A stretch of DNA of 63,567 nt, the filler included, from Rhabdomonas costata (taxonomy: Eukaryota), in the NCBI GenBank assembly GCA_019059605.1. It is 47 parts of 47 records of this genome, joined end to end, with 100 filler letters (N's around TTAATTAATTAA, not from the genome) between each part and the next. Parts side by side here need not be neighbours in the genome. Positions count along the whole stretch, not along the records: positions 56,899 to 58,147 come from JAHMHO010021746.1; 46 more parts are not named here. One strand, 5' to 3'. This document shows positions 1 through 63,567 of this stretch, in pieces. Every line of letters begins with the position of its first letter. Within the stretch, counting starts at the first letter, position 1. The notes beneath the pieces are model-generated. The model did not search any database, was not told the DNA's origin, and saw only the letters and a list, made by a program, of their open reading frames with translations. The translations under genes and the position numbers were made by a program.

Positions 1-1256
1 TGTTTTGGGGTAGAGCCCAGGAGTACTTGATGCTGGCACTGGAGTGGGCCGTGCTTCGGTTTAGAGCCACGCTAGAGGCCATTTAAGGGCCCTTTTTGGC
101 CATTGCAAGCCTGCGTAATGACAAGAGAAAGAACTGTTGGCTGGCACACCGTCCGCCCACCTGCACGCCGGCAACGATTTTATCCTTTGTTTTGGCTGCT
201 TGTCTCATTGTAAATGACATTGAATATATGAGGGATAGGAATGCTTTCTGCAGTAACTGCAAAAAGGCTAAGCCGGGACAACTCTACTGGGGGGGGGGTG
301 TTCAACGTGTAAAGCCGTCAAACCTTTTTGGGACTTTGCCGATCAATTGGGACAGCATTTTTCGGGGGGCAGAGTACAACCGCAGGAAGCTAGCAGGAAT
401 CCCGCGCCCGAGTGGTGTGGCGGGATGTCTTCGCCTCCAACTGACTCTCCTTAGGACCCAAAGAAGAGACTTACCTGATTTTTTTTACATCGCCATCCCA
501 CTTCCCCGCGGAACACTTCAAATTGGCTACTTTTCGAATCATTTCAGGGCAAACCTGCGTTCTGTGATGTGTGACACCATTACACATCAGAAATCCAAAA
601 GCAACAAGACTTTCATGGTTGAGCCTTTTCTCTTTATGCTTGATTGGGCTTTTTCGAATTCGAGCTTCGACCTTTGCTCCATGTTTTGCAACAGTGAGTG
701 GTGTAAAGGCGCATATTGCGACAGAATTTTACATTTTTGCTCGCTGGCTTCTGGTTTCCGCTCGTTCCCAATCAATTTTCTCTTGTGTGTCTTGTGTGTA
801 TTGTGCCACAGCTCATTTTTATTTCTTCTTGTTGTGTGCGGCACGGTGGCGACGAGTCTACCTGCGGAAAGTGCCATGTGGTGTGCCAGGAGTGACAGAA
901 GGGGGTGGGGGGTTTGGTTCACTTTGTTGATCTAATGTACGATGGAAAAAAGGTTCCTTGTAAGCCGATGCAGATGGCAAGCAACAAGCAAACATTCGCT
1001 GGGCAAGCAACAAGAGTACATTCGCTGCCCACGAGCACACACAGAAGTCGGGGAATCGCCAGAAGACCGAGACACCCGCTCCACCCAGCCAGCGCGCTGT
1101 GCCCTCAACATGCAATTCAGCTGTCAGCACACTTGGGGTGCTGCCGGGGTGTACCAACTGATATGATTTTGTTTTTTGCCAGGCCGTCAAGGCCCAAAGG
1201 TCCCCAAAAGATCCGAAAATGCCCCCCCCCCTTGCTCTCCGGGGCACCCACAAAAC

Positions 1257-1356
1257 NNNNNNNNNNNNNNNNNNNNNNNNNNNNNNNNNNNNNNNNNNNN
1301 TTAATTAATTAANNNNNNNNNNNNNNNNNNNNNNNNNNNNNNNNNNNNNNNNNNNN
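1257..1356. other. Artificial contig spacer (N44-TTAATTAATTAA-N44); first of 46 identical spacers, the last at 62213-62312
   Basis: The same 100-nt spacer recurs about every 1.35 kb. The palindromic core gives TAA stops in all six frames, and the flanking contigs are nearly equal in length (size-sorted). Confidence 0.99.
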
Positions 1357-1384
1357 GTGTGTGTGTGTGTGTGTGTGTGTGTGT
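1357..1384. repeat. (GT)n microsatellite at contig start; similar tracts at 42303-42340, 59068-59084 and (CA)n at about 6240-6276
   Basis: Read directly from the sequence. Confidence 0.95.
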
Positions 1385-2337
1385 TAGCTATCGCAGTGTG
1401 CCTTCTGCGGGAGTGTCCTTTCGCACCACTGTCGTTTTTCCTGAGGAGGTGGGCACCTGTGCACGTTGTTTCCACCCTCCCCGTACCCCACCCCTTCATT
1501 CCCTTTTTTCTTTTCTCAGATGTTCCTTTTCTTTCCTGTGCTGTATGTCTTTTCTTATTCCTGTTCCTGTTTGCTGCACTGACTATGTGGTCCCGTGGCT
1601 CATTCGTTCTCTTTTCATCGAAAGGCTTTGCCAAAAACTTGTCGCTATGAGCCCTGAGCAAAAATGATAATAGTGAGCTGCTTTGCCGCCTTCACTGCTT
1701 TCACAATGCAAAGGCCTTTACATGTCTGCAATGGTTATGGAGCTGGGAAGCGAAGAGAGCCTTGCGTGGGCACCGCAGGTCCATGCACGTTTGGTAAAGT
1801 GCAATGGGGTTTTGGCTGTCCCGACCAACGACGGGTTGCGAATGAAGAACGAATGGCGTCCTAGGGGTTCTGTGATTGCATGGAAGCGTTTTACACCTGG
1901 TGTTGGGAACCTTTTCTCATGCACCTTTGTCAAGTTGCTCTCACTTGAGCTCCGTGTCGCCTACTAAAGGCTTCTGTGAGATGGAAGAAGATAACGGTGA
2001 TGGAAACCATTTTTATGTGCTTGGTTGAGTAGCGAACGCTATTTATGAATATCGAGCGCTATTCGCGCGTGAATAGCGCTGCCACGCAAAAGGGATTAGC
2101 GGGGGGGGGACAAAAGAGTCCATAGCCCACAAGGCATGAAATAGAAGTCTATAAACCGAGACGAATTCTCTACTCACCGCACTGATGAGGCGCAATGTCC
2201 TCTTCCCCATCCGCGATTCGCTCGCACATGACGTTATGCAATTTATCTTACCGTGGTGAAGTGTCAACCTACCTGTGGTCTAGTTTTTGTTACCCACCAC
2301 TGAAGTCTCGTTCTTGCGGTTTCTTTTGTGACTGTCG

Positions 2338-2535
2338 ATGTTGTGGCTGTCACTGCTTTTCCTCACCCTCCTGGGGGGTATCCTTGCGGTCGAAGTGCTG
2401 AAGACCTTCCCTCATCACCAGGGGTGCTTCACTCAGGGCTTGGTCTTTGAGCCTGCCACACAGAGGATGTACGAGAGCTGCGGTGGGTTTGCCGAAAGCT
2501 CTGTGCGATACGGAAGCCTGGATGTGATGCAGAAG
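2338..2535 (+). CDS. Glutamine cyclotransferase (type II glutaminyl cyclase), first exon with signal peptide
   Basis: MLWLSLLFLTLLGGILA is a hydrophobic leader. EVLKTFPHHQGCFTQGLVF...MYESCGGFAESSVR matches the family pattern PHD..AFTQGL...YESTG.YG.S.LR. The probable donor is AAG|GTTCGT at 2536. Confidence 0.85.
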
Positions 2536-4741
2536 GTTCGTGAAAGGAAAGTCATAAAATAGCATGAGTCGTCAATTTTGTCCCCCTATCCCCCGAAAAG
2601 TCATTGTTGACATAGGNNNNNNNNNNNNNNNNNNNNNNNNNNNNNNNNNNNNNNNNNNNNTTAATTAATTAANNNNNNNNNNNNNNNNNNNNNNNNNNNN
2701 NNNNNNNNNNNNNNNNGGTTGGGGTGGACCCTTTGCACTTTGCGAGGGGGACCCCCTTCCCTTTTCCCACTCAATGAGGTGAAGACCTCAGGAAACCTCT
2801 CAGTTCTTTGGTCAATGGCGGTCGACTTCACTCGAACGCCTGCAGTTCCGAGAGTCACCCCTCTTCCAGGTGTTGGGGAATCCTCTGCATATTTTACTTT
2901 TGTGAAGGGCAAGGGAAGAGGGGGTTGATTTGGCTCTTTCTCTCTTTATCCTTCTCTCTTTCGCTCTTTCCGCCCAGATCGTCTCTCTCTGATGCATCGG
3001 GCTTTTAGAATGGGGGTCCGGTACCTTTCCATCAGTACCCTGGGTAGTCTCCGTACTGCTGCGTGGGTTGGCCATCTCCGTGGAATGGTTAGAGGGTTGG
3101 TGTCTGATAGGTGGTCTTTCTCTGTGTATCGAAAGTGTCCGGCTGTCGTTCTGTACAGTCTCTGTGCGCCTGCTGTCTGGGAGACACAGAACTGCCCCGT
3201 GTTTGTCCGTCCTGCCTCTGCCATTGTTCGGAATCCTCACCCAAAAGCGAGTGGCCAAACAAATTCTTCGAAACAAGTTCCGCAAAAACCTTGTTCCGTA
3301 TTCCGCAAAACAGTAGCCCCCAGAAAACGACCTGTGCCTTGATGTACCACCATCATTGTCCCCTGCTGCAAGCCCCGAGGAGCATGTGCCGAATGGAGTC
3401 GGACGTTTGTAGGTTTTGGAATTTCAGGATTAGGGAAACTTCACCCCCACCACCACCGTGCAACCATTCATCCATGATCCCCGATCCCCCTTTTGAACAT
3501 GAATTACTTGCATCACGTGTCGCTCTCCGCTTGCAATCTCTCGGAATTGCAGTCATTTTTTTTGTGTGCCTATTAATTTCTCTTTGCGGTATAAAGCTTT
3601 TGTGCGTCCGAGTCTTATCTCACTCGCACTTTTTCTCAACGCTATCGGTTAAGGTTTTGGGATTGCCATATAATTTCGACGGTGACCTCACTTGTGGGCA
3701 CCGTTTGACGCTTCCTCTCCGTCCCCTTCCTCCTAATACTATCCCTCTGGGGATCTGGAGGATCTTCTTGGGTGAACGCTTTCCGGGACGCCGATGTTCT
3801 CCGAGACCACCCGGCGGCTGGTCCTTCAGTGCGTGGTGGGGTTAGCCGTGTTCCGGTCCCTGCTCGCCCTTCTTCTGCCCCACGCCTCCTTTGCGGGGCT
3901 CTTCCTGCCCTCGCGCTTCCAGAGCCCTCTGCTGCTCCAGCGCTCCCCCAACCACCCAACACACCCAACANNNNNNNNNNNNNNNNNNNNNNNNNNNNNN
4001 NNNNNNNNNNNNNNTTAATTAATTAANNNNNNNNNNNNNNNNNNNNNNNNNNNNNNNNNNNNNNNNNNNNGGGTTGTGGGAACATTGACCGTTGCCTTTC
4101 CACGTTTTCTTTCCTGGAGATAGTGAGGGCGTAATACCCCGGAAAGCAGGGGGAAGAGACAGCCAAAGAAAACGTGGAAAGGCAACGGTCAATGTTCCCA
4201 TAACCCAGAGCGGCAACAGCCCGTCGAGCCTCATAATACCAACCTCACAGCTGGAGCCTGATACTACCAACACCGATACCACTGTAAGGTCGGAGATACA
4301 CTATGCGTCGACTATTCCTGGAGGAAACAAAAACTTGGAGCCAGCTTGAATGGATGCTTGCATACTCAGTGGGCGGATGTGCATGTGGGGTGAGATAATG
4401 CGCCACTGGTGCGCGCGTGCACACATACACACACACACACCGAGAGAGAGAGAGGATCCAAAAGTGTGTGACTCAAGTCAGTACGAAGAGGAACATACTG
4501 GATGGTTTCGACGGGCGTTTGGAAAACTGTTCGCCCCAGAGCGCTGATCGAGATGAAGTGCTCCAGCCATTCCGGGGCTTTTGCTTAACGCCCCCCGCCC
4601 CCTGCTTTGTTTCCAGAAGAGCGCGACACACGTGACCCCTGGATGCCCTCGTTCGTTTTTGTTCACGCCTCCGTCCCCGACTGTGTAAAAATGTATATCC
4701 AAATGAAGATTCGTTGGATATGCATGGATGACATTAGCCAG

Positions 4742-5326
4742 GGTCGAAGACCGCACCCCCACCTTCCCGCGGCCGCGGCACAGAGCGAGCCCCGGGGTGT
4801 GCTGGAGGAGGTGCTGGGCCGTGCGTTGATCCTGCTGCACTGTAGCACAGACAGTAGTGCCACTGCGGACCTTCTGGGAGATTTCCCCTCGGAGACCTTC
4901 CCGATTCCCCGAGCCTGGGGCAAGGGCCTGCCCTCCTCCATTCAAAGGTTGTACCTGCTCCTACCCCGCCCCCCGTTGTTGAAAGCAAAATGGGAAAGTG
5001 GTCGAAAAGCATCAAACATACGTTGTCAGTCGTCGGTCACTGAGCGGTACACAAAACCTCAACCGCATTGCAAATGAGACAACTCGGACGGGAAGGGTTG
5101 AGACACAGGGATACTCACAAGACCTTATACCCCGCCTCTTTGTGTGTTGCTTTTATGAATTCTTAAAAGCTCTTTCCGCATTCGGTTTTCCTTCTCGCTG
5201 TCTCTCGTGGGAGGGAAACACCAAAATGTCACCTGCACCCCGCACAGGCTGGAGCGCTTGATGAGGCTGTCCAAGCAGACCGGGACGGACTTCCACAGTG
5301 ACCGCAGGGAGAGCAGGGACCACCAC
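4742..5326 (+). CDS. Hypothetical protein, two exons (about 4742-4947 and 5248 to contig end)
   Basis: Two GC-rich coding-like blocks. Donor AAG|GTTGTA (4948) and acceptor CACAG| (5247) join in a compatible phase: ...PSSIQ-R-LERLMRLSK. Confidence 0.45.
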
Positions 5327-5952
5327 NNNNNNNNNNNNNNNNNNNNNNNNNNNNNNNNNNNNNNNNNNNNTTAATTAATTAANNNNNNNNNNNNNNNNNN
5401 NNNNNNNNNNNNNNNNNNNNNNNNNNTTTTTTTGGTTGATTCCTGTGTCAAGGAATCAATCAAAAGGACAATGCACCCTCTTTTTTCTTGATAGTTGTCT
5501 TTTTACCCCACGCAGCCCATGTATCGTCTCTAAATGGACTATTTCGGCTTGCTGTGTTGCACTTGGATTCTAACAGACGCATTCGCATTATTAGAGGATG
5601 GTTTCAGTGATAGTAGTAAATGATTCCAGGATGCCTTGGCTGCGGAACGCAGCGAAGCGACCCAAGATCCTTGGTGTTTGACGTTCTACACTCTTTTAGC
5701 TTTAAATGGGTTCCAGTGATACCGGGGTTTCACTGGATGGGAGGGCCCACCCCTGACACCCTGCTAGACAGGAATGGTAAGCGACATTTTTTTTGCGGTG
5801 TTTGGAGATTTGTTTCTTTCAGAGTACTGGCCTTGACCTTGTGCTCAGACATGTGCGTACAGTTCTTGTTCTGCCTTGTTTTCTTTAGCAAAATACAAGG
5901 TGAAGCTGGCGCTTCCTCCCCCCGATCTGAGCAGATGTGTTTCCTTCCTCAG

Positions 5953-6661
5953 GTGCTGGAGAGGCTCTTCTCTCTGGCCCGGTTTGCCTCGGAGTTCACA
6001 TTTGAGGTGAGCTACACGGCGTGTGGGCTGCAGTGGAACCCCCAGGATGTCTTCATTGCGTACATGGTCATCCCTTGGATTGTCGCGGCCCCTGCGTTGC
6101 TGTGGATTCTCGCTTACAATGTGCACCCCTTCCCAGCGCGCGTGTGTGTGTGCCGGGGGTGAGGACTGAGAGGGTACCCGATCTGTTGCATTGCAATTTA
6201 GGCCAACAGACACATACCGCACCCCTAATTACGCACCCCCACACACACCGCACACACACACACCACACACACACACTGCTTCGGCCTTTTCTGTCTCTCT
6301 AGCTAATTCCCGTGACGGAGCCCGCCGTTCACGTGCCTTACGACCGCCAGACCGCGCTGAACCCCAGCGCGAAGCTGCGTGCGGTGATGTCCTACCGGGC
6401 GAGGTTCCAGCGCTCCTTCGGGATCTTCCACAACGTCGCCGCCGTGTTTACTTGCGTCGGTTGCCGCGCCTGCCCTGCCTGCATCTGCACACGCTGCCCG
6501 AACTTTCCAATTTTAAACCAGCAAGAACAACAAATGGTTTGACAACAAACGGGACGCGGTTTCGTCGCTCCTTCATTTCCGGGCAAGTATCTATCAGCCT
6601 GCTGTTCCTCTTGGTGGTCCAATTCCCAGTGTTTCTGGTTTACGATATTTTTTCTCTGCAG
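5953..6661 (+). CDS. Multi-pass membrane protein fragment, exons 5953-6120, 6303-about 6459 and possibly about 6588-6661
   Basis: Acceptors CCTCAG| and CTCTAG| give an in-frame join. Hydrophobic segments are VFIAYMVIPWIVAAPALLWILAY and SISLLFLLVVQFPVFLVY. The family is not recognised. Confidence 0.5.
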
Positions 6662-7184
6662 GCCGTTCATCCCCCACAAACCNNNNNNNNNNNNNNNNNN
6701 NNNNNNNNNNNNNNNNNNNNNNNNNNTTAATTAATTAANNNNNNNNNNNNNNNNNNNNNNNNNNNNNNNNNNNNNNNNNNNNGGGTGAGTACTGTGTGTG
6801 CACAGCGTATTGGTTTGACAAAGCTTGATTTTAAATGCAGTTTTTTGTGCATCTCTTTCTCTCTCCCTGTCCCCTCGGACATCGAGTGCCTTGGCTCCTC
6901 GCCTTCTGAAATGTGATGAGCGGGTGGCGATTCGTAGGCTCGAAAAAGCCCAACGTGGTGGTGGGGTTCCCATTTTTCTGGAAGTTACATTTTTGATTTT
7001 GTGCATCTTGCGCACTGTGTGTAGGTGTAGGTCATGGTAGTGATGATGGGATGTGTTGCACTGTGGTGCCGCGGGATGTTGTTGGTTTACGGCTGTCGAG
7101 AAGAATTATGCATCCATGTTCTGGTTTCCTTTTCAGCCCAGGCACACTCACCCTTTGCTTCTTGTCACTCCCTCCGGCTTCCAG

Positions 7185-7981
7185 AAAAAGCCGATTGAGA
7201 AGATGCGCAACGGCAACTTCGACATCGGAACCAACACCTACATGATGTTCGAGCCCAACCCCCCGAAGCAGCTACGTGGGGGCAAGGTCACCCACTTCGA
7301 CCCACAGAGCGGCCAGGAGGTTTGTCCTCCACTAATCTCCATCCCCCTCCCCCCTCCCATCGAGTGCTTTTCTTGTTTTTGTGCCCCAATGGGCCCCGTG
7401 AAAGGGTTAGACGTTGGGGTGAAGGATGTCGTTGCCTTGCCAAGAGATCTCGGGCTTCATCACCCTCCGTGGCCCTGGGTTCTTCCTGGTCTTCGTGTTC
7501 GTCACCACGTGGCTCGGCAATCGGTTTTGAACTGGAATTCGAAAAAAAAAAACGTCCTTGCCCATCTCCCTATTTTTCATTCAATGGATTGCACACCGAC
7601 ACCGCAACCTCGCACCTTGATCATCAAGTTATTTGTCAGCATTCGAAAGTCTGACCGGCATGGTGCCTCAGTATATAACGACTACCCCTATCCTGCTCAG
7701 CATCCCGTCAGTTGGGGGAGTCGATGGCATACGAGCACGTGTGGAAATACGGAGAGAAGTGGATCGATGGACATTGCTGCACAATTTCCGTGTGCGTGTG
7801 AATTCCTGTGCAGTACGAGGAGACGATTATCATGTTCCCTGAGCCTCAGACGAAGTATGACAAGATCTGGGTCGAGGGGGCGTCCGAGCTGACCCTGGGG
7901 CAAGTCCTGGAGGCCCTGAAGGAGAAGACCCAGGGCCTCGAGGCGGTGTCCGTAGGAGTGGTTCTTCCCGGAGAGGACGAG
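7185..7981 (+). CDS. UBA1: Ubiquitin-activating enzyme E1, C-terminal/UFD region; exons 7185-7319 and 7814-7981
   Basis: The spliced peptide KKPIEKMRNGNFDIGTNTYMMFEPNPP...QE|YEETIIMFPEPQTKYDKIWVEGASELTLGQVLEALKEK resembles the E1 C-terminus, especially the kinetoplastid form (RNG..D.GTN.Y..FE..P, then TKYD.I). GT-AG intron at 7320-7813. Confidence 0.75.
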
Positions 7982-8229
7982 GTCTCACGCGGCCCATATG
8001 CCAGCATCCCCGACGACACTCCAGCATGCACACAAACCNNNNNNNNNNNNNNNNNNNNNNNNNNNNNNNNNNNNNNNNNNNNTTAATTAATTAANNNNNN
8101 NNNNNNNNNNNNNNNNNNNNNNNNNNNNNNNNNNNNNNTGTGTTGTGGTTTCCCAGCTGAGGGAGGCACCCCACTCCGGTGCCCTTTCAGGAGTTCTTGC
8201 CTGCCTAACTGTTCAGGCTTCGCGAGGTA

Positions 8230-8965
8230 TCACGGCAGCATACTGTCTTCAGCAACGCTAAGCGAGGGCCGCAACTGCATCAGCTGCAGTTCTAGACCGG
8301 TGATCTCCTCTGTGAGGCCCCGGCACTGCACCACCATCTCTGCCATCGCTGTGCCGCCACCTGGAAACCCACATCGCCCAAGACAGTTTCCTGGAATCCA
8401 AGTATCTGGCATAACATCCGCAGTGACTCTTTTTATATAGGACACGTGTATCGCTCCTTAAACCCCTGTGAAAACTTCTATCTTGTCCCAGGGAACATGG
8501 TGCTTCGCTCCCTATCCATATGCGAAAATTCCGTCACCGGAAATGTCTACCAGGAATATGCTCGATCAAAGAAAAAATGCAGACAGAAAGAAAGGGTCAC
8601 CGCGGCTGTTGCGCGTGCCAAGATATCCTTTTTCGGAAGCCTCAGAGCCCTGTGTGACTTCCTTTGACGTCTCATTGAAAGATCTGTGCGCTTGACTCAT
8701 TTCATGGTAACTTAAGGGGGAACTCAAGCCCCTCAGCGTGGCGACCCAGCTGTTTCGGGAGCACGCAGGGTACACAGCACAGCGCGGCAAATGCCGTACT
8801 CTCGTATGCCGCCAGAGCAGAGTCAAGCTGTTGCTCCTGCTCCTCGGCCGCCACGCATTGCTGCTCCAGGCGCTCCTGAAAGCTTCTCATTGTGGCCACT
8901 TTCTCCGGGGTAAGGGACCGCACTTTCGCCTCCAGCGAAAGGGCCTGCAACTGCTGCTCGGAAAC
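8230..8965 (-). CDS. Coiled-coil protein C-terminus resembling augmin subunit HAUS4; exons 8965-8800 and 8360-8230 (stop)
   Basis: The GT-AG intron 8799-8361 joins in phase 1. The peptide ...VRSLTPEKVATMRSFQERLEQ...LAAYESGGTAMAEMVVQCRGLTEEI...LMQL follows the HAUS4 pattern TYT.EKV...R...L...L..YE..G..F..LV..Y..L...I. Confidence 0.5.
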
Positions 8966-10324
8966 CTAAACACAGCGAAACTCACTTTCGATGCGAATCG
9001 GCTGTACCACAATTCTCACTGAAATAACGAAAGAACAAAAGAACTTACGACAATTTTTTGGTTGGCAAGTATAAACCGCTTTTTTTCTTCGCACTTTTCA
9101 TTCTACATTTTCATTTTAATGATTTGCGCAGGTTTCGATTAAAAGGGAATCGGAACTGGGAAAATGAAGCGAAAAGACACCGCTTGTCCACCATACTCCG
9201 GACTAGTTACAACTGGAGCCACTATCCACCACCATCCATCAAACAAGTCAACGGGAAGGATAATGAGAAGTTCAGGCTTGCGAGCACATGGGCGCCCTCA
9301 AGTTTTTCCAATTGCCTCAAGACAGTGACTCCTTTGAATCAAGACCTTTCAATTATTCGATTCTTGGATTCGTCTTGGCAGTTTCCCAAAACCCNNNNNN
9401 NNNNNNNNNNNNNNNNNNNNNNNNNNNNNNNNNNNNNNTTAATTAATTAANNNNNNNNNNNNNNNNNNNNNNNNNNNNNNNNNNNNNNNNNNNNCCTCCA
9501 CCGTGTGCCACGCAACTCCTGAACCTCGACAACAGCAGGAAAAAGTAGGAAAGTGGCCTTCTGGGGTATCTTTATTTCTTACCTTGAAGAGTGATCGACG
9601 TTTTCTTGGGCGAAACCAAGGTTTAACATGATGCCGCTGTTTGGTTCTCCTTTATATTCTCGCGGAACGTCAGGACGCAATTTCTCTCTTTGCGCATAAT
9701 GTTTGTACGCAAATTTGAGTGTACCCTAAGCCGGAGGGGGAGGGGGGGGGCGAAACCAAGAGGTGCTGATGAGAAGAAATACGCCAAGAGGATGAGAAAA
9801 ACATCGTGTGCCACGCAAACCCAACTGCTACAAAAACATGCGACGACTTGATTCCCATTTGACTTTCAATTCAAAATCAAGAATGCACACAAAGCGGACT
9901 GACTTTTCTTCAGCTAGGTTAGGGAGCAGCAGTACAATGCAAGCACGTCAACTTAAGTGCTAAAGTGCGGGCGCAAAATGCAGCAAAACACTGTCACCGC
10001 CTGGTATTCGGCAACTAAAGGCGGAAGTTGAAATCAGGCAAAGCGTGTCAAGAGACAAAGCGAAAGCCTCAGCCCACCCTTATCTAGATTCACGTTTCCC
10101 GACGATTCCCGACGATTCCAAGATTACAGGAGGAGACAGGAGGTTATGAGGCGGCCCGATCTGTCAAAATTGCATCGTTCTTTCCGAATGTCCTTCAGCA
10201 GTGCTCACCACGCAAGGCTGAGAGGGAAAAAGCAAGGCCAAAGAAAATATAGAAAATGAGAAAAAACTGGAAGAGGGAGTCCGCAGCAGCAGCCCCCCAG
10301 AGAAAAACCCACCACCACTCAAAC

Positions 10325-10606
10325 CGTGTAGAAGATGTCGGTGCCTCGGCTCACACAGTCGTTGTTCGGTGTGGAGGGGCACCACGCGTCCGTGTGGTCG
10401 CCGTAGTAGGTGTCCCCCTGCGGACCAATCACGTTCAGCGCAAAGTACCTCTGATTCTTCCCAGGGAACTGCGAGCTGAAGTCCAGCACCTCGGAGACCC
10501 ACTGCACCACTTGGTGCAGCGCAGGCACCAGGCTGGTCACTGGCACCCCGTTCAGCACCAGAGTGCCTTGGGCAGGCAGCGTGGTCAGGGCAATCGACAC
10601 AGGGTA
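10325..10606 (-). CDS. Internal exon with an FBXL4 N-terminal / pappalysin scarf-like domain
   Basis: 282-nt exon flanked by TTCAG| and |GTTTGA. QWVSEVLDFSSQF...ALNVIGPQGDTYYGDHTDAWCPS matches the recalled motif QWA..V..FSS.Y....A..V.G.P.....YGD...AW.P. Confidence 0.6.
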
Positions 10607-13600
10607 CTGAACGGATAAGGAAAACAGCATATCCCACTGCATGTAAACCACAAGCACCACACCGTGTGCTTAAGAAAATAAAGGTGACAAGAACGGGCAC
10701 AATTTTTAACTCTAAAAAGACTTGCGGCGGCAGGAGGCTCCCCCCCCCCANNNNNNNNNNNNNNNNNNNNNNNNNNNNNNNNNNNNNNNNNNNNTTAATT
10801 AATTAANNNNNNNNNNNNNNNNNNNNNNNNNNNNNNNNNNNNNNNNNNNNCTGATCGATCAGCGCACTTTTGGCAGCACGGCAACCGATCATTCCTCAAG
10901 TATCAGAAGTTTGTGCTTATGCTTATCGGAACGCCCGCTCAAAAAGCCCTCTCAGCGAGGGCTGCGCTTTCGGCTCGGATGAGAGAAACTACCACAAACA
11001 CAGCCGTGGCCTCCCTCAGTGCACACAGACCTTTTTACGGCCCCTCAGGCTCGGAAAATTGGCAAAGCTTTCTGTTTGGAAAGTGCTGTGGGGAGGGGGT
11101 TGAGCAGTGGTGAACCTGTGCACAGTACCATCAAAAGCACACCGTTAGCAGAATATTAAGTATTCAGTAGCACGGGCTATTCGCATTATCAATGCCTGTG
11201 CTCAAGAAACAAGATATAAAACCCGAGGCAATGTGTTTGCTCCATATTTCCAGAGGGTCTCCGTATTTCCCCTGCGGCCTGCAGCATGAAAGCTTCAGTA
11301 GTACGGGCTTTCGACTTGCCCGTGGCGCCTGTGGGGTGGCAGAGCGGGCGGCTTGTTTTGGTTCCGTGAAGTGTTGACCTCTCTGAAAGTTCCGCAACCC
11401 TAGCGGCAAAATAGGTCTTAGTGATGGCAGATACTGCCCTCAATCGGACTTCTGCGCTCCGATAAGTCCACACGAGGGAGGCGGGGGGACGCTGCGCTGT
11501 CAAAGAGCGCTGTAAAACCGACTCAAATGGGACTGTGTTGGGATTCGGGCTATGCCACATTGCAAAGTCGCACTTCCTCGGAAAAACGACAGTGAGAAAA
11601 GGGAATCCACACACTCACTTCCATCCGTCCGTTGGAACGATGTTAGTGGAGGAGGGCGATAGATCATGAGGGTATGTCTGTGCCCTTTACTGGTAGGAGG
11701 CCGTGATCTGCACCCTCGTGGTGACAGATTGTGTGCTGGAAGGTGGGTGCAGTGGTGTCCTCCCGCTGCGTTCTGTGCTCGATGTGCCGTGGAGGGTTAC
11801 CGTGACCGAGCGCATCGTGGCAGCGGTGAGCCAGGGAGGCCGCCCGAATGGAAGACCGTTTGATCCAAAGGCAAAGGGACCGTACAAGAGCCCGCGACGT
11901 TGAACAAACCGACAAGTCACCGTAGAGAAGGATGGAAACGTTAGCCTTTGAATGTGACTCATTAATTGCTTTTTGATACGGCCCCTTCTCACGTCACGTT
12001 CATCTCGTTATTCACCATACCTTCACCTACCCACCCCCCGCACACTGTGGACTCCTAACCAGACACACACGCACATTCATGCGAGTGTGCCCGCTCCCCA
12101 ACCCACNNNNNNNNNNNNNNNNNNNNNNNNNNNNNNNNNNNNNNNNNNNNTTAATTAATTAANNNNNNNNNNNNNNNNNNNNNNNNNNNNNNNNNNNNNN
12201 NNNNNNGGTGGGGGGGTTGTTGGTGCGTAGAGTTAGTGTGTCGGAGTCAACCATGGCGAGTCTGTGTCTAAGGTTCCTGTGCTGTGCTTGCGTCGTAGGA
12301 TGTGTCTGTGCTTCGTGCTTGTTGTTGGTTTGACGTTGGTGCTTTGCGTAGGGTGTGTTGTTGTTCCTGTTGTTGTTTGTGGTCAAGGCGTTGGTGTGGT
12401 CGTTACGTTATTTGTGCTGGTGTCGTGCTGTGCTATTGGTGGGTCATGCTGTGGTTGTCGAGGCGTTAGTGGTGTCGTGTTTGGCATTCCTGGTGGTGTT
12501 CCTGTCTCCTCTTACCCATCTCACTCTTATTTTATGCATGCTTCTGTGTCGTTCGCTGTGTCTGCTGTTGGTGTCTCGGCTTCTGTCTCCGGTTCTGTCT
12601 CCTCTTCTTACCCATGTCACTCTGATGCTATGCGTTCCCATGCTGTTCGTGTTCCTGTTGTGTGTGTCGGCAATGTTGGTGCTCTGGACGTTGAGTGTGC
12701 TGCTACTGGTGATGCTTGGTGTGTGGTTCGACCTTTGCAGATGTGTGACTCTTGCTTCCTTGTGCCCTTGACCTTGTGTGTTGGTGATGTTGCCTCTGCT
12801 GCCTCTATGCCTTCTGTGTCTCATGCTGTTTTCGTGTCTCCATCAACCATCTCAGGGTGTCATTGTGTCGAAGGATGTCGTAATGGCTTGTTGTGTGCGG
12901 GATGTTTTCACGGTTGTGTCATGGCTACGGTGTCTGCAAGTCGATGGTTTGAGTGAGTCGGAGGGTTGCGTGTGTTGGGTTCAGAGTTGGAGGGTGAGAG
13001 GTTGAGTGAAGATCGGTGCTGTGACGCTAACCCAACCAGCGGCCATTCCTACCACTCCGAAACAGGGCGTAAGAGTGACGCTAACCCTTCCACTACCAGC
13101 ACTCCTCCCACGCTAAAGGTGAAGGGCAGTGGTGGAGATACGCGCTGTATTTACGTGGTCCTTTCTTCTACGCAGAATCCCACCCCCACCCTTATGCTAA
13201 CCCTTTCTCTTACCCTGATGCCTGTTCCTACTGCTATTCCGGCGCTAATCCTGATGCAAGCTGTGATGTTGGGTGTTTCGAGGGCTTGAGTTTTGAGGTG
13301 GTGAGTTAGAAGCGTAGGGAGACAAGATGGCTTCCCTTCCCGTTGCTCGGCAAACCCTTTTTGTTACCAATGCCTGGTAGCCACTTGCTCCCTGCTATCA
13401 GATTACAGGTCTCTAAGGTCTACCATCCCAACCCCTCCCATCCCTTCCCCTTCCCCACAAACNNNNNNNNNNNNNNNNNNNNNNNNNNNNNNNNNNNNNN
13501 NNNNNNTTAATTAATTAANNNNNNNNNNNNNNNNNNNNNNNNNNNNNNNNNNNNNNNNNNNNGTGGGGGTTGGAAATGTACGATTTCGATTACTGGCTAC

Positions 13601-14100
13601 CTCATGGGGCATAGCAGGCAGTACGCAAGAGACAGGGCTGTGTTACACGTTACACTATTCGATTATTGGCCGATGAGGATGACAGGAGAAGACGAGAGGA
13701 CACGCCCAAGCAATCACGGGAAAGGGCCCGCAGTCCCTCATACATGGCTGGAAAAGGGACAACGGGCAAAAGGCAAAGGGCACCATGGTCAAACAAAAAT
13801 CGATGCTGGGGAGCATCCCTTGCCATGGCACTGGAAGCCGACGGGCACGGGTATATACTGAAGTATGCTCACATCTTGGAAGGGTAGGAGAAAAAAGGGA
13901 GGGAAGGGAGCGGTGTGGGCCACACTCAATCAGAATTTTGCGGGGAGAGGGGAACTGTGAGTGAGAGGAGAAAGGGAACACAAACACAAACGCCTTACCG
14001 CGCGTGGAAAGAAGACAGATGATGGCGGCGAGGTGCGGCACTTGGCAGAGCCCCGCACTGAAACAGCTTTGGCAATGCGCCGCCTTCTCCCAGCGTGCGG

Positions 14101-14818
14101 TTTATAATATCCATATTGATATATTTCTTTAATATGTTTAATTTTATATTCTGTTTGTGATGATGAAAATATAATAATTTCTTTTGTATTATCTGTTTTT
14201 ACAATATGTAAGAATATATTCCATTTATTGTCATTAATAACAAGTTTATCTTTGTATATATCAATTGTAGGATATCCTGATACAAAAATCCATGATGATA
14301 TATCAATATTAAAATGTTTTGTCACTAAATCTACAAAATCTTTGGATGTTATTGTCTTATATTGATATTTTGATATATAGTCATTTAGGCATGAAATTAA
14401 TTTATTTTCAGAATAATTATATAACATAAATAAAATACATGCTCCTTTATTATATGTTATATCATCAAATATAATATCAATATTTGATATATCATTTATA
14501 TATAAAGAATGAGTATTTATATCGATGTCAAATGTTCGTAACAATATTTTATTTACAAATGAATTAAATATAATATCTTTATTTTCTATTTTATATAAAA
14601 TATAATAAGACATGAATGTTGCAAATGATTCTTTTAACCACATATCATTAAAATTGTACATAGTTACGATATTACCAAACCAATGATGTATTACTTCATG
14701 TATTATAACAGTCTTATTTTCAAAATCCATATTTTCTAAGACTTCATGTCTAAATGATATAAGACCGAAATTTTCCATTGCAAGAGGTTTTAATTTGTGT
14801 AATGAAACAAAATCCCTC
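14101..14818 (-). CDS. Peptidase M1 (aminopeptidase N-like) fragment, intronless, about 20% GC, foreign to the surrounding DNA
   Basis: The frame is open from the contig edge. It contains DFVSLHKLKPLAMENFGL (GAMEN-like motif), HEVIHHWFGNIVT...WLKESFA (HEXXH-X18-E zinc site) and FDDITYNKGA (catalytic Tyr motif). The ORF tail past 14100 runs into unrelated GC-rich DNA. Confidence 0.93.
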
Positions 14819-15199
14819 NNNNNNNNNNNNNNNNNNNNNNNNNNNNNNNNNNNNNNNNNNNNTTAATTAATTAANNNNNNNNNNNNNNNNNNNNNNNNNN
14901 NNNNNNNNNNNNNNNNNNACTTTGAACACTGGACTTGTTGTTGTGGTCAAAATAGTATGTTGCCCATTGTTTGGTTAGTCAGTTAACAGCATTTTGTGAT
15001 CCCTGTCGTCTTTTTGTCGTCGCTATCGTCTTTTGGGTTCTCGATGAGGCTTGTCGTCTAGATTCGCCAATAATAAATAGCGACAAGTTGGACATCAAAA
15101 TTTTCTGGTTGACAGCTTTGACGCGCCTCAGCGAACGTGGTGAATTGTGCTTGCTGTTGTTGGCCTTAACGTTTTTTGCCAACGTGTTGCGTTGATGGC

Positions 15200-16120
15200 T
15201 TACATTTCCTGGTTAAATGCATTCCTGGACTGTTAGAATGCACGCCAGATGCGAAATGGGGCCACGATCCGAGGGTCCATTCCACCGGACCGTGTCGGAA
15301 CTGTGCACTGCATCCAATGCACGTCGGGAACGCAGCGCAGAAGATAAGTGACTTTGCAGGTGCTGAGGCACTACCGGAAAAGGGCGGATGCCACCTGAGC
15401 ATCCTTCACAGTGGTAATAGCGCGCTTGGAGAAAGACTGTCACCGAGGCGGTCTTTCAGAAAGGGCAGCCAAGGCCAACGTCATGAAACCAAGGGGTCAC
15501 CTTATTGAACGCCTCCTCCGATGACAAATTCTGGTCTTCGGTGTACAGAGCAGAGCAAGGACACATTGTGAAGGCTACATTGTGAAGGTGAGGTTCTGTG
15601 CAGCTTCTTCCCAGAGTTGCGTCCATTCATGACATAGCCGGAGAGAGCGCCCGACGCGCTTCGGTGCTACCAGTACTGCTTTCGGGAGTATGTACAGCAG
15701 CACAAAGGGTTGCTCCTCGGCTGGGTGGGCGACACACCAGAGGGTCCGCGCTCCCCGCGCACTGCCCCGTGGAACATGCTCAAGGGTGGGAATGCCGGAC
15801 CGAAGGATGGTTTCTGGGGAAGGCAACAGAAATGCAGGTGGACTTACCCCGGAGGAGATTTACAACACAACTTCGTCAGATGCCACTGGAACATCAGGGT
15901 TATTCCGGGGAGGAGCAATGGCTTCCGGATGGCGGAGCCCACAGGAGCCCGGGAATCAGCGACAAGATTCCAGCTGCGGGGGCATACCCACCGCTTTGCG
16001 AATGCGAGGAAGTCCTCCGGTGGAAGAGCGCGTGCAGTGAGGTGGACACGGTTGACATGCCTGAACTGAGACTGCGTGCTTTTCCAACCTGCGAAGGACT
16101 CCGCAGCAACATGAAGCAAA
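15200..16120 (-). mobile_element. Decayed non-LTR retrotransposon fragment, CRE/R2-group-like, region upstream of the RT domain
   Basis: Motifs occur in order across frameshifts: GWKSTQS..RHVNRVHL....PPEDFL....RWVCPR (Zn-finger-like), ILRSGIPTLEHVPRG, LYILPKAVL, EWTQLWEEA, MLRWHP, DAVHS...NGPSD....HL (like V..AI.SFP.GS..GP.GLRP.HL). Recognised from recalled CRE-like ORFs. Confidence 0.55.
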
Positions 16121-17734
16121 GCAGCAAGAATCAAATTGGCAATACACTTCACAGTGAACAAACCACCNNNNNNNNNNNNNNNNNNNNNNNNNNNNNNNNN
16201 NNNNNNNNNNNTTAATTAATTAANNNNNNNNNNNNNNNNNNNNNNNNNNNNNNNNNNNNNNNNNNNNTTGTTGTTTGCAGGAGGTGTGGGGGTGTGCTTG
16301 CAGTGTGCAGGAAAAGTGCGAATGGAAGAATGGGAATATTGCGATTTTTTTAAGAGCCAAGTTGGTATTTCGAAACCCTCGGAAAAGAAATATTGGGTGG
16401 AAGATATTGGTGTGGAAGATGATACCGCTTTGAAATGCCTGTGCACCGCACACTTGCACATACACGCTCAAGTACGTACCCACACAAAGGTCCTCTTCTC
16501 GTACTGCAACCGGGAGTTCCTTTGTGGGCAATACCGAAAACAGCTTCTTCTTCAAGACATACTCAGGTCACCAACCCCGTCTCTTCAGTCCGTTACGTTG
16601 CTTCCTTTTCTTGGCGAGGTTTCGACCATGTCTTGTGCAGCTGCTATACGTTGGTTTGGGTTTGGACTAAGGCATAGCCTTGCTGATTTGATGCATGATC
16701 TTCCCGCTCGGGTTACTCAGCTCGAGAGCCGACTTGATGGGGTTCCAAGAGATGGGCCGGAGCTTCTTTCGAAGGCACTTTGGGCCCGTGCTGCTGCACC
16801 ACGGCTACGACGGGATTCTCGTGGAGAAGACTGGAAACGTGCGCGAAGGCATGCACCCCTTCTCTTCCCCACCCAATGCTTTCTTACAGGAAAGACACCG
16901 GGGGGCACTCATTGTTTTGCGTTGTGACGGCGAAGCATACAAAGGCCTCCCGAGACTCTGCGGGTCCAGTCCACCCGGATTCGCGTGCTCCTGGCTTTTT
17001 TCTCTTGCGCTGATTCTCGCCAAACGCAGCGGAGGGTGTGGTCACTCACAGCCTGTTTACAAAAAAAGTGTGGCCTGCCCGCGACGGCGCAACTGGCATA
17101 TGTATCGATTTTCTCAGAAGTGGGGTGGGTTTGCTGTCCACACTTGTTTCCAAACTCCCGCCCTCGTCTTTTGTTGTCTTTGGGCAGGGGTGGCCCTTGT
17201 ATGGAGGACGCAGCGGTTCCGCTTGGTCACGCACGTCGCGCTATCGGTTTCCGAGGTGATCGAGAAGGAGGCACACAAAGAGCTCCATAAGGTTTCTAAC
17301 TGGTGGTTTGGGAACAAATTATTCCCACACACGTGTACAGGTCCCATACATCCGATTCGACATGCTGCGGAACCTATGTATTGATGTGTGCTCATTGGAA
17401 ATGGAAATGGAAATTGGGGATTGGGGCACTCAAGAACTTCATTTTTCTGGTCCCCCACCCCCTTCCCACAAGGCCCTGGAAGAGCAGTATGGGGAGAGCG
17501 GCAAGGCCACGCTGGAGGTGCTTNNNNNNNNNNNNNNNNNNNNNNNNNNNNNNNNNNNNNNNNNNNNTTAATTAATTAANNNNNNNNNNNNNNNNNNNNN
17601 NNNNNNNNNNNNNNNNNNNNNNNGATTCACGCGGTGGAACCAAGAAAAGGTAGGGGGGAAAAGGTACGAGGTAGAAGGCAGGGGATTTCGTGGTTTTCAA
17701 GGTGAAGAAAGGAGAGAGTAGCCCAGGCAGCGAC

Positions 17735-18566
17735 CTCCTTGGCGAGCATGTCCAGGGAGATGGGGTCGATGCCCTTTTGGTTGATCACCACGAAGCCCTC
17801 GCCCTGGGTGCACACCTGGCGCTTCAAGGCGATAATCTTGTTGGTGTTTTCGTCGACGATCTTGAGGGAAGCAGGAAGGAAAGCAGGAGGAGGAGAAGAA
17901 GTTGTGCGAAAGGGGTGGAAAAGAGGAGGCTCACGGCCGAGGAACTCTCAAAGTGCGGGCCTCTGTGCGGCGCGTGGAGTAAGAAAACAAAACCAAAACC
18001 AAAAACCAAAACCCCGAACATGTTTACTAAATTTTGACACTTGCTGGCTTGATGCGGTTTGGGAGGCTTTGCAGCCAACCGTACCCCCCGTCCAACATGA
18101 GAGGGCTTTACTGAGGGAGGTGAAAATGAGCTTCAGTGGTTCAAAGGTTTTCTGCCCTCAGCCGCAAACTTAAGGGGGTTTGTTCCGCCCTTCTCTCTTC
18201 ACTGGATCACGCACGCTTTCTGGTATTGCTCAGCTCTCGATTACACACATAGTTTGTGCGCCCCTCGCCCGCTTTCGAGTTCCCCGTATACTTTCCTCCA
18301 TTCTCTCATTCCTTTTGATTGCTCCCCGCATTTATTGGTGCCCAGCACTGTGTCCATACTTGTACTGATACAATGCAAACAAATTGACAAGATGCAAGAC
18401 AAATTGAGAAGATGATATTATTATCACGCGACGCTCACTCTCTCTCACGCATGCCTTTCGCTCAGCTCGCAGCATTTTCTCCTTCTGCTGAGCGCTGTCA
18501 TAGCAAAACTCTGCGGCGATTTCCGCCTTCTCGTACTCCAAGGAGGCGTTGCAGGTGAGAACAAAC
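17735..18566 (-). CDS. CCT6: Chaperonin CCT zeta subunit; exons 18566-18455 and 17860-17735
   Basis: [54 protein letters not shown]...[20 protein letters not shown] is collinear with CCT6 (LTCNVSLEYEK...AERKFIEDRVKKIIELK...[14 protein letters not shown]). The 594-nt intron is GC...AAG. Confidence 0.95.
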
Positions 18567-21500
18567 CTAATGTTGGAAAACGAAAAACGGAACGGCTGCA
18601 CATAAAAGCAGTCGAAGTCTGATGGCGGGCAAAAAAAAAGGCTCGCTGTGCCCTTAAGCTGCACGGTGGGCAAGGCGGACGGGATGCCCACCACCGAACG
18701 CTGGATCATTCGCATTTACCCATTCAGTCGAAGCCGCCTAGGACAACCTTTGTTGAACAAAGTCAAAGATCACAGTTCGTCGCAACAATAGCTGGCCTTT
18801 AATTCGCGGACACTTCGCAGAAGCAGCCCCAGCGACTGTTTGGCTTGTCCCCCCCCCCCACAAANNNNNNNNNNNNNNNNNNNNNNNNNNNNNNNNNNNN
18901 NNNNNNNNTTAATTAATTAANNNNNNNNNNNNNNNNNNNNNNNNNNNNNNNNNNNNNNNNNNNNGGTTGGTGGGATAAATTGCCCATGTCGGGGCGAGGT
19001 TCTCAAATTGCTGTGTTCCAGTTTACTTCGGAAACTTTTGTTTCCCCGTCCAACGTCCAACAGCTTGGAGCTTGGGAAGCAATTCAAAACTTTCGCAAGC
19101 ACCAGCTGGACGTGAGGCTCGTTCACCATTGGGAAGGAGAGCGGCCATAGTGGTAAGGAACGGGGCGAAGAGAGGCAAGGTTCCAGCATCGGTGGCCAGC
19201 TGGGTGAGCGCATTTGGGCCCGAGACAGGAAAGAATTTCAGGTTACTCTGAATGGACACGGGAAAACTTCCCCGACTACCCCCAGGGCGCGGGGGGGGGG
19301 TACCGAAAAAAACGATTACACTCAAAAGTCAAAGAAAGGCGAAAAATAGAAACACACAGCTGAATTACCGAACGTTAGCAAGCGCTCATCAGTTGACGTT
19401 AAATCTCAGACTCGCTGAATACCACTTTCCACAACAGCCATAAAGTCACAACACATAACAAAGCTAACAAGGGAAGCGCTAGGACAAATGAGACGAATGC
19501 ACCTTCTCCACAATTTCCGTAGCTCGCTTGTCCGCATACTGATTGGTTTCAATGATGCTTGCGTTAACCTAAAAACGAACGGATGTGCACGCATGTGAAT
19601 ACAAACATCAAAGCTGATCCCATTACTGCGGCCATGTGGCGAGGTACCTTTTCCTCCACGGCAGAAGTTATTCTTTCCCTGAATTCAGTGCTCGACAGTA
19701 TTTGTTCAATCTGAAAACAAGAGCGACCACTGCGGCTGAAAGGCAAGCGCAAAACTGCATGCCGAATGGACGTGAAGACTATGGCTGCAACACGCATACG
19801 GCTGCTGTAGCTTTTGTTACCATAGAAAAGAATGAAACCATACCTTTTCCACGAGACTGCTGGAGAACGCTTCAAGGTGAGCTTGCATCTGCGGGGGACA
19901 AAATGCATGAAACACGCAGGAGCAGGAGGTTCTCACACCGAAATAAAGGCTATTAAAGTGAGATGAGTGTCAACTTGTTCACCAATTGCATTGACAAGGG
20001 AGATATCTCGGGTTGGGCAAAACCCCTTCCCTCATTACCACGAAAAACACCCCCCCACACACACACTCCCAGCCAGCCGAAGTGTAACTCCAAACTGCAA
20101 TTTGTTGGCATTTCCATCTCGGTTGCCTGCGCAGCCCGGGCAACACAAAGAACAAACGAGGCGCACCCAAATGTGCAATAGTGCCCCACCACCAAAAAAA
20201 TTAAGGAAGGACCACACACTNNNNNNNNNNNNNNNNNNNNNNNNNNNNNNNNNNNNNNNNNNNNTTAATTAATTAANNNNNNNNNNNNNNNNNNNNNNNN
20301 NNNNNNNNNNNNNNNNNNNNTGTGGGGGGTGTTAATGTGTAACGGCTTGCTTTTTTCCATTCGGTTCCTTCCTTCCCTCCTTCCTTGCGCTCTCTGGTCA
20401 AGGAAGTCTGTACAGGTCAGTTCTTATCCCCAGCAACTTCTGCAGAGAGTCCCTTATTGGCCTCCTCGTCCAAACTGTGAGCTTTTCCTGAGTTTTTCCG
20501 TCGGAATTGTAACTCCGTGATTGTGTGTAGGGGGGGTTCCTTCTTAATCATTCAGACCGAGCGGAATGGGAAAAAGACGACGTTTGCAGTGCAGAAGCGC
20601 AAGGTTCCCTCGCACTGCATTGGTCTGGTCGTGGGTGTTCTTGCTCAAGTGGAGGTTCCCTTCTCCAGGGGCGATGCGGATCCGCCTGGCAGGTGAGGGC
20701 GCACTCGCCTTTCCTGTGGCATTGGGCTGTATGGCTCACAAGAAGCCGAAAGTTTCGGTTTCGCTCCAAGACATGGAAGAAACATGCATAGGCACTGGGC
20801 ATGATGCGGCTCGAAAGTGCAGCGCCAACAGGGTTCCGATCAGGGAGTTTGTGTACTGTTTTCGATGCGATATTTTGGTGATGATATGGACTGGCTGTGG
20901 GAAACACCCATATATCCTGCGGGAATGGGCAAAGCGTCATTTTGCTAACATCAGTTTGAATATGCCTGTATCAGTACCCATTGCGTGTCCCTCATTCCCA
21001 TTTCCACGCAACTGATGTGCGTGGATATTGAGTGCTAAGACGGGAAGTTATAGTCCCGCTTGGTGACGATGAGTCATAGGAAATTAAAATGAAACTGTGT
21101 GTGTGTGGACTGTGGATACACTGCGGCCGTACACGTCGCGTTGTGGTGCTAGTTTGCTTCGTCGGTGAACCCCTTGTGCTCTCGCCTCATGTTTGCTCAT
21201 GACTGACGAAAGAGCAACCCTACAGAAAAGATATTTCAACAGTGGCTGTCATCCAAGGTGTTGGCGGATATGCCCTGAACACCACCAGAATTGTGCGAGT
21301 AACCGCAACTGCAAGAATTCCACAAGAACGCATTGTGCGAGTAAAGAAGCATACTCGTTCCTTGGGTGAGGTATGGGCCCATCGGGTCGATTAGCCGTTG
21401 GCAGCCATGGGCCATCGTTTTGTTGGTTTATGCCCCAACGACATTCAACTGAAGTGAGTCGAAGCCAATGACAACTGTTTTCTTTGGAACGGGAACGAGG

Positions 21501-22158
21501 GGCGCCCGACCTGCCACTCTGTATTAAGTAGACTCGTTTCTTTGCCCTTCAGTCCCTTACCGGAGCAAACCCACACNNNNNNNNNNNNNNNNNNNNNNNN
21601 NNNNNNNNNNNNNNNNNNNNTTAATTAATTAANNNNNNNNNNNNNNNNNNNNNNNNNNNNNNNNNNNNNNNNNNNNTGTGGGTGTGTTTGGTTGTTGTGG
21701 TAGGAATGTTTTTCGTTTGTGTGGGGGAAAGTTACTCGTGGTAAGAACTGCACGTCGATACGAAAAGGTTTCCCTCCCCACATCTAATAATAATATACAA
21801 ATTGATACAAAGTTGGACAGTGGACGCCTCTCCGTACTTTTTGGTGGTATTTTGGTTGTTTTTGTCATGTGTGGTGTCATCAAGAGATTATTCTGATTCT
21901 CTGATGACTCATCGAATCTGTGCAACCGCCAAGCCTTACATAATTATGGGAACGTCGCGTATGCCACGGGCGAAATGGAATGTAGTTCCGTTTTATTACC
22001 AAAATTAAAAAAATGCGAGGAATCCCACTATTCTAAAGTTTCGGGCACCGTCGAGAATTTGTGAACTCCCATCACCAGTATGGGATCTCCTTTGTGGATA
22101 CGCAAGTATCTGTTTATGAGTTTGCGTGCTTTGGAAAGTGTGGACCTTTTTTTTGCAG

Positions 22159-22365
22159 ACCGCAGGGGCCTTGGGGCTGCCCTCGCTGACCCTCGAGCCG
22201 ATCGCCGGCACAGGTATGGCCCCGTGCCGGACGCCCCCGACTGGGCTGCAGACCACGGGGTTCTCGCGGGCTCCGCGGCTGTGCACCGTGGCTTGCTTCG
22301 ATCTGACCGGGTTTTCCGCCCTGGCTGGGGCAAGGGACTTGGACAGGGTCAATGCGTTGTGCTCT
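22159..22365 (+). CDS. Possible class III nucleotide cyclase exon (start of catalytic domain)
   Basis: Acceptor TTTTGCAG|. RLCTVACFDLTGFSAL resembles the cyclase metal-binding strand (T.LF.DI.GFT.L). Only one motif is present. Confidence 0.4.
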
Positions 22366-24626
22366 GTGCGGAACTTCACTTTTCTCATCATCTTGAGGGT
22401 TAGGGGTGACTTCATGAACGGCAACTGTTAATTTGGGAGGGGGCAGGACACCATCAACTGGTTCATACGGTTAAATATCTTGTACCTTAGGGATCGGTTT
22501 GGACGAATCTTGCCGTGTAACGTTTGAGTAATGTTCAATACTTTTGTCCTGTCGGAAATCTTCGACCTTAAAAATCGCGAATTACGCGAGTTAACCAGTC
22601 TCCTTGCTCGCAAATCAATCACCGGAGTACGGATTTTTTTATGCCAAAAGTGTACCCCCACCCCTGGTGAACAAAGCAATTTCGTTTCTTTAAGTTCTCT
22701 CAGGCCGACGTTTTCGCGCACAACAACCTGATACCGCTAGACCCTTAAATCAGCCCTGTTTCTTTCCAGCAGCCGGATAATCCGAGGATAATCCGAGAAT
22801 CCCTTTGCCACCCGGTTGATATGGTCCGTTCAGCCTGGGTGGGTCCGCTTCCTCGATGCACCTGGGAGCGGCGGGGTGTGTGGTTATGCAGAATAAAGAG
22901 AATAAAGGTATTACACAGTCGGTGCCCATCAANNNNNNNNNNNNNNNNNNNNNNNNNNNNNNNNNNNNNNNNNNNNTTAATTAATTAANNNNNNNNNNNN
23001 NNNNNNNNNNNNNNNNNNNNNNNNNNNNNNNNGTTGGTTGGGCTCAGCTCCGCGGTGGGCAGCTCCGAACACACCAAAGGTGTCTGTTTTGTGTTTGTGC
23101 AGGTGAATCTGTTAGGCGTTGTTGTGTTGTCAATGTTTTCAATGTTCTCATTGTTAGTGGCTGGTTGTGGCAGCTTCGGTAGAGTGATGAGTATTCTGGC
23201 ACGGGGTCCCCCCTGGAAGAGAGCAAGTTAGCGTTCATAAAATACTTTGGTGCATTCCGCAGACATCCAAATAAACGTGTCCGCATTGTTCCTGTGCCTT
23301 AGGCAATACCTCGGCAGCGAGTGCGGCACCTGCTCCCCCTCGAGGAAACTCCCTTCCCCCGATGGGGCGCTTGCCCACCGTCCCAGCGCGGATGTCCCCA
23401 AGGTTAGGCGAGTTGTCACGCTTCTGTGTGGGACCTATTTAGGTGCTTGCGTAAAGTGTTTGTTTTCCTTGCCCTTTGGTGCACTTCTGCAGAGGCAAAC
23501 TTCTGGGGAGCTATTCTGGTGCAGATTCCCTATGCGTTGTCATAGCATATGTGTGTCCCTGCCGATTGCCCGCTGTTTTTGCTGCTGTGCGAAGTGCTCT
23601 ACCGGTGAGCTTTCCTCGGCGCAGCTGTGGCACGCAGGGAGTTCTTGGCTATCAATGCTTAACTCTTTTACTCGGAATCAACCCGTGCAAGGACAGGGTT
23701 ATATACCACTCTGTGGTGGTTGGAAGGTTTCGGAGCCTGCTGGTAGTTCTCAGCTCTCACCGGCACTACTGAGGTTCACGGTATGCTCCCGCCCTCCCCA
23801 CCTCAAGGCGGTGTTGGCAACCTCTCCTTTCTTTTATTGTCGCTTCGTATTTTCCCCTCGCCACAAAAACGGCAGCCCATGCAGCCATACCCCAGCTCCC
23901 CTCCTCGGTCCTCCCCCCAGTCGAGATCTCGTAGGTAGGTATCGCCTTTCTTTGTTGCACGTACCCAAGCTTCCAGAGCCCTGGGCTCACCCGGAGGTTT
24001 CTTCTCGCCGCCTCTCTCCCTCTGTTCCATTGTCCTTTCTTGGGAACCTTTTGAGTTGGAATCTTTGTGCCGTAATCGTGGTGATTGCGCCAGTTCTTAC
24101 AGGGACAATGGTGGAAGAAAGCGTGTTCATGGTCCCATGGTTCAAAGAAATATCCTCACGGACATGAGATGGATGACCGGAAACAGAAGCAAGAACTCCT
24201 CCCCGCACAGAAACGCAAGTTACCCATTAGATTTGCGCGCAGAGCACCCAGTTGGATATTCGGCATTTGTTCAGTTGAGTGTTTTAGANNNNNNNNNNNN
24301 NNNNNNNNNNNNNNNNNNNNNNNNNNNNNNNNTTAATTAATTAANNNNNNNNNNNNNNNNNNNNNNNNNNNNNNNNNNNNNNNNNNNNTGTGTTGGGGTT
24401 TTGGTGCCGTTTGGGTGCCTTGCGGGGGTCAGTGCTCACAAAATGACAAGGAAAGCGCATGAAGAAATTGAGCGTGGGAAACATCTGTTTGGGTTTATCA
24501 GTTGAAACTCAATGAATCAGTTGAAAATCTCAGTTAAAAACCGAAGAACGAACATCAGGATGGTTTGGATTCTATTTGCTTCTCCCGATGGTTGGATGGG
24601 GTCTGTTGGTTGCTCTTGGTTCCCAG

Positions 24627-25036
24627 GATGTACGTGCTGCAGAGCAACGAAGACCCTTTCAAGGACTACAATGAGGCAATGACCAACCTGTTTTATGGCT
24701 CGTTCGCCACTGGGAAGACTCAGCTGCAGGTGCGCCCAGTGCCTCTGTGTCCATATGAGTGCCTTGAATCTTCCCCGTAGGCTGATTGAGGGGTTGTTTG
24801 TGGCTTTGCAAGATCTCTGGCCGGCGGCGGAAGCTGATTTCACCGCTATTTTGTATTGTGGTTTCAAATAGCCATAGGCTTTATTGCCTTTTCAACGTTG
24901 CACCTTTGGCTTCTCGCTCCCATTTCTCTCTCCTTTAGGCATACGTGTCCGCTCACCCCGAAGACCACCACGCGGCGGACCTCCGGGCAGTCTGCGCGAA
25001 GGCCGCCGAGCGGCCCGAGATGACCTGGTGCTTTGG
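24627..25036 (+). CDS. Probable C-terminal helical region of a euglenozoan-type adenylate cyclase-like protein; exons 24627-24729 and 24939-25036
   Basis: The GT-AG intron joins in frame: (W)MYVLQSNEDPFKDYNEAMTNLFYGSFATGKTQLQ|AYVSAHPEDHHAADL. The W is inferred from a split codon. The family assignment is from recall. Confidence 0.45.
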
Positions 25037-27826
25037 GTGGGCACGTCCGTAGACTGCCGCTCCCCATTACAGAGGCCATATTTCGGGGAAGGGTGCCGTG
25101 GAGTGTGGGAGTGTGGGAGTGTGGTGACGGGTGGTGTGGCGTGGGGGTGGGGAAGCTGCTCCTCCCCCCACTGCGATTCTTCCCCCCTCAGAAACCTCTA
25201 AAGTTTGTTCTTTGTTGGGTTTCTTGGGTGCCGCCAAAGAGAGCTTGGGAAGGCTCCAGCGCTGGTACCGTGTTTTATGTGTGCATCCCTTTTTTGTATT
25301 TTTGTTTCCCAAAACTCTCGCGTGACCCCTCCCCCGTGTCGAGTTGCATTATGCCGTTTGTAGAATAGTCCCTTTCACCTCTTTCTGGTAATATGAGTGG
25401 ATATGCGTCTGTATGAAAGCAGGTATCCCTTACGAGTGCCGGGGGAGTACCAGCACGTTCCGGTGATGGCATGATCTTTGTGCCGACAGCTTAGAATGCT
25501 GCTGTCTCATCTCTCCCGCGCTCTCGCTCTCGCGCTCTTTGATCTTTACCCCCTTACTGGCTCACTATGCGGTGTGTGCGATTGCCATCTCTCTCTCTCT
25601 CGCCACCGTTTGTCCTTCTCCTTGTCCTTACCTTCCCACCACCCNNNNNNNNNNNNNNNNNNNNNNNNNNNNNNNNNNNNNNNNNNNNTTAATTAATTAA
25701 NNNNNNNNNNNNNNNNNNNNNNNNNNNNNNNNNNNNNNNNNNNNGGGTGGTTGTGGATCCTCAGCATAGGGTATTTGGTGAAATAATCTGTGCTCTGTTT
25801 GCCTCATTCGGGAGGCTTGCTGTACATACAACAGACCCCCAGGCCTTCTTAGGCTTAGACCTCTACAGCGTTCTGCGGTTTCTTTCTCATTATCAAAACA
25901 TATCTGCCCTGAACCTGGCTGTGTTTTCTGAAACTCAATACTTGGGTGGTTTGAGTGGGGCGGCTGTAGTAGGAGTGGCAATGGGTGATTTTGGGCTTAC
26001 CGCACACGCAGCACCCCCCCCCCGCCCGCATGCAAAGCTTATCGTCGAAAACCAGGAAACCGTGCGTGTCCTTTTGTTGACGTTTTTCCTTTGAATTGGG
26101 TACAGCACTGGCAGTGGCACCATAGAATGTCGAGAGTACGACTTTGCAAAATGCTGCAAAATCTTTGACGTCAACGCAACCCGGCGCGTGAAAGAAACAA
26201 GAGGTGGTAGGAGAGGGAGTCGCGTATGCCAAGCACCCGCGGAAAAGTGAATGCCAAAGACGGCGCACCTAAACGAAGCAGAACACACGAAAAAAAAGTC
26301 CGCGCTTTCTCTCGCGCACTCGCACTTGAGGGCACTTGCACTTCGTCGGTCTTGCACTACGCTGCCATCCCTCCACACACCCAAAACAATGAGATCAAAC
26401 TGGCCGAGGAAAGCGGAAAAACGGCTGAAGAAAGGGATGGTCGATCCCAAGGGCACACCTCAAATCAACGGGCAGAAAAATAAAAGGAAGCAGTTGGAAT
26501 CTTCTCGCAAGTCGATGCTCTTGCAGAGTTGGAAGGGCTCCTGGGCACACCCGCGAGAAGTTTACTGGGCCAACAGCAAGCGCACCATTCCAGTTAATGG
26601 GAATGTGTGCGGTTGTGGTAATTGCCCCATTTCACGTGTATGTGAATGAAGTAGTGCAGTCAACGCCACGAAATCTCATTCGTATACCCACACAGAGAAG
26701 AAGGCGCAGCCGAACCACACAACCGAAGCCAAAAAGAGGTCATCCTCAATGAAAGAGTAGCAACAACCCAGCGCCAACACCGCCTGCCTCTGTTAACGAA
26801 GGCTCAGCGATATATTGGAGTTACTGGCTGTTGCACTAAACTTAGCTTGACAACGAAGAAGCTCTTCACGCTGGCGAAGTGGTGGGGGCAAGAGAATGAG
26901 CAGAAGGGAGGACTGCACAGGCGAATTCAGTTGACGACTCTTTTAGACTCGGGCAAGGAATCACGAGCACAGATGGAGAAGGGGAGAAGAGCGTCGCTCT
27001 NNNNNNNNNNNNNNNNNNNNNNNNNNNNNNNNNNNNNNNNNNNNTTAATTAATTAANNNNNNNNNNNNNNNNNNNNNNNNNNNNNNNNNNNNNNNNNNNN
27101 GGGTGTGGGTGGCTTCAAGGGTGTTCCCAGGGTTGCCAGGAAGAGGAAGAACTATATAGTGACTGAAGTGCAGTCGAGCACCGACGACATTCGGAAGAAA
27201 CCCTCGCACAGCATCGCAAAAAGTATTTGCGCTTGCCATAACCGAGGGTTGACGCAGCGAAAAAAGAGCAAGAACATGAAAACGAAATGGGATGGGAGGG
27301 TACAGTGGGACAAATGTGTGTGTGGGTAGAGAGGCGGTATTGAGCATGAAAATAAGCAGCGCGGAACGGTGAGCGTGGTATGTCAAGACGTCGACGTGTG
27401 GGACATTGAAACTGTGGCGCTCATGCCGTGGATCGCCGCAACAGTGGGTCAAAAATGGAAATACACAGATAAATACCGCACCGTGGAGTCCAACGAGCCT
27501 CTTCGCGTTTTGGGACAGAACAGATATTTCACAAAGCATGGTGCTCTCTGTAGGAGGACTCGAGCGACAAAGAGAAACAAAAAACAAAGTGCAGTATCCA
27601 CCCTGAAAAGAGAAAAAGAGTGCAGAGCTGGTTCCAAAAGGATGGGCTCAGGCCCTCAGGCTGGGCGGAAGGAGTCCAGAGAGGTGCATAGTATGGCATT
27701 CTGGACGCAAGAGAAGTTTTGGAAAAAAAAAAAAGGAGACCGGGAAATGCTCTGACAGTTGTCCGTGGATAAGAAAAAAGCTCTTTGGGGGGTTTCATGG
27801 AGTTTCATGGACGGAAGAAGCTTTAT

Positions 27827-27955
27827 TCAAAAGGAAGTTCCCAGGAGGGGGTTGGCGGAGCGTCGCAGCTGCAACTGGGCGGTCAGCGTGCCGAACCCGA
27901 AGTCGATGGTGTGCTTCAGCGGGACATTGGCTTCGATCTCCGCGAAGTCGATGGA
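27827..27955 (-). CDS. Terminal exon of a hypothetical protein
   Basis: Acceptor CCCGCAG|, 129 nt with high GC3, SIDFAEIEANVPLKHTIDFGFGTLTAQLQLRRSANPLLGTSF*. Confidence 0.4.
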   Translation of the reverse strand, partial: SIDFAEIEANVPLKHTIDFGFGTLTAQLQLRRSANPLLGTSF

Positions 27956-30262
27956 CTGCGGGGGACGCCAAAGAATATCAACAGCGGGGAAAGACTGGGA
28001 CAAAGATGGTCTATGTTGACGAGGGCTAAGCCGAAATAGGTCTGGGGTCTTTTTTTTGCCTTGCCGGTCCTTGGGGTCAGAGTTTCCTCACCTTTCACCC
28101 TCGGCCGGTGGTGCCCCTTGGCGGCTCTTTCGTAACCCTTTGTGCTGCTTCTTGCCCCACGTAGCGGAGGGTTTAACGACGGCACCCACAACGCATGTCC
28201 AACAAAACGCACACCCCTCCCTGCCTCTCCCGTCACGCCTAACGGGGCCAGGCAAATGGCTCTTGGCTTCCCGGGGTGTTACACCACTTGACTCGCCCGC
28301 ACCAGCTGCTACGCCACGGCGCGATACTAGGGCCCAGGCGTCCGCCAGCACAAACANNNNNNNNNNNNNNNNNNNNNNNNNNNNNNNNNNNNNNNNNNNN
28401 TTAATTAATTAANNNNNNNNNNNNNNNNNNNNNNNNNNNNNNNNNNNNNNNNNNNNTGTGGTGTGTTTGGTGGGGGGGGGAAGGCAGAGAGGTCACGGCT
28501 GCAGCGCACAGGTTGTTCATGGTCCGGGCCATAGGCAATGCAATAAATTACACTGGCAATGAAGGAAAAGCATAGAGGGAAACTAGAACGAAAAACACGG
28601 AGAACACGCGTCGTGGATGCGGTGTGAAGGCACCAAACGTCCAAACGTCGGTATGTTAGGGGTGCTGAGCGGGAAAAGCAACGATGGGGAATGCGGAGGG
28701 GTACCCTGAGCAGGTTGCGCTTCTTGACTTGTGCATCGCTATCTAACCACTGAAAAGCTTTTGCCACAGTCCCTGGGGTATCGTGTATCGCCACCTCACG
28801 CCATCTCACTGGACCTCGGGACAGCGAGTTACGCGGTGCTGACGAGAAGCACGAGCTTTTTTGTGAGGTGGCTTCGATTACGGCACAGTCTCTCGAAGAG
28901 AACTGAATGGGTGTTGGGCTACCTTGTTGCGTCTACTATGATCTCACCTGACCGGCGAAAAAGGGATAGCAAAGTGACCGATGCGAAAGTCGCACGCTCC
29001 TCAACAAACCGTTTTCCGCAAACCACTTTTTCCAAAGGCAGATAAAAAAGTGATCGGTCCGATGGGTTGTGCCACCGCAAAGACTGCAAGCAGACGCAGA
29101 ATCAAAAATGCAACTATGCCTTGAGGCACCGGGAAAAAAAGAATGAGAGAGGAGGGAAGTGAAGCAAGACGTGGCAAACCACCGAGGGTGTGTGTGTGTG
29201 TACGATTGACGTGTGTACGATTCTCCATGCTGATGTCCTTTCTCCACTACTTTTCTCATTCATTTTGTTGGGGGAGGGGGGGCAGCTGTAGAGTGTAGAG
29301 TTTCTTCGAGGGTTTTGAGCCGATCTTGGTCCTGGCTTTCGTTATGGACCAAGTCAACCCAAAATCTCGAGGCGGCTGCATCCTCACTGTGGCACTGCTG
29401 GATCCTCACTCCCACACCTTAAACAGGCCTCATGTTAAGGCTTGATTGCCAGTTTGACACAATCTCTTGAAAGGGGCCAGCCTGGAATCCTGAAGAGATC
29501 ACATTAACACTTAACCTCGCCTGGATGTTCAGATGGATGGCAGGGAACGTGATATTGCTACCGTACCCCACACACATACCTAAATGAAGCACTGAAAACT
29601 GAAGATGAATACATCAATTCGGAATCGCGATCGAAGCATTTCTGTTACCTGGGGCTTCTTTTTCTTTCTTCCAGCTCGCTTGGGTGGTCGAAGCCCCGGC
29701 CCCAACACCCCCNNNNNNNNNNNNNNNNNNNNNNNNNNNNNNNNNNNNNNNNNNNNTTAATTAATTAANNNNNNNNNNNNNNNNNNNNNNNNNNNNNNNN
29801 NNNNNNNNNNNNGTGGGGTGTGTTTGGGGTTGTGTCGAAGAGTTGGTCCGTTATCAGTTTTTTTCATAATGGCCGATGCTTTGCGGACAATTGGAAAGGG
29901 AAAGCTGTTTGCGAGTTGACAAAGCATGGCGCCTGTTGATGTGAGTCTGATTTGTGGACTGTTCTCCTGTTTTAAAGGATCCAGCGGCTGGACATCGGTT
30001 GCCGCTCGCCCTTTGGCCTGTGGTGAAAAAATTCCCAATCTTTTCTTTTTTCCCATTCTTTTCCTTTTTCCCATTCTTTTCGGAAGGGGGGGGGCTATAT
30101 TCTTAATGCCTTGTTCCCAAACAGGATCGCGTTGCTGCTGTGTTTTTAAGGGTGACCTGTTTTCAGGATCCCTTGTCTGTGCGTGTGTGAAAGATTTGGG
30201 GCTTGGCTTCCTGTTTGAGGTTCTGGAGCAGGCTGGAGGGCAGCCGGATTTCTTCGGGCCCT

Positions 30263-31055
30263 ATGGCTGGCCGATACCCCCGGATCACCCACCTTATCTT
30301 TGATATGGATGGGCTTCTGCTGAACACCGAGCAGCTGCACCTTGCGGCCTCCAACATGCTTCTCGCGAAGTACGGAAAGACCCTCCCGCTTTCACTCAAG
30401 GCCCGGACCTCGGGGCGGACCTCGCTGGAGTCCGCGAAGCTTGTGGTGGTACGTGTGCGTTCAGTTTCGATGTGATGAATTGGATATTGGGGTGACGAAC
30501 AACTTGTCTTTTGTTTATCAACTTACTCATCTATTTCCTACGTCTGTCAACTCGCCTTCCCCCGGGGTAATGCATGTGTTGGGCATGTAGGAAAGCCGCC
30601 ATGTCTATCTGTGGCATGTGAAGCTGCTGCGAAGCATACCAAATTAAGACAGAGACCCAGCTCGCATTTCGTCATTCTTGCAAATCCGTCCTTTACGTTG
30701 TTCGAGTGAGCTTTCCTTTCGCAAAGAAGCAAAGCAAACGTAAGCAACGGAGCTTTACCGTTGCTGGGACCTCGGTCGAATGCATCATTGGCATTTTTTG
30801 GAGCAAGGCAAAAACAGTTTGGAAGAAGGTTCCTAGGCCATCCCCCGCATGTACTTATTGCACTTGGATCGCACTTTTGGCGGCAAAGGTACGTACATGG
30901 CAATGCGTACGTATTTCGAAGGTTTTTCGTTGGGCCTTAGGAGGAACTCCGCCTTCCCCTTCGCGCGGAACAGTATGTGCAGTCCCTGTTCGGGTTCCAG
31001 AAAGAGCTGTGGAGGGACACTGCCTTCATGCCCGGAGCTGAGCGCTTGCTGGGCC
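30263..31055 (+). CDS. HAD-family hydrolase, pseudouridine-5'-phosphatase (PUDP/HDHD1)-like; exons 30263-30448 and 30941 to contig end
   Basis: ITHLIFDMDGLLLNTE is HAD motif I. The join ...SAKLVV|EELRLPL...TAFMPGAERLL matches HDHD1 (LQLP...AALMPGAEKL). GT-AG intron at 30449-30940. Confidence 0.88.
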
Positions 31056-32622
31056 NNNNNNNNNNNNNNNNNNNNNNNNNNNNNNNNNNNNNNNNNNNNT
31101 TAATTAATTAANNNNNNNNNNNNNNNNNNNNNNNNNNNNNNNNNNNNNNNNNNNNTTGCCTCAGTTTTTAATTTTCAGATTAATCTCCAGAAAATGACCC
31201 GGAAAGCGGTGGAGGCGTGGGCCTGCGAGGGCTTGCGCTTGAGAATCAGGGAAGAGACGGGATGCTAATTCGGGCTGTTAATGCTTGACCTAGTTTTCTT
31301 TCCATTCGCAAAATTACCGGATTGACCTCCAAAATGTCCTTTTGTCGGAGGATGGGGGGGGGGGGGGGGGGGGAGGGGGGGGGCAGCTGCAACTGCGTTT
31401 CACCCAGGGAGGGATGCCGTGTGAGGCAAATGAAGGGAGTACAATCAGGGAATAAAATGAGCAAACTTTTCATTTCGTTTTCATTTCGTTTCTTGGTGTT
31501 GTACTCAAAAATTTGCTCATGATGTGGGTTGGCAGCTGAAGGGTCGGAAGGACTTTTTGAGAAGTCATCAACTTCCCTCCTACCAAGATGAACGGACGCG
31601 CTCACTAAAGATTCGAAGCGACCAAATGCCTCTTGCATATTCATTGGAAAAGGGTTTCTGGCACATAAGTTGTACGTATGCGTGCATGAGTCTTTGGTCA
31701 GCCCGGCAACTGTTGTCCAACCCGTACTCTCTCGGTCTCCCTCTCACATGACTTGAATTCTTTGTTTAGATGTGTAGCCTAACGCACCTACCTCTGCTAT
31801 GCAATACTTTACTGGCCTTTTTCTCATTGTACCTCATCGTACCTCATCGTATTGGCTACTGCCTTGGACAACCTGTCCCGCTGAACTTCTGGAATTTCCC
31901 ATGGTATTTTCAAAGTGATATTTTGACCGCAGCATTGGGGTCAAGGGCTGACTGGAGAGCAGAGCCCCATAGCAACTGCCCAAGGTAAGGGGTTTTTTTA
32001 AGTTTTAAAAGCTTTAAAGTATAAAGGACATGAATCCCTCTCTCCTGCTTCACAGAGAAACAATTACGATGCCTCACCACCACCAAAACTGAAAACAAAG
32101 GCTGTGACAAACCTCGGCGGTGGAGGTCGCCGCCATTGCTTTGATGTGCGGCCACAGCGTCGCGAAGAAATCCGCATTGTACTCCTGAGATAGGAGAATG
32201 GGTTCAAGCACATTAGCATTCCTACGGGTCTGAACCCTCTGCTTTGTGGTGCGGTTCGGAGTTAACGTGAACCATTGCTTGATTCTTGATTGATGCCGAG
32301 ATCGACCAGTGCCTTTCCAGGCTGTTCCACAGTTTGTAGTGCGGCGGCTAACAGGGCGTTGGTTTCCATCCGTATGAGGAAGTATCCGAGAGAGGTTACT
32401 CGCTGNNNNNNNNNNNNNNNNNNNNNNNNNNNNNNNNNNNNNNNNNNNNTTAATTAATTAANNNNNNNNNNNNNNNNNNNNNNNNNNNNNNNNNNNNNNN
32501 NNNNNGGATGGGAAAAAAGAAAAGGTGTATTGGTCAAGACGTGCGCACTTAATGAGGTCTAGGCACGACATCATGGACAAGTATCTCGTTAGCGGATTCT
32601 CTCGGCAGCCCGCACACCAGCC

Positions 32623-32688
32623 GCACCTAAAATGGCACCTAAGCCCGCACCTAAAATGGCACCTAAAATTGCACCTAAACCTAAAATG
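32623..32688 (+). repeat. 12-nt tandem repeat (GCACCTAAAATG-like), possibly encoding APKM/APKP in a terminal exon 32593-32709
   Basis: The unit GCACCTAA(AATG/GCCC/AATT) occurs five times. One frame reads AAPKMAPKPAPKMAPKIAPKPKMPLGGSS* after a TTAG acceptor. Confidence 0.7.
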
Positions 32689-34621
32689 CCTTTGGGTGGG
32701 TCCTCCTGAGGTCCGGTGGGTAGTGGGAACTGCAGCATGCGTAAAGAGTTCATTGGACCAGAGTAAGAAACAGCTCTAAAAAAAGAAAAGATAATAGGCA
32801 AAAAGAAAAAGAAAAACAATAGGCACGGGAACACAAACGTCAGAGACAACGGTGTCATGCTTCCGCTTAACATCCATGAGCGCGTTGAACATGGCTCTGA
32901 CCTGATCAAAAAGCAACGGAAACACGCCCATCAAAAACCAAAAATATCTTCATCTTTCACAGGCTCTCAGAGATACCAAACATGACAAAAAATGGAAGGC
33001 ACCCACGCAAAGGCGTGATCAAGCAATGATACCCTACAGATAAACAGAGGATGCATACGGCAGCAGAAAATTCCGGAAGAAAGGGATTTTGTGGTGAGTC
33101 CATTGAAGGCGAAATGGGCTTCACAAAAGCAGAGAATGGAATTTCCTTTTGAACATCGGGGCGTAGCCGAAACAAGCCTGATGATTGTACTTCCGGAACG
33201 CGGCGAAGCTCGTGGCCCAAGGTAGACCAGAAAAATCAAGTGGTGGATAAAAACGGACTAAATGTGCGGTGAGCGTGAAGAAACCACAACTTCCAACCCC
33301 TAGGCACGGTTCGCGTAAACGCAAGCGACACCAGCAAGTGCAAACCGGCACTTGCACTTCACACAAAACCAGATAAGAGCAGTACGCTTAACAATACCAG
33401 ATCATAATGGGGTTCGAAAAAACGTAACCAAAGATCTGCAGAGAATATGCACTATAATAAGTCTGTTTATGGGCCACAGGGCCCAGCAGCAGTGTATGGG
33501 GATCATGATTGACAGAGATGACCATCGAGGTGTGGAAGAGGCTAGCTGAAGGTCCGCTGTAGCATAAAGGCCTGGCCTGCCACAGCGCTGTGTCTGGGTC
33601 GTAATTTGGGTCTATCCATAGGATACTGAGTATAAGATTGTAAATGTAAATGTAAAGATTGTAATAAGGGGGTACCCAGGTAGTGTCACCCGTGCCAAGA
33701 GTCGCAGGATCAACTCCGGATTCTTCATATCGCCTCGAGCCCACTAAGTCTCTGCTGACAANNNNNNNNNNNNNNNNNNNNNNNNNNNNNNNNNNNNNNN
33801 NNNNNTTAATTAATTAANNNNNNNNNNNNNNNNNNNNNNNNNNNNNNNNNNNNNNNNNNNNGGTTTTTTGTATATACAAAAGACCCCCAGGCCCCGCTAC
33901 CGTGAAGTGAGCAGCAGACCGCTGATGTGTCCGAGCTGCTTCGCCCTGCGGACCTACTCGGGTCTTTCGGTCCCGCCCTCCTCGCGCCGGACTTCTCAGT
34001 CGTTCATCCTCTGCATTTCATCACAAAGGAGACAGGTGGGAGTGCAGTTGAAGGCGGGGGAAAAAGTGAAGCGAGGTGTAAATTTCGAGAATCAAAAGTT
34101 GCTGGGTTGAAAATTCTTTCGAGAATCAAGGTCATCCCCCCCCTCCCACTTGAACAGGAAGTGAGTAAAGTGGAGCCCGAAACGGCACCCTCAACGACAC
34201 ACCTGAACCTCCAAGGGCACGAAAGGCTCGGCGCAAAAGAAATGGCGCGGTGCCGAACGACTCCAGCCGCCCTGCCAGAGACCAGCGTGGGGCGACCCAA
34301 CGGCAGCGTGAGTCGGCGAAGACTAATGGTGACGGGAAAAAGGCGAAAGTGCGCAGAAAATGCTGTTGTTTGTGTCGTCTTTGTGACCAGAGAGAGAAGG
34401 GAACACAAACAAGAACAGAAAAATTAGAACTGACTGGCATCTGGCTTTCAATCCTTTCACCTTCTTTTTATAGGTCTTCCAGGGGGTGTTTTGCCTCCCT
34501 CGCCCGCCATGGCTGAACTTCTTGCTGGAATGCTGAGAGGTTGTTGCTCAACGCTTCATTTTCATTATTTCTTTGATTAGGCCCACTCGTCACCTGGGGT
34601 GTGGATTCCTTTTTTTGACAG

Positions 34622-35073
34622 GTCCCGTCCTTGCTCCTGCTCCTGGAGGCAGAGGCCCTTCGGTATCAGCCTCTCCCACCCTGGCCAGCAAGATTTGGAT
34701 AAAAGGACTTCCATCCTCGGCCCAGACAGGTTTCTTTGCAAAATGTTCTGATTCTTCTTATTGTCTTGAATCAAGCATGTCTTGTGTTTTTCTTTCTGTT
34801 CCAGTGCAGCTTGGAGTATACTTTAGCTCGTTCGGAAAGGTTTTGGACTGCCAGATAATCAAGGATCCCTCAGGAAGGTACTGCAGTGGCGTGCAGAGAG
34901 CGGTAGCTTCCTTTTTCTCGTTGTCTCTGCGAATGTGTTCTCATCCTTCCTGCAGGCCCACCGGTGTTGGCTGCGTGGTGTACGACAATGAGGATACTGC
35001 TTTGCGGGAAGTACAGAAACAACACATGTTTCAGGGCGAGAAACTCACTCTGGAGACTGCATTGGTGTGGTAA
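34622..35073 (+). CDS. RRM RNA-binding protein C-terminus; exons 34622-34729, 34805-34877 and 34956-35073
   Basis: The spliced peptide KIWIKGLPSSAQT-V-QLGVYFSSFGKVLDCQIIKDPSG-R-PTGVGCVVYDNEDTA gives RNP2 and RNP1 at RRM spacing. Two GT-AG introns of 75 and 78 nt. Confidence 0.85.
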
Positions 35074-36983
35074 AATCTCTTCTCTTCTGGCCGTCTCGAT
35101 CTTTTTCGTCCAGGGTNNNNNNNNNNNNNNNNNNNNNNNNNNNNNNNNNNNNNNNNNNNNTTAATTAATTAANNNNNNNNNNNNNNNNNNNNNNNNNNNN
35201 NNNNNNNNNNNNNNNNTTGCCAAAGCATATATACTGCCCAGGAGGTCGAAAAAACGTCGTTTGTGGGAACGAATGACAGGAAACACCCTCTTTCAATGAC
35301 AGATATTTTCTGGTTCTGCAGCGCAGGAAGAAGGCACTTGGCCACCTCGCAAAGCCGTTTTCCCCCAAGACCGCAACATCTACTGCCCTAAAGTCGTCGA
35401 CCTGCTCGTCATTTGGGCGTTCAAAAAGGTTCGTCCGGATCGCTACCGTCTTCATTTCGTGAAACACAGGAACATATATTAAGATCGGTGGGAACTTGCC
35501 CAAGAGATCATTCAGGCACGGCACGGTTTCACGTTACATTCGTGCCATGTGTGCAAATTACTTTTGACGTATCGTCCACATTCACGCGCAATCGCTCGGC
35601 ATTCCGCAAGCGATATTCCCATACGAAATGGGAATACCGCAAGCCGACATGGCGTACTCAGTCAGTGCTTCACCATTACTAAGCTGCCAAAACGTGGCGG
35701 TTGGGCCTGTTCCTAGCGGAACAAGGTGTACGCATCTTGGTGGCATGAGGCTTGCCTTATGCGAACTAAGTGCTCACCCCTCCGCTGGCCAGGGACGGGC
35801 CAGAGCCATCCCCCACAGCTCCGAAGGCGGCCCGTTCCCTCCTCCGGCGGAATGCTTCTCGTATGCCCTCCTCAGCAAAAGGGGGGGGCTGTGCAAGTCA
35901 AAGCCCTTCTGTGCAACAAAGCGCAAAGGTGGCTGGGTGTGGTTGGCGGTCCCCCGGGTACACCGTCTGGCGCTCTTTCGTCGTCTGAGTCCACCGTCCT
36001 TTCGTTGCCTTCTTCGACCTCCTCCACTCCACGCAGTGTTGGGGATGATGTACCTATTCCACCAAAGCACGACAGTCCAAAAGTGTGCGCCGGCTCCTCC
36101 CCCTCCTCTCCCAGGATCCTAAACCATGGCTGTGAGGGGAGTCTGCTCCCAAAAACTGGTGTGTGTATGCTACTTCCCTCTTCCCAGACTTGAATAGTGG
36201 CTTGCTACGGGCGGCATACGCACAATTCGGGTGTTCAAGGAGGAGGGAGTGGGGCTCGCCAGACTTCTGGAAATCGAACACACCCAATTCGGGCACTTGA
36301 GAAGCCGGATCGCGTGGAGGGCTGACCGCGTGACCCTCACGACTATGTCTCTCCCCGCCCGAGATGTATGGCGGTGAGGAATTTACATTCCTATCGTTAG
36401 GGAAACCTTTGCATCAGCGTAAAAACAGAAGTGGTTCACCCCCACCACTACCACCACAACCACCTAGTGCCTNNNNNNNNNNNNNNNNNNNNNNNNNNNN
36501 NNNNNNNNNNNNNNNNTTAATTAATTAANNNNNNNNNNNNNNNNNNNNNNNNNNNNNNNNNNNNNNNNNNNNTTGTTGGGGGGATTGTATGCTTTTCGAA
36601 AGTAAGTTTTTGGCCAAAATTGGTTTGTAGGAAATCGTGAAAATTCGCGAAAAAAAATATTCGTGATATCCATATTTTATCCTAATTCCACTTAACGATA
36701 GGTATTTTCAAATACCCTGGAGGTAGCCTGGGCCTAGCCACCCCAGGGAGGTCCTCCCATACGCATAAAAGGAACAGCTTTAAAATTATAAAATAGAAAT
36801 AGTTCCGATTTCTCTAAATTTCTCTCGAAAAAATTCGGCAATCATCATAAGATTTCGTATACGAGGTAGTGGGGACCCCCTTCGCAATGCCAGGGCAAGG
36901 CAACAGGGTCGTAATGTGGACATGCATCACACGTGGAAACTGTGATTCCTCTTTCCCCGCCCCGTTCCCATCCCCCTTGCCAC

Positions 36984-37181
36984 CTTGTGAGGCTTCGAGG
37001 AGGACTTTGGCCTCCGGAAGACCTTCCGGGCGATGTCCTTGGAGGCCTCGTCGGAGTCTGGCAGGGGATGGCAGATGTGGGGGAAGCCTTCCAGCCTTTG
37101 CTCCAACTCTGCAGGCTCCAGGCTGAGCACCGAAGAGTGGTATCCCACCACAGGGTCCAGCTTGGCGTTGCCATACACCAC
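36984..37181 (-). CDS. Internal exon of a hypothetical protein
   Basis: 198-nt open frame flanked by TTCAG| and AAG|GTGGCA, starting VVYGNAKLDPVVGYHSSVLSLEPAELEQRLEGFPHICHP. Confidence 0.5.
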
Positions 37182-37645
37182 CTGAACAGGAAGGGAGCGG
37201 AACTGAGGGGCGCGAGTTGGCGTCAGAGGTACTGGCAATGCGACTTCAGGTGTCAAGACACCACTAACGCTGCTCCACCTCCATTTACCACCTTGCTTCC
37301 GAAAACTCAGAAACATTGTATGTAACAGGCACACACACAAACACACCCTCAACCCGCAGGCACACACACACAGCACAATTAGAGCGCTGCAACGGAGGAT
37401 CAAGGAAAGGGCTGCCACGGGGCAGGCCAATGAAGCCATGGGCCAAACCGCAAACTCACAAGCTCTGTGCATCAATCTGCTTACGGATGCGGGTTAACAT
37501 TCCATTTCAGATATCTCTTCCCCTGCCGCGAGCAGCACAGTGCGCCCTGAGCAAAGAAAAATCAGCTATTCACATTACAGTCCAACACGAAATACGAACA
37601 CAATCGGTACACACAGATGAGGGTGTTGAAGGGAAGGCATGGTGC

Positions 37646-37823
37646 TGGATAGCGAGGCAGCATGACAACAATCATTCTTTGATGAATTGCATCGTCCAAA
37701 GTTCCCAGCAAGGAAAGTTCGCATAGAACATGATGGGTGGATTTATGCGAACTTTCCTTGCTGGGAACTTTGGACGATGCAATTCATCAAAGAATGATTG
37801 TTGTCATGCTGCCTCGCTATCCA
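37646..37823. repeat. Perfect inverted repeat, 80-bp arms (37646-37725 and 37744-37823) with an 18-nt spacer
   Basis: TGGATAGCGAGG...GTTCGCATA is followed by its exact reverse complement TATGCGAAC...CCTCGCTATCCA. Confidence 0.97.
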
Positions 37824-39654
37824 ACACNNNNNNNNNNNNNNNNNNNNNNNNNNNNNNNNNNNNNNNNNNNNTTAATTAATTAANNNNNNNNNNNNNNNNN
37901 NNNNNNNNNNNNNNNNNNNNNNNNNNNGTTTTTGTTGTCAAAATATGTCGACTGCTGGGAGGTTCCGCTGTCAGTTATGAGTTTCCCGTAAAAGTATTTG
38001 CCTTCGGTGGTCAGGCTGTGTTGGAAGGTTTCATTCCGTCTGATGCGATCTTTGGTCTTCCACCGCGGTTGGGTCGGGTACTCAGTTGACGATCCTATGG
38101 TGTTGTACCGCTGGCAGTGGGTTCGTCGGGACCTCGTGCTGCGGGCAGTAGGCTTCTACGAGAAGGTTTGCTTCCTGTGCCTCTCCATGCTAATGATATT
38201 GGCACCCTCTCCCAACTCCGTCTTTTGCCTTCTTTGCCCTTGAAACCCTGTGCCTGCGCTTTGGTTTCATTGATTTTCACTTCGAGAGACGTGGGGCGAT
38301 CATAGAGATAGCGCATCCCTTGGGCCGTCTGACAACGTGGCTTTGCACGCACCGTGTGGTTAACCTTTCCGTGTAGTGAACCTTTTGTGCGCAAAAAAAA
38401 CCCATTTCTCGGTTTCGCTGTGTGCGCGTGCGCCTCCTGTTGCCATACTCTCGCCTTCTCTTGGCGTCACTGTGTGGAAGCGAGACTAAGAGAGTCATGA
38501 GACAAAGAGCAACTTGAGGAACTGAACCTACCTTTATTGGGTCTCACAGTTCTCACATCCGCATGCACCGTTTCCCTATGAACTGCTAGCCACGGAAGGG
38601 AGGAGGTGTGGTTTCGATCTTCCCCTTCCCCAAGGAGCCGGTGCGGAAGCCCCTAGCCTCGACTTATTTGTCGGGCTCCTGTTCAAGAAGCGATGCTCCT
38701 CATCTCAGACCGCCGCCTGCATTTTTCAGGCGTCAAGTGTGAGTGAGCCCAACGCCGCCTTGCACTCACATTCAAGTTTGTTTTTTTTCTTGCCTCCTGT
38801 TTTTGTCAGGGTATTGCGCTGTACAGTGACGGGGACTCTGTGGGGGCGCTGCGGTGGTTCCGCGAGGCCCTGTCGGTGCTTCCGTGGGACAGCCCCTCGC
38901 GGCTTCTGGTGGAGAGCTGTGGAAGTGCCACCTCCTCCGTAGCGGCGATGGACCCCTGCGACGGGGTGATCCGAGTCTCCAAGTGAGCAAAGCCCGGAGC
39001 AGCCCGAAGGTGTGTGTGTGTGACTTAGTTCCAGGCAAATGCCCTCTGCGGGTTGGATTTTCGGCAGAGTGGGAGCAAGATAAAAGTCAGCTGCTCCAAG
39101 ACACTTGGAGCGTTTGTCAAAAGGTTAACCCCAACCCCAACCCCCATATAATGGACTACTTGGGGATTATTAGCATTTTAACNNNNNNNNNNNNNNNNNN
39201 NNNNNNNNNNNNNNNNNNNNNNNNNNTTAATTAATTAANNNNNNNNNNNNNNNNNNNNNNNNNNNNNNNNNNNNNNNNNNNNTGGTTGTGGTGCTTTCCC
39301 CTCCTTCCGAAGAGGCGTGGCTCCGAGGGTGCGCTGGCGCGCAAGCAACAACTCCAAAAATAACAAAAAAGGCAAGCGTGCGTGTTCAACTGCCTGATGC
39401 CTTCGGGGGGGGTTGTTTGCCCCTTGTAACTCTCGTGGTGCTTTTCACACCTTCCCCCTTCTTCGTCCCAGTTTCCGCGTCGCAAAGGGGTTTGCCCAAC
39501 AATGCTGATAAAATGCATATTCTCGCCTAGCCCACCGTGCCTAACGCCAAAGCCCAAACCAAAAACAAACAGCCTTTCCACGCACTTTCCACGCTACATC
39601 GATAGCCAAATTCCCGGCCGCCCCGCCCGGTCAAAAAGCTATGTTAAAAAAGCC

Positions 39655-40348
39655 TCGAAAGTTCCTTTCATTTCTACCACTTGATTTGGAAAGTTCCCAA
39701 CTTGAATTCAAAACAATCACCACATCTATGTCGGAATCCTTCAAATTTTTGGACATTCTGTTCTCCAACATGTTCTCCTCATCCAGCCGTCTTGCGACAG
39801 GATTGTCCTGGATTAAACCCTTCTCCGCGCCCAGTTTGCTGCTGAGCTAAGGATTCCGAACCCAAAGGTGCGCACCCACCGAGTTAAAACCACCACATGG
39901 GTAAGGCCTCCAACCCGATTGGATTTCAGTTCTGCCAGCGGCGCCACCAAGCACCGCAGGTTTTTGTGGATCATCCGCTTCTGTTTTCACATCGCCGCTT
40001 AAGCATTGAAGATCGACGCCGGTCCGGTACTCCAATGTGGCATTTGCCACAAATTCGCAACTCCAATCTAATAGCAGCTAGACGATCTGCCTGCAAGCTC
40101 AAATCCAAAGGGCATCAGCAGCAGTTTCAATCATTTCTGCCGTCATAATCAGTTTCCCCTTCAGCCTACAGCTTGTAGCACGCGAGTTGAGTGTGGAAAA
40201 CACACTTATGTTTTCTCAGCAGAACACCAATTTCCACACAAACAGCGGAGGTGCGTCGCACAATTGGAAATGCTTCCTCTTCGAAAGTTCCTTTCATTTC
40301 TACCACTTGATTTGGAAAGTTCCCAACTTGAATTCAAAGCGATCACCA
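39655..40348. repeat. Dispersed direct repeat: 58 identical nt at 39655-39712 and 40281-40338 (68 nt with 2 mismatches)
   Basis: TCGAAAGTTCCTTTCATTTCTACCACTTGATTTGGAAAGTTCCCAACTTGAATTCAAA occurs twice, 626 nt apart. Confidence 0.95.
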
Positions 40349-40811
40349 GCTTCAATGTCCCGTGCGGAGTCCGCTCGTAACTTCACCACCGTTATCTCCA
40401 AGCCATTAACTGAAGACACGGAGATTGCAGATGTCTGCGTGCACATCGGAGTGTTCAAGCCAGTCACATAGCTCCATAACCGCTTCACGTTTTCACTTTA
40501 TACTCCTCAAAGCCACGCAATCCATGCTAGATCTTANNNNNNNNNNNNNNNNNNNNNNNNNNNNNNNNNNNNNNNNNNNNTTAATTAATTAANNNNNNNN
40601 NNNNNNNNNNNNNNNNNNNNNNNNNNNNNNNNNNNNGTTGTGTGTATCCTAACCTTAGTCATCCCTCGCGACTCTACGAGTGTAGTATACCACGTTTCAG
40701 TATCCCGCGCTTTAGACGCGCCAGACGGAAGTGCCAAATTTCGTGAGCTTCGTAGAGTCGCGAGGGATGACTAAGGTTAGGATATACACATCCGTTCGAT
40801 GCCATTTTCAG

Positions 40812-41877
40812 ACGCTGTTTCACCTCTCTGAGTTCCGGCGGGCGGTGTACTGGCTGCCCACGGACGGCGGCAGCGCTGCGGCTCCCTCGTCGCCTGGGGC
40901 TCCGCCGGAGGAGCCCACCTCGGCCGAGGCAAGGAGCATCCCGCTGGCTCTGCAGAGGCTGTTCTGCGATCTGGAGTGGTCCATGGTGCCCGCCAGCACG
41001 CGCGCCCTCACCACCTCCTTCGGGTGGACCCATGAGGAGAGCTTTGTGCAGCACGACATCCAGGTACGCCCCCACCCCAACCCCCTCAGGGTCCACTGGG
41101 AACCATAGCCTTGCCCTTTTGGTGAATACAGGAGTATCCCGGACTCACCCATATCGATGCATAGTGCACAGACTTTGCAGTTGTTTCTGCTGAAAACAAA
41201 ACATTGTACAAAGTAGGTAATAAATATAATTAGATTATAATTAGATAAACCATTCTTGTTTGTGGTATGTTTAACCATTGAACGCGCAATTACAAAAGAG
41301 GATATGCACCTGTTCAGCTGCGCGTGTATTGCCTTGAGCAGTCCGTCTCTCCTCCCCCGTCCGTCCGTTCCGTCTGCTCCCCCCCCTCCAAACTTCGTTC
41401 TGACAGAAATCTTGAAAACCTAGTCGGTTTGAGTCTCACCTTCACACCAGGGAAGTCGCCAGGGGTCACAGGTTGCGGGTTGCGGATGGGCATTACCATG
41501 AATGCAATCCCATCCAAGTGGTTTTTCAACCTGAGGGATAGAAGTCGAGAAGAAGTGGGCTCTCACGTCAAATTGCCGGAGTCAGGACCCTCACACTCCT
41601 AAAAACACACCGCTCTCTCGAGCAACCCACGCTCACAACACCCAGTCTCTGAAAACTGAAAAATGGTGTGCCCCCCCCCACACACACAAAGGAGCTGCTT
41701 CGGAAGCTCTCTGACAACCTCGCGGCGAAGATGAAGGGCACGGATGTCGAGGGAACGGTGGAGCGGTTGTTTTGTGGGAAGATGCTCAGCTACGTCCGGT
41801 GCCTGGGCGGGGTCCGTCACGTCTCCCTGCGCGAGGAGGACTTCTACGACATCCAGCTCACTGTGCGGGGATGCAAG
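40812..41877 (+). CDS. USP7: USP7/UBP12-like ubiquitin-specific protease, catalytic domain; exons 40812-41063 and 41692-41877
   Basis: [17 protein letters not shown]...[10 protein letters not shown]...LTTSFGW...[36 protein letters not shown]...[12 protein letters not shown] is collinear with USP7. Confidence 0.92.
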
Positions 41878-42007
41878 GTGTGGGCATCTGCNNNNNNNNN
41901 NNNNNNNNNNNNNNNNNNNNNNNNNNNNNNNNNNNTTAATTAATTAANNNNNNNNNNNNNNNNNNNNNNNNNNNNNNNNNNNNNNNNNNNNTCTACTCCT
42001 ACCTCAG

Positions 42008-42305
42008 GGTGTGGACCTTGTTCTTCCTGGTGCTGGGGTTCACGGCGTCCGTGATCGCGACAGCACTGCCGTTGTGGAGCGAAGTGAAGGTCAGCGCGTC
42101 GGCGACGGACCCGGTAGGCGGGGTCTGGGGGGGCGTCGGGCTGTGGGAGAGCAGCTCCTGCTCTTACAGCCTCCCCACGGACCTCGACAGTGTGCTGGCG
42201 CTGTGCAGCTCCAACGCCGTGGGGCAGGTGTACGGCTCCGGGAGCTGCTACGACTATTTCCAGACGGTCCGGGCTTTCTCCGTTATGGGCACCGTGTTTC
42301 TGGTG

Positions 42306-42337
<32 letters not shown>

Positions 42338-43248
42338 CGTGTATATTTATGCGAAGATGTGGGAGGCCGGGCTCCTGGACAGTTACTGACTTGTGTCTGT
42401 TTCGCATCTTCCCTCCTTTTCAGCCTCTTGAGCTAGAGAAAGTCTGGTGCGAATGTACGCGTGTATTCAGAGTCAGATTTCAGGGCCAAACTGGCCAGGC
42501 GCAGAGTATGAATTCTCGCCATTGGCACCTTTTTGCCATTGACTTGTCAACGTTATTTAACCGTAACGCTTTCCAGCAGCAGAGGTGACCGCACCCTCTC
42601 CACCCCATTTCCGGGAAGCTGGAGAGCAAAAGCATTAAAGCCAACTGGAGGCGAAAAAACCACAGCATTGAATTATGTGTGAGTGGGGGGGGGGGAGTAC
42701 AGGGTGTCGAGTTTGCGTAGGTTTAGCATATACATTGGAGGATTTTGCCGACAAGGCGAGTGGCACCTCAGCTCATGGGACTGAGCTATGTTGCGACGAG
42801 CTTGGCACAAGTCGCGGAAGTATCCGATTGGCGGTGTGCTTAGCGGTTTGTTCTGTATAGTTGCGGGGTCGTCGGGGTCCTCCGACCGACCGTTCCTTTC
42901 CCCGCATTAGGGCCTGTCCATGGTGCTGTCCTACGTGGAGGTGTACCGGGGGATCTCCCACCCCTGGAGGCAAGTCCTGGCCTGGCTGTGCCTCCTGGCG
43001 ATGTGCTGCACCGTGATCTGCTTCGCGGTCTACACCGCCGTCCACACCAGCTGCGCGCCGATGCACAACCCCGACCCCGGCCGCAGCTACGCCTACAGCG
43101 TCAGCTTTGGCCTGGAGATCGCGGCGTTCTGCCTGGCCCTATTTGCCACCGTCACGGCGTTTTGGTCCTGGGCCACCGCGCAGGACGCGCTGTTCGGCCG
43201 AAGCTCCCGCTACCCTCCCCCCGATGCCCCCGGAGCAGGCGCCGGGGT
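42008..43248 (+). CDS. Four-transmembrane claudin/PMP22/amastin-superfamily protein; exons 42008-42302 and 42911 to contig end
   Basis: TM1 is followed by PLW...VGLW...C...C...CYDYFQTVRAFSVM (W-GLW-C-C signature), then three more TM helices with YSVSFGL before TM4. GT-AG intron at 42303-42910. Confidence 0.8.
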
Positions 43249-43359
43249 NNNNNNNNNNNNNNNNNNNNNNNNNNNNNNNNNNNNNNNNNNNNTTAATTAA
43301 TTAANNNNNNNNNNNNNNNNNNNNNNNNNNNNNNNNNNNNNNNNNNNNGGGGGTTGTGT

Positions 43360-44514
43360 AACTGTGGAAGAAGTGGCTGGTGGGGTGGCTCCCCACACTG
43401 GTCCATCCGTCTGCATCGCTTCCTTTCCACCACTTCCCCAACCCCAACTTACCTCTGCAGGGTCGCAAACCACTACAGTCTTCTCACCAACTTTCTGAAC
43501 AGCTCCCGCATATGTGGATGCGGATGATGACGGTCTGGTGCCTGTGGAAATCCCTTCAATCGGGGTCGTCTGGCTTAGTTTAGGCTTGGGAAACGTAGCC
43601 TCCGGTATGGAACTAGTCCCTGTCCACGTATGCTCGTAGACTGCACCAGGGGCCTCGCTACGCTCCCTCTTGGTTTCCGTAACCGAATGCTGTACCAAAG
43701 CTGGCATCAACTTTGAAACTGTCTCTGGAGCCGCCTTGGGAACTGCACTCTCTGTGGAAGTCGATTGTCATTGTGGTCGACTGTCAGTGTGGTTCCCGTC
43801 CCTTGCTGTGCATTACATCCGCTGGGAGGTTCCACCAACTGTCCCCTACCCATCTTCAGCTGTCGCAAAATCTCTCCCAACGTATCTGCAACTGGTGGCT
43901 GTGGAAGGGGCTTCGGGGCTCGAGTGACATACTTCACCCACTGCATCGTATCTGGAAGCTGGGACAACAATTCTCTGGAAACAAGCCTCCTCCTCAGAAC
44001 CTCATTAAGCAACCCCTCGATATTCTCCCGTTCTGAAATCAGAACAGGTCCCTCAATCTGTTCAACCACCTCCATCACATACGTCACCATGGCATGATCC
44101 TCCAACACTGGTGGAATGGTACTCAGGGTCGGTAACTATGGAGATCCATGGGCAACCATCCTCCACTCGTGCAACTGCGTTCAACTCCTGCATAGCCTTA
44201 GCCATATCAACTCTTCCCTGCTCCAGAATACCCACTAGATTTGTGATCTCTGCACTATCTTTCCTGTCCTTGTACCGATCTGAAATTCACTGCACTGCGT
44301 TCATCCACCTCGTGGTACTTTCTACCACTCCCAAACATCTACTACTCAGTCGCTCTGCAGTCTCTTTTCGCACCTTCTCCAAATCTGTGGAAGACTTATC
44401 AAAGCACTGCACACAAGCCTCATACCGATTCTGTAGATTGGCCCGCACAAACGCGTTCAGACCTGCCCAGTAACGCTTCTCTGCAGGGGGCTTAGGGGTT
44501 TGGGACATCTCCAC
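43360..44514 (-). pseudogene. Intronless decayed ORF (one in-frame TGA, at least two frameshifts); probable transposon ORF1/gag remnant
   Basis: Protein-like frames abut one another: 44514-44287, read-through to about 44140, then 44108-43707 and 43710 to the contig edge. There are no splice signals and no diagnostic domain was recognised. Confidence 0.4.
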
Positions 44515-45673
44515 AACTCTGGAAGCACAGTAGCTCTGAATTCAGTAACAACCCACAAACGCTCTGGAAACCCACCCTCCAGACGCACACACACACAAAC
44601 AAACNNNNNNNNNNNNNNNNNNNNNNNNNNNNNNNNNNNNNNNNNNNNTTAATTAATTAANNNNNNNNNNNNNNNNNNNNNNNNNNNNNNNNNNNNNNNN
44701 NNNNGTGGTGGTGTGTTTGGTGTGGTGGGTATATTGTACGATAGAGGTCGGATTAGTATTCCGCATTGCTCGTTTTTTTTGTCCCCACTGCGCTGAATCG
44801 TGCGATGGCCTGATAGTTGTTTCCTTTTGTTAGTAAACTTTGCAGCATCGCGAGGTATCGTGCAGTGTTCAGCCAAGAAACACGGATTGGGATTACACGT
44901 TGCTCACTTGAATTGTGGATTTGTGTGTATGTGCACATGCAATAGGTGACAAGGAGTGGTGTATGTCCCACGTTATCACACTTACAGGGCGTTCGTTTGT
45001 AGTGTTTTTTCAACGTTGGCTTACTATTGCGCGACCTTTCCAAGCTTTTCATGTAGCCGCTTCCGTGTGCTCTTTGCTTTCCGTGTCTATCGCCGATTTA
45101 CGTCTGTATTTTTTGGCAGTGCTCTTCTGGTTGCCTTATCCCGGGTGCTGGGCTGCCTAGTGTTGGAAATATTCATCAAGTATTGGAAGATACCATCAGG
45201 AGTTGTGCCTAATGGAAGTCCACCCGGCAGGTTTTTCAAAGATGCACCATAAATGGCCTCCCTGGTTCGGGAACACGTAGTTCTCATTACTCTGGTTAGG
45301 AGCACAGATATCTTTATCCAGATGTGGAATCGACTTAAAGCTGCAATTTTTATCTGGTCGGAAGTTTCTGGCTTAAGGCACCATACCCATGCATGCCAAA
45401 ATGGGGCGCCGAAAAACTGCGGCGTGTCTGTGAGTTTAGTATTATGGCATTGATTGAGTGGTAGACGATATTCACATCTGCTGGTACCTGAGTTTGCGTG
45501 CAAAGACTGTGTCGAGGAAGTTTGAGGCACCGTGCGACCACCGTCTGATCATTTTCTGATCTCAGGAAACTTTTGCTTTTCCAGATTCACGTTTACGTTC
45601 ACGATGTGGCTCGTCGTACTTCTTCTTTTCGCTTTGCCTCCGTTTATTATCTCATCGAACAAAGCTGCAACCA

Positions 45674-45740
45674 TTACCTCCACTCCGACCTCCGCACCAA
45701 CTTCGACCCCTACCTCAACGCCGACCCCAACCACCTACCA
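45674..45740 (+). repeat. Degenerate 12-nt repeat (reads TSTPTSAPTSTPTSTPTPTT in one frame)
   Basis: Read directly from the sequence; third-position variation is compatible with a Thr/Pro linker. Confidence 0.55.
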
Positions 45741-46818
45741 ACACTTGTGGCTCGTGAGGCTCAGACATCAAGACCTCTTGCCCTCACCTCTGGATCATAC
45801 GATTCGTGAGATGGGGGGGACACAGTTATTGTTAATCATGCACATAACATAACCGCGACAATGTACCCCACAAAAACTCTCCCGAAGTCGCACGAAACGT
45901 TTTTAAAGGGAGAAAATCGGGAGCGTGTACTCCCGTGCACACGGTTCACACCCCCACCCNNNNNNNNNNNNNNNNNNNNNNNNNNNNNNNNNNNNNNNNN
46001 NNNTTAATTAATTAANNNNNNNNNNNNNNNNNNNNNNNNNNNNNNNNNNNNNNNNNNNNGTTGGTGTGTTGGTGTTGTGGCGAAAGCAAAAGAAGCGAGG
46101 TCCAGGAGCCGCAGTCACGTGGGGGTCCTTGCATTGGGGAGGGAGGTCCTTCTTCCTTTCTTCTGCAGTACTCGGCTGCACGGAGAAAAACTGAATGCAC
46201 AGATGCGAAATTCGCGATGAAAAAACAGGCGATTCAGGAAGGACAAGACAGACAGGGTAAGTCCGGTACAGGCCTATGCAAAAGTCCTCCCAAATCGCTG
46301 CGTCTCCAGCTGTTGCTCCCTCGGCTCGGCCCGTCGGTGTGCCTTGGACCTGGGGGAGGGGGAGGGACAGAATACACTCTCACACGCACATACGGACGCC
46401 GAGTCCCAGGCACATACCTGCCTGTCCATTCGTTCATCCTTTGTAAAGTTCCCTTTTTGGCTCACCTCATGTCCGCATCCATCTGCCGTTGTCTACCCGC
46501 ATGCCATTCCTCCTGTTTGCCCAAACCCCCAACCTCTCACGCTCTCACATTGCGACAGCTGCCACCACCAGCGGTTTGTCGTCTCCTTTCTCTCGGTGTC
46601 ACGCCTTGCTCCTATATTGTTGCGCTCTTCCTGTCCCCCCAAGCACCTCTCTTTTTTTAGATCTGTGCTGAAGTCCTCTCCCTCACCCCTATTTCTTCAG
46701 CTTCTTACTTTCTTTTTCCTTTGTTCCTACCAGCTTGGCTAAACAGAACGCTGGACATTCTAGTGCTGCGTTTTGTTGCCATAATACACACTGCCTTTCC
46801 CGTTTTCCCTCCCATCAG

Positions 46819-47313
46819 GGCTTTTGGCCCCCTGCCTACTCTGAGCCGGGCTGGCTGTGCGGCTCGGACGGGGTGTGCGTTTGCCGCGGCGGGTGGTCCG
46901 GAGAGGCATGCACCTGTCGCGACTGTAGGGGGCATGGGCACTGTGACCCCACCACGGCGACCTGTGTGTGCGATCCCGGCTACGTCCCCCTCCGCCCCGG
47001 AAACGCGGATTGCGACGGAACCTGCGAAGGCACGCTCCGCCCGCTCTTCTTTTTGGGATGTGTCTGCTGGTTCTTCGGCTTCCGACTAGCCCTTGGGGAA
47101 GTCATAAGCGTTACATAAACAAGTGATTGTTTGAATCTGTTTTCATTTTAACTTTATGCTACTACATTTGGTCTGGTGTTTTCTTGAACAAGGTTCAAGG
47201 CAGTTGCTTGCATTCCCTGCTTGTTTTTTCCTTCCATCAGGCCTCGGTGGTTGCAGTGCCCACGGGTCGTGTGCCAGCGGGGTGGGGAGAGCTTCCTCGG
47301 TGCACCAACCAAC
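46819..47313 (+). CDS. EGF-like repeat (tenascin-type) extracellular protein; exons 46819-47029 and 47241 onward
   Basis: CGSDGVCVCRGGWSGEAC, CRGHGHCDPTTATCVCDPGY and CSAHGSCASG are EGF cysteine patterns. The probable intron 47030-47240 is GC-AG. Confidence 0.85.
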
Positions 47314-48776
47314 NNNNNNNNNNNNNNNNNNNNNNNNNNNNNNNNNNNNNNNNNNNNTTAATTAATTAANNNNNNNNNNNNNNNNNNNNNNNNNNNNNNN
47401 NNNNNNNNNNNNNGTGTTTGGTGGTTGGGGTGGCGAAGCACACTGGGAAGTGAGATGCTGCGAAGAAGGCCATAACGTCCACCGATTGGTGCAACCTTTG
47501 GTGTCACCATTTGCTCTGCACGTAGGTGGAAGGTCTAGACTCCATCGAATGGATCTCTGTTGTTCCCCTTTGTTCCTTACCCATTCCCTCCACCCCCACA
47601 AGCTGGCGGTGTTGGGCCATAGTGCTACAGCCTTGTTTCCTTTCTTTGCTTTGCTGTGCCGTTTAGCTTCTTTCCGCTTCCGCAAGGCGTGACGGACCCC
47701 CCCTCTGGCTTTACCTCGCCCCTTTCTCTTTCACGAACAAGACAAACATGGACATACACACACAACCCGCAGTCCGCTCACTCGCTGATGGTGATGTCGA
47801 AACGCACAGACGTTATAGAGCAAGGGGGGCCGTCCAATGTTCTTTTTGCTGTACTTTCGTATGCATGTGCCTTGTGGGACGCTTCCAGCTTGCGACGCGA
47901 CCTTGGCTCCCCCACACCTGTTTCCAGGTTTTGTCCCTTCGGCCGAGACGGACTTTTGTGTGCACTGTGTGGCCAGCTCCGTTTCCGTTTCCGTTTACGA
48001 AGCGTTGAGGAGGTTGTTGGGTTCTTGTTCAACGTTCTCCGTTGCGTTCAAGTAAGCGCGTGGATCCTCTGTGGCGCCATAAGGCCAAAAGAGCCGTATA
48101 CAGGCATTTCCGGCATTTTTGTATGGTTCAAACGCTCAACAATGTACTGTGAAGCAGTCCCTCGCTCCATGCCTGCGTTCCCACACCAAGTTCTTCTAAC
48201 CGACGCCTTGCACGAAGGTGTCCGGACGACCGCCCGGAACCCCGGCCCCAGCCACCATTGTGCGCAACCTGGCGTTTGGCATCAACCATTAAGCGTCAGG
48301 CGCCGCCCCCGTGCACACCCGTCGCAAAAAAGACCTTGGGGTAAAGTCCTGCGTTCCCTCAATTTTGTCCTACCGTGTCGTCGGCCAGGGAACCAAACCA
48401 GTCAGGACCAAAACCTGGTGACGTCAGGGCGGTCCGCCACCGCACCGGCAAAAGAAGCCGGTCGGGCAGTTTAACGGCCTGTTTTTGTCAGACGGCTCGG
48501 CGGGCCCGGACCAATTCCGTGGCTCTTGCGGCTTCCTGCCGGGCCTCGGTCTCCGGTTATCTGATACTTAGTTACTTAACAAAATACTTTGATGATTCGG
48601 TAGAAATTAAGTTGAAACTCCTCTCTTTCCCAATCCCAAAACAAAAGCGTTTGAAGGAAACCAACCCCNNNNNNNNNNNNNNNNNNNNNNNNNNNNNNNN
48701 NNNNNNNNNNNNTTAATTAATTAANNNNNNNNNNNNNNNNNNNNNNNNNNNNNNNNNNNNNNNNNNNNTCGGAGCG

Positions 48777-49848
48777 ATGGGACCGCACGCCAGAGGCACA
48801 GTGGGGGACGCTCAGACGTTTGAGACGTGGGACGCCTTTGTAGCTTACTTGAAGATCAGGTTCTGTTCGGACACTTTTGAGTACAACATTTTGTGGAGAT
48901 TGGATAAGCTGATAGTTGACGGAAACTTTCAGTTTTTCGTGCCTCAGTTCACACTGCGAGCCAAGCTACTGAGAGGTTGTCCTTTTGTTCATGACTTACA
49001 CTTGAGGTACCATTTTATTCAAGGTTTGGTGACAGACATGCAGGCGGAGCTGATGACGAAAAAGCTTTTGAGTTTGCAGGAAAACGTTGACGCAGCCTGG
49101 GAGTTACACAGGAAACCCAGAGCCCCACCCAAGGTCATTGTTGTCGCGCCACCAGCATAGAAAGCGACAGCAAAACCGACCAGAATGGAGCTGGATTCAT
49201 TGAGATTCGGCAACTCGCCTTTTGGAGGGGCGCGGTACTCTGACCAGCCACCCGCTCGAATTCAATCACATGGTTCAGAGAGTGCGGGTGTGGTCAGTGC
49301 AAGCTCGAGGGGCCTGAGTGGGATGTCGGTTGACGGGGGTTTGGACGCCATGACGTCAGGAACATTTCTGGGGAGATCGCGTCGCCTCCCAGAGGGGTGC
49401 TGTTTGTGGAGCGTGGAGAGGCGCAAGCCAACTCAGTTAGGACCACGTCACCTAGACCCCCATCCCCAACGACCAGAGTGTACCACAGGGGGGAAGCTTT
49501 TTGAGTAGAGGAAGAGGAGGAGGATTACATAGAACCATTTCACCGGTTAAAGACAGACCAAGAGTAGGGGGTAGACCGGTGGTGTAACAGAGGTCTATCT
49601 CGCCGAGATCACCGGCGACAACAAATACCCTTAGGTTGGAAGGGAGAAGCCCGTTTACACAACCACCCTTGGACGCGGTGCAGCGGGGGGCGCTGAGGTG
49701 TTTTTACTGCGGGTCGCCAGGCCATTTCATGAATGATTGCCAGGAAATCAGGTCGAGAGCGGGTCAGTCAGCACCAACAACATTGTCATGGAGTACACAG
49801 TTTCAGGACGGGGGAACTGTCCCTGTCAAGAAGGAAACCTCAAACTGA
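48777..49848 (+). mobile_element. Decayed LTR retrotransposon gag (Ty3/gypsy-like) with zinc knuckle
   Basis: TWDAFVAYLKIRF...LDKL...F...F...LRYHFIQGL...Q.EL....SLQE..DAA matches the retrotransposon gag capsid pattern. CFYCGSPGHFMNDC (CX2CX4HX4C) lies at about 49699-49740. The frame is interrupted by stops and shifts. Confidence 0.85.
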
Positions 49849-50124
49849 AGAGGGTTGGAAGTGGGGCGACGCCAACCCGCGACATTGAGCCCAAGAGTAT
49901 TGAACGAGAGTTTTTGCCCGAGAGTGTTGCAAGTTTGTTTTCAGTCGAGCAAGAAGGAGAGTGTTGGGGCAATTTGGCCTTGCCGTGGTTTTTGGATCAA
50001 GCGGTAGGCCAGAGATACAAGGAGNNNNNNNNNNNNNNNNNNNNNNNNNNNNNNNNNNNNNNNNNNNNTTAATTAATTAANNNNNNNNNNNNNNNNNNNN
50101 NNNNNNNNNNNNNNNNNNNNNNNN

Positions 50125-51378
50125 GGTTGTTTGTGAGGTAGTCCAGGTAGTTCTTCGGGGTGACGTAGTTGTGGCGCCGCAGCTGCTGCTCGTACAGGTG
50201 GCTCTGCTGGTTCGCCTCGATGTGGACCTAATAAAAGTGAAAAACCGTAAAACCATAACATATCCCCTCCCCCCCAAATGAGAAATACTTGTCCAAATCC
50301 ACATCCACATTCGCGCATATGCATAACAACCTGCACCATGTGCTCCTTGATGGGGCCACGGAGCTCGTCGGGGAGGGTCTCCTCTCGCAGGAAGCGCTGC
50401 GCCACGGCCTCCAGGGCCTCCCTGGGCCACTTGGTGAACCAGTCGATAACGGTGCAGTTGACCAGACCGGGGAAGCTGCGGCAGCGGGTGCGCAGGGTGT
50501 CCCCAGAGGGGCTCATGCTGAGCACGACGTGGAGGTTGTTGCGGCAGCGGGAGACGAAGTAGCCCCACTTGTTGTCCTTCGTGGGGGCTAGCCCCAGCGC
50601 CACCACCTCCTCCACCACCCCACCCATCAGGCCCTCCTTCTCCTCCTCCAAGTACAGCGCCGGCACCATCCCGCTGGTCAGCATGTTGTTGATCAGCTCC
50701 AGGAAGCTCTCCTGGCTGACCTGGCAGCCCCGTCATCCCCGCATTCCAAACAACAAGCACAAGCATGACTTCGACTGCTGGATTATTCCATGTCTGTGAA
50801 CTCTGTTCGGATTCAACTCAGTGCCGCATAGAGACCGAGTCATGAATCATATGTCAAAAACAACACTGTGGGTTCTCCCCAAGACGGTCCATGGCACGAA
50901 CACCCATTGCACAAAGCTTACGCTGTGTGGTTCCTTGCCCAAAGATTCCAAGCAAACGAAGAGAGGAAGCATAAGGCGAAAACAACACAATAAAAAACGG
51001 AAGAAAAAAACGCGGTCCGACCTGGGAGTCCGTGAATAGGAACACCACAGGCTCGTTCTGCACCCCAGCGATCTGGTACAGCCTCTTAAGGTCCTCCCGG
51101 AAGTGCTCCTCGGCGTACCCGCGGCACAGCGCAATCTCGAACAGCTTGAACCCCACCGTAAAGGCCGCGAGCTTCGTTAGACTCTGCTTCCCGGAGCCTC
51201 CAACCCCGACCAGCAGAGCATTGCCTCGGTTTACGCTGATAATCCGGAGGATCCGCACGAGGTGCTCCAGGGCCATCTCGAACATCACCAGGTCCATCTT
51301 CTTTAGAGGGCTATTGTAGTCGTCCAGGATCTCTGTGGTAAGCGCTCGCACCGCAGTGTGATCGCTTACCACAACAAA
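50125..51378 (-). CDS. DNAH10: Axonemal dynein heavy chain, AAA4 region, inner-arm I1-alpha (DNAH10)-like; exons about 51378-51022, 50720-50331 and 50227 to contig edge
   Basis: Motifs: MDLVMFEMALEHL.RI.RII...RGNALLVGVGGSGKQSL (P-loop 4), FLELINNMLTSGMVPALY, NLHVVLSMSPSGDTLRTRCRSFPGLVN..IDWF..WP and RRHNYVTPKNYLDY. Two GT-AG introns of 301 and 103 nt. Confidence 0.92.
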
Positions 51379-51752
51379 NNNNNNNNNNNNNNNNNNNNNN
51401 NNNNNNNNNNNNNNNNNNNNNNTTAATTAATTAANNNNNNNNNNNNNNNNNNNNNNNNNNNNNNNNNNNNNNNNNNNNAAAAGAACAAAACACATGTGGG
51501 CACCGACAAGGGAAGACCACTGCGATGGATGGAGGCGGCTGCATACAGCAAATGCACACAGATCCCATTGTGTCGAAGAATGAGAGCAAATGGAGCCACC
51601 TCCGCGTGCGCTCCGTGTAAAGGAAATCATAAGCTGTATGAAGAACGTATGAATGTATGAATTTTCAGATGATAGCTTCAAGAGCCGTGGAAGTGTGCCG
51701 GCGTATTTGGCTGCGGGTGGGTGCGCGGCCACACACACACACATACACACAC

Positions 51753-52188
51753 CACTGCCCGGAGCTTTCCAGCCAGCTCCTCCACCAAGTGCTCAGTGAA
51801 CACCGTGGACAGGCTCTCGTCGCAGGTCACCACGACGTCGGTCTGCACCAAAGGGACGACGGCCCCCCCCACCGTGGGGCGTACCTGCTGCCGCGGGAGG
51901 GTGAGAGTCCGCCGCAGAGGGATGGGAGTGGCCGTGGTGGGCGGTGGGGGTGGGAGCATGGAGCGGTTCCGCGGAAGCGGCGGTGGAGGAGGTGGGCCAG
52001 CGAAGGGCCTGAAAGGCGGGGTGCTCGGCCTGCAGCAGGGCGGCCATCTTGGCGTTCATTGTGCTGAGGTCCCGGGCCTGGGAGTCCGAGAGCGTGGGCA
52101 GGCTGCGGTAGAACGGCGGGACCAGGCGGAACCGCGCAAGCGCGAAGGGTGCGGGGCTGAGGTCGGGCACCAGCTCCAGCTGCGCCAG
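51753..52188 (-). CDS. Sec24-like C-terminal (gelsolin-like) region; exons 52188-52030 and 51887-about 51753
   Basis: The spliced peptide LAQL...LPTL...NAKMAALLQ|QVR...VVTCDESLSTVFTEHLVEE resembles Sec24 (LP.L...N.RVRNIINQLR...F...LVED). It requires a GC donor. Confidence 0.45.
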
Positions 52189-52996
52189 CTGAGCCCGGGA
52201 AAAGGAAAAGGCGGAGGCACTTGCTCAACCCACTCACACGTCACGCGCCCGAGGAAAGAGAGTTTCTTCCGAGGGGAAAAGAGATAAAATCACGACGGGC
52301 CGAACGGAAGTGGGGGCGGGGGTAAAACTGGTAATAACAGAAAACTGGCATCGGCACCTTGCGCTTGCCTGGACATTTGTGGCGGAAACGAGCACTAATG
52401 TCAACGCAGACGCAACGTTGTCAGAACCTTGAAAACTTGTCAGAAAGTTGGGGGGGGGGGTGTTAATGGTGCCAATGGTAACAGATACCATTAAGCTTTT
52501 TCTCAAATTAACTCAGATACGGCCGGGTGAAACACACCAGCATCCTCCCAATGACTTTATTTGTGTAGGGGGTTTTGACAAATGTTATTTGCTCAGCGGC
52601 AGAAAACAACATGAAAACAACACTTTGCTGCTGTTGTCATGTGCAGGTTTCTTTGACTGAAGACGGTCACTTTTGCTCTCTTGTTTCGCTTGCGCGAGCG
52701 TTTAAGCGGAAACTCGAGAGCAACCACCACAAANNNNNNNNNNNNNNNNNNNNNNNNNNNNNNNNNNNNNNNNNNNNTTAATTAATTAANNNNNNNNNNN
52801 NNNNNNNNNNNNNNNNNNNNNNNNNNNNNNNNNGTTTTTTGTGATCCTTTCTTTTATGATGGTGAAGAAGTTGTCGCGCCATTTTTTCGTCTCATCGGCG
52901 TATGTATCTTTCAATGTGAGGTGCGTCTGGGTCTGGACACTGTTGTGACTGGCACTCGTGAGATTCCAGTTGAACTTCTCCTTTCTCCTTTCGCAG

Positions 52997-54040
52997 GCCC
53001 TGAAAACGCTGGGCGAGCGCAAGGCAGTGTTCAACGAATACTGTGAGAGAAAGCGCAAGGCAGACAGAGAGAAGCAGATCATCTTGAGGAAGCGCTACCG
53101 CGAGGACTTCATGCAGGTGGGCGCTGAAGCATTCCCCCCTTTTCTAGAGTTCTCGAAGAAATGAGGCTTTCTTGCACTTAGGCATCTTGTCCGCCCACAT
53201 CTCTCTCGAGTTTCTGATTCACCGTTGCTTCAGTTTTCTCTTCCGTTTCCTTTTCCTGCTGCGCGCAATGTGTGAGGTCCGCAACTTTATAAAAACAACA
53301 TCAACATTTTCTAGCTCTATTGCTTCGTCCCCACAGATTCGATGCACACTTCGCGCACGCTGCAGTCATGCACACTCGTACACGCGTGCAGATGCTGGAA
53401 GAATGCTCGCGGTTAACGTCAGACATGCCTTGGAGGACTGCCCTGGCGTACTTCGTGAAGGACCCGAGGTACACACGGATCGACTCCAGTGTCGAACGAG
53501 AATCTCTGTACGAGGTTAAGTTCTACCCCCGACCCCTTTCCCACCTTCATTGTAATTAACACATCGGGATGAAAGCCTTGCACCAGCAGTAAAATTCTGT
53601 GTTTGCCAAGGTGTTATGGTGTTCGGCGCTTGCCAATTCTCCTTCCCCGCCTTCAAAACCGGAACCGAAAACACATAAGTTAGATCATTTTGAAATTTCT
53701 GTCCCTCGCATGGGTCAAGCACAAAATTTACAGCAGGTCAAGCCATTCTTGTCCAACTGAGAACACCAGATACAAAAGAGTCCGCCTTTTCCGCTGAAAC
53801 ACCTGATGCATGTGTCAGTTAGGTGAAAGCTCGACGGTATGCGGTACACACGTGGACCTCAGAACAGTGCTCTACACACTTACTTTTCTGTGATGGTTGT
53901 TGTGGTGCCAGGACTACCTGGTCATTCTGGAGCGCAAGGAGAAGGAGCAGCAGAAGCTGCGGAAGAAGCAGCAGATGGCGGAGTTTCGGCAGCTCCTCGA
54001 GGAGTGCAAGCTGATCAACTCGCAGTCCCAGTGGAGAAAG
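52997..54040 (+). CDS. PRP40: FF-domain splicing factor PRP40-like; exons 52997-53116, 53392-53514 and 53912-54040
   Basis: ALKTLGERKAVFNEY...REDFMQ|MLEECSRLTSDMPW....YF..DPRY..I...ERESLYE|DYL..LERKEKE...FRQLLE...I...SQWRK gives tandem FF domains as in PRP40. GT-AG introns, all phase 0. Confidence 0.9.
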
Positions 54041-57000
54041 GTCCTGAACCCCCCGCCACCAAATGGACGTGGTGTCATTTTTTTTTTTNNNNNNNNNNNN
54101 NNNNNNNNNNNNNNNNNNNNNNNNNNNNNNNNTTAATTAATTAANNNNNNNNNNNNNNNNNNNNNNNNNNNNNNNNNNNNNNNNNNNNGGGGGGTGTTTG
54201 TTTCAAAAGCGATTAGGCGAGAGCGACGAAGAAAAATCAACGAGGGGGACACAATATCGCCGCGAAGCAATCCATTCAACCGAGATACACACAGGAAAAA
54301 TTGACGGGCATAACAATAAGCCTTGCCGGCACAAAAAGCTGCAAAACGCCAATGAAAAAGGGGCGGAGGCAGCACAATATCTTGCAGTCGTGTACTCGTC
54401 GTTTTTATTGCGGGTGGTGGGAAGGAGCTGCGCTGCAAAAGTGTGCAAACCCGAAAGGGATCTCCACTTCATGTTGTTGAGGAAAGCGCAAAGAAAGAGA
54501 CGTGGAGGTACAAGAGAGCTCATGATCCAAAGCTCCCGAAATGGCAGGTCTCTACCCGCCTAAAAAGGCCTCACAAGCCAAAGCGAACAAAAAGCACAAC
54601 CATTTCAGTTCCGAAGCAATCGACAGAAAGGCTGCGCAAGAACGCGCGAGTGCGGCTCTTAGGGATCTGCTTTGCGAGCCCTCCCTGCAACGCAACGCAC
54701 AGAGCCCCGTGCGTCAGCCATCGCGGGAGGGCCGGGGTTGGGGACAAGGGCTGCTGTTCTGACCGCCTGGTAGCTCTCTGGGAGCAGAGCACAAATCCGT
54801 TTGTAGGCTTCCAGAAAGGATGTATACTTCTCTGAAAGAATAAGACCTGAAGCACCTCTCCTACCACCGTTTGTAGCGCAATCCGCCCCCTCTCCCCCGG
54901 AAGGGGATATTAGCCGAAGTTGCCAAAGATAAAACAGGTCTGGGGCTCCGACTCCCCGCTTCCAACCCATCTGCATCTGCATCTGCCCAAGCTTAAAGGC
55001 CAAAAACAATCACATCAGCAACTGACCCTGAGAAAGTTGTCTCAAGGGGGGTGTGACTCCGCAAGGCTAGCACCAGAGCGAGTGGAGACCCGACTGGCGG
55101 GACCCCGTAGCCGTTCCATCGCTTCGCGAAGCATCGCTGCCTTAACGGCAAAAAAACAAAATAAACGGAGCAGATCCTCGGCTCAGCAAACAATTGTTCA
55201 CTGTCCAATGACCACCACGCGACAAAAAACCATGAGGCACAAGCACATCGGAAATGAAGGTGTGTTCATAAGAAAAGGTCAAAAAGGTCGATGTAAGTGC
55301 GCGGCTTGAAGATAACTTAGGTGCGGATCCTTGAAATAGTGGTTTGTGTGTCATAGGCGCTGCGGGTGGTGGGGAAACAAAAAGCACGGGGGGCTACAAC
55401 GCCGCATTCTTTGCAACTGCAGAGGGTCGGGGCAACAAAAACCNNNNNNNNNNNNNNNNNNNNNNNNNNNNNNNNNNNNNNNNNNNNTTAATTAATTAAN
55501 NNNNNNNNNNNNNNNNNNNNNNNNNNNNNNNNNNNNNNNNNNNGTGTTGGGGGGCAAAAAGCCTTGAAAAAGGGGCTTTTTGGCGTCGACAAGGGCTGCG
55601 AAAGGGGTGAAAATGAGGGAACTTCGGCCGCTTGGGTAAAGTGGTGTTTCGGTTGGTTGCAATAGCGGCAAACCGCGGGGAGGGGTCCCCCTTCCTCGAA
55701 GTAGGTGGAATCCATGTTGGGATAAGCGTGCACCCTCGTTTGGTTATCCGATGGCAAAAATTCGACGATTTTATTTTTTCGAACCTAATACCCCCCTCAG
55801 GAAAATTTTCAATTTTTGGGCCCGCGGATATTGCCGAATTTTTCTCAAAAAATTTCTCAAAAAAAGCTAAAAATCGTGTTTTTGGGCCATAAAACGAAGT
55901 AGACTTCGAGTCCAAGCCGGTAAAGGTGAGGTATCCCCACATTTCGTAGAAGACGAAAAACACGCTTTGGAAGCTCGAAGCGCTGATTTTAGGCAGAAAA
56001 GGCCGATTTTCGAGCCAAAATACCACTTTTTGAGCTCCACAACGAGGACCATCGAAAGTCCGCTGACAAAGGTCGAAAATGGGTACCCTGACGTCCGAAC
56101 GCATCTGACCAACTCCCAGCATTTCCGGATGGTCCCTTCCCAGCCGTTGAACCAACGCGCCCCAACGCTTTCGCGCAGTCGCAAGGCACCACAATAAGCG
56201 AACTGACCACTGCAACGAGGCTGGGACCAATTGTGATCCCTTGTTGCATGTCCTTAGATAATACTCATAAGATGCGAATTTGGTCATAAGGGGGGGCTTT
56301 TATGCTTCCGCTTTATGGGATGGGTGGTCGCTTCCCGTTCCGTTGCTCACTCGGCTTTGCATGCTGCGCTTGACGTGGGCTGCTATTTGATAGGGTTGTC
56401 CATGTTAATGCTAAGGCCTTGGCTTTTACCGGAGGCGGGCGGGCACTTTTTTGAACTCTGCAGCCTGCAGTACTTTTTGTTGGCTTGGATATTGGGGGGC
56501 TTTGATGCGTTGGTGAGAGTTCTTTGGGCGTTGGGGCGTTAGGGCCTTAAGAGGGCCACTGGCCTGGCAAAAAGACGAATCTGTGACATACTAAAACCAA
56601 GGAAGCTAAGGAAATCAATTTGCTTTTTGTAGCCGATTGCGGGGCTTTTTGAGGCTTTGGCATTTTGGTTGGTGAACTGCACCCTTTCTTTTTGCGGTTA
56701 GAGGTTCGATACTAGTGTGAGAGGGTATCCACCCGTTGCGTCCTGAACTGGTGCTTCGGCTTTCCCACAAACACGTGATGAAACCTTGAGGTACACTCNN
56801 NNNNNNNNNNNNNNNNNNNNNNNNNNNNNNNNNNNNNNNNNNTTAATTAATTAANNNNNNNNNNNNNNNNNNNNNNNNNNNNNNNNNNNNNNNNNNNNAC
56901 AGGAAGATCGAAAGAAGGAGAAGGTACCAACAGGCAAGAAAAGCACGCCGCCTGATTCCGAGAGGTCGGTTGGCGGTTGGGATTTATTTTGGAAGCTCAG

Positions 57001-57312
57001 AAAGAGGTAAAAGAAAGCCAAGAGGGAATTTACAAGTAAGGCATTGGAAAACTCTCAGAAAAGGAAAAGCTTTAATGGGGATTGATTCTAAAGCCTGATG
57101 ATTAATTTGGAAAACTCGGTAGGAAATTTCCGACAAAATCAGCGGTAGACTTGCACTTTTATTGGAGTAGCCCTTGCCGCGGGTCAGCAAAAACGCGATC
57201 GGGGCAGGGGTCCCTGCGAGCGCCAAAAACAACATGTGTACTCTACTAAAACGCCTACAAAAGCAAAATCCCGACCCGTCCTCTTCCACCCCAGCCGGAC
57301 CACTTTCCAGCT

Positions 57313-57643
57313 TCCAGCCTAGCTCAGTTGGTTCCGCACTGGGCCAAGGGTGCATCGTGGGTTCGAATCCCAGTTTTGGGGGCTTTTCCCTTATCCCGGG
57401 CCCTATGGCCCAGCTTGCAGACCCTTCCCCATAGCTGAGTGGGCTGCGGTGCACCTCTTCCGTGCCAGAGATCCGGGTTCAAACCCCGCCCCGTGCTGAA
57501 AATTTTCCTTCCCCGAAGTGCCCTTGGGCTATGCAAGGGAGCTTTCCCCGGATCCCCGCTTCCACCCGTAGTCCAGTTGGGAAGCACCTTGCCCGGGCAG
57601 ACTATAGTGTACCGCTCCGCAGGTTCAATCCCTGCTCCAGACC
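57313..57643 (+). promoter_or_regulatory. Three tandem tRNA-like units (Pol III type-2 A-box/B-box pairs), not canonical tRNAs
   Basis: A boxes: TAGCTCAGTTGG 57320, TAGCTGAGTGG 57432, TAGTCCAGTTGG 57569. B boxes: GGTTCGAATCC 57360, GGTTCAAACCC 57476, GGTTCAATCCC 57622. T-stems pair (4, 4 and 5 bp); acceptor stems do not close. Confidence 0.75.
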
Positions 57644-58405
57644 GAAAAATTCGAAATTCTCGAAAGTTCAGCCAGAGACCGAAAACCGATTCCACCCCCT
57701 CCGGCACCTTTCAAACCGATGAGAATCGCTCTTTTCCCGCTCGGACGTGCCGTTTACGCCAAGAAGGTGCCACTTTACGGTTTGCTGGGACCATGGGCAA
57801 AGTCCCTTTAGGGACAACGGGAAGCAAGGTGGGCGACTACGGCTTTGGGAAGGGTCCAGCAGCAGAGGCAGAGTTGGCGACCAGTCACAGGTGACCTACC
57901 CCCCTGTTCTCGAGGTCGCAGCGTCAGAAAAAGGACCTCCGGAGCCTTGATAACACCATTTTATGCTCGTAAAAGGCCAAAATGTGGCCCTCAAAGGGCC
58001 ATTTTCAGGCTGCTTAGGGACGTTTTGCTCCTGCCCCCCCGCGAAATAGTCCATTTCTGGGTCAAAAAATTCGACCCCCCCGAAATGTTCTATCTCGATC
58101 CAGAATCAAAAGCGGAGAAGTCTTGCTTATTACAGCATGCCTTTTTTNNNNNNNNNNNNNNNNNNNNNNNNNNNNNNNNNNNNNNNNNNNNTTAATTAAT
58201 TAANNNNNNNNNNNNNNNNNNNNNNNNNNNNNNNNNNNNNNNNNNNNGGGGGGGGTAGTGAAAATACTGGGCTTCAGTGCATATTCGTCGCGCTTGTTTT
58301 TCAAGCTGATTTTCGACCCCCTACTATAACCTCTTAATTTTGAGACAATATTTTCTTACTCTCACAGCAAACTTCTGAAAAACTCCGGAAGTGGCTCTCA
58401 AGAAC

Positions 58406-59480
58406 CTGTCTGGGGCGCTGGAGTGCTTCCACGTCTGTGCCTGGCCCTGGGTGACACATTCCTTGACCCCGCTCTGGAATTTCGCGGCCCTGAGCTTGAC
58501 CTCCTCGCGCACAGGGTTCACGGCGGGCTTCAGGTTGAGGTCCAGCTCTGTCCAGAAGAGACTCTCGACCTGCCGCTTCTGAATGTGCCCGCAGGAAGGA
58601 CGTTAGGTCAAGAGAGGGACAAAGCCGGAAGCGGAGATGTGAAGCGGAGATTCCCATCAGGAGAGAGATCATGCGGTGGTGATACCGCCCGGGGAGTTCA
58701 AAAATAAAGCAGTAGGAGCAGGCAAAAGACACCTCCAGGTGAAAACCAGGTTTTTCGCCACCTCTTCGAAGTACGACAATGCCTGATCTGCACTTCACTC
58801 TTTCGGTGCTGACTTTTGGGGTCCACAAAAGTGACTGCAATGTCAGGAGCTCAACAGTGGAGAGCGAAAATACAAAACACAGGAGCAGGACATGCGGCCA
58901 AGAAAGCGATGTGCAAGAAGGAAACAATAAGTTACAGAGAGAGACAAGTGAAAACAAGCAAAGCTGGAGAGTCTCTAACACAGGCATACCACCACCGAAG
59001 CAACTGCTGAACCATCAAACCAACCCCACGAGGCGGGATTAGGTGACCTCTTCTACAGTTCGGTGTCCGTGTGTGTGTGTGTGTGCACCTGAACCCGGAA
59101 CATAAACTGGCTGCATATGTGACGCTTTGCTACTTACTTTGCGAGATTGCTGTCATTTGAAAGTTGTCTTCAACTGACGAAGCCCCTCCCTTTGATTTGT
59201 TCTCGCGTGAGCACTTCAGTATGACGAAGAAACCACCGCACCATACATACAAAATAGAAAGTGCCGCGTCTGATGCACAAATGTACGTACGCCGACGTGG
59301 GTGGGTGTGCCCGACGGGTAGGAGGGGGTATATCACCTGCTCCTCCCTCGCCAGCTCGACCTGTTGCTCCACCAGCAGCTGCATCGCCGTATGTTCGTCG
59401 CCGTCTGTGGTCTTCAGGGCCTCGCTGATGTAGCTCTCCGGGAGGTTCCTGAAGATCTTCAGCAGAGAGGTCTTCCCCCC
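58406..59480 (-). CDS. Protein with a CUE/UBA-like domain; exons about 59480-59337 and 58569-58406
   Basis: LLKIFRNLPESYISEALKTTDGDEHTAMQLL fits the CUE pattern (L..MFP.L....I...L....G.V..A...LL). Donor CAG|GTGATA and acceptor GGCAG| join in phase 0. Confidence 0.55.
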
Positions 59481-60236
59481 CACACCACCCACACCCAACA
59501 CANNNNNNNNNNNNNNNNNNNNNNNNNNNNNNNNNNNNNNNNNNNNTTAATTAATTAANNNNNNNNNNNNNNNNNNNNNNNNNNNNNNNNNNNNNNNNNN
59601 NNAACTCGAATACACCAATTCCATTTTTCGTTCTGCGTTTTGGTCTTCCCACAGCACCCTTTTACTCTCCCCCAGGTGGCCTGGATGCTCTTACCAATCT
59701 GTGTCTCACAGGGAACTCTGGGGTTGGGACTCAGTTGAAGGGTCATTGGGGCTATTGAACGTTTTCCACCTAGCCGCATTCTCACTTATCACACCTTTGC
59801 TGAGCTGTGAATATTCATGTGGTTTATTTGGGGGTATATGACTTTATTTTGGGGGGGGGGGGAGATGTGAGTTGGGAGAGCGGAGCAGAGTGAAAGACAT
59901 CCACTCAAACCCGTTCTCCTCCCCGATTCGCGTCGTGCACGCCGCTGGCCTCGCTACGCCTTCGTTCGGCTCCGCTGCGATCCTCTCTCTCCGCTTCGCT
60001 TCGGCTTCCTCGGTGCGCTCCGCTCCACTCTCCTACCTTGCAACACCTTCCCCAAGGCAACGTCAGACTGAGCTGAATTCCAAGCCAAATTGCTCCTCAG
60101 ATCTCGGGTTTTCTGCGAAAGCACACTTTCTCTCTCCCTCTCTCTACCGATATTCCCATCGCTAACCTTCCCCACCGGAGAAAAACAGGACTTCTGGAAG
60201 GAAAATTCAAAATTGGGGTGGATGAGGGGGGCAAAC

Positions 60237-60398
60237 CTTCTGCTGGAGCTGGTACATCCATTCATCGGAGGTCTCCGCAGGCCCGGCCATCACCTCGTAG
60301 GCCATCTCCATCTGCCCGTCCCACAACGGGAGCACAGCGGCCAGCCTGCACTGCACACTCTGCTGCACCAGCGAGTGCACCGCGCCGTCCAAAAGAAC
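60237..60398 (-). CDS. Internal exon, probable end of the catalytic domain of a euglenozoan-type adenylate cyclase-like protein
   Basis: 162-nt exon flanked by CTTAG| and AAG|GTTTGC: VLLDGAVHSLVQQSVQCRLAAVL...AYEVM....DEWMYQL. The exon call is solid; the family call is from recall. Confidence 0.5.
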
Positions 60399-63266
60399 CT
60401 AAGAAATCGGAAACTTGTGCGTGTATGTATGGGGGTGGGGGGAACCTAAGAAATGGACAAAATGTGCCTTGAAAAGGTCCAAAGTGGAAATTATCTGAAC
60501 GATTTCTACCCTCAGGCACAAACGGAAAAAAACAGAAAATGAGGCCTTCTGTGAAGAATACATCGAGCGCGGCGGGGTCCGGCTGCTCTTGAGCTGTTTA
60601 TTCATTTTCCTAGCCCCCTGAAAACCTTACGGAATCACTTCCAACATTCACACACACTCCGCCAGGAGCAGGGGGCCCTGAAACCCTCTTGCATTGAGTT
60701 TTGGTGTTCAAGCCCCACATTAGTTCCAGAGGTCCGGAACCTATGCGATACCTTAGTTCCAGCCATTAAGACTAATACAAAAGGACATCACCAAATATCT
60801 GGGAAGTGTGATGGGCCCTGCAGGCCGAATGGGGCAATATTCTACCACCCACCCCACNNNNNNNNNNNNNNNNNNNNNNNNNNNNNNNNNNNNNNNNNNN
60901 NTTAATTAATTAANNNNNNNNNNNNNNNNNNNNNNNNNNNNNNNNNNNNNNNNNNNNGTTTTGGTTGGAGAAACGTAGGTTATTTCGGGTAAAAAGATGA
61001 CTTTTGTTCCCTTAAAGCTTCCGTCGTCTGCGGGGGCTTCGCAATGATGCCAAACAGAAGGCCGAATATAAGCCTTCGAAACATCCGAAGGTTATGTTTG
61101 ATTCAATGGTATCCGAGATCTGAGTGCGAAGCCGCGTCCTTTTTCTTTCTGCTCGGTAGTTCTCCTTTTGGAGCTTGCACCGCTTTCAGGGCAGGGGAAG
61201 ATTTCGGATCTCCACAGTTTTTTGGGCATGTTTTCAGGGTACACGTCCGTTTGTTTGCACAATACAGTGTGTGGGCACTCTATTGGGGTACGCTTGCAAC
61301 TATGGGGCTGTGTGGTTTCGTAGGTGTAGAGGAGGAGCACCTTAGAGGAGCACCTGTGCTATACGTTTCGAGCCACCGAGGCAGCCGGGCCACCTACGCC
61401 TCGGATGATAATTTGGTGAGTGGAGTAGTGGGCGCGCGGAGAGGGGGCTTTTGTTGGGGCGCCAGTTAGGTCGGAGATACAGTTGTGCAGCTTTACATTT
61501 TCTGGGTTTTCCTTTTTTGAGTTCTGATGGAAAATCAAAAGGAAAAAGAAATCTACTCTATTTTTCATCCACCCCCTTCCCTGTTTGGCCACTCATCCCT
61601 CTCTCGTTCGTTTTTCCTTTTCTGCTTTGATCGCCAAAGTACATACAAACGCGAACACACCCAGTCAAAGGAGAGGTAACTGTCCTTAAGTTCCAAACTG
61701 TGACAACACCCTCGATATGGTTTACGAATTTACTGTTATCGCTGATTACCTTTCCCCCTCCCTCAAGGACCATTTTTAGATTGGTGGTCACACTCGAGTT
61801 TCCACGCAAACGCGCGCGCGTAAGCGAATTAGATTGATTACCTTCTTTTCTCTCCTCTGTCCCACTGACATACTTAGACATCCACCCGCAACTGAACCAG
61901 CTCCGTCTCCCCAATTTTTTCTGGGTGTTGTCGAGCTGTCGTGAGTTTTTGGTCCCGTGGAGCACTACGAATGCAGCACTTCTCAGCCGCGTCCTCTCCG
62001 ATGACTCCCAGCTCAAATGAGGTTGTACTCTACCCTTTCGTCGTACAGATTGGGGTTGAGTCTTTCCGCCTCTCTCTTTCGCTCCTCTCAACATCACTGC
62101 CTCTGGTTTTCATCAAATAAATTCCTCTGCTCTTCCTTTTTCTCACCCCCGCACAGCAAAAATATAGAAGAATATTCAAAATTGAAAAACAATAAAAGTA
62201 AAACAAAAACAANNNNNNNNNNNNNNNNNNNNNNNNNNNNNNNNNNNNNNNNNNNNTTAATTAATTAANNNNNNNNNNNNNNNNNNNNNNNNNNNNNNNN
62301 NNNNNNNNNNNNTTGTGTGGGGGTTCAACAATTCGGTCCCCGCAGGGTGAAGGTTGGCTGCGTAGCAGCAGGCAGGAGTACGCGGGGGCACAGCACCGTG
62401 GATGCAGGTCAAAAGAAATCAGCGTGGATAAGCAAATGCGCGTATATGGGAGTGAGTTTAACTGCGCGTCACTTAAAACATGAATTTTCCTATGTGATCA
62501 ACCGCAGGTATAGTACCATGAGCGCCTGCTCCACACCACCGCCAGCTATGACTTTCGGAGTTATTTGTGAGTTGTGATGTGCGAGACCGAGCATGAGTGC
62601 CCATCCATTGAACCGAGGTGAACGTATCCGGGAAGGCATCGGTTTCGGAACTGACACGAACCATGCAGAAATACCAGGAGCAGTAGAGTGGGTTTTTTGT
62701 AAATGTGTGCGTATGTCGGCGTGGTCCACACGATGGCGAGAGCACTTCCTAGCAACATGACCCAATTTTTAGTGGGTCATTCTAGTTATCCAAGACAAAC
62801 CCAACAATGACATCACCACACACCACACCACTGCAACAGAACCCAAAAATCTGCTGCACACACGGGCGCAATGACGACATATAGCCCTGTACACAGATCC
62901 ACACCCAAATGCCAACACAAATGCACATCTGTCCCTTCTGTCAAGCCGAATCAACATGGGCAAGGCATTGCTTTTGTGAACAAATTTCTGCCTGCAGCAG
63001 GGCTTTTGAATACTCTCACGCTGCCTGGCCACCGATACCGGATCACTCGTCTGCGGCTGGGCAGAGGTTCTTGCCAAAACTTCTATTTCGGTTGCGAAAC
63101 TTGCTTTCTGCGCGCGAGGACGTGGACGACGCTCTGGGCAACGTTCAGCGGTCTTTGCGAGGGGAGGCGGGAGATAAGGTAGCAATGAGATACAAACTCT
63201 CTGAGTGTTCTGTGGTTATGGTTTCGCTCAGGTGTGCATACGCAAAGCTTCAGTTTAGCGCACTAC

Positions 63267-63567
63267 ACCGCGGTTCTGCACACACACACTGACACATACA
63301 AATCCACAGGATTACGAAGGAATGCATGCTTCCCCTCATCCGATCCCGACAACAATACCATTCGCCCCCCGCCCCTCTTCCCTTTCCATCTTTCCATCGT
63401 TCTCCCACTCTACGGCGGAGTCATACTGGTGGCCTCCATCCTGCTGTGGGCCCTTTACCACAGGTCTCCCCGGCCTCCGCCCTCTCGCAAACACAAAACC
63501 CCAGTCGGAAATTAAACCGCGGTTCTGCACACACACAACTACAAATCCACAGGATTACGAAGGAATG
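63267..63567 (+). repeat. Tandem duplication (period about 249 nt) containing a probable TM-coding exon at 63310-63463
   Basis: ACCGCGGTTCTGCACACACACA...TACAAATCCACAGGATTACGAAGGAATG occurs at 63267 and again at 63516 up to the window end. The exon reads ...LSIVLPLYGGVILVASILLWALYH. Confidence 0.8.

Follow-up and report, generated by a model that had tools for sequence, protein, structure and literature searches.

Cassandra TRIMs are LTR retroelements with 5S promoters in their LTRs, and colugo CYN is what we take to be an example of a complex tRNA-derived SINE. TFIIIC binds A and B boxes and clears nucleosomes, and a tRNA-like U2 promoter is reportedly present in Leishmania. A repeat that carries A and B boxes is normally taken for a SINE, and rolling-circle transposons are not usually known to carry tRNA-type promoter signals. 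The papers given here by PMC number are cited from excerpts, and statements about them hold for these excerpts. Proto-Helentrons end in 5′ TT and 3′ CTAG and make no target duplication (PMC4067079; PMC11417382). Fusarium Helitron2 elements use directional multi-base targets, and one group among them has a 5′ hairpin without a 3′ hairpin (PMC5148889). DINE-1, of the non-autonomous Helentrons the one known best, was once mistaken for a SINE and is stated, in the excerpted text, to have neither Pol III promoters nor tRNA similarity (PMC2374699). In Diplonema, Helitron-like ORFs are mentioned without structural detail (PMC10161547), and the excerpt of a review of transposon-derived repeats describes tRNA-related satellites only from SINEs (PMC9659126). 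In the open-access literature, no DNA transposon, rolling-circle or other, was found reported with tandem A/B-box units.

Here we describe a locus where A and B boxes stand in an element with DNA-transposon ends. The window, i.e., the whole stretch of DNA analyzed (63,567 nt), consists of unrelated contigs of about 1.25 kb each, joined by N linkers, from a eukaryotic assembly of 97 Mb in 104,289 contigs; the contig of interest (G000:C21746, locus L001) occupies positions 56899-58147. With somewhat better than even confidence, its cassette of tRNA-like boxes can be read as a promoter-like leader that belongs to an old family of non-autonomous DNA transposons, most likely of the rolling-circle kind (HUH, Helitron-type). 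The parts of the window copy are given in Table 1.

Table 1. Parts of the element copy in the window and its left flank; positions count along the window.
Feature	Position	Strand	Remarks
Flank, a different repeat that hosts the insertion, outside the element	56936..57163	+	84% identical to L017 671-896
Left terminus of the element, begins TTGG	57162..57165	+	Start of the homology to other copies
GC-rich hairpin near the left end	57178..57197	+	Weakened in the window copy by a 2-nt loss
Non-coding leader, up to the first A box	57162..57319	+	Found in 8 other contigs at 75-94% identity
Unit 1 (A box 57320, B box 57360, T4 57374-57377)	57320..57377	+	A 13.3 bits, B 17.9 bits
Unit 2 (A box 57432, B box 57476, T4 57503-57506)	57432..57506	+	A 12.3 bits, B 16.5 bits
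Unit 3 (A box 57569, B box 57622)	57569..57632	+	A 13.6 bits, B 17.4 bits; first T4 57732-57735
Conserved non-coding core	57633..58147	+	Matched 27 times, on 24 contigs; continues past the contig end

Ordinary tRNA gene clusters are present in the genome (42 Rfam matches), and 38 distinct genes were extracted. Weight matrices for the boxes were trained on 30 of these 38; the eight dropped were bacterial- or organelle-like or fold-back artifacts. The threshold for a pair was the 10th percentile of real tRNA genes, and 100 dinucleotide shuffles of the window served as background. Only three A/B pairs in the window exceeded this threshold, and the shuffles gave 0.01 pairs per window. All three lie on the + strand, with spacings of 40, 44, and 53 nt, at the places named in the original prediction, and their scores fall within the range of real tRNA genes. 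The pairs are real promoter-type signals and not random.

The three units are not tRNA genes. High-scoring cloverleafs did not appear: ARAGORN called 0 genes, Rfam gave 0 families at gathering score, and an Rfam search in E-value mode returned no tRNA match for the units. Acceptor pairing reaches 6-7 bp in 28 of 29 tRNA-gene rows, but at best 5, 5, and 3 of 7 bp in units 1-3. The partial acceptor stem that was pointed out in unit 1 is in part made by deletion and is not a family feature. By comparison with L002, L003, L004, and L005, unit 1 of the window copy has lost 14 nt between its boxes, where L002 and L003 have a spacing of 54, and a further 13 nt downstream of the B box; these losses explain both its short spacing and part of its apparent acceptor pairing; the 40-nt spacing belongs to this copy and not to the family. 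The sequence does contain the described T-stems, the 4-bp stems where an anticodon arm would lie, and the 7-nt loop of unit 2. The CTT triplet in the middle of this loop, which had been likened to Lys-CTT, is found in one of five copies and is private to the window copy.

T-arm pairing had been thought to be kept by selection. Across 20 units it was not above shuffles (covariation 235/500), the outer T-stem pair forms in 8 of the 20, and pairing is largely confined to pairs that belong to the B box. In another covariation run the score beat 496 of 500 shuffles, but the rows were related and a slide by two columns scored higher. Folding z-scores of units 1-3 were 0.03, 0.54, and -0.57. With no convincing covariation and no stable fold, a selected tRNA-like structure was rejected. 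Assignment to a parent tRNA was also rejected: in the best local alignments to the 38 genome tRNAs, an incomplete set, the several copies of a unit fall on different tRNAs, and the aligned part is mostly the boxes.

Judged from the comparison of its units, the cassette is a diverged tandem trimer with a period of about 137 nt, derived from one duplicated tRNA-type A/B-box monomer. In L002, the least deleted copy, successive A boxes stand 138 and 137 nt apart. Outside the boxes, relatedness is significant for units 1 and 2 (p = 0.003) and not significant for units 1-3 and 2-3 (p = 0.11 and 0.07). The predicted multimeric Pol III-type cassette was recovered in multiple copies, with the trimer region on 5-6 contigs. 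In other subfamilies a fourth unit lies further into the element and is related to unit 1 (0/500 shuffles); an internal tandem repeat of about 630 nt in L019/L020/L021 carries this fourth A/B unit. We also found a second, separate array with four tandem units and a fifth at a period near 128 nt (L063 = G000:C45214, L104, L105, L107, and L108). Its copies are 75-100% alike, and it is related to unit 2 (0/500 shuffles). A T4 run follows only its last unit, so that the second array could be a single long Pol III transcript; a search for its ends reached neither of them. The numbers of A/B units are lower bounds from the examined loci and not genome-wide counts. The spacers of eight monomer lineages average 0.52 identity, near shuffled values, and in spacers alone 4 of 28 monomer pairs reached p <= 0.015; the common origin of the monomers is therefore old and only partly visible.

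Alignment with other copies places the start of the cassette 158 nt inside the left end of a long element, non-coding and interspersed, which we interpret as mobile. Homology covers 988 nt in the window. Because no contig holds both ends, the total length of about 3.7 kb was pieced together by walking overlapping copies at 70-99% identity and describes a composite, not one molecule. Identities from the window along this walk were 100% for L034 (the last 30 nt of the window contig, identical to the L034 start), 72% for L017, 70% for L082, 74% for L109, and 99% for L172. At least 68 contigs carry pieces of the family. Left ends of four kinds converge on the same unit-3 core; unit 3 has a homologous position in five subfamilies, with a spacing of 53 in 8 of 11 tabulated copies. 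The leader gave no Rfam match. The first 50 nt fold with z = -3.3 in L002, -5.7 in L007, and -1.8 in the window copy relative to base shuffles; a 5′ hairpin of this kind is present in L001-type and L016-type left ends and absent from six L028-type ends. In the distal part, a decayed protein gene was considered and rejected, with no Pfam match, no Atlas hit, and 0 matches among 1.84 billion representatives. Codon periodicity was absent there (753/744/791 and 765/668/706, versus 1705/951/920 in a coding control). A resemblance of the distal part to RepHel, noted by eye, was discarded as well, since searches with RepHel profiles gave no match.

The positions of the element ends were placed by eye with TT as the anchor. 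Left ends start with TT in 14/14 and TTGG in 10/14 cases, counts of TT that are for this reason partly circular; a T three bases upstream, present in 14/14, is not affected. The base just upstream of the left end is a purine in 12/14 and A in 3/14. This count omits L008 (degenerate), L078 and L174 (joins), L182 (end not seen), and L079 and L080, which likely represent the same sites as L074 and L031. Four further independent left flanks from another subfamily, found afterwards, all fit (4/4). Right ends fall into two branches, six copies losing homology at one point and two at another. They stop without a tail, at CTAG in 7/8 and at TTAA in 1/8, and are followed by TT in 7/8 and by TTGG in 5/8; L022, which stops early, and both joins are omitted here. 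In L078 and L174 a right end is directly joined to a left end, head to tail, and some of the end joins could be fakes, because fold-back contigs suggest amplification chimeras. No terminal inverted repeats were found: the longest inverted match was 5-7 nt in 10 of 11 end pairs and 8 nt in one, with the two ends taken from different copies. Folding of the right ends revealed no 3′ hairpin (z about -0.9 to 0.5, with one exception at -2.2).

The target is directional, T-N-R followed by TT and often TTGG. On both sides it resembles the end-to-end junction, which leaves a short imperfect direct repeat at the ends of a copy. The repeat flanking the window copy continues in L017 without the element, and homology between the two stops at the TT, the only bases that the window flank shares with this empty site. 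The right end of L113 lies inside another repeat, of which 22 other copies show the bases beyond to be target. These two one-sided empty-site comparisons fit the absence of a variable duplication and are compatible with a fixed repeat of 2-4 bases, target duplication having been tested only indirectly.

Like the proto-Helentron of Phytophthora and Helitron2/HLE2, the element combines 5′ TT and 3′ CTAG with a directional target (PMC4067079; PMC11417382; PMC5148889), and it shares with them, as far as they are described there, tandem and chimeric copies and, in some subfamilies only, a 5′ stem-loop. Unlike them, it has neither the 12-nt asymmetric inverted repeat nor RepHel, its target mostly has G instead of A before the TT, and it contains three to four Pol III A/B-box monomers, a feature outside the excerpted descriptions. 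With Helitron1 (HLE1) it shares the 3′ CTRR end, in agreement with CTAG at 7/8 right ends, but not the 5′ TC start, the A|T target, or the 3′ subterminal hairpin. The inverted repeat of Helitron2 (excerpted in PMC3627910) is likewise absent. With no 3′ hairpin and no asymmetric inverted repeat, the element corresponds fully to neither Helitron1 nor Helitron2. DINE-1/HINE non-autonomous Helentrons are similar in being non-coding, with variable internal tandems and insertion at TT (PMC2374699; PMC4067079); DINE-1 differs, in the excerpt, by subterminal inverted repeats and a 3′ palindrome, whereas our element has Pol III-type promoters and no inverted repeats. With complex (dimeric or trimeric) tRNA-derived SINEs it shares tandem A/B heads and the lack of a cloverleaf (PMC3531059), but it is multi-kb, starts upstream of the first A box, has internal T runs and DNA-type ends, and has no tail. 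The Cassandra TRIMs offer a parallel as non-SINE mobile elements with a Pol III promoter in a terminal region; theirs is of 5S type within an LTR, whereas here tandem tRNA-type promoters lie in a DNA-type element. On balance, and with somewhat better than even confidence, the element appears to behave like a non-autonomous Helitron-type transposon, without assignment to a named group.

Within subfamilies, identity is flat at 0.82-0.84 for boxes and surroundings alike, with B box and spacer both at 0.83-0.84. Between subfamilies (unit 3, 10 sequences) the B box retains 0.79 identity, the A box 0.64, the spacer 0.52, and the core 0.66. Unit 3 of the other subfamilies was found via the downstream core or the left end and not via the boxes. 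In line with the impression of the original prediction that the boxes look selected, the B box persists between subfamilies where spacers are nearly randomized; the A box is only average, no better than the core, and two non-box windows of the core are conserved like the B box (0.82-0.83). In a neutral simulation both boxes stayed above threshold in 0.3% of lineages at spacer divergence and in 3% at a lower divergence. At least one copy still has the B box in each of subfamilies I, II, IV, and V and the A box in I, II, and III, a retention count that is biased because the units of L064-L072 and L063 were located by the B-box pattern. Neutral decay within subfamilies together with persistence between them suggests that selection acted on the element and not on host loci, and the pattern would fit selection on master copies with neutral decay after insertion. 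It is reasonably likely, in our view, that TFIIIC bound the boxes and that selection on copies still actively moving maintained them; TFIIIC binding of A/B boxes and the clearing of nucleosomes are discussed in the excerpt of PMC2784804.

Fixed ends, the absence of inverted repeats, a directional target, end joins, and internal tandems together point to a single-strand or circle-based DNA element. Tandem duplication of a single tRNA-type A/B-box monomer, 158 nt inside a fixed left end, gave rise to the cassette. In a possible course of events, a RepHel transposase of the genome would nick the end junction and the look-alike target, and the element would be copied without target duplication. 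The most likely benefit of the boxes would be a left end that TFIIIC or short Pol III transcripts keep free of nucleosomes and silencing and accessible to the transposase; alternatively, the boxes may have helped to express an autonomous ancestor. Inserted copies would then decay neutrally. The genome has 15 matches to Helitron Rep domains, 13 of them over cut-off, and the contigs concerned also carry PIF1 helicase frames. The 15 RepHel loci contain no unit and no family DNA, on contigs too short to show element ends. A bolder and more doubtful reading is that a novel rolling-circle group captured a tRNA-type Pol III promoter, arrayed it as 3-5 monomers near its left end under selection in at least five subfamilies plus a second related array, and uses TFIIIC/Pol III so that the element stays open, escapes silencing, or is expressed; relatives of the host lineage, probably a euglenozoan one, have no ordinary Pol II promoters.

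A tyrosine (or serine) recombinase could also have moved the same element, which would then be a Crypton-like or a non-autonomous VIPER/Ngaro-type piece, excised as a circle and recombining via a short core common to end junction and target. The likeness of these two sequences, with the short imperfect direct repeats that follow from it, is what makes a Crypton-like recombinase or a Replitron-like enzyme possible, and circles would explain the head-to-tail joins equally well. Cryptons have terminal direct repeats of 4-6 bp and no inverted repeats (PMC3212892); short direct similarity at the ends without inverted repeats is a feature of Replitrons as well, and these insert directionally (PMC10288648), as does our element. 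Yet no matching enzyme for either group was found in the assembly, and Pol III units are absent from the excerpted descriptions of both. DUF3504 and NDC10_II gave 0 matches in the genome, a weak result in an incomplete assembly where the controls were blank as well; only two integrase matches were obtained, neither similar to the family, and the ends show no inverted recombinase-binding arms, no split direct repeats, and none of the VIPER/TATE-type split repeats described in the excerpt of PMC6681497. We regard a recombinase as rather unlikely. Rolling-circle movement by an HUH enzyme other than RepHel, Replitron-like or undescribed, shares the directional insertion and the short terminal direct repeats of Replitrons (PMC10288648), but Replitron_HUH had 0 matches in the genome (weak, the control being blank), whereas RepHel is present, and this variant seems improbable to us.

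The tandem tRNA-type internal promoters also recall a non-LTR retroposon, either the trimeric tRNA-derived SINE or retroelement head first proposed or a minus-strand LINE derivative whose 3′ end is the fixed left end. Head and core are shared by several different distal parts, many copies end early, and the L063-type array without T4 between its units is readable as one Pol III transcript. On the other hand, both ends are fixed and DNA-transposon-like and lack a poly(A) or repeat tail, 158 nt of the element precede the first A box, and T4 runs follow the units. A tRNA-derived SINE would have at least 60% identity to a tRNA over 60 nt; outside the boxes, no unit gave a convincing match of this length among the 38 genome tRNAs. 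The length of about 3.7 kb also exceeds the SINE definition of under 700 bp to 1 kb in the excerpt of PMC3531059. The SINE-head proposal was given up on these grounds, and a retroposon has in our view only a small chance of being correct. Smaller still, and indeed very slight, is the probability that the cassette serves the host (as a small-RNA array, as a TFIIIC boundary, or, in the style of trypanosomatids, as an extragenic promoter for a neighboring RNA gene) or that it is three dead tRNA genes. Box scores do equal those of real tRNA promoters. Extragenic A/B boxes drive U3 in trypanosomatids (PMC2784804). But flanks are unrelated among copies, boxes decay like their surroundings within subfamilies, the units show neither covariation nor a stable fold, and no Rfam RNA gene lies beside them, which speaks against the suggested small-RNA array or boundary element. 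The only U6 gene found has no A/B boxes on its 904-nt contig and gives no support to a trypanosomatid-type snRNA promoter, which was rejected. Three dead tRNA genes do not account for a multi-copy cassette whose units, outside the boxes, are akin to one another and not to separate tRNAs.

If the boxes of the putative rolling-circle element work, a DNA transposon would here be making use of the Pol III machinery and spreading TFIIIC sites through the genome, and it would offer a testable case for TFIIIC sites shielding mobile DNA from silencing. If they do not work, the element would still be a new repeat family that SINE-based annotation would misname.

Several observations were made beside the cassette. 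The genome contains a divergent Helitron-like RepHel clade (L158-L161, L127, L130, and L131; G000:C47, C86, C333, C342, and others) with frames of 280-1073 codons, PIF1 helicase frames on two contigs, and a long N-terminal region without assignment. Fold-back inverted copies near contig ends were seen in L014, L113, L115, and L008, and L041 holds a perfectly palindromic tRNA-Gly half; the fold-back contigs and L041 are likely amplification chimeras in the assembly. Inversions in L005, L017, and L033 had been considered as twin-priming, and this was dropped, as fold-backs point to amplification chimeras; the L017 case is a neighboring repeat. In L005 (G000:C1156) the family copy with the inverted left part lies after exons of a helicase-like gene, presumably of Ski2/Mtr4-type RNA helicase.

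Among the RNA genes, the U6 snRNA gene L180 (G000:C41391:188-289, -) has no tRNA or A/B boxes on its contig, an arrangement that we assume to be unlike trypanosomatid U6. Two near-identical pairs of CCA-encoding tRNAs occur in L039 and L040, and the anticodon of the Leu(TAA)-like gene in L040 reads TTA and was labeled Stop by ARAGORN. L035, L178, and L179 are probable bacterial contigs; among them are two integrase fragments and a tRNA pair of bacterial appearance that encodes CCA. At 1290-1390 of L058 a single B box with a distant A-like box, without a homolog among the examined loci, is possibly an intron-bearing or decayed tRNA. Elsewhere in the window, an AT-rich frame at 13930-14862 (-), which by its motif we take to be M1 aminopeptidase-like, runs into GC-richer DNA and may be a contaminant or chimera, and a frame at 48717-49160 (+) resembles by eye a retrotransposon gag fragment. 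Axonemal dynein heavy-chain exons lie on two neighboring contigs, at 50073-50732 (-), confirmed by search, and at 50854-51426 (-).
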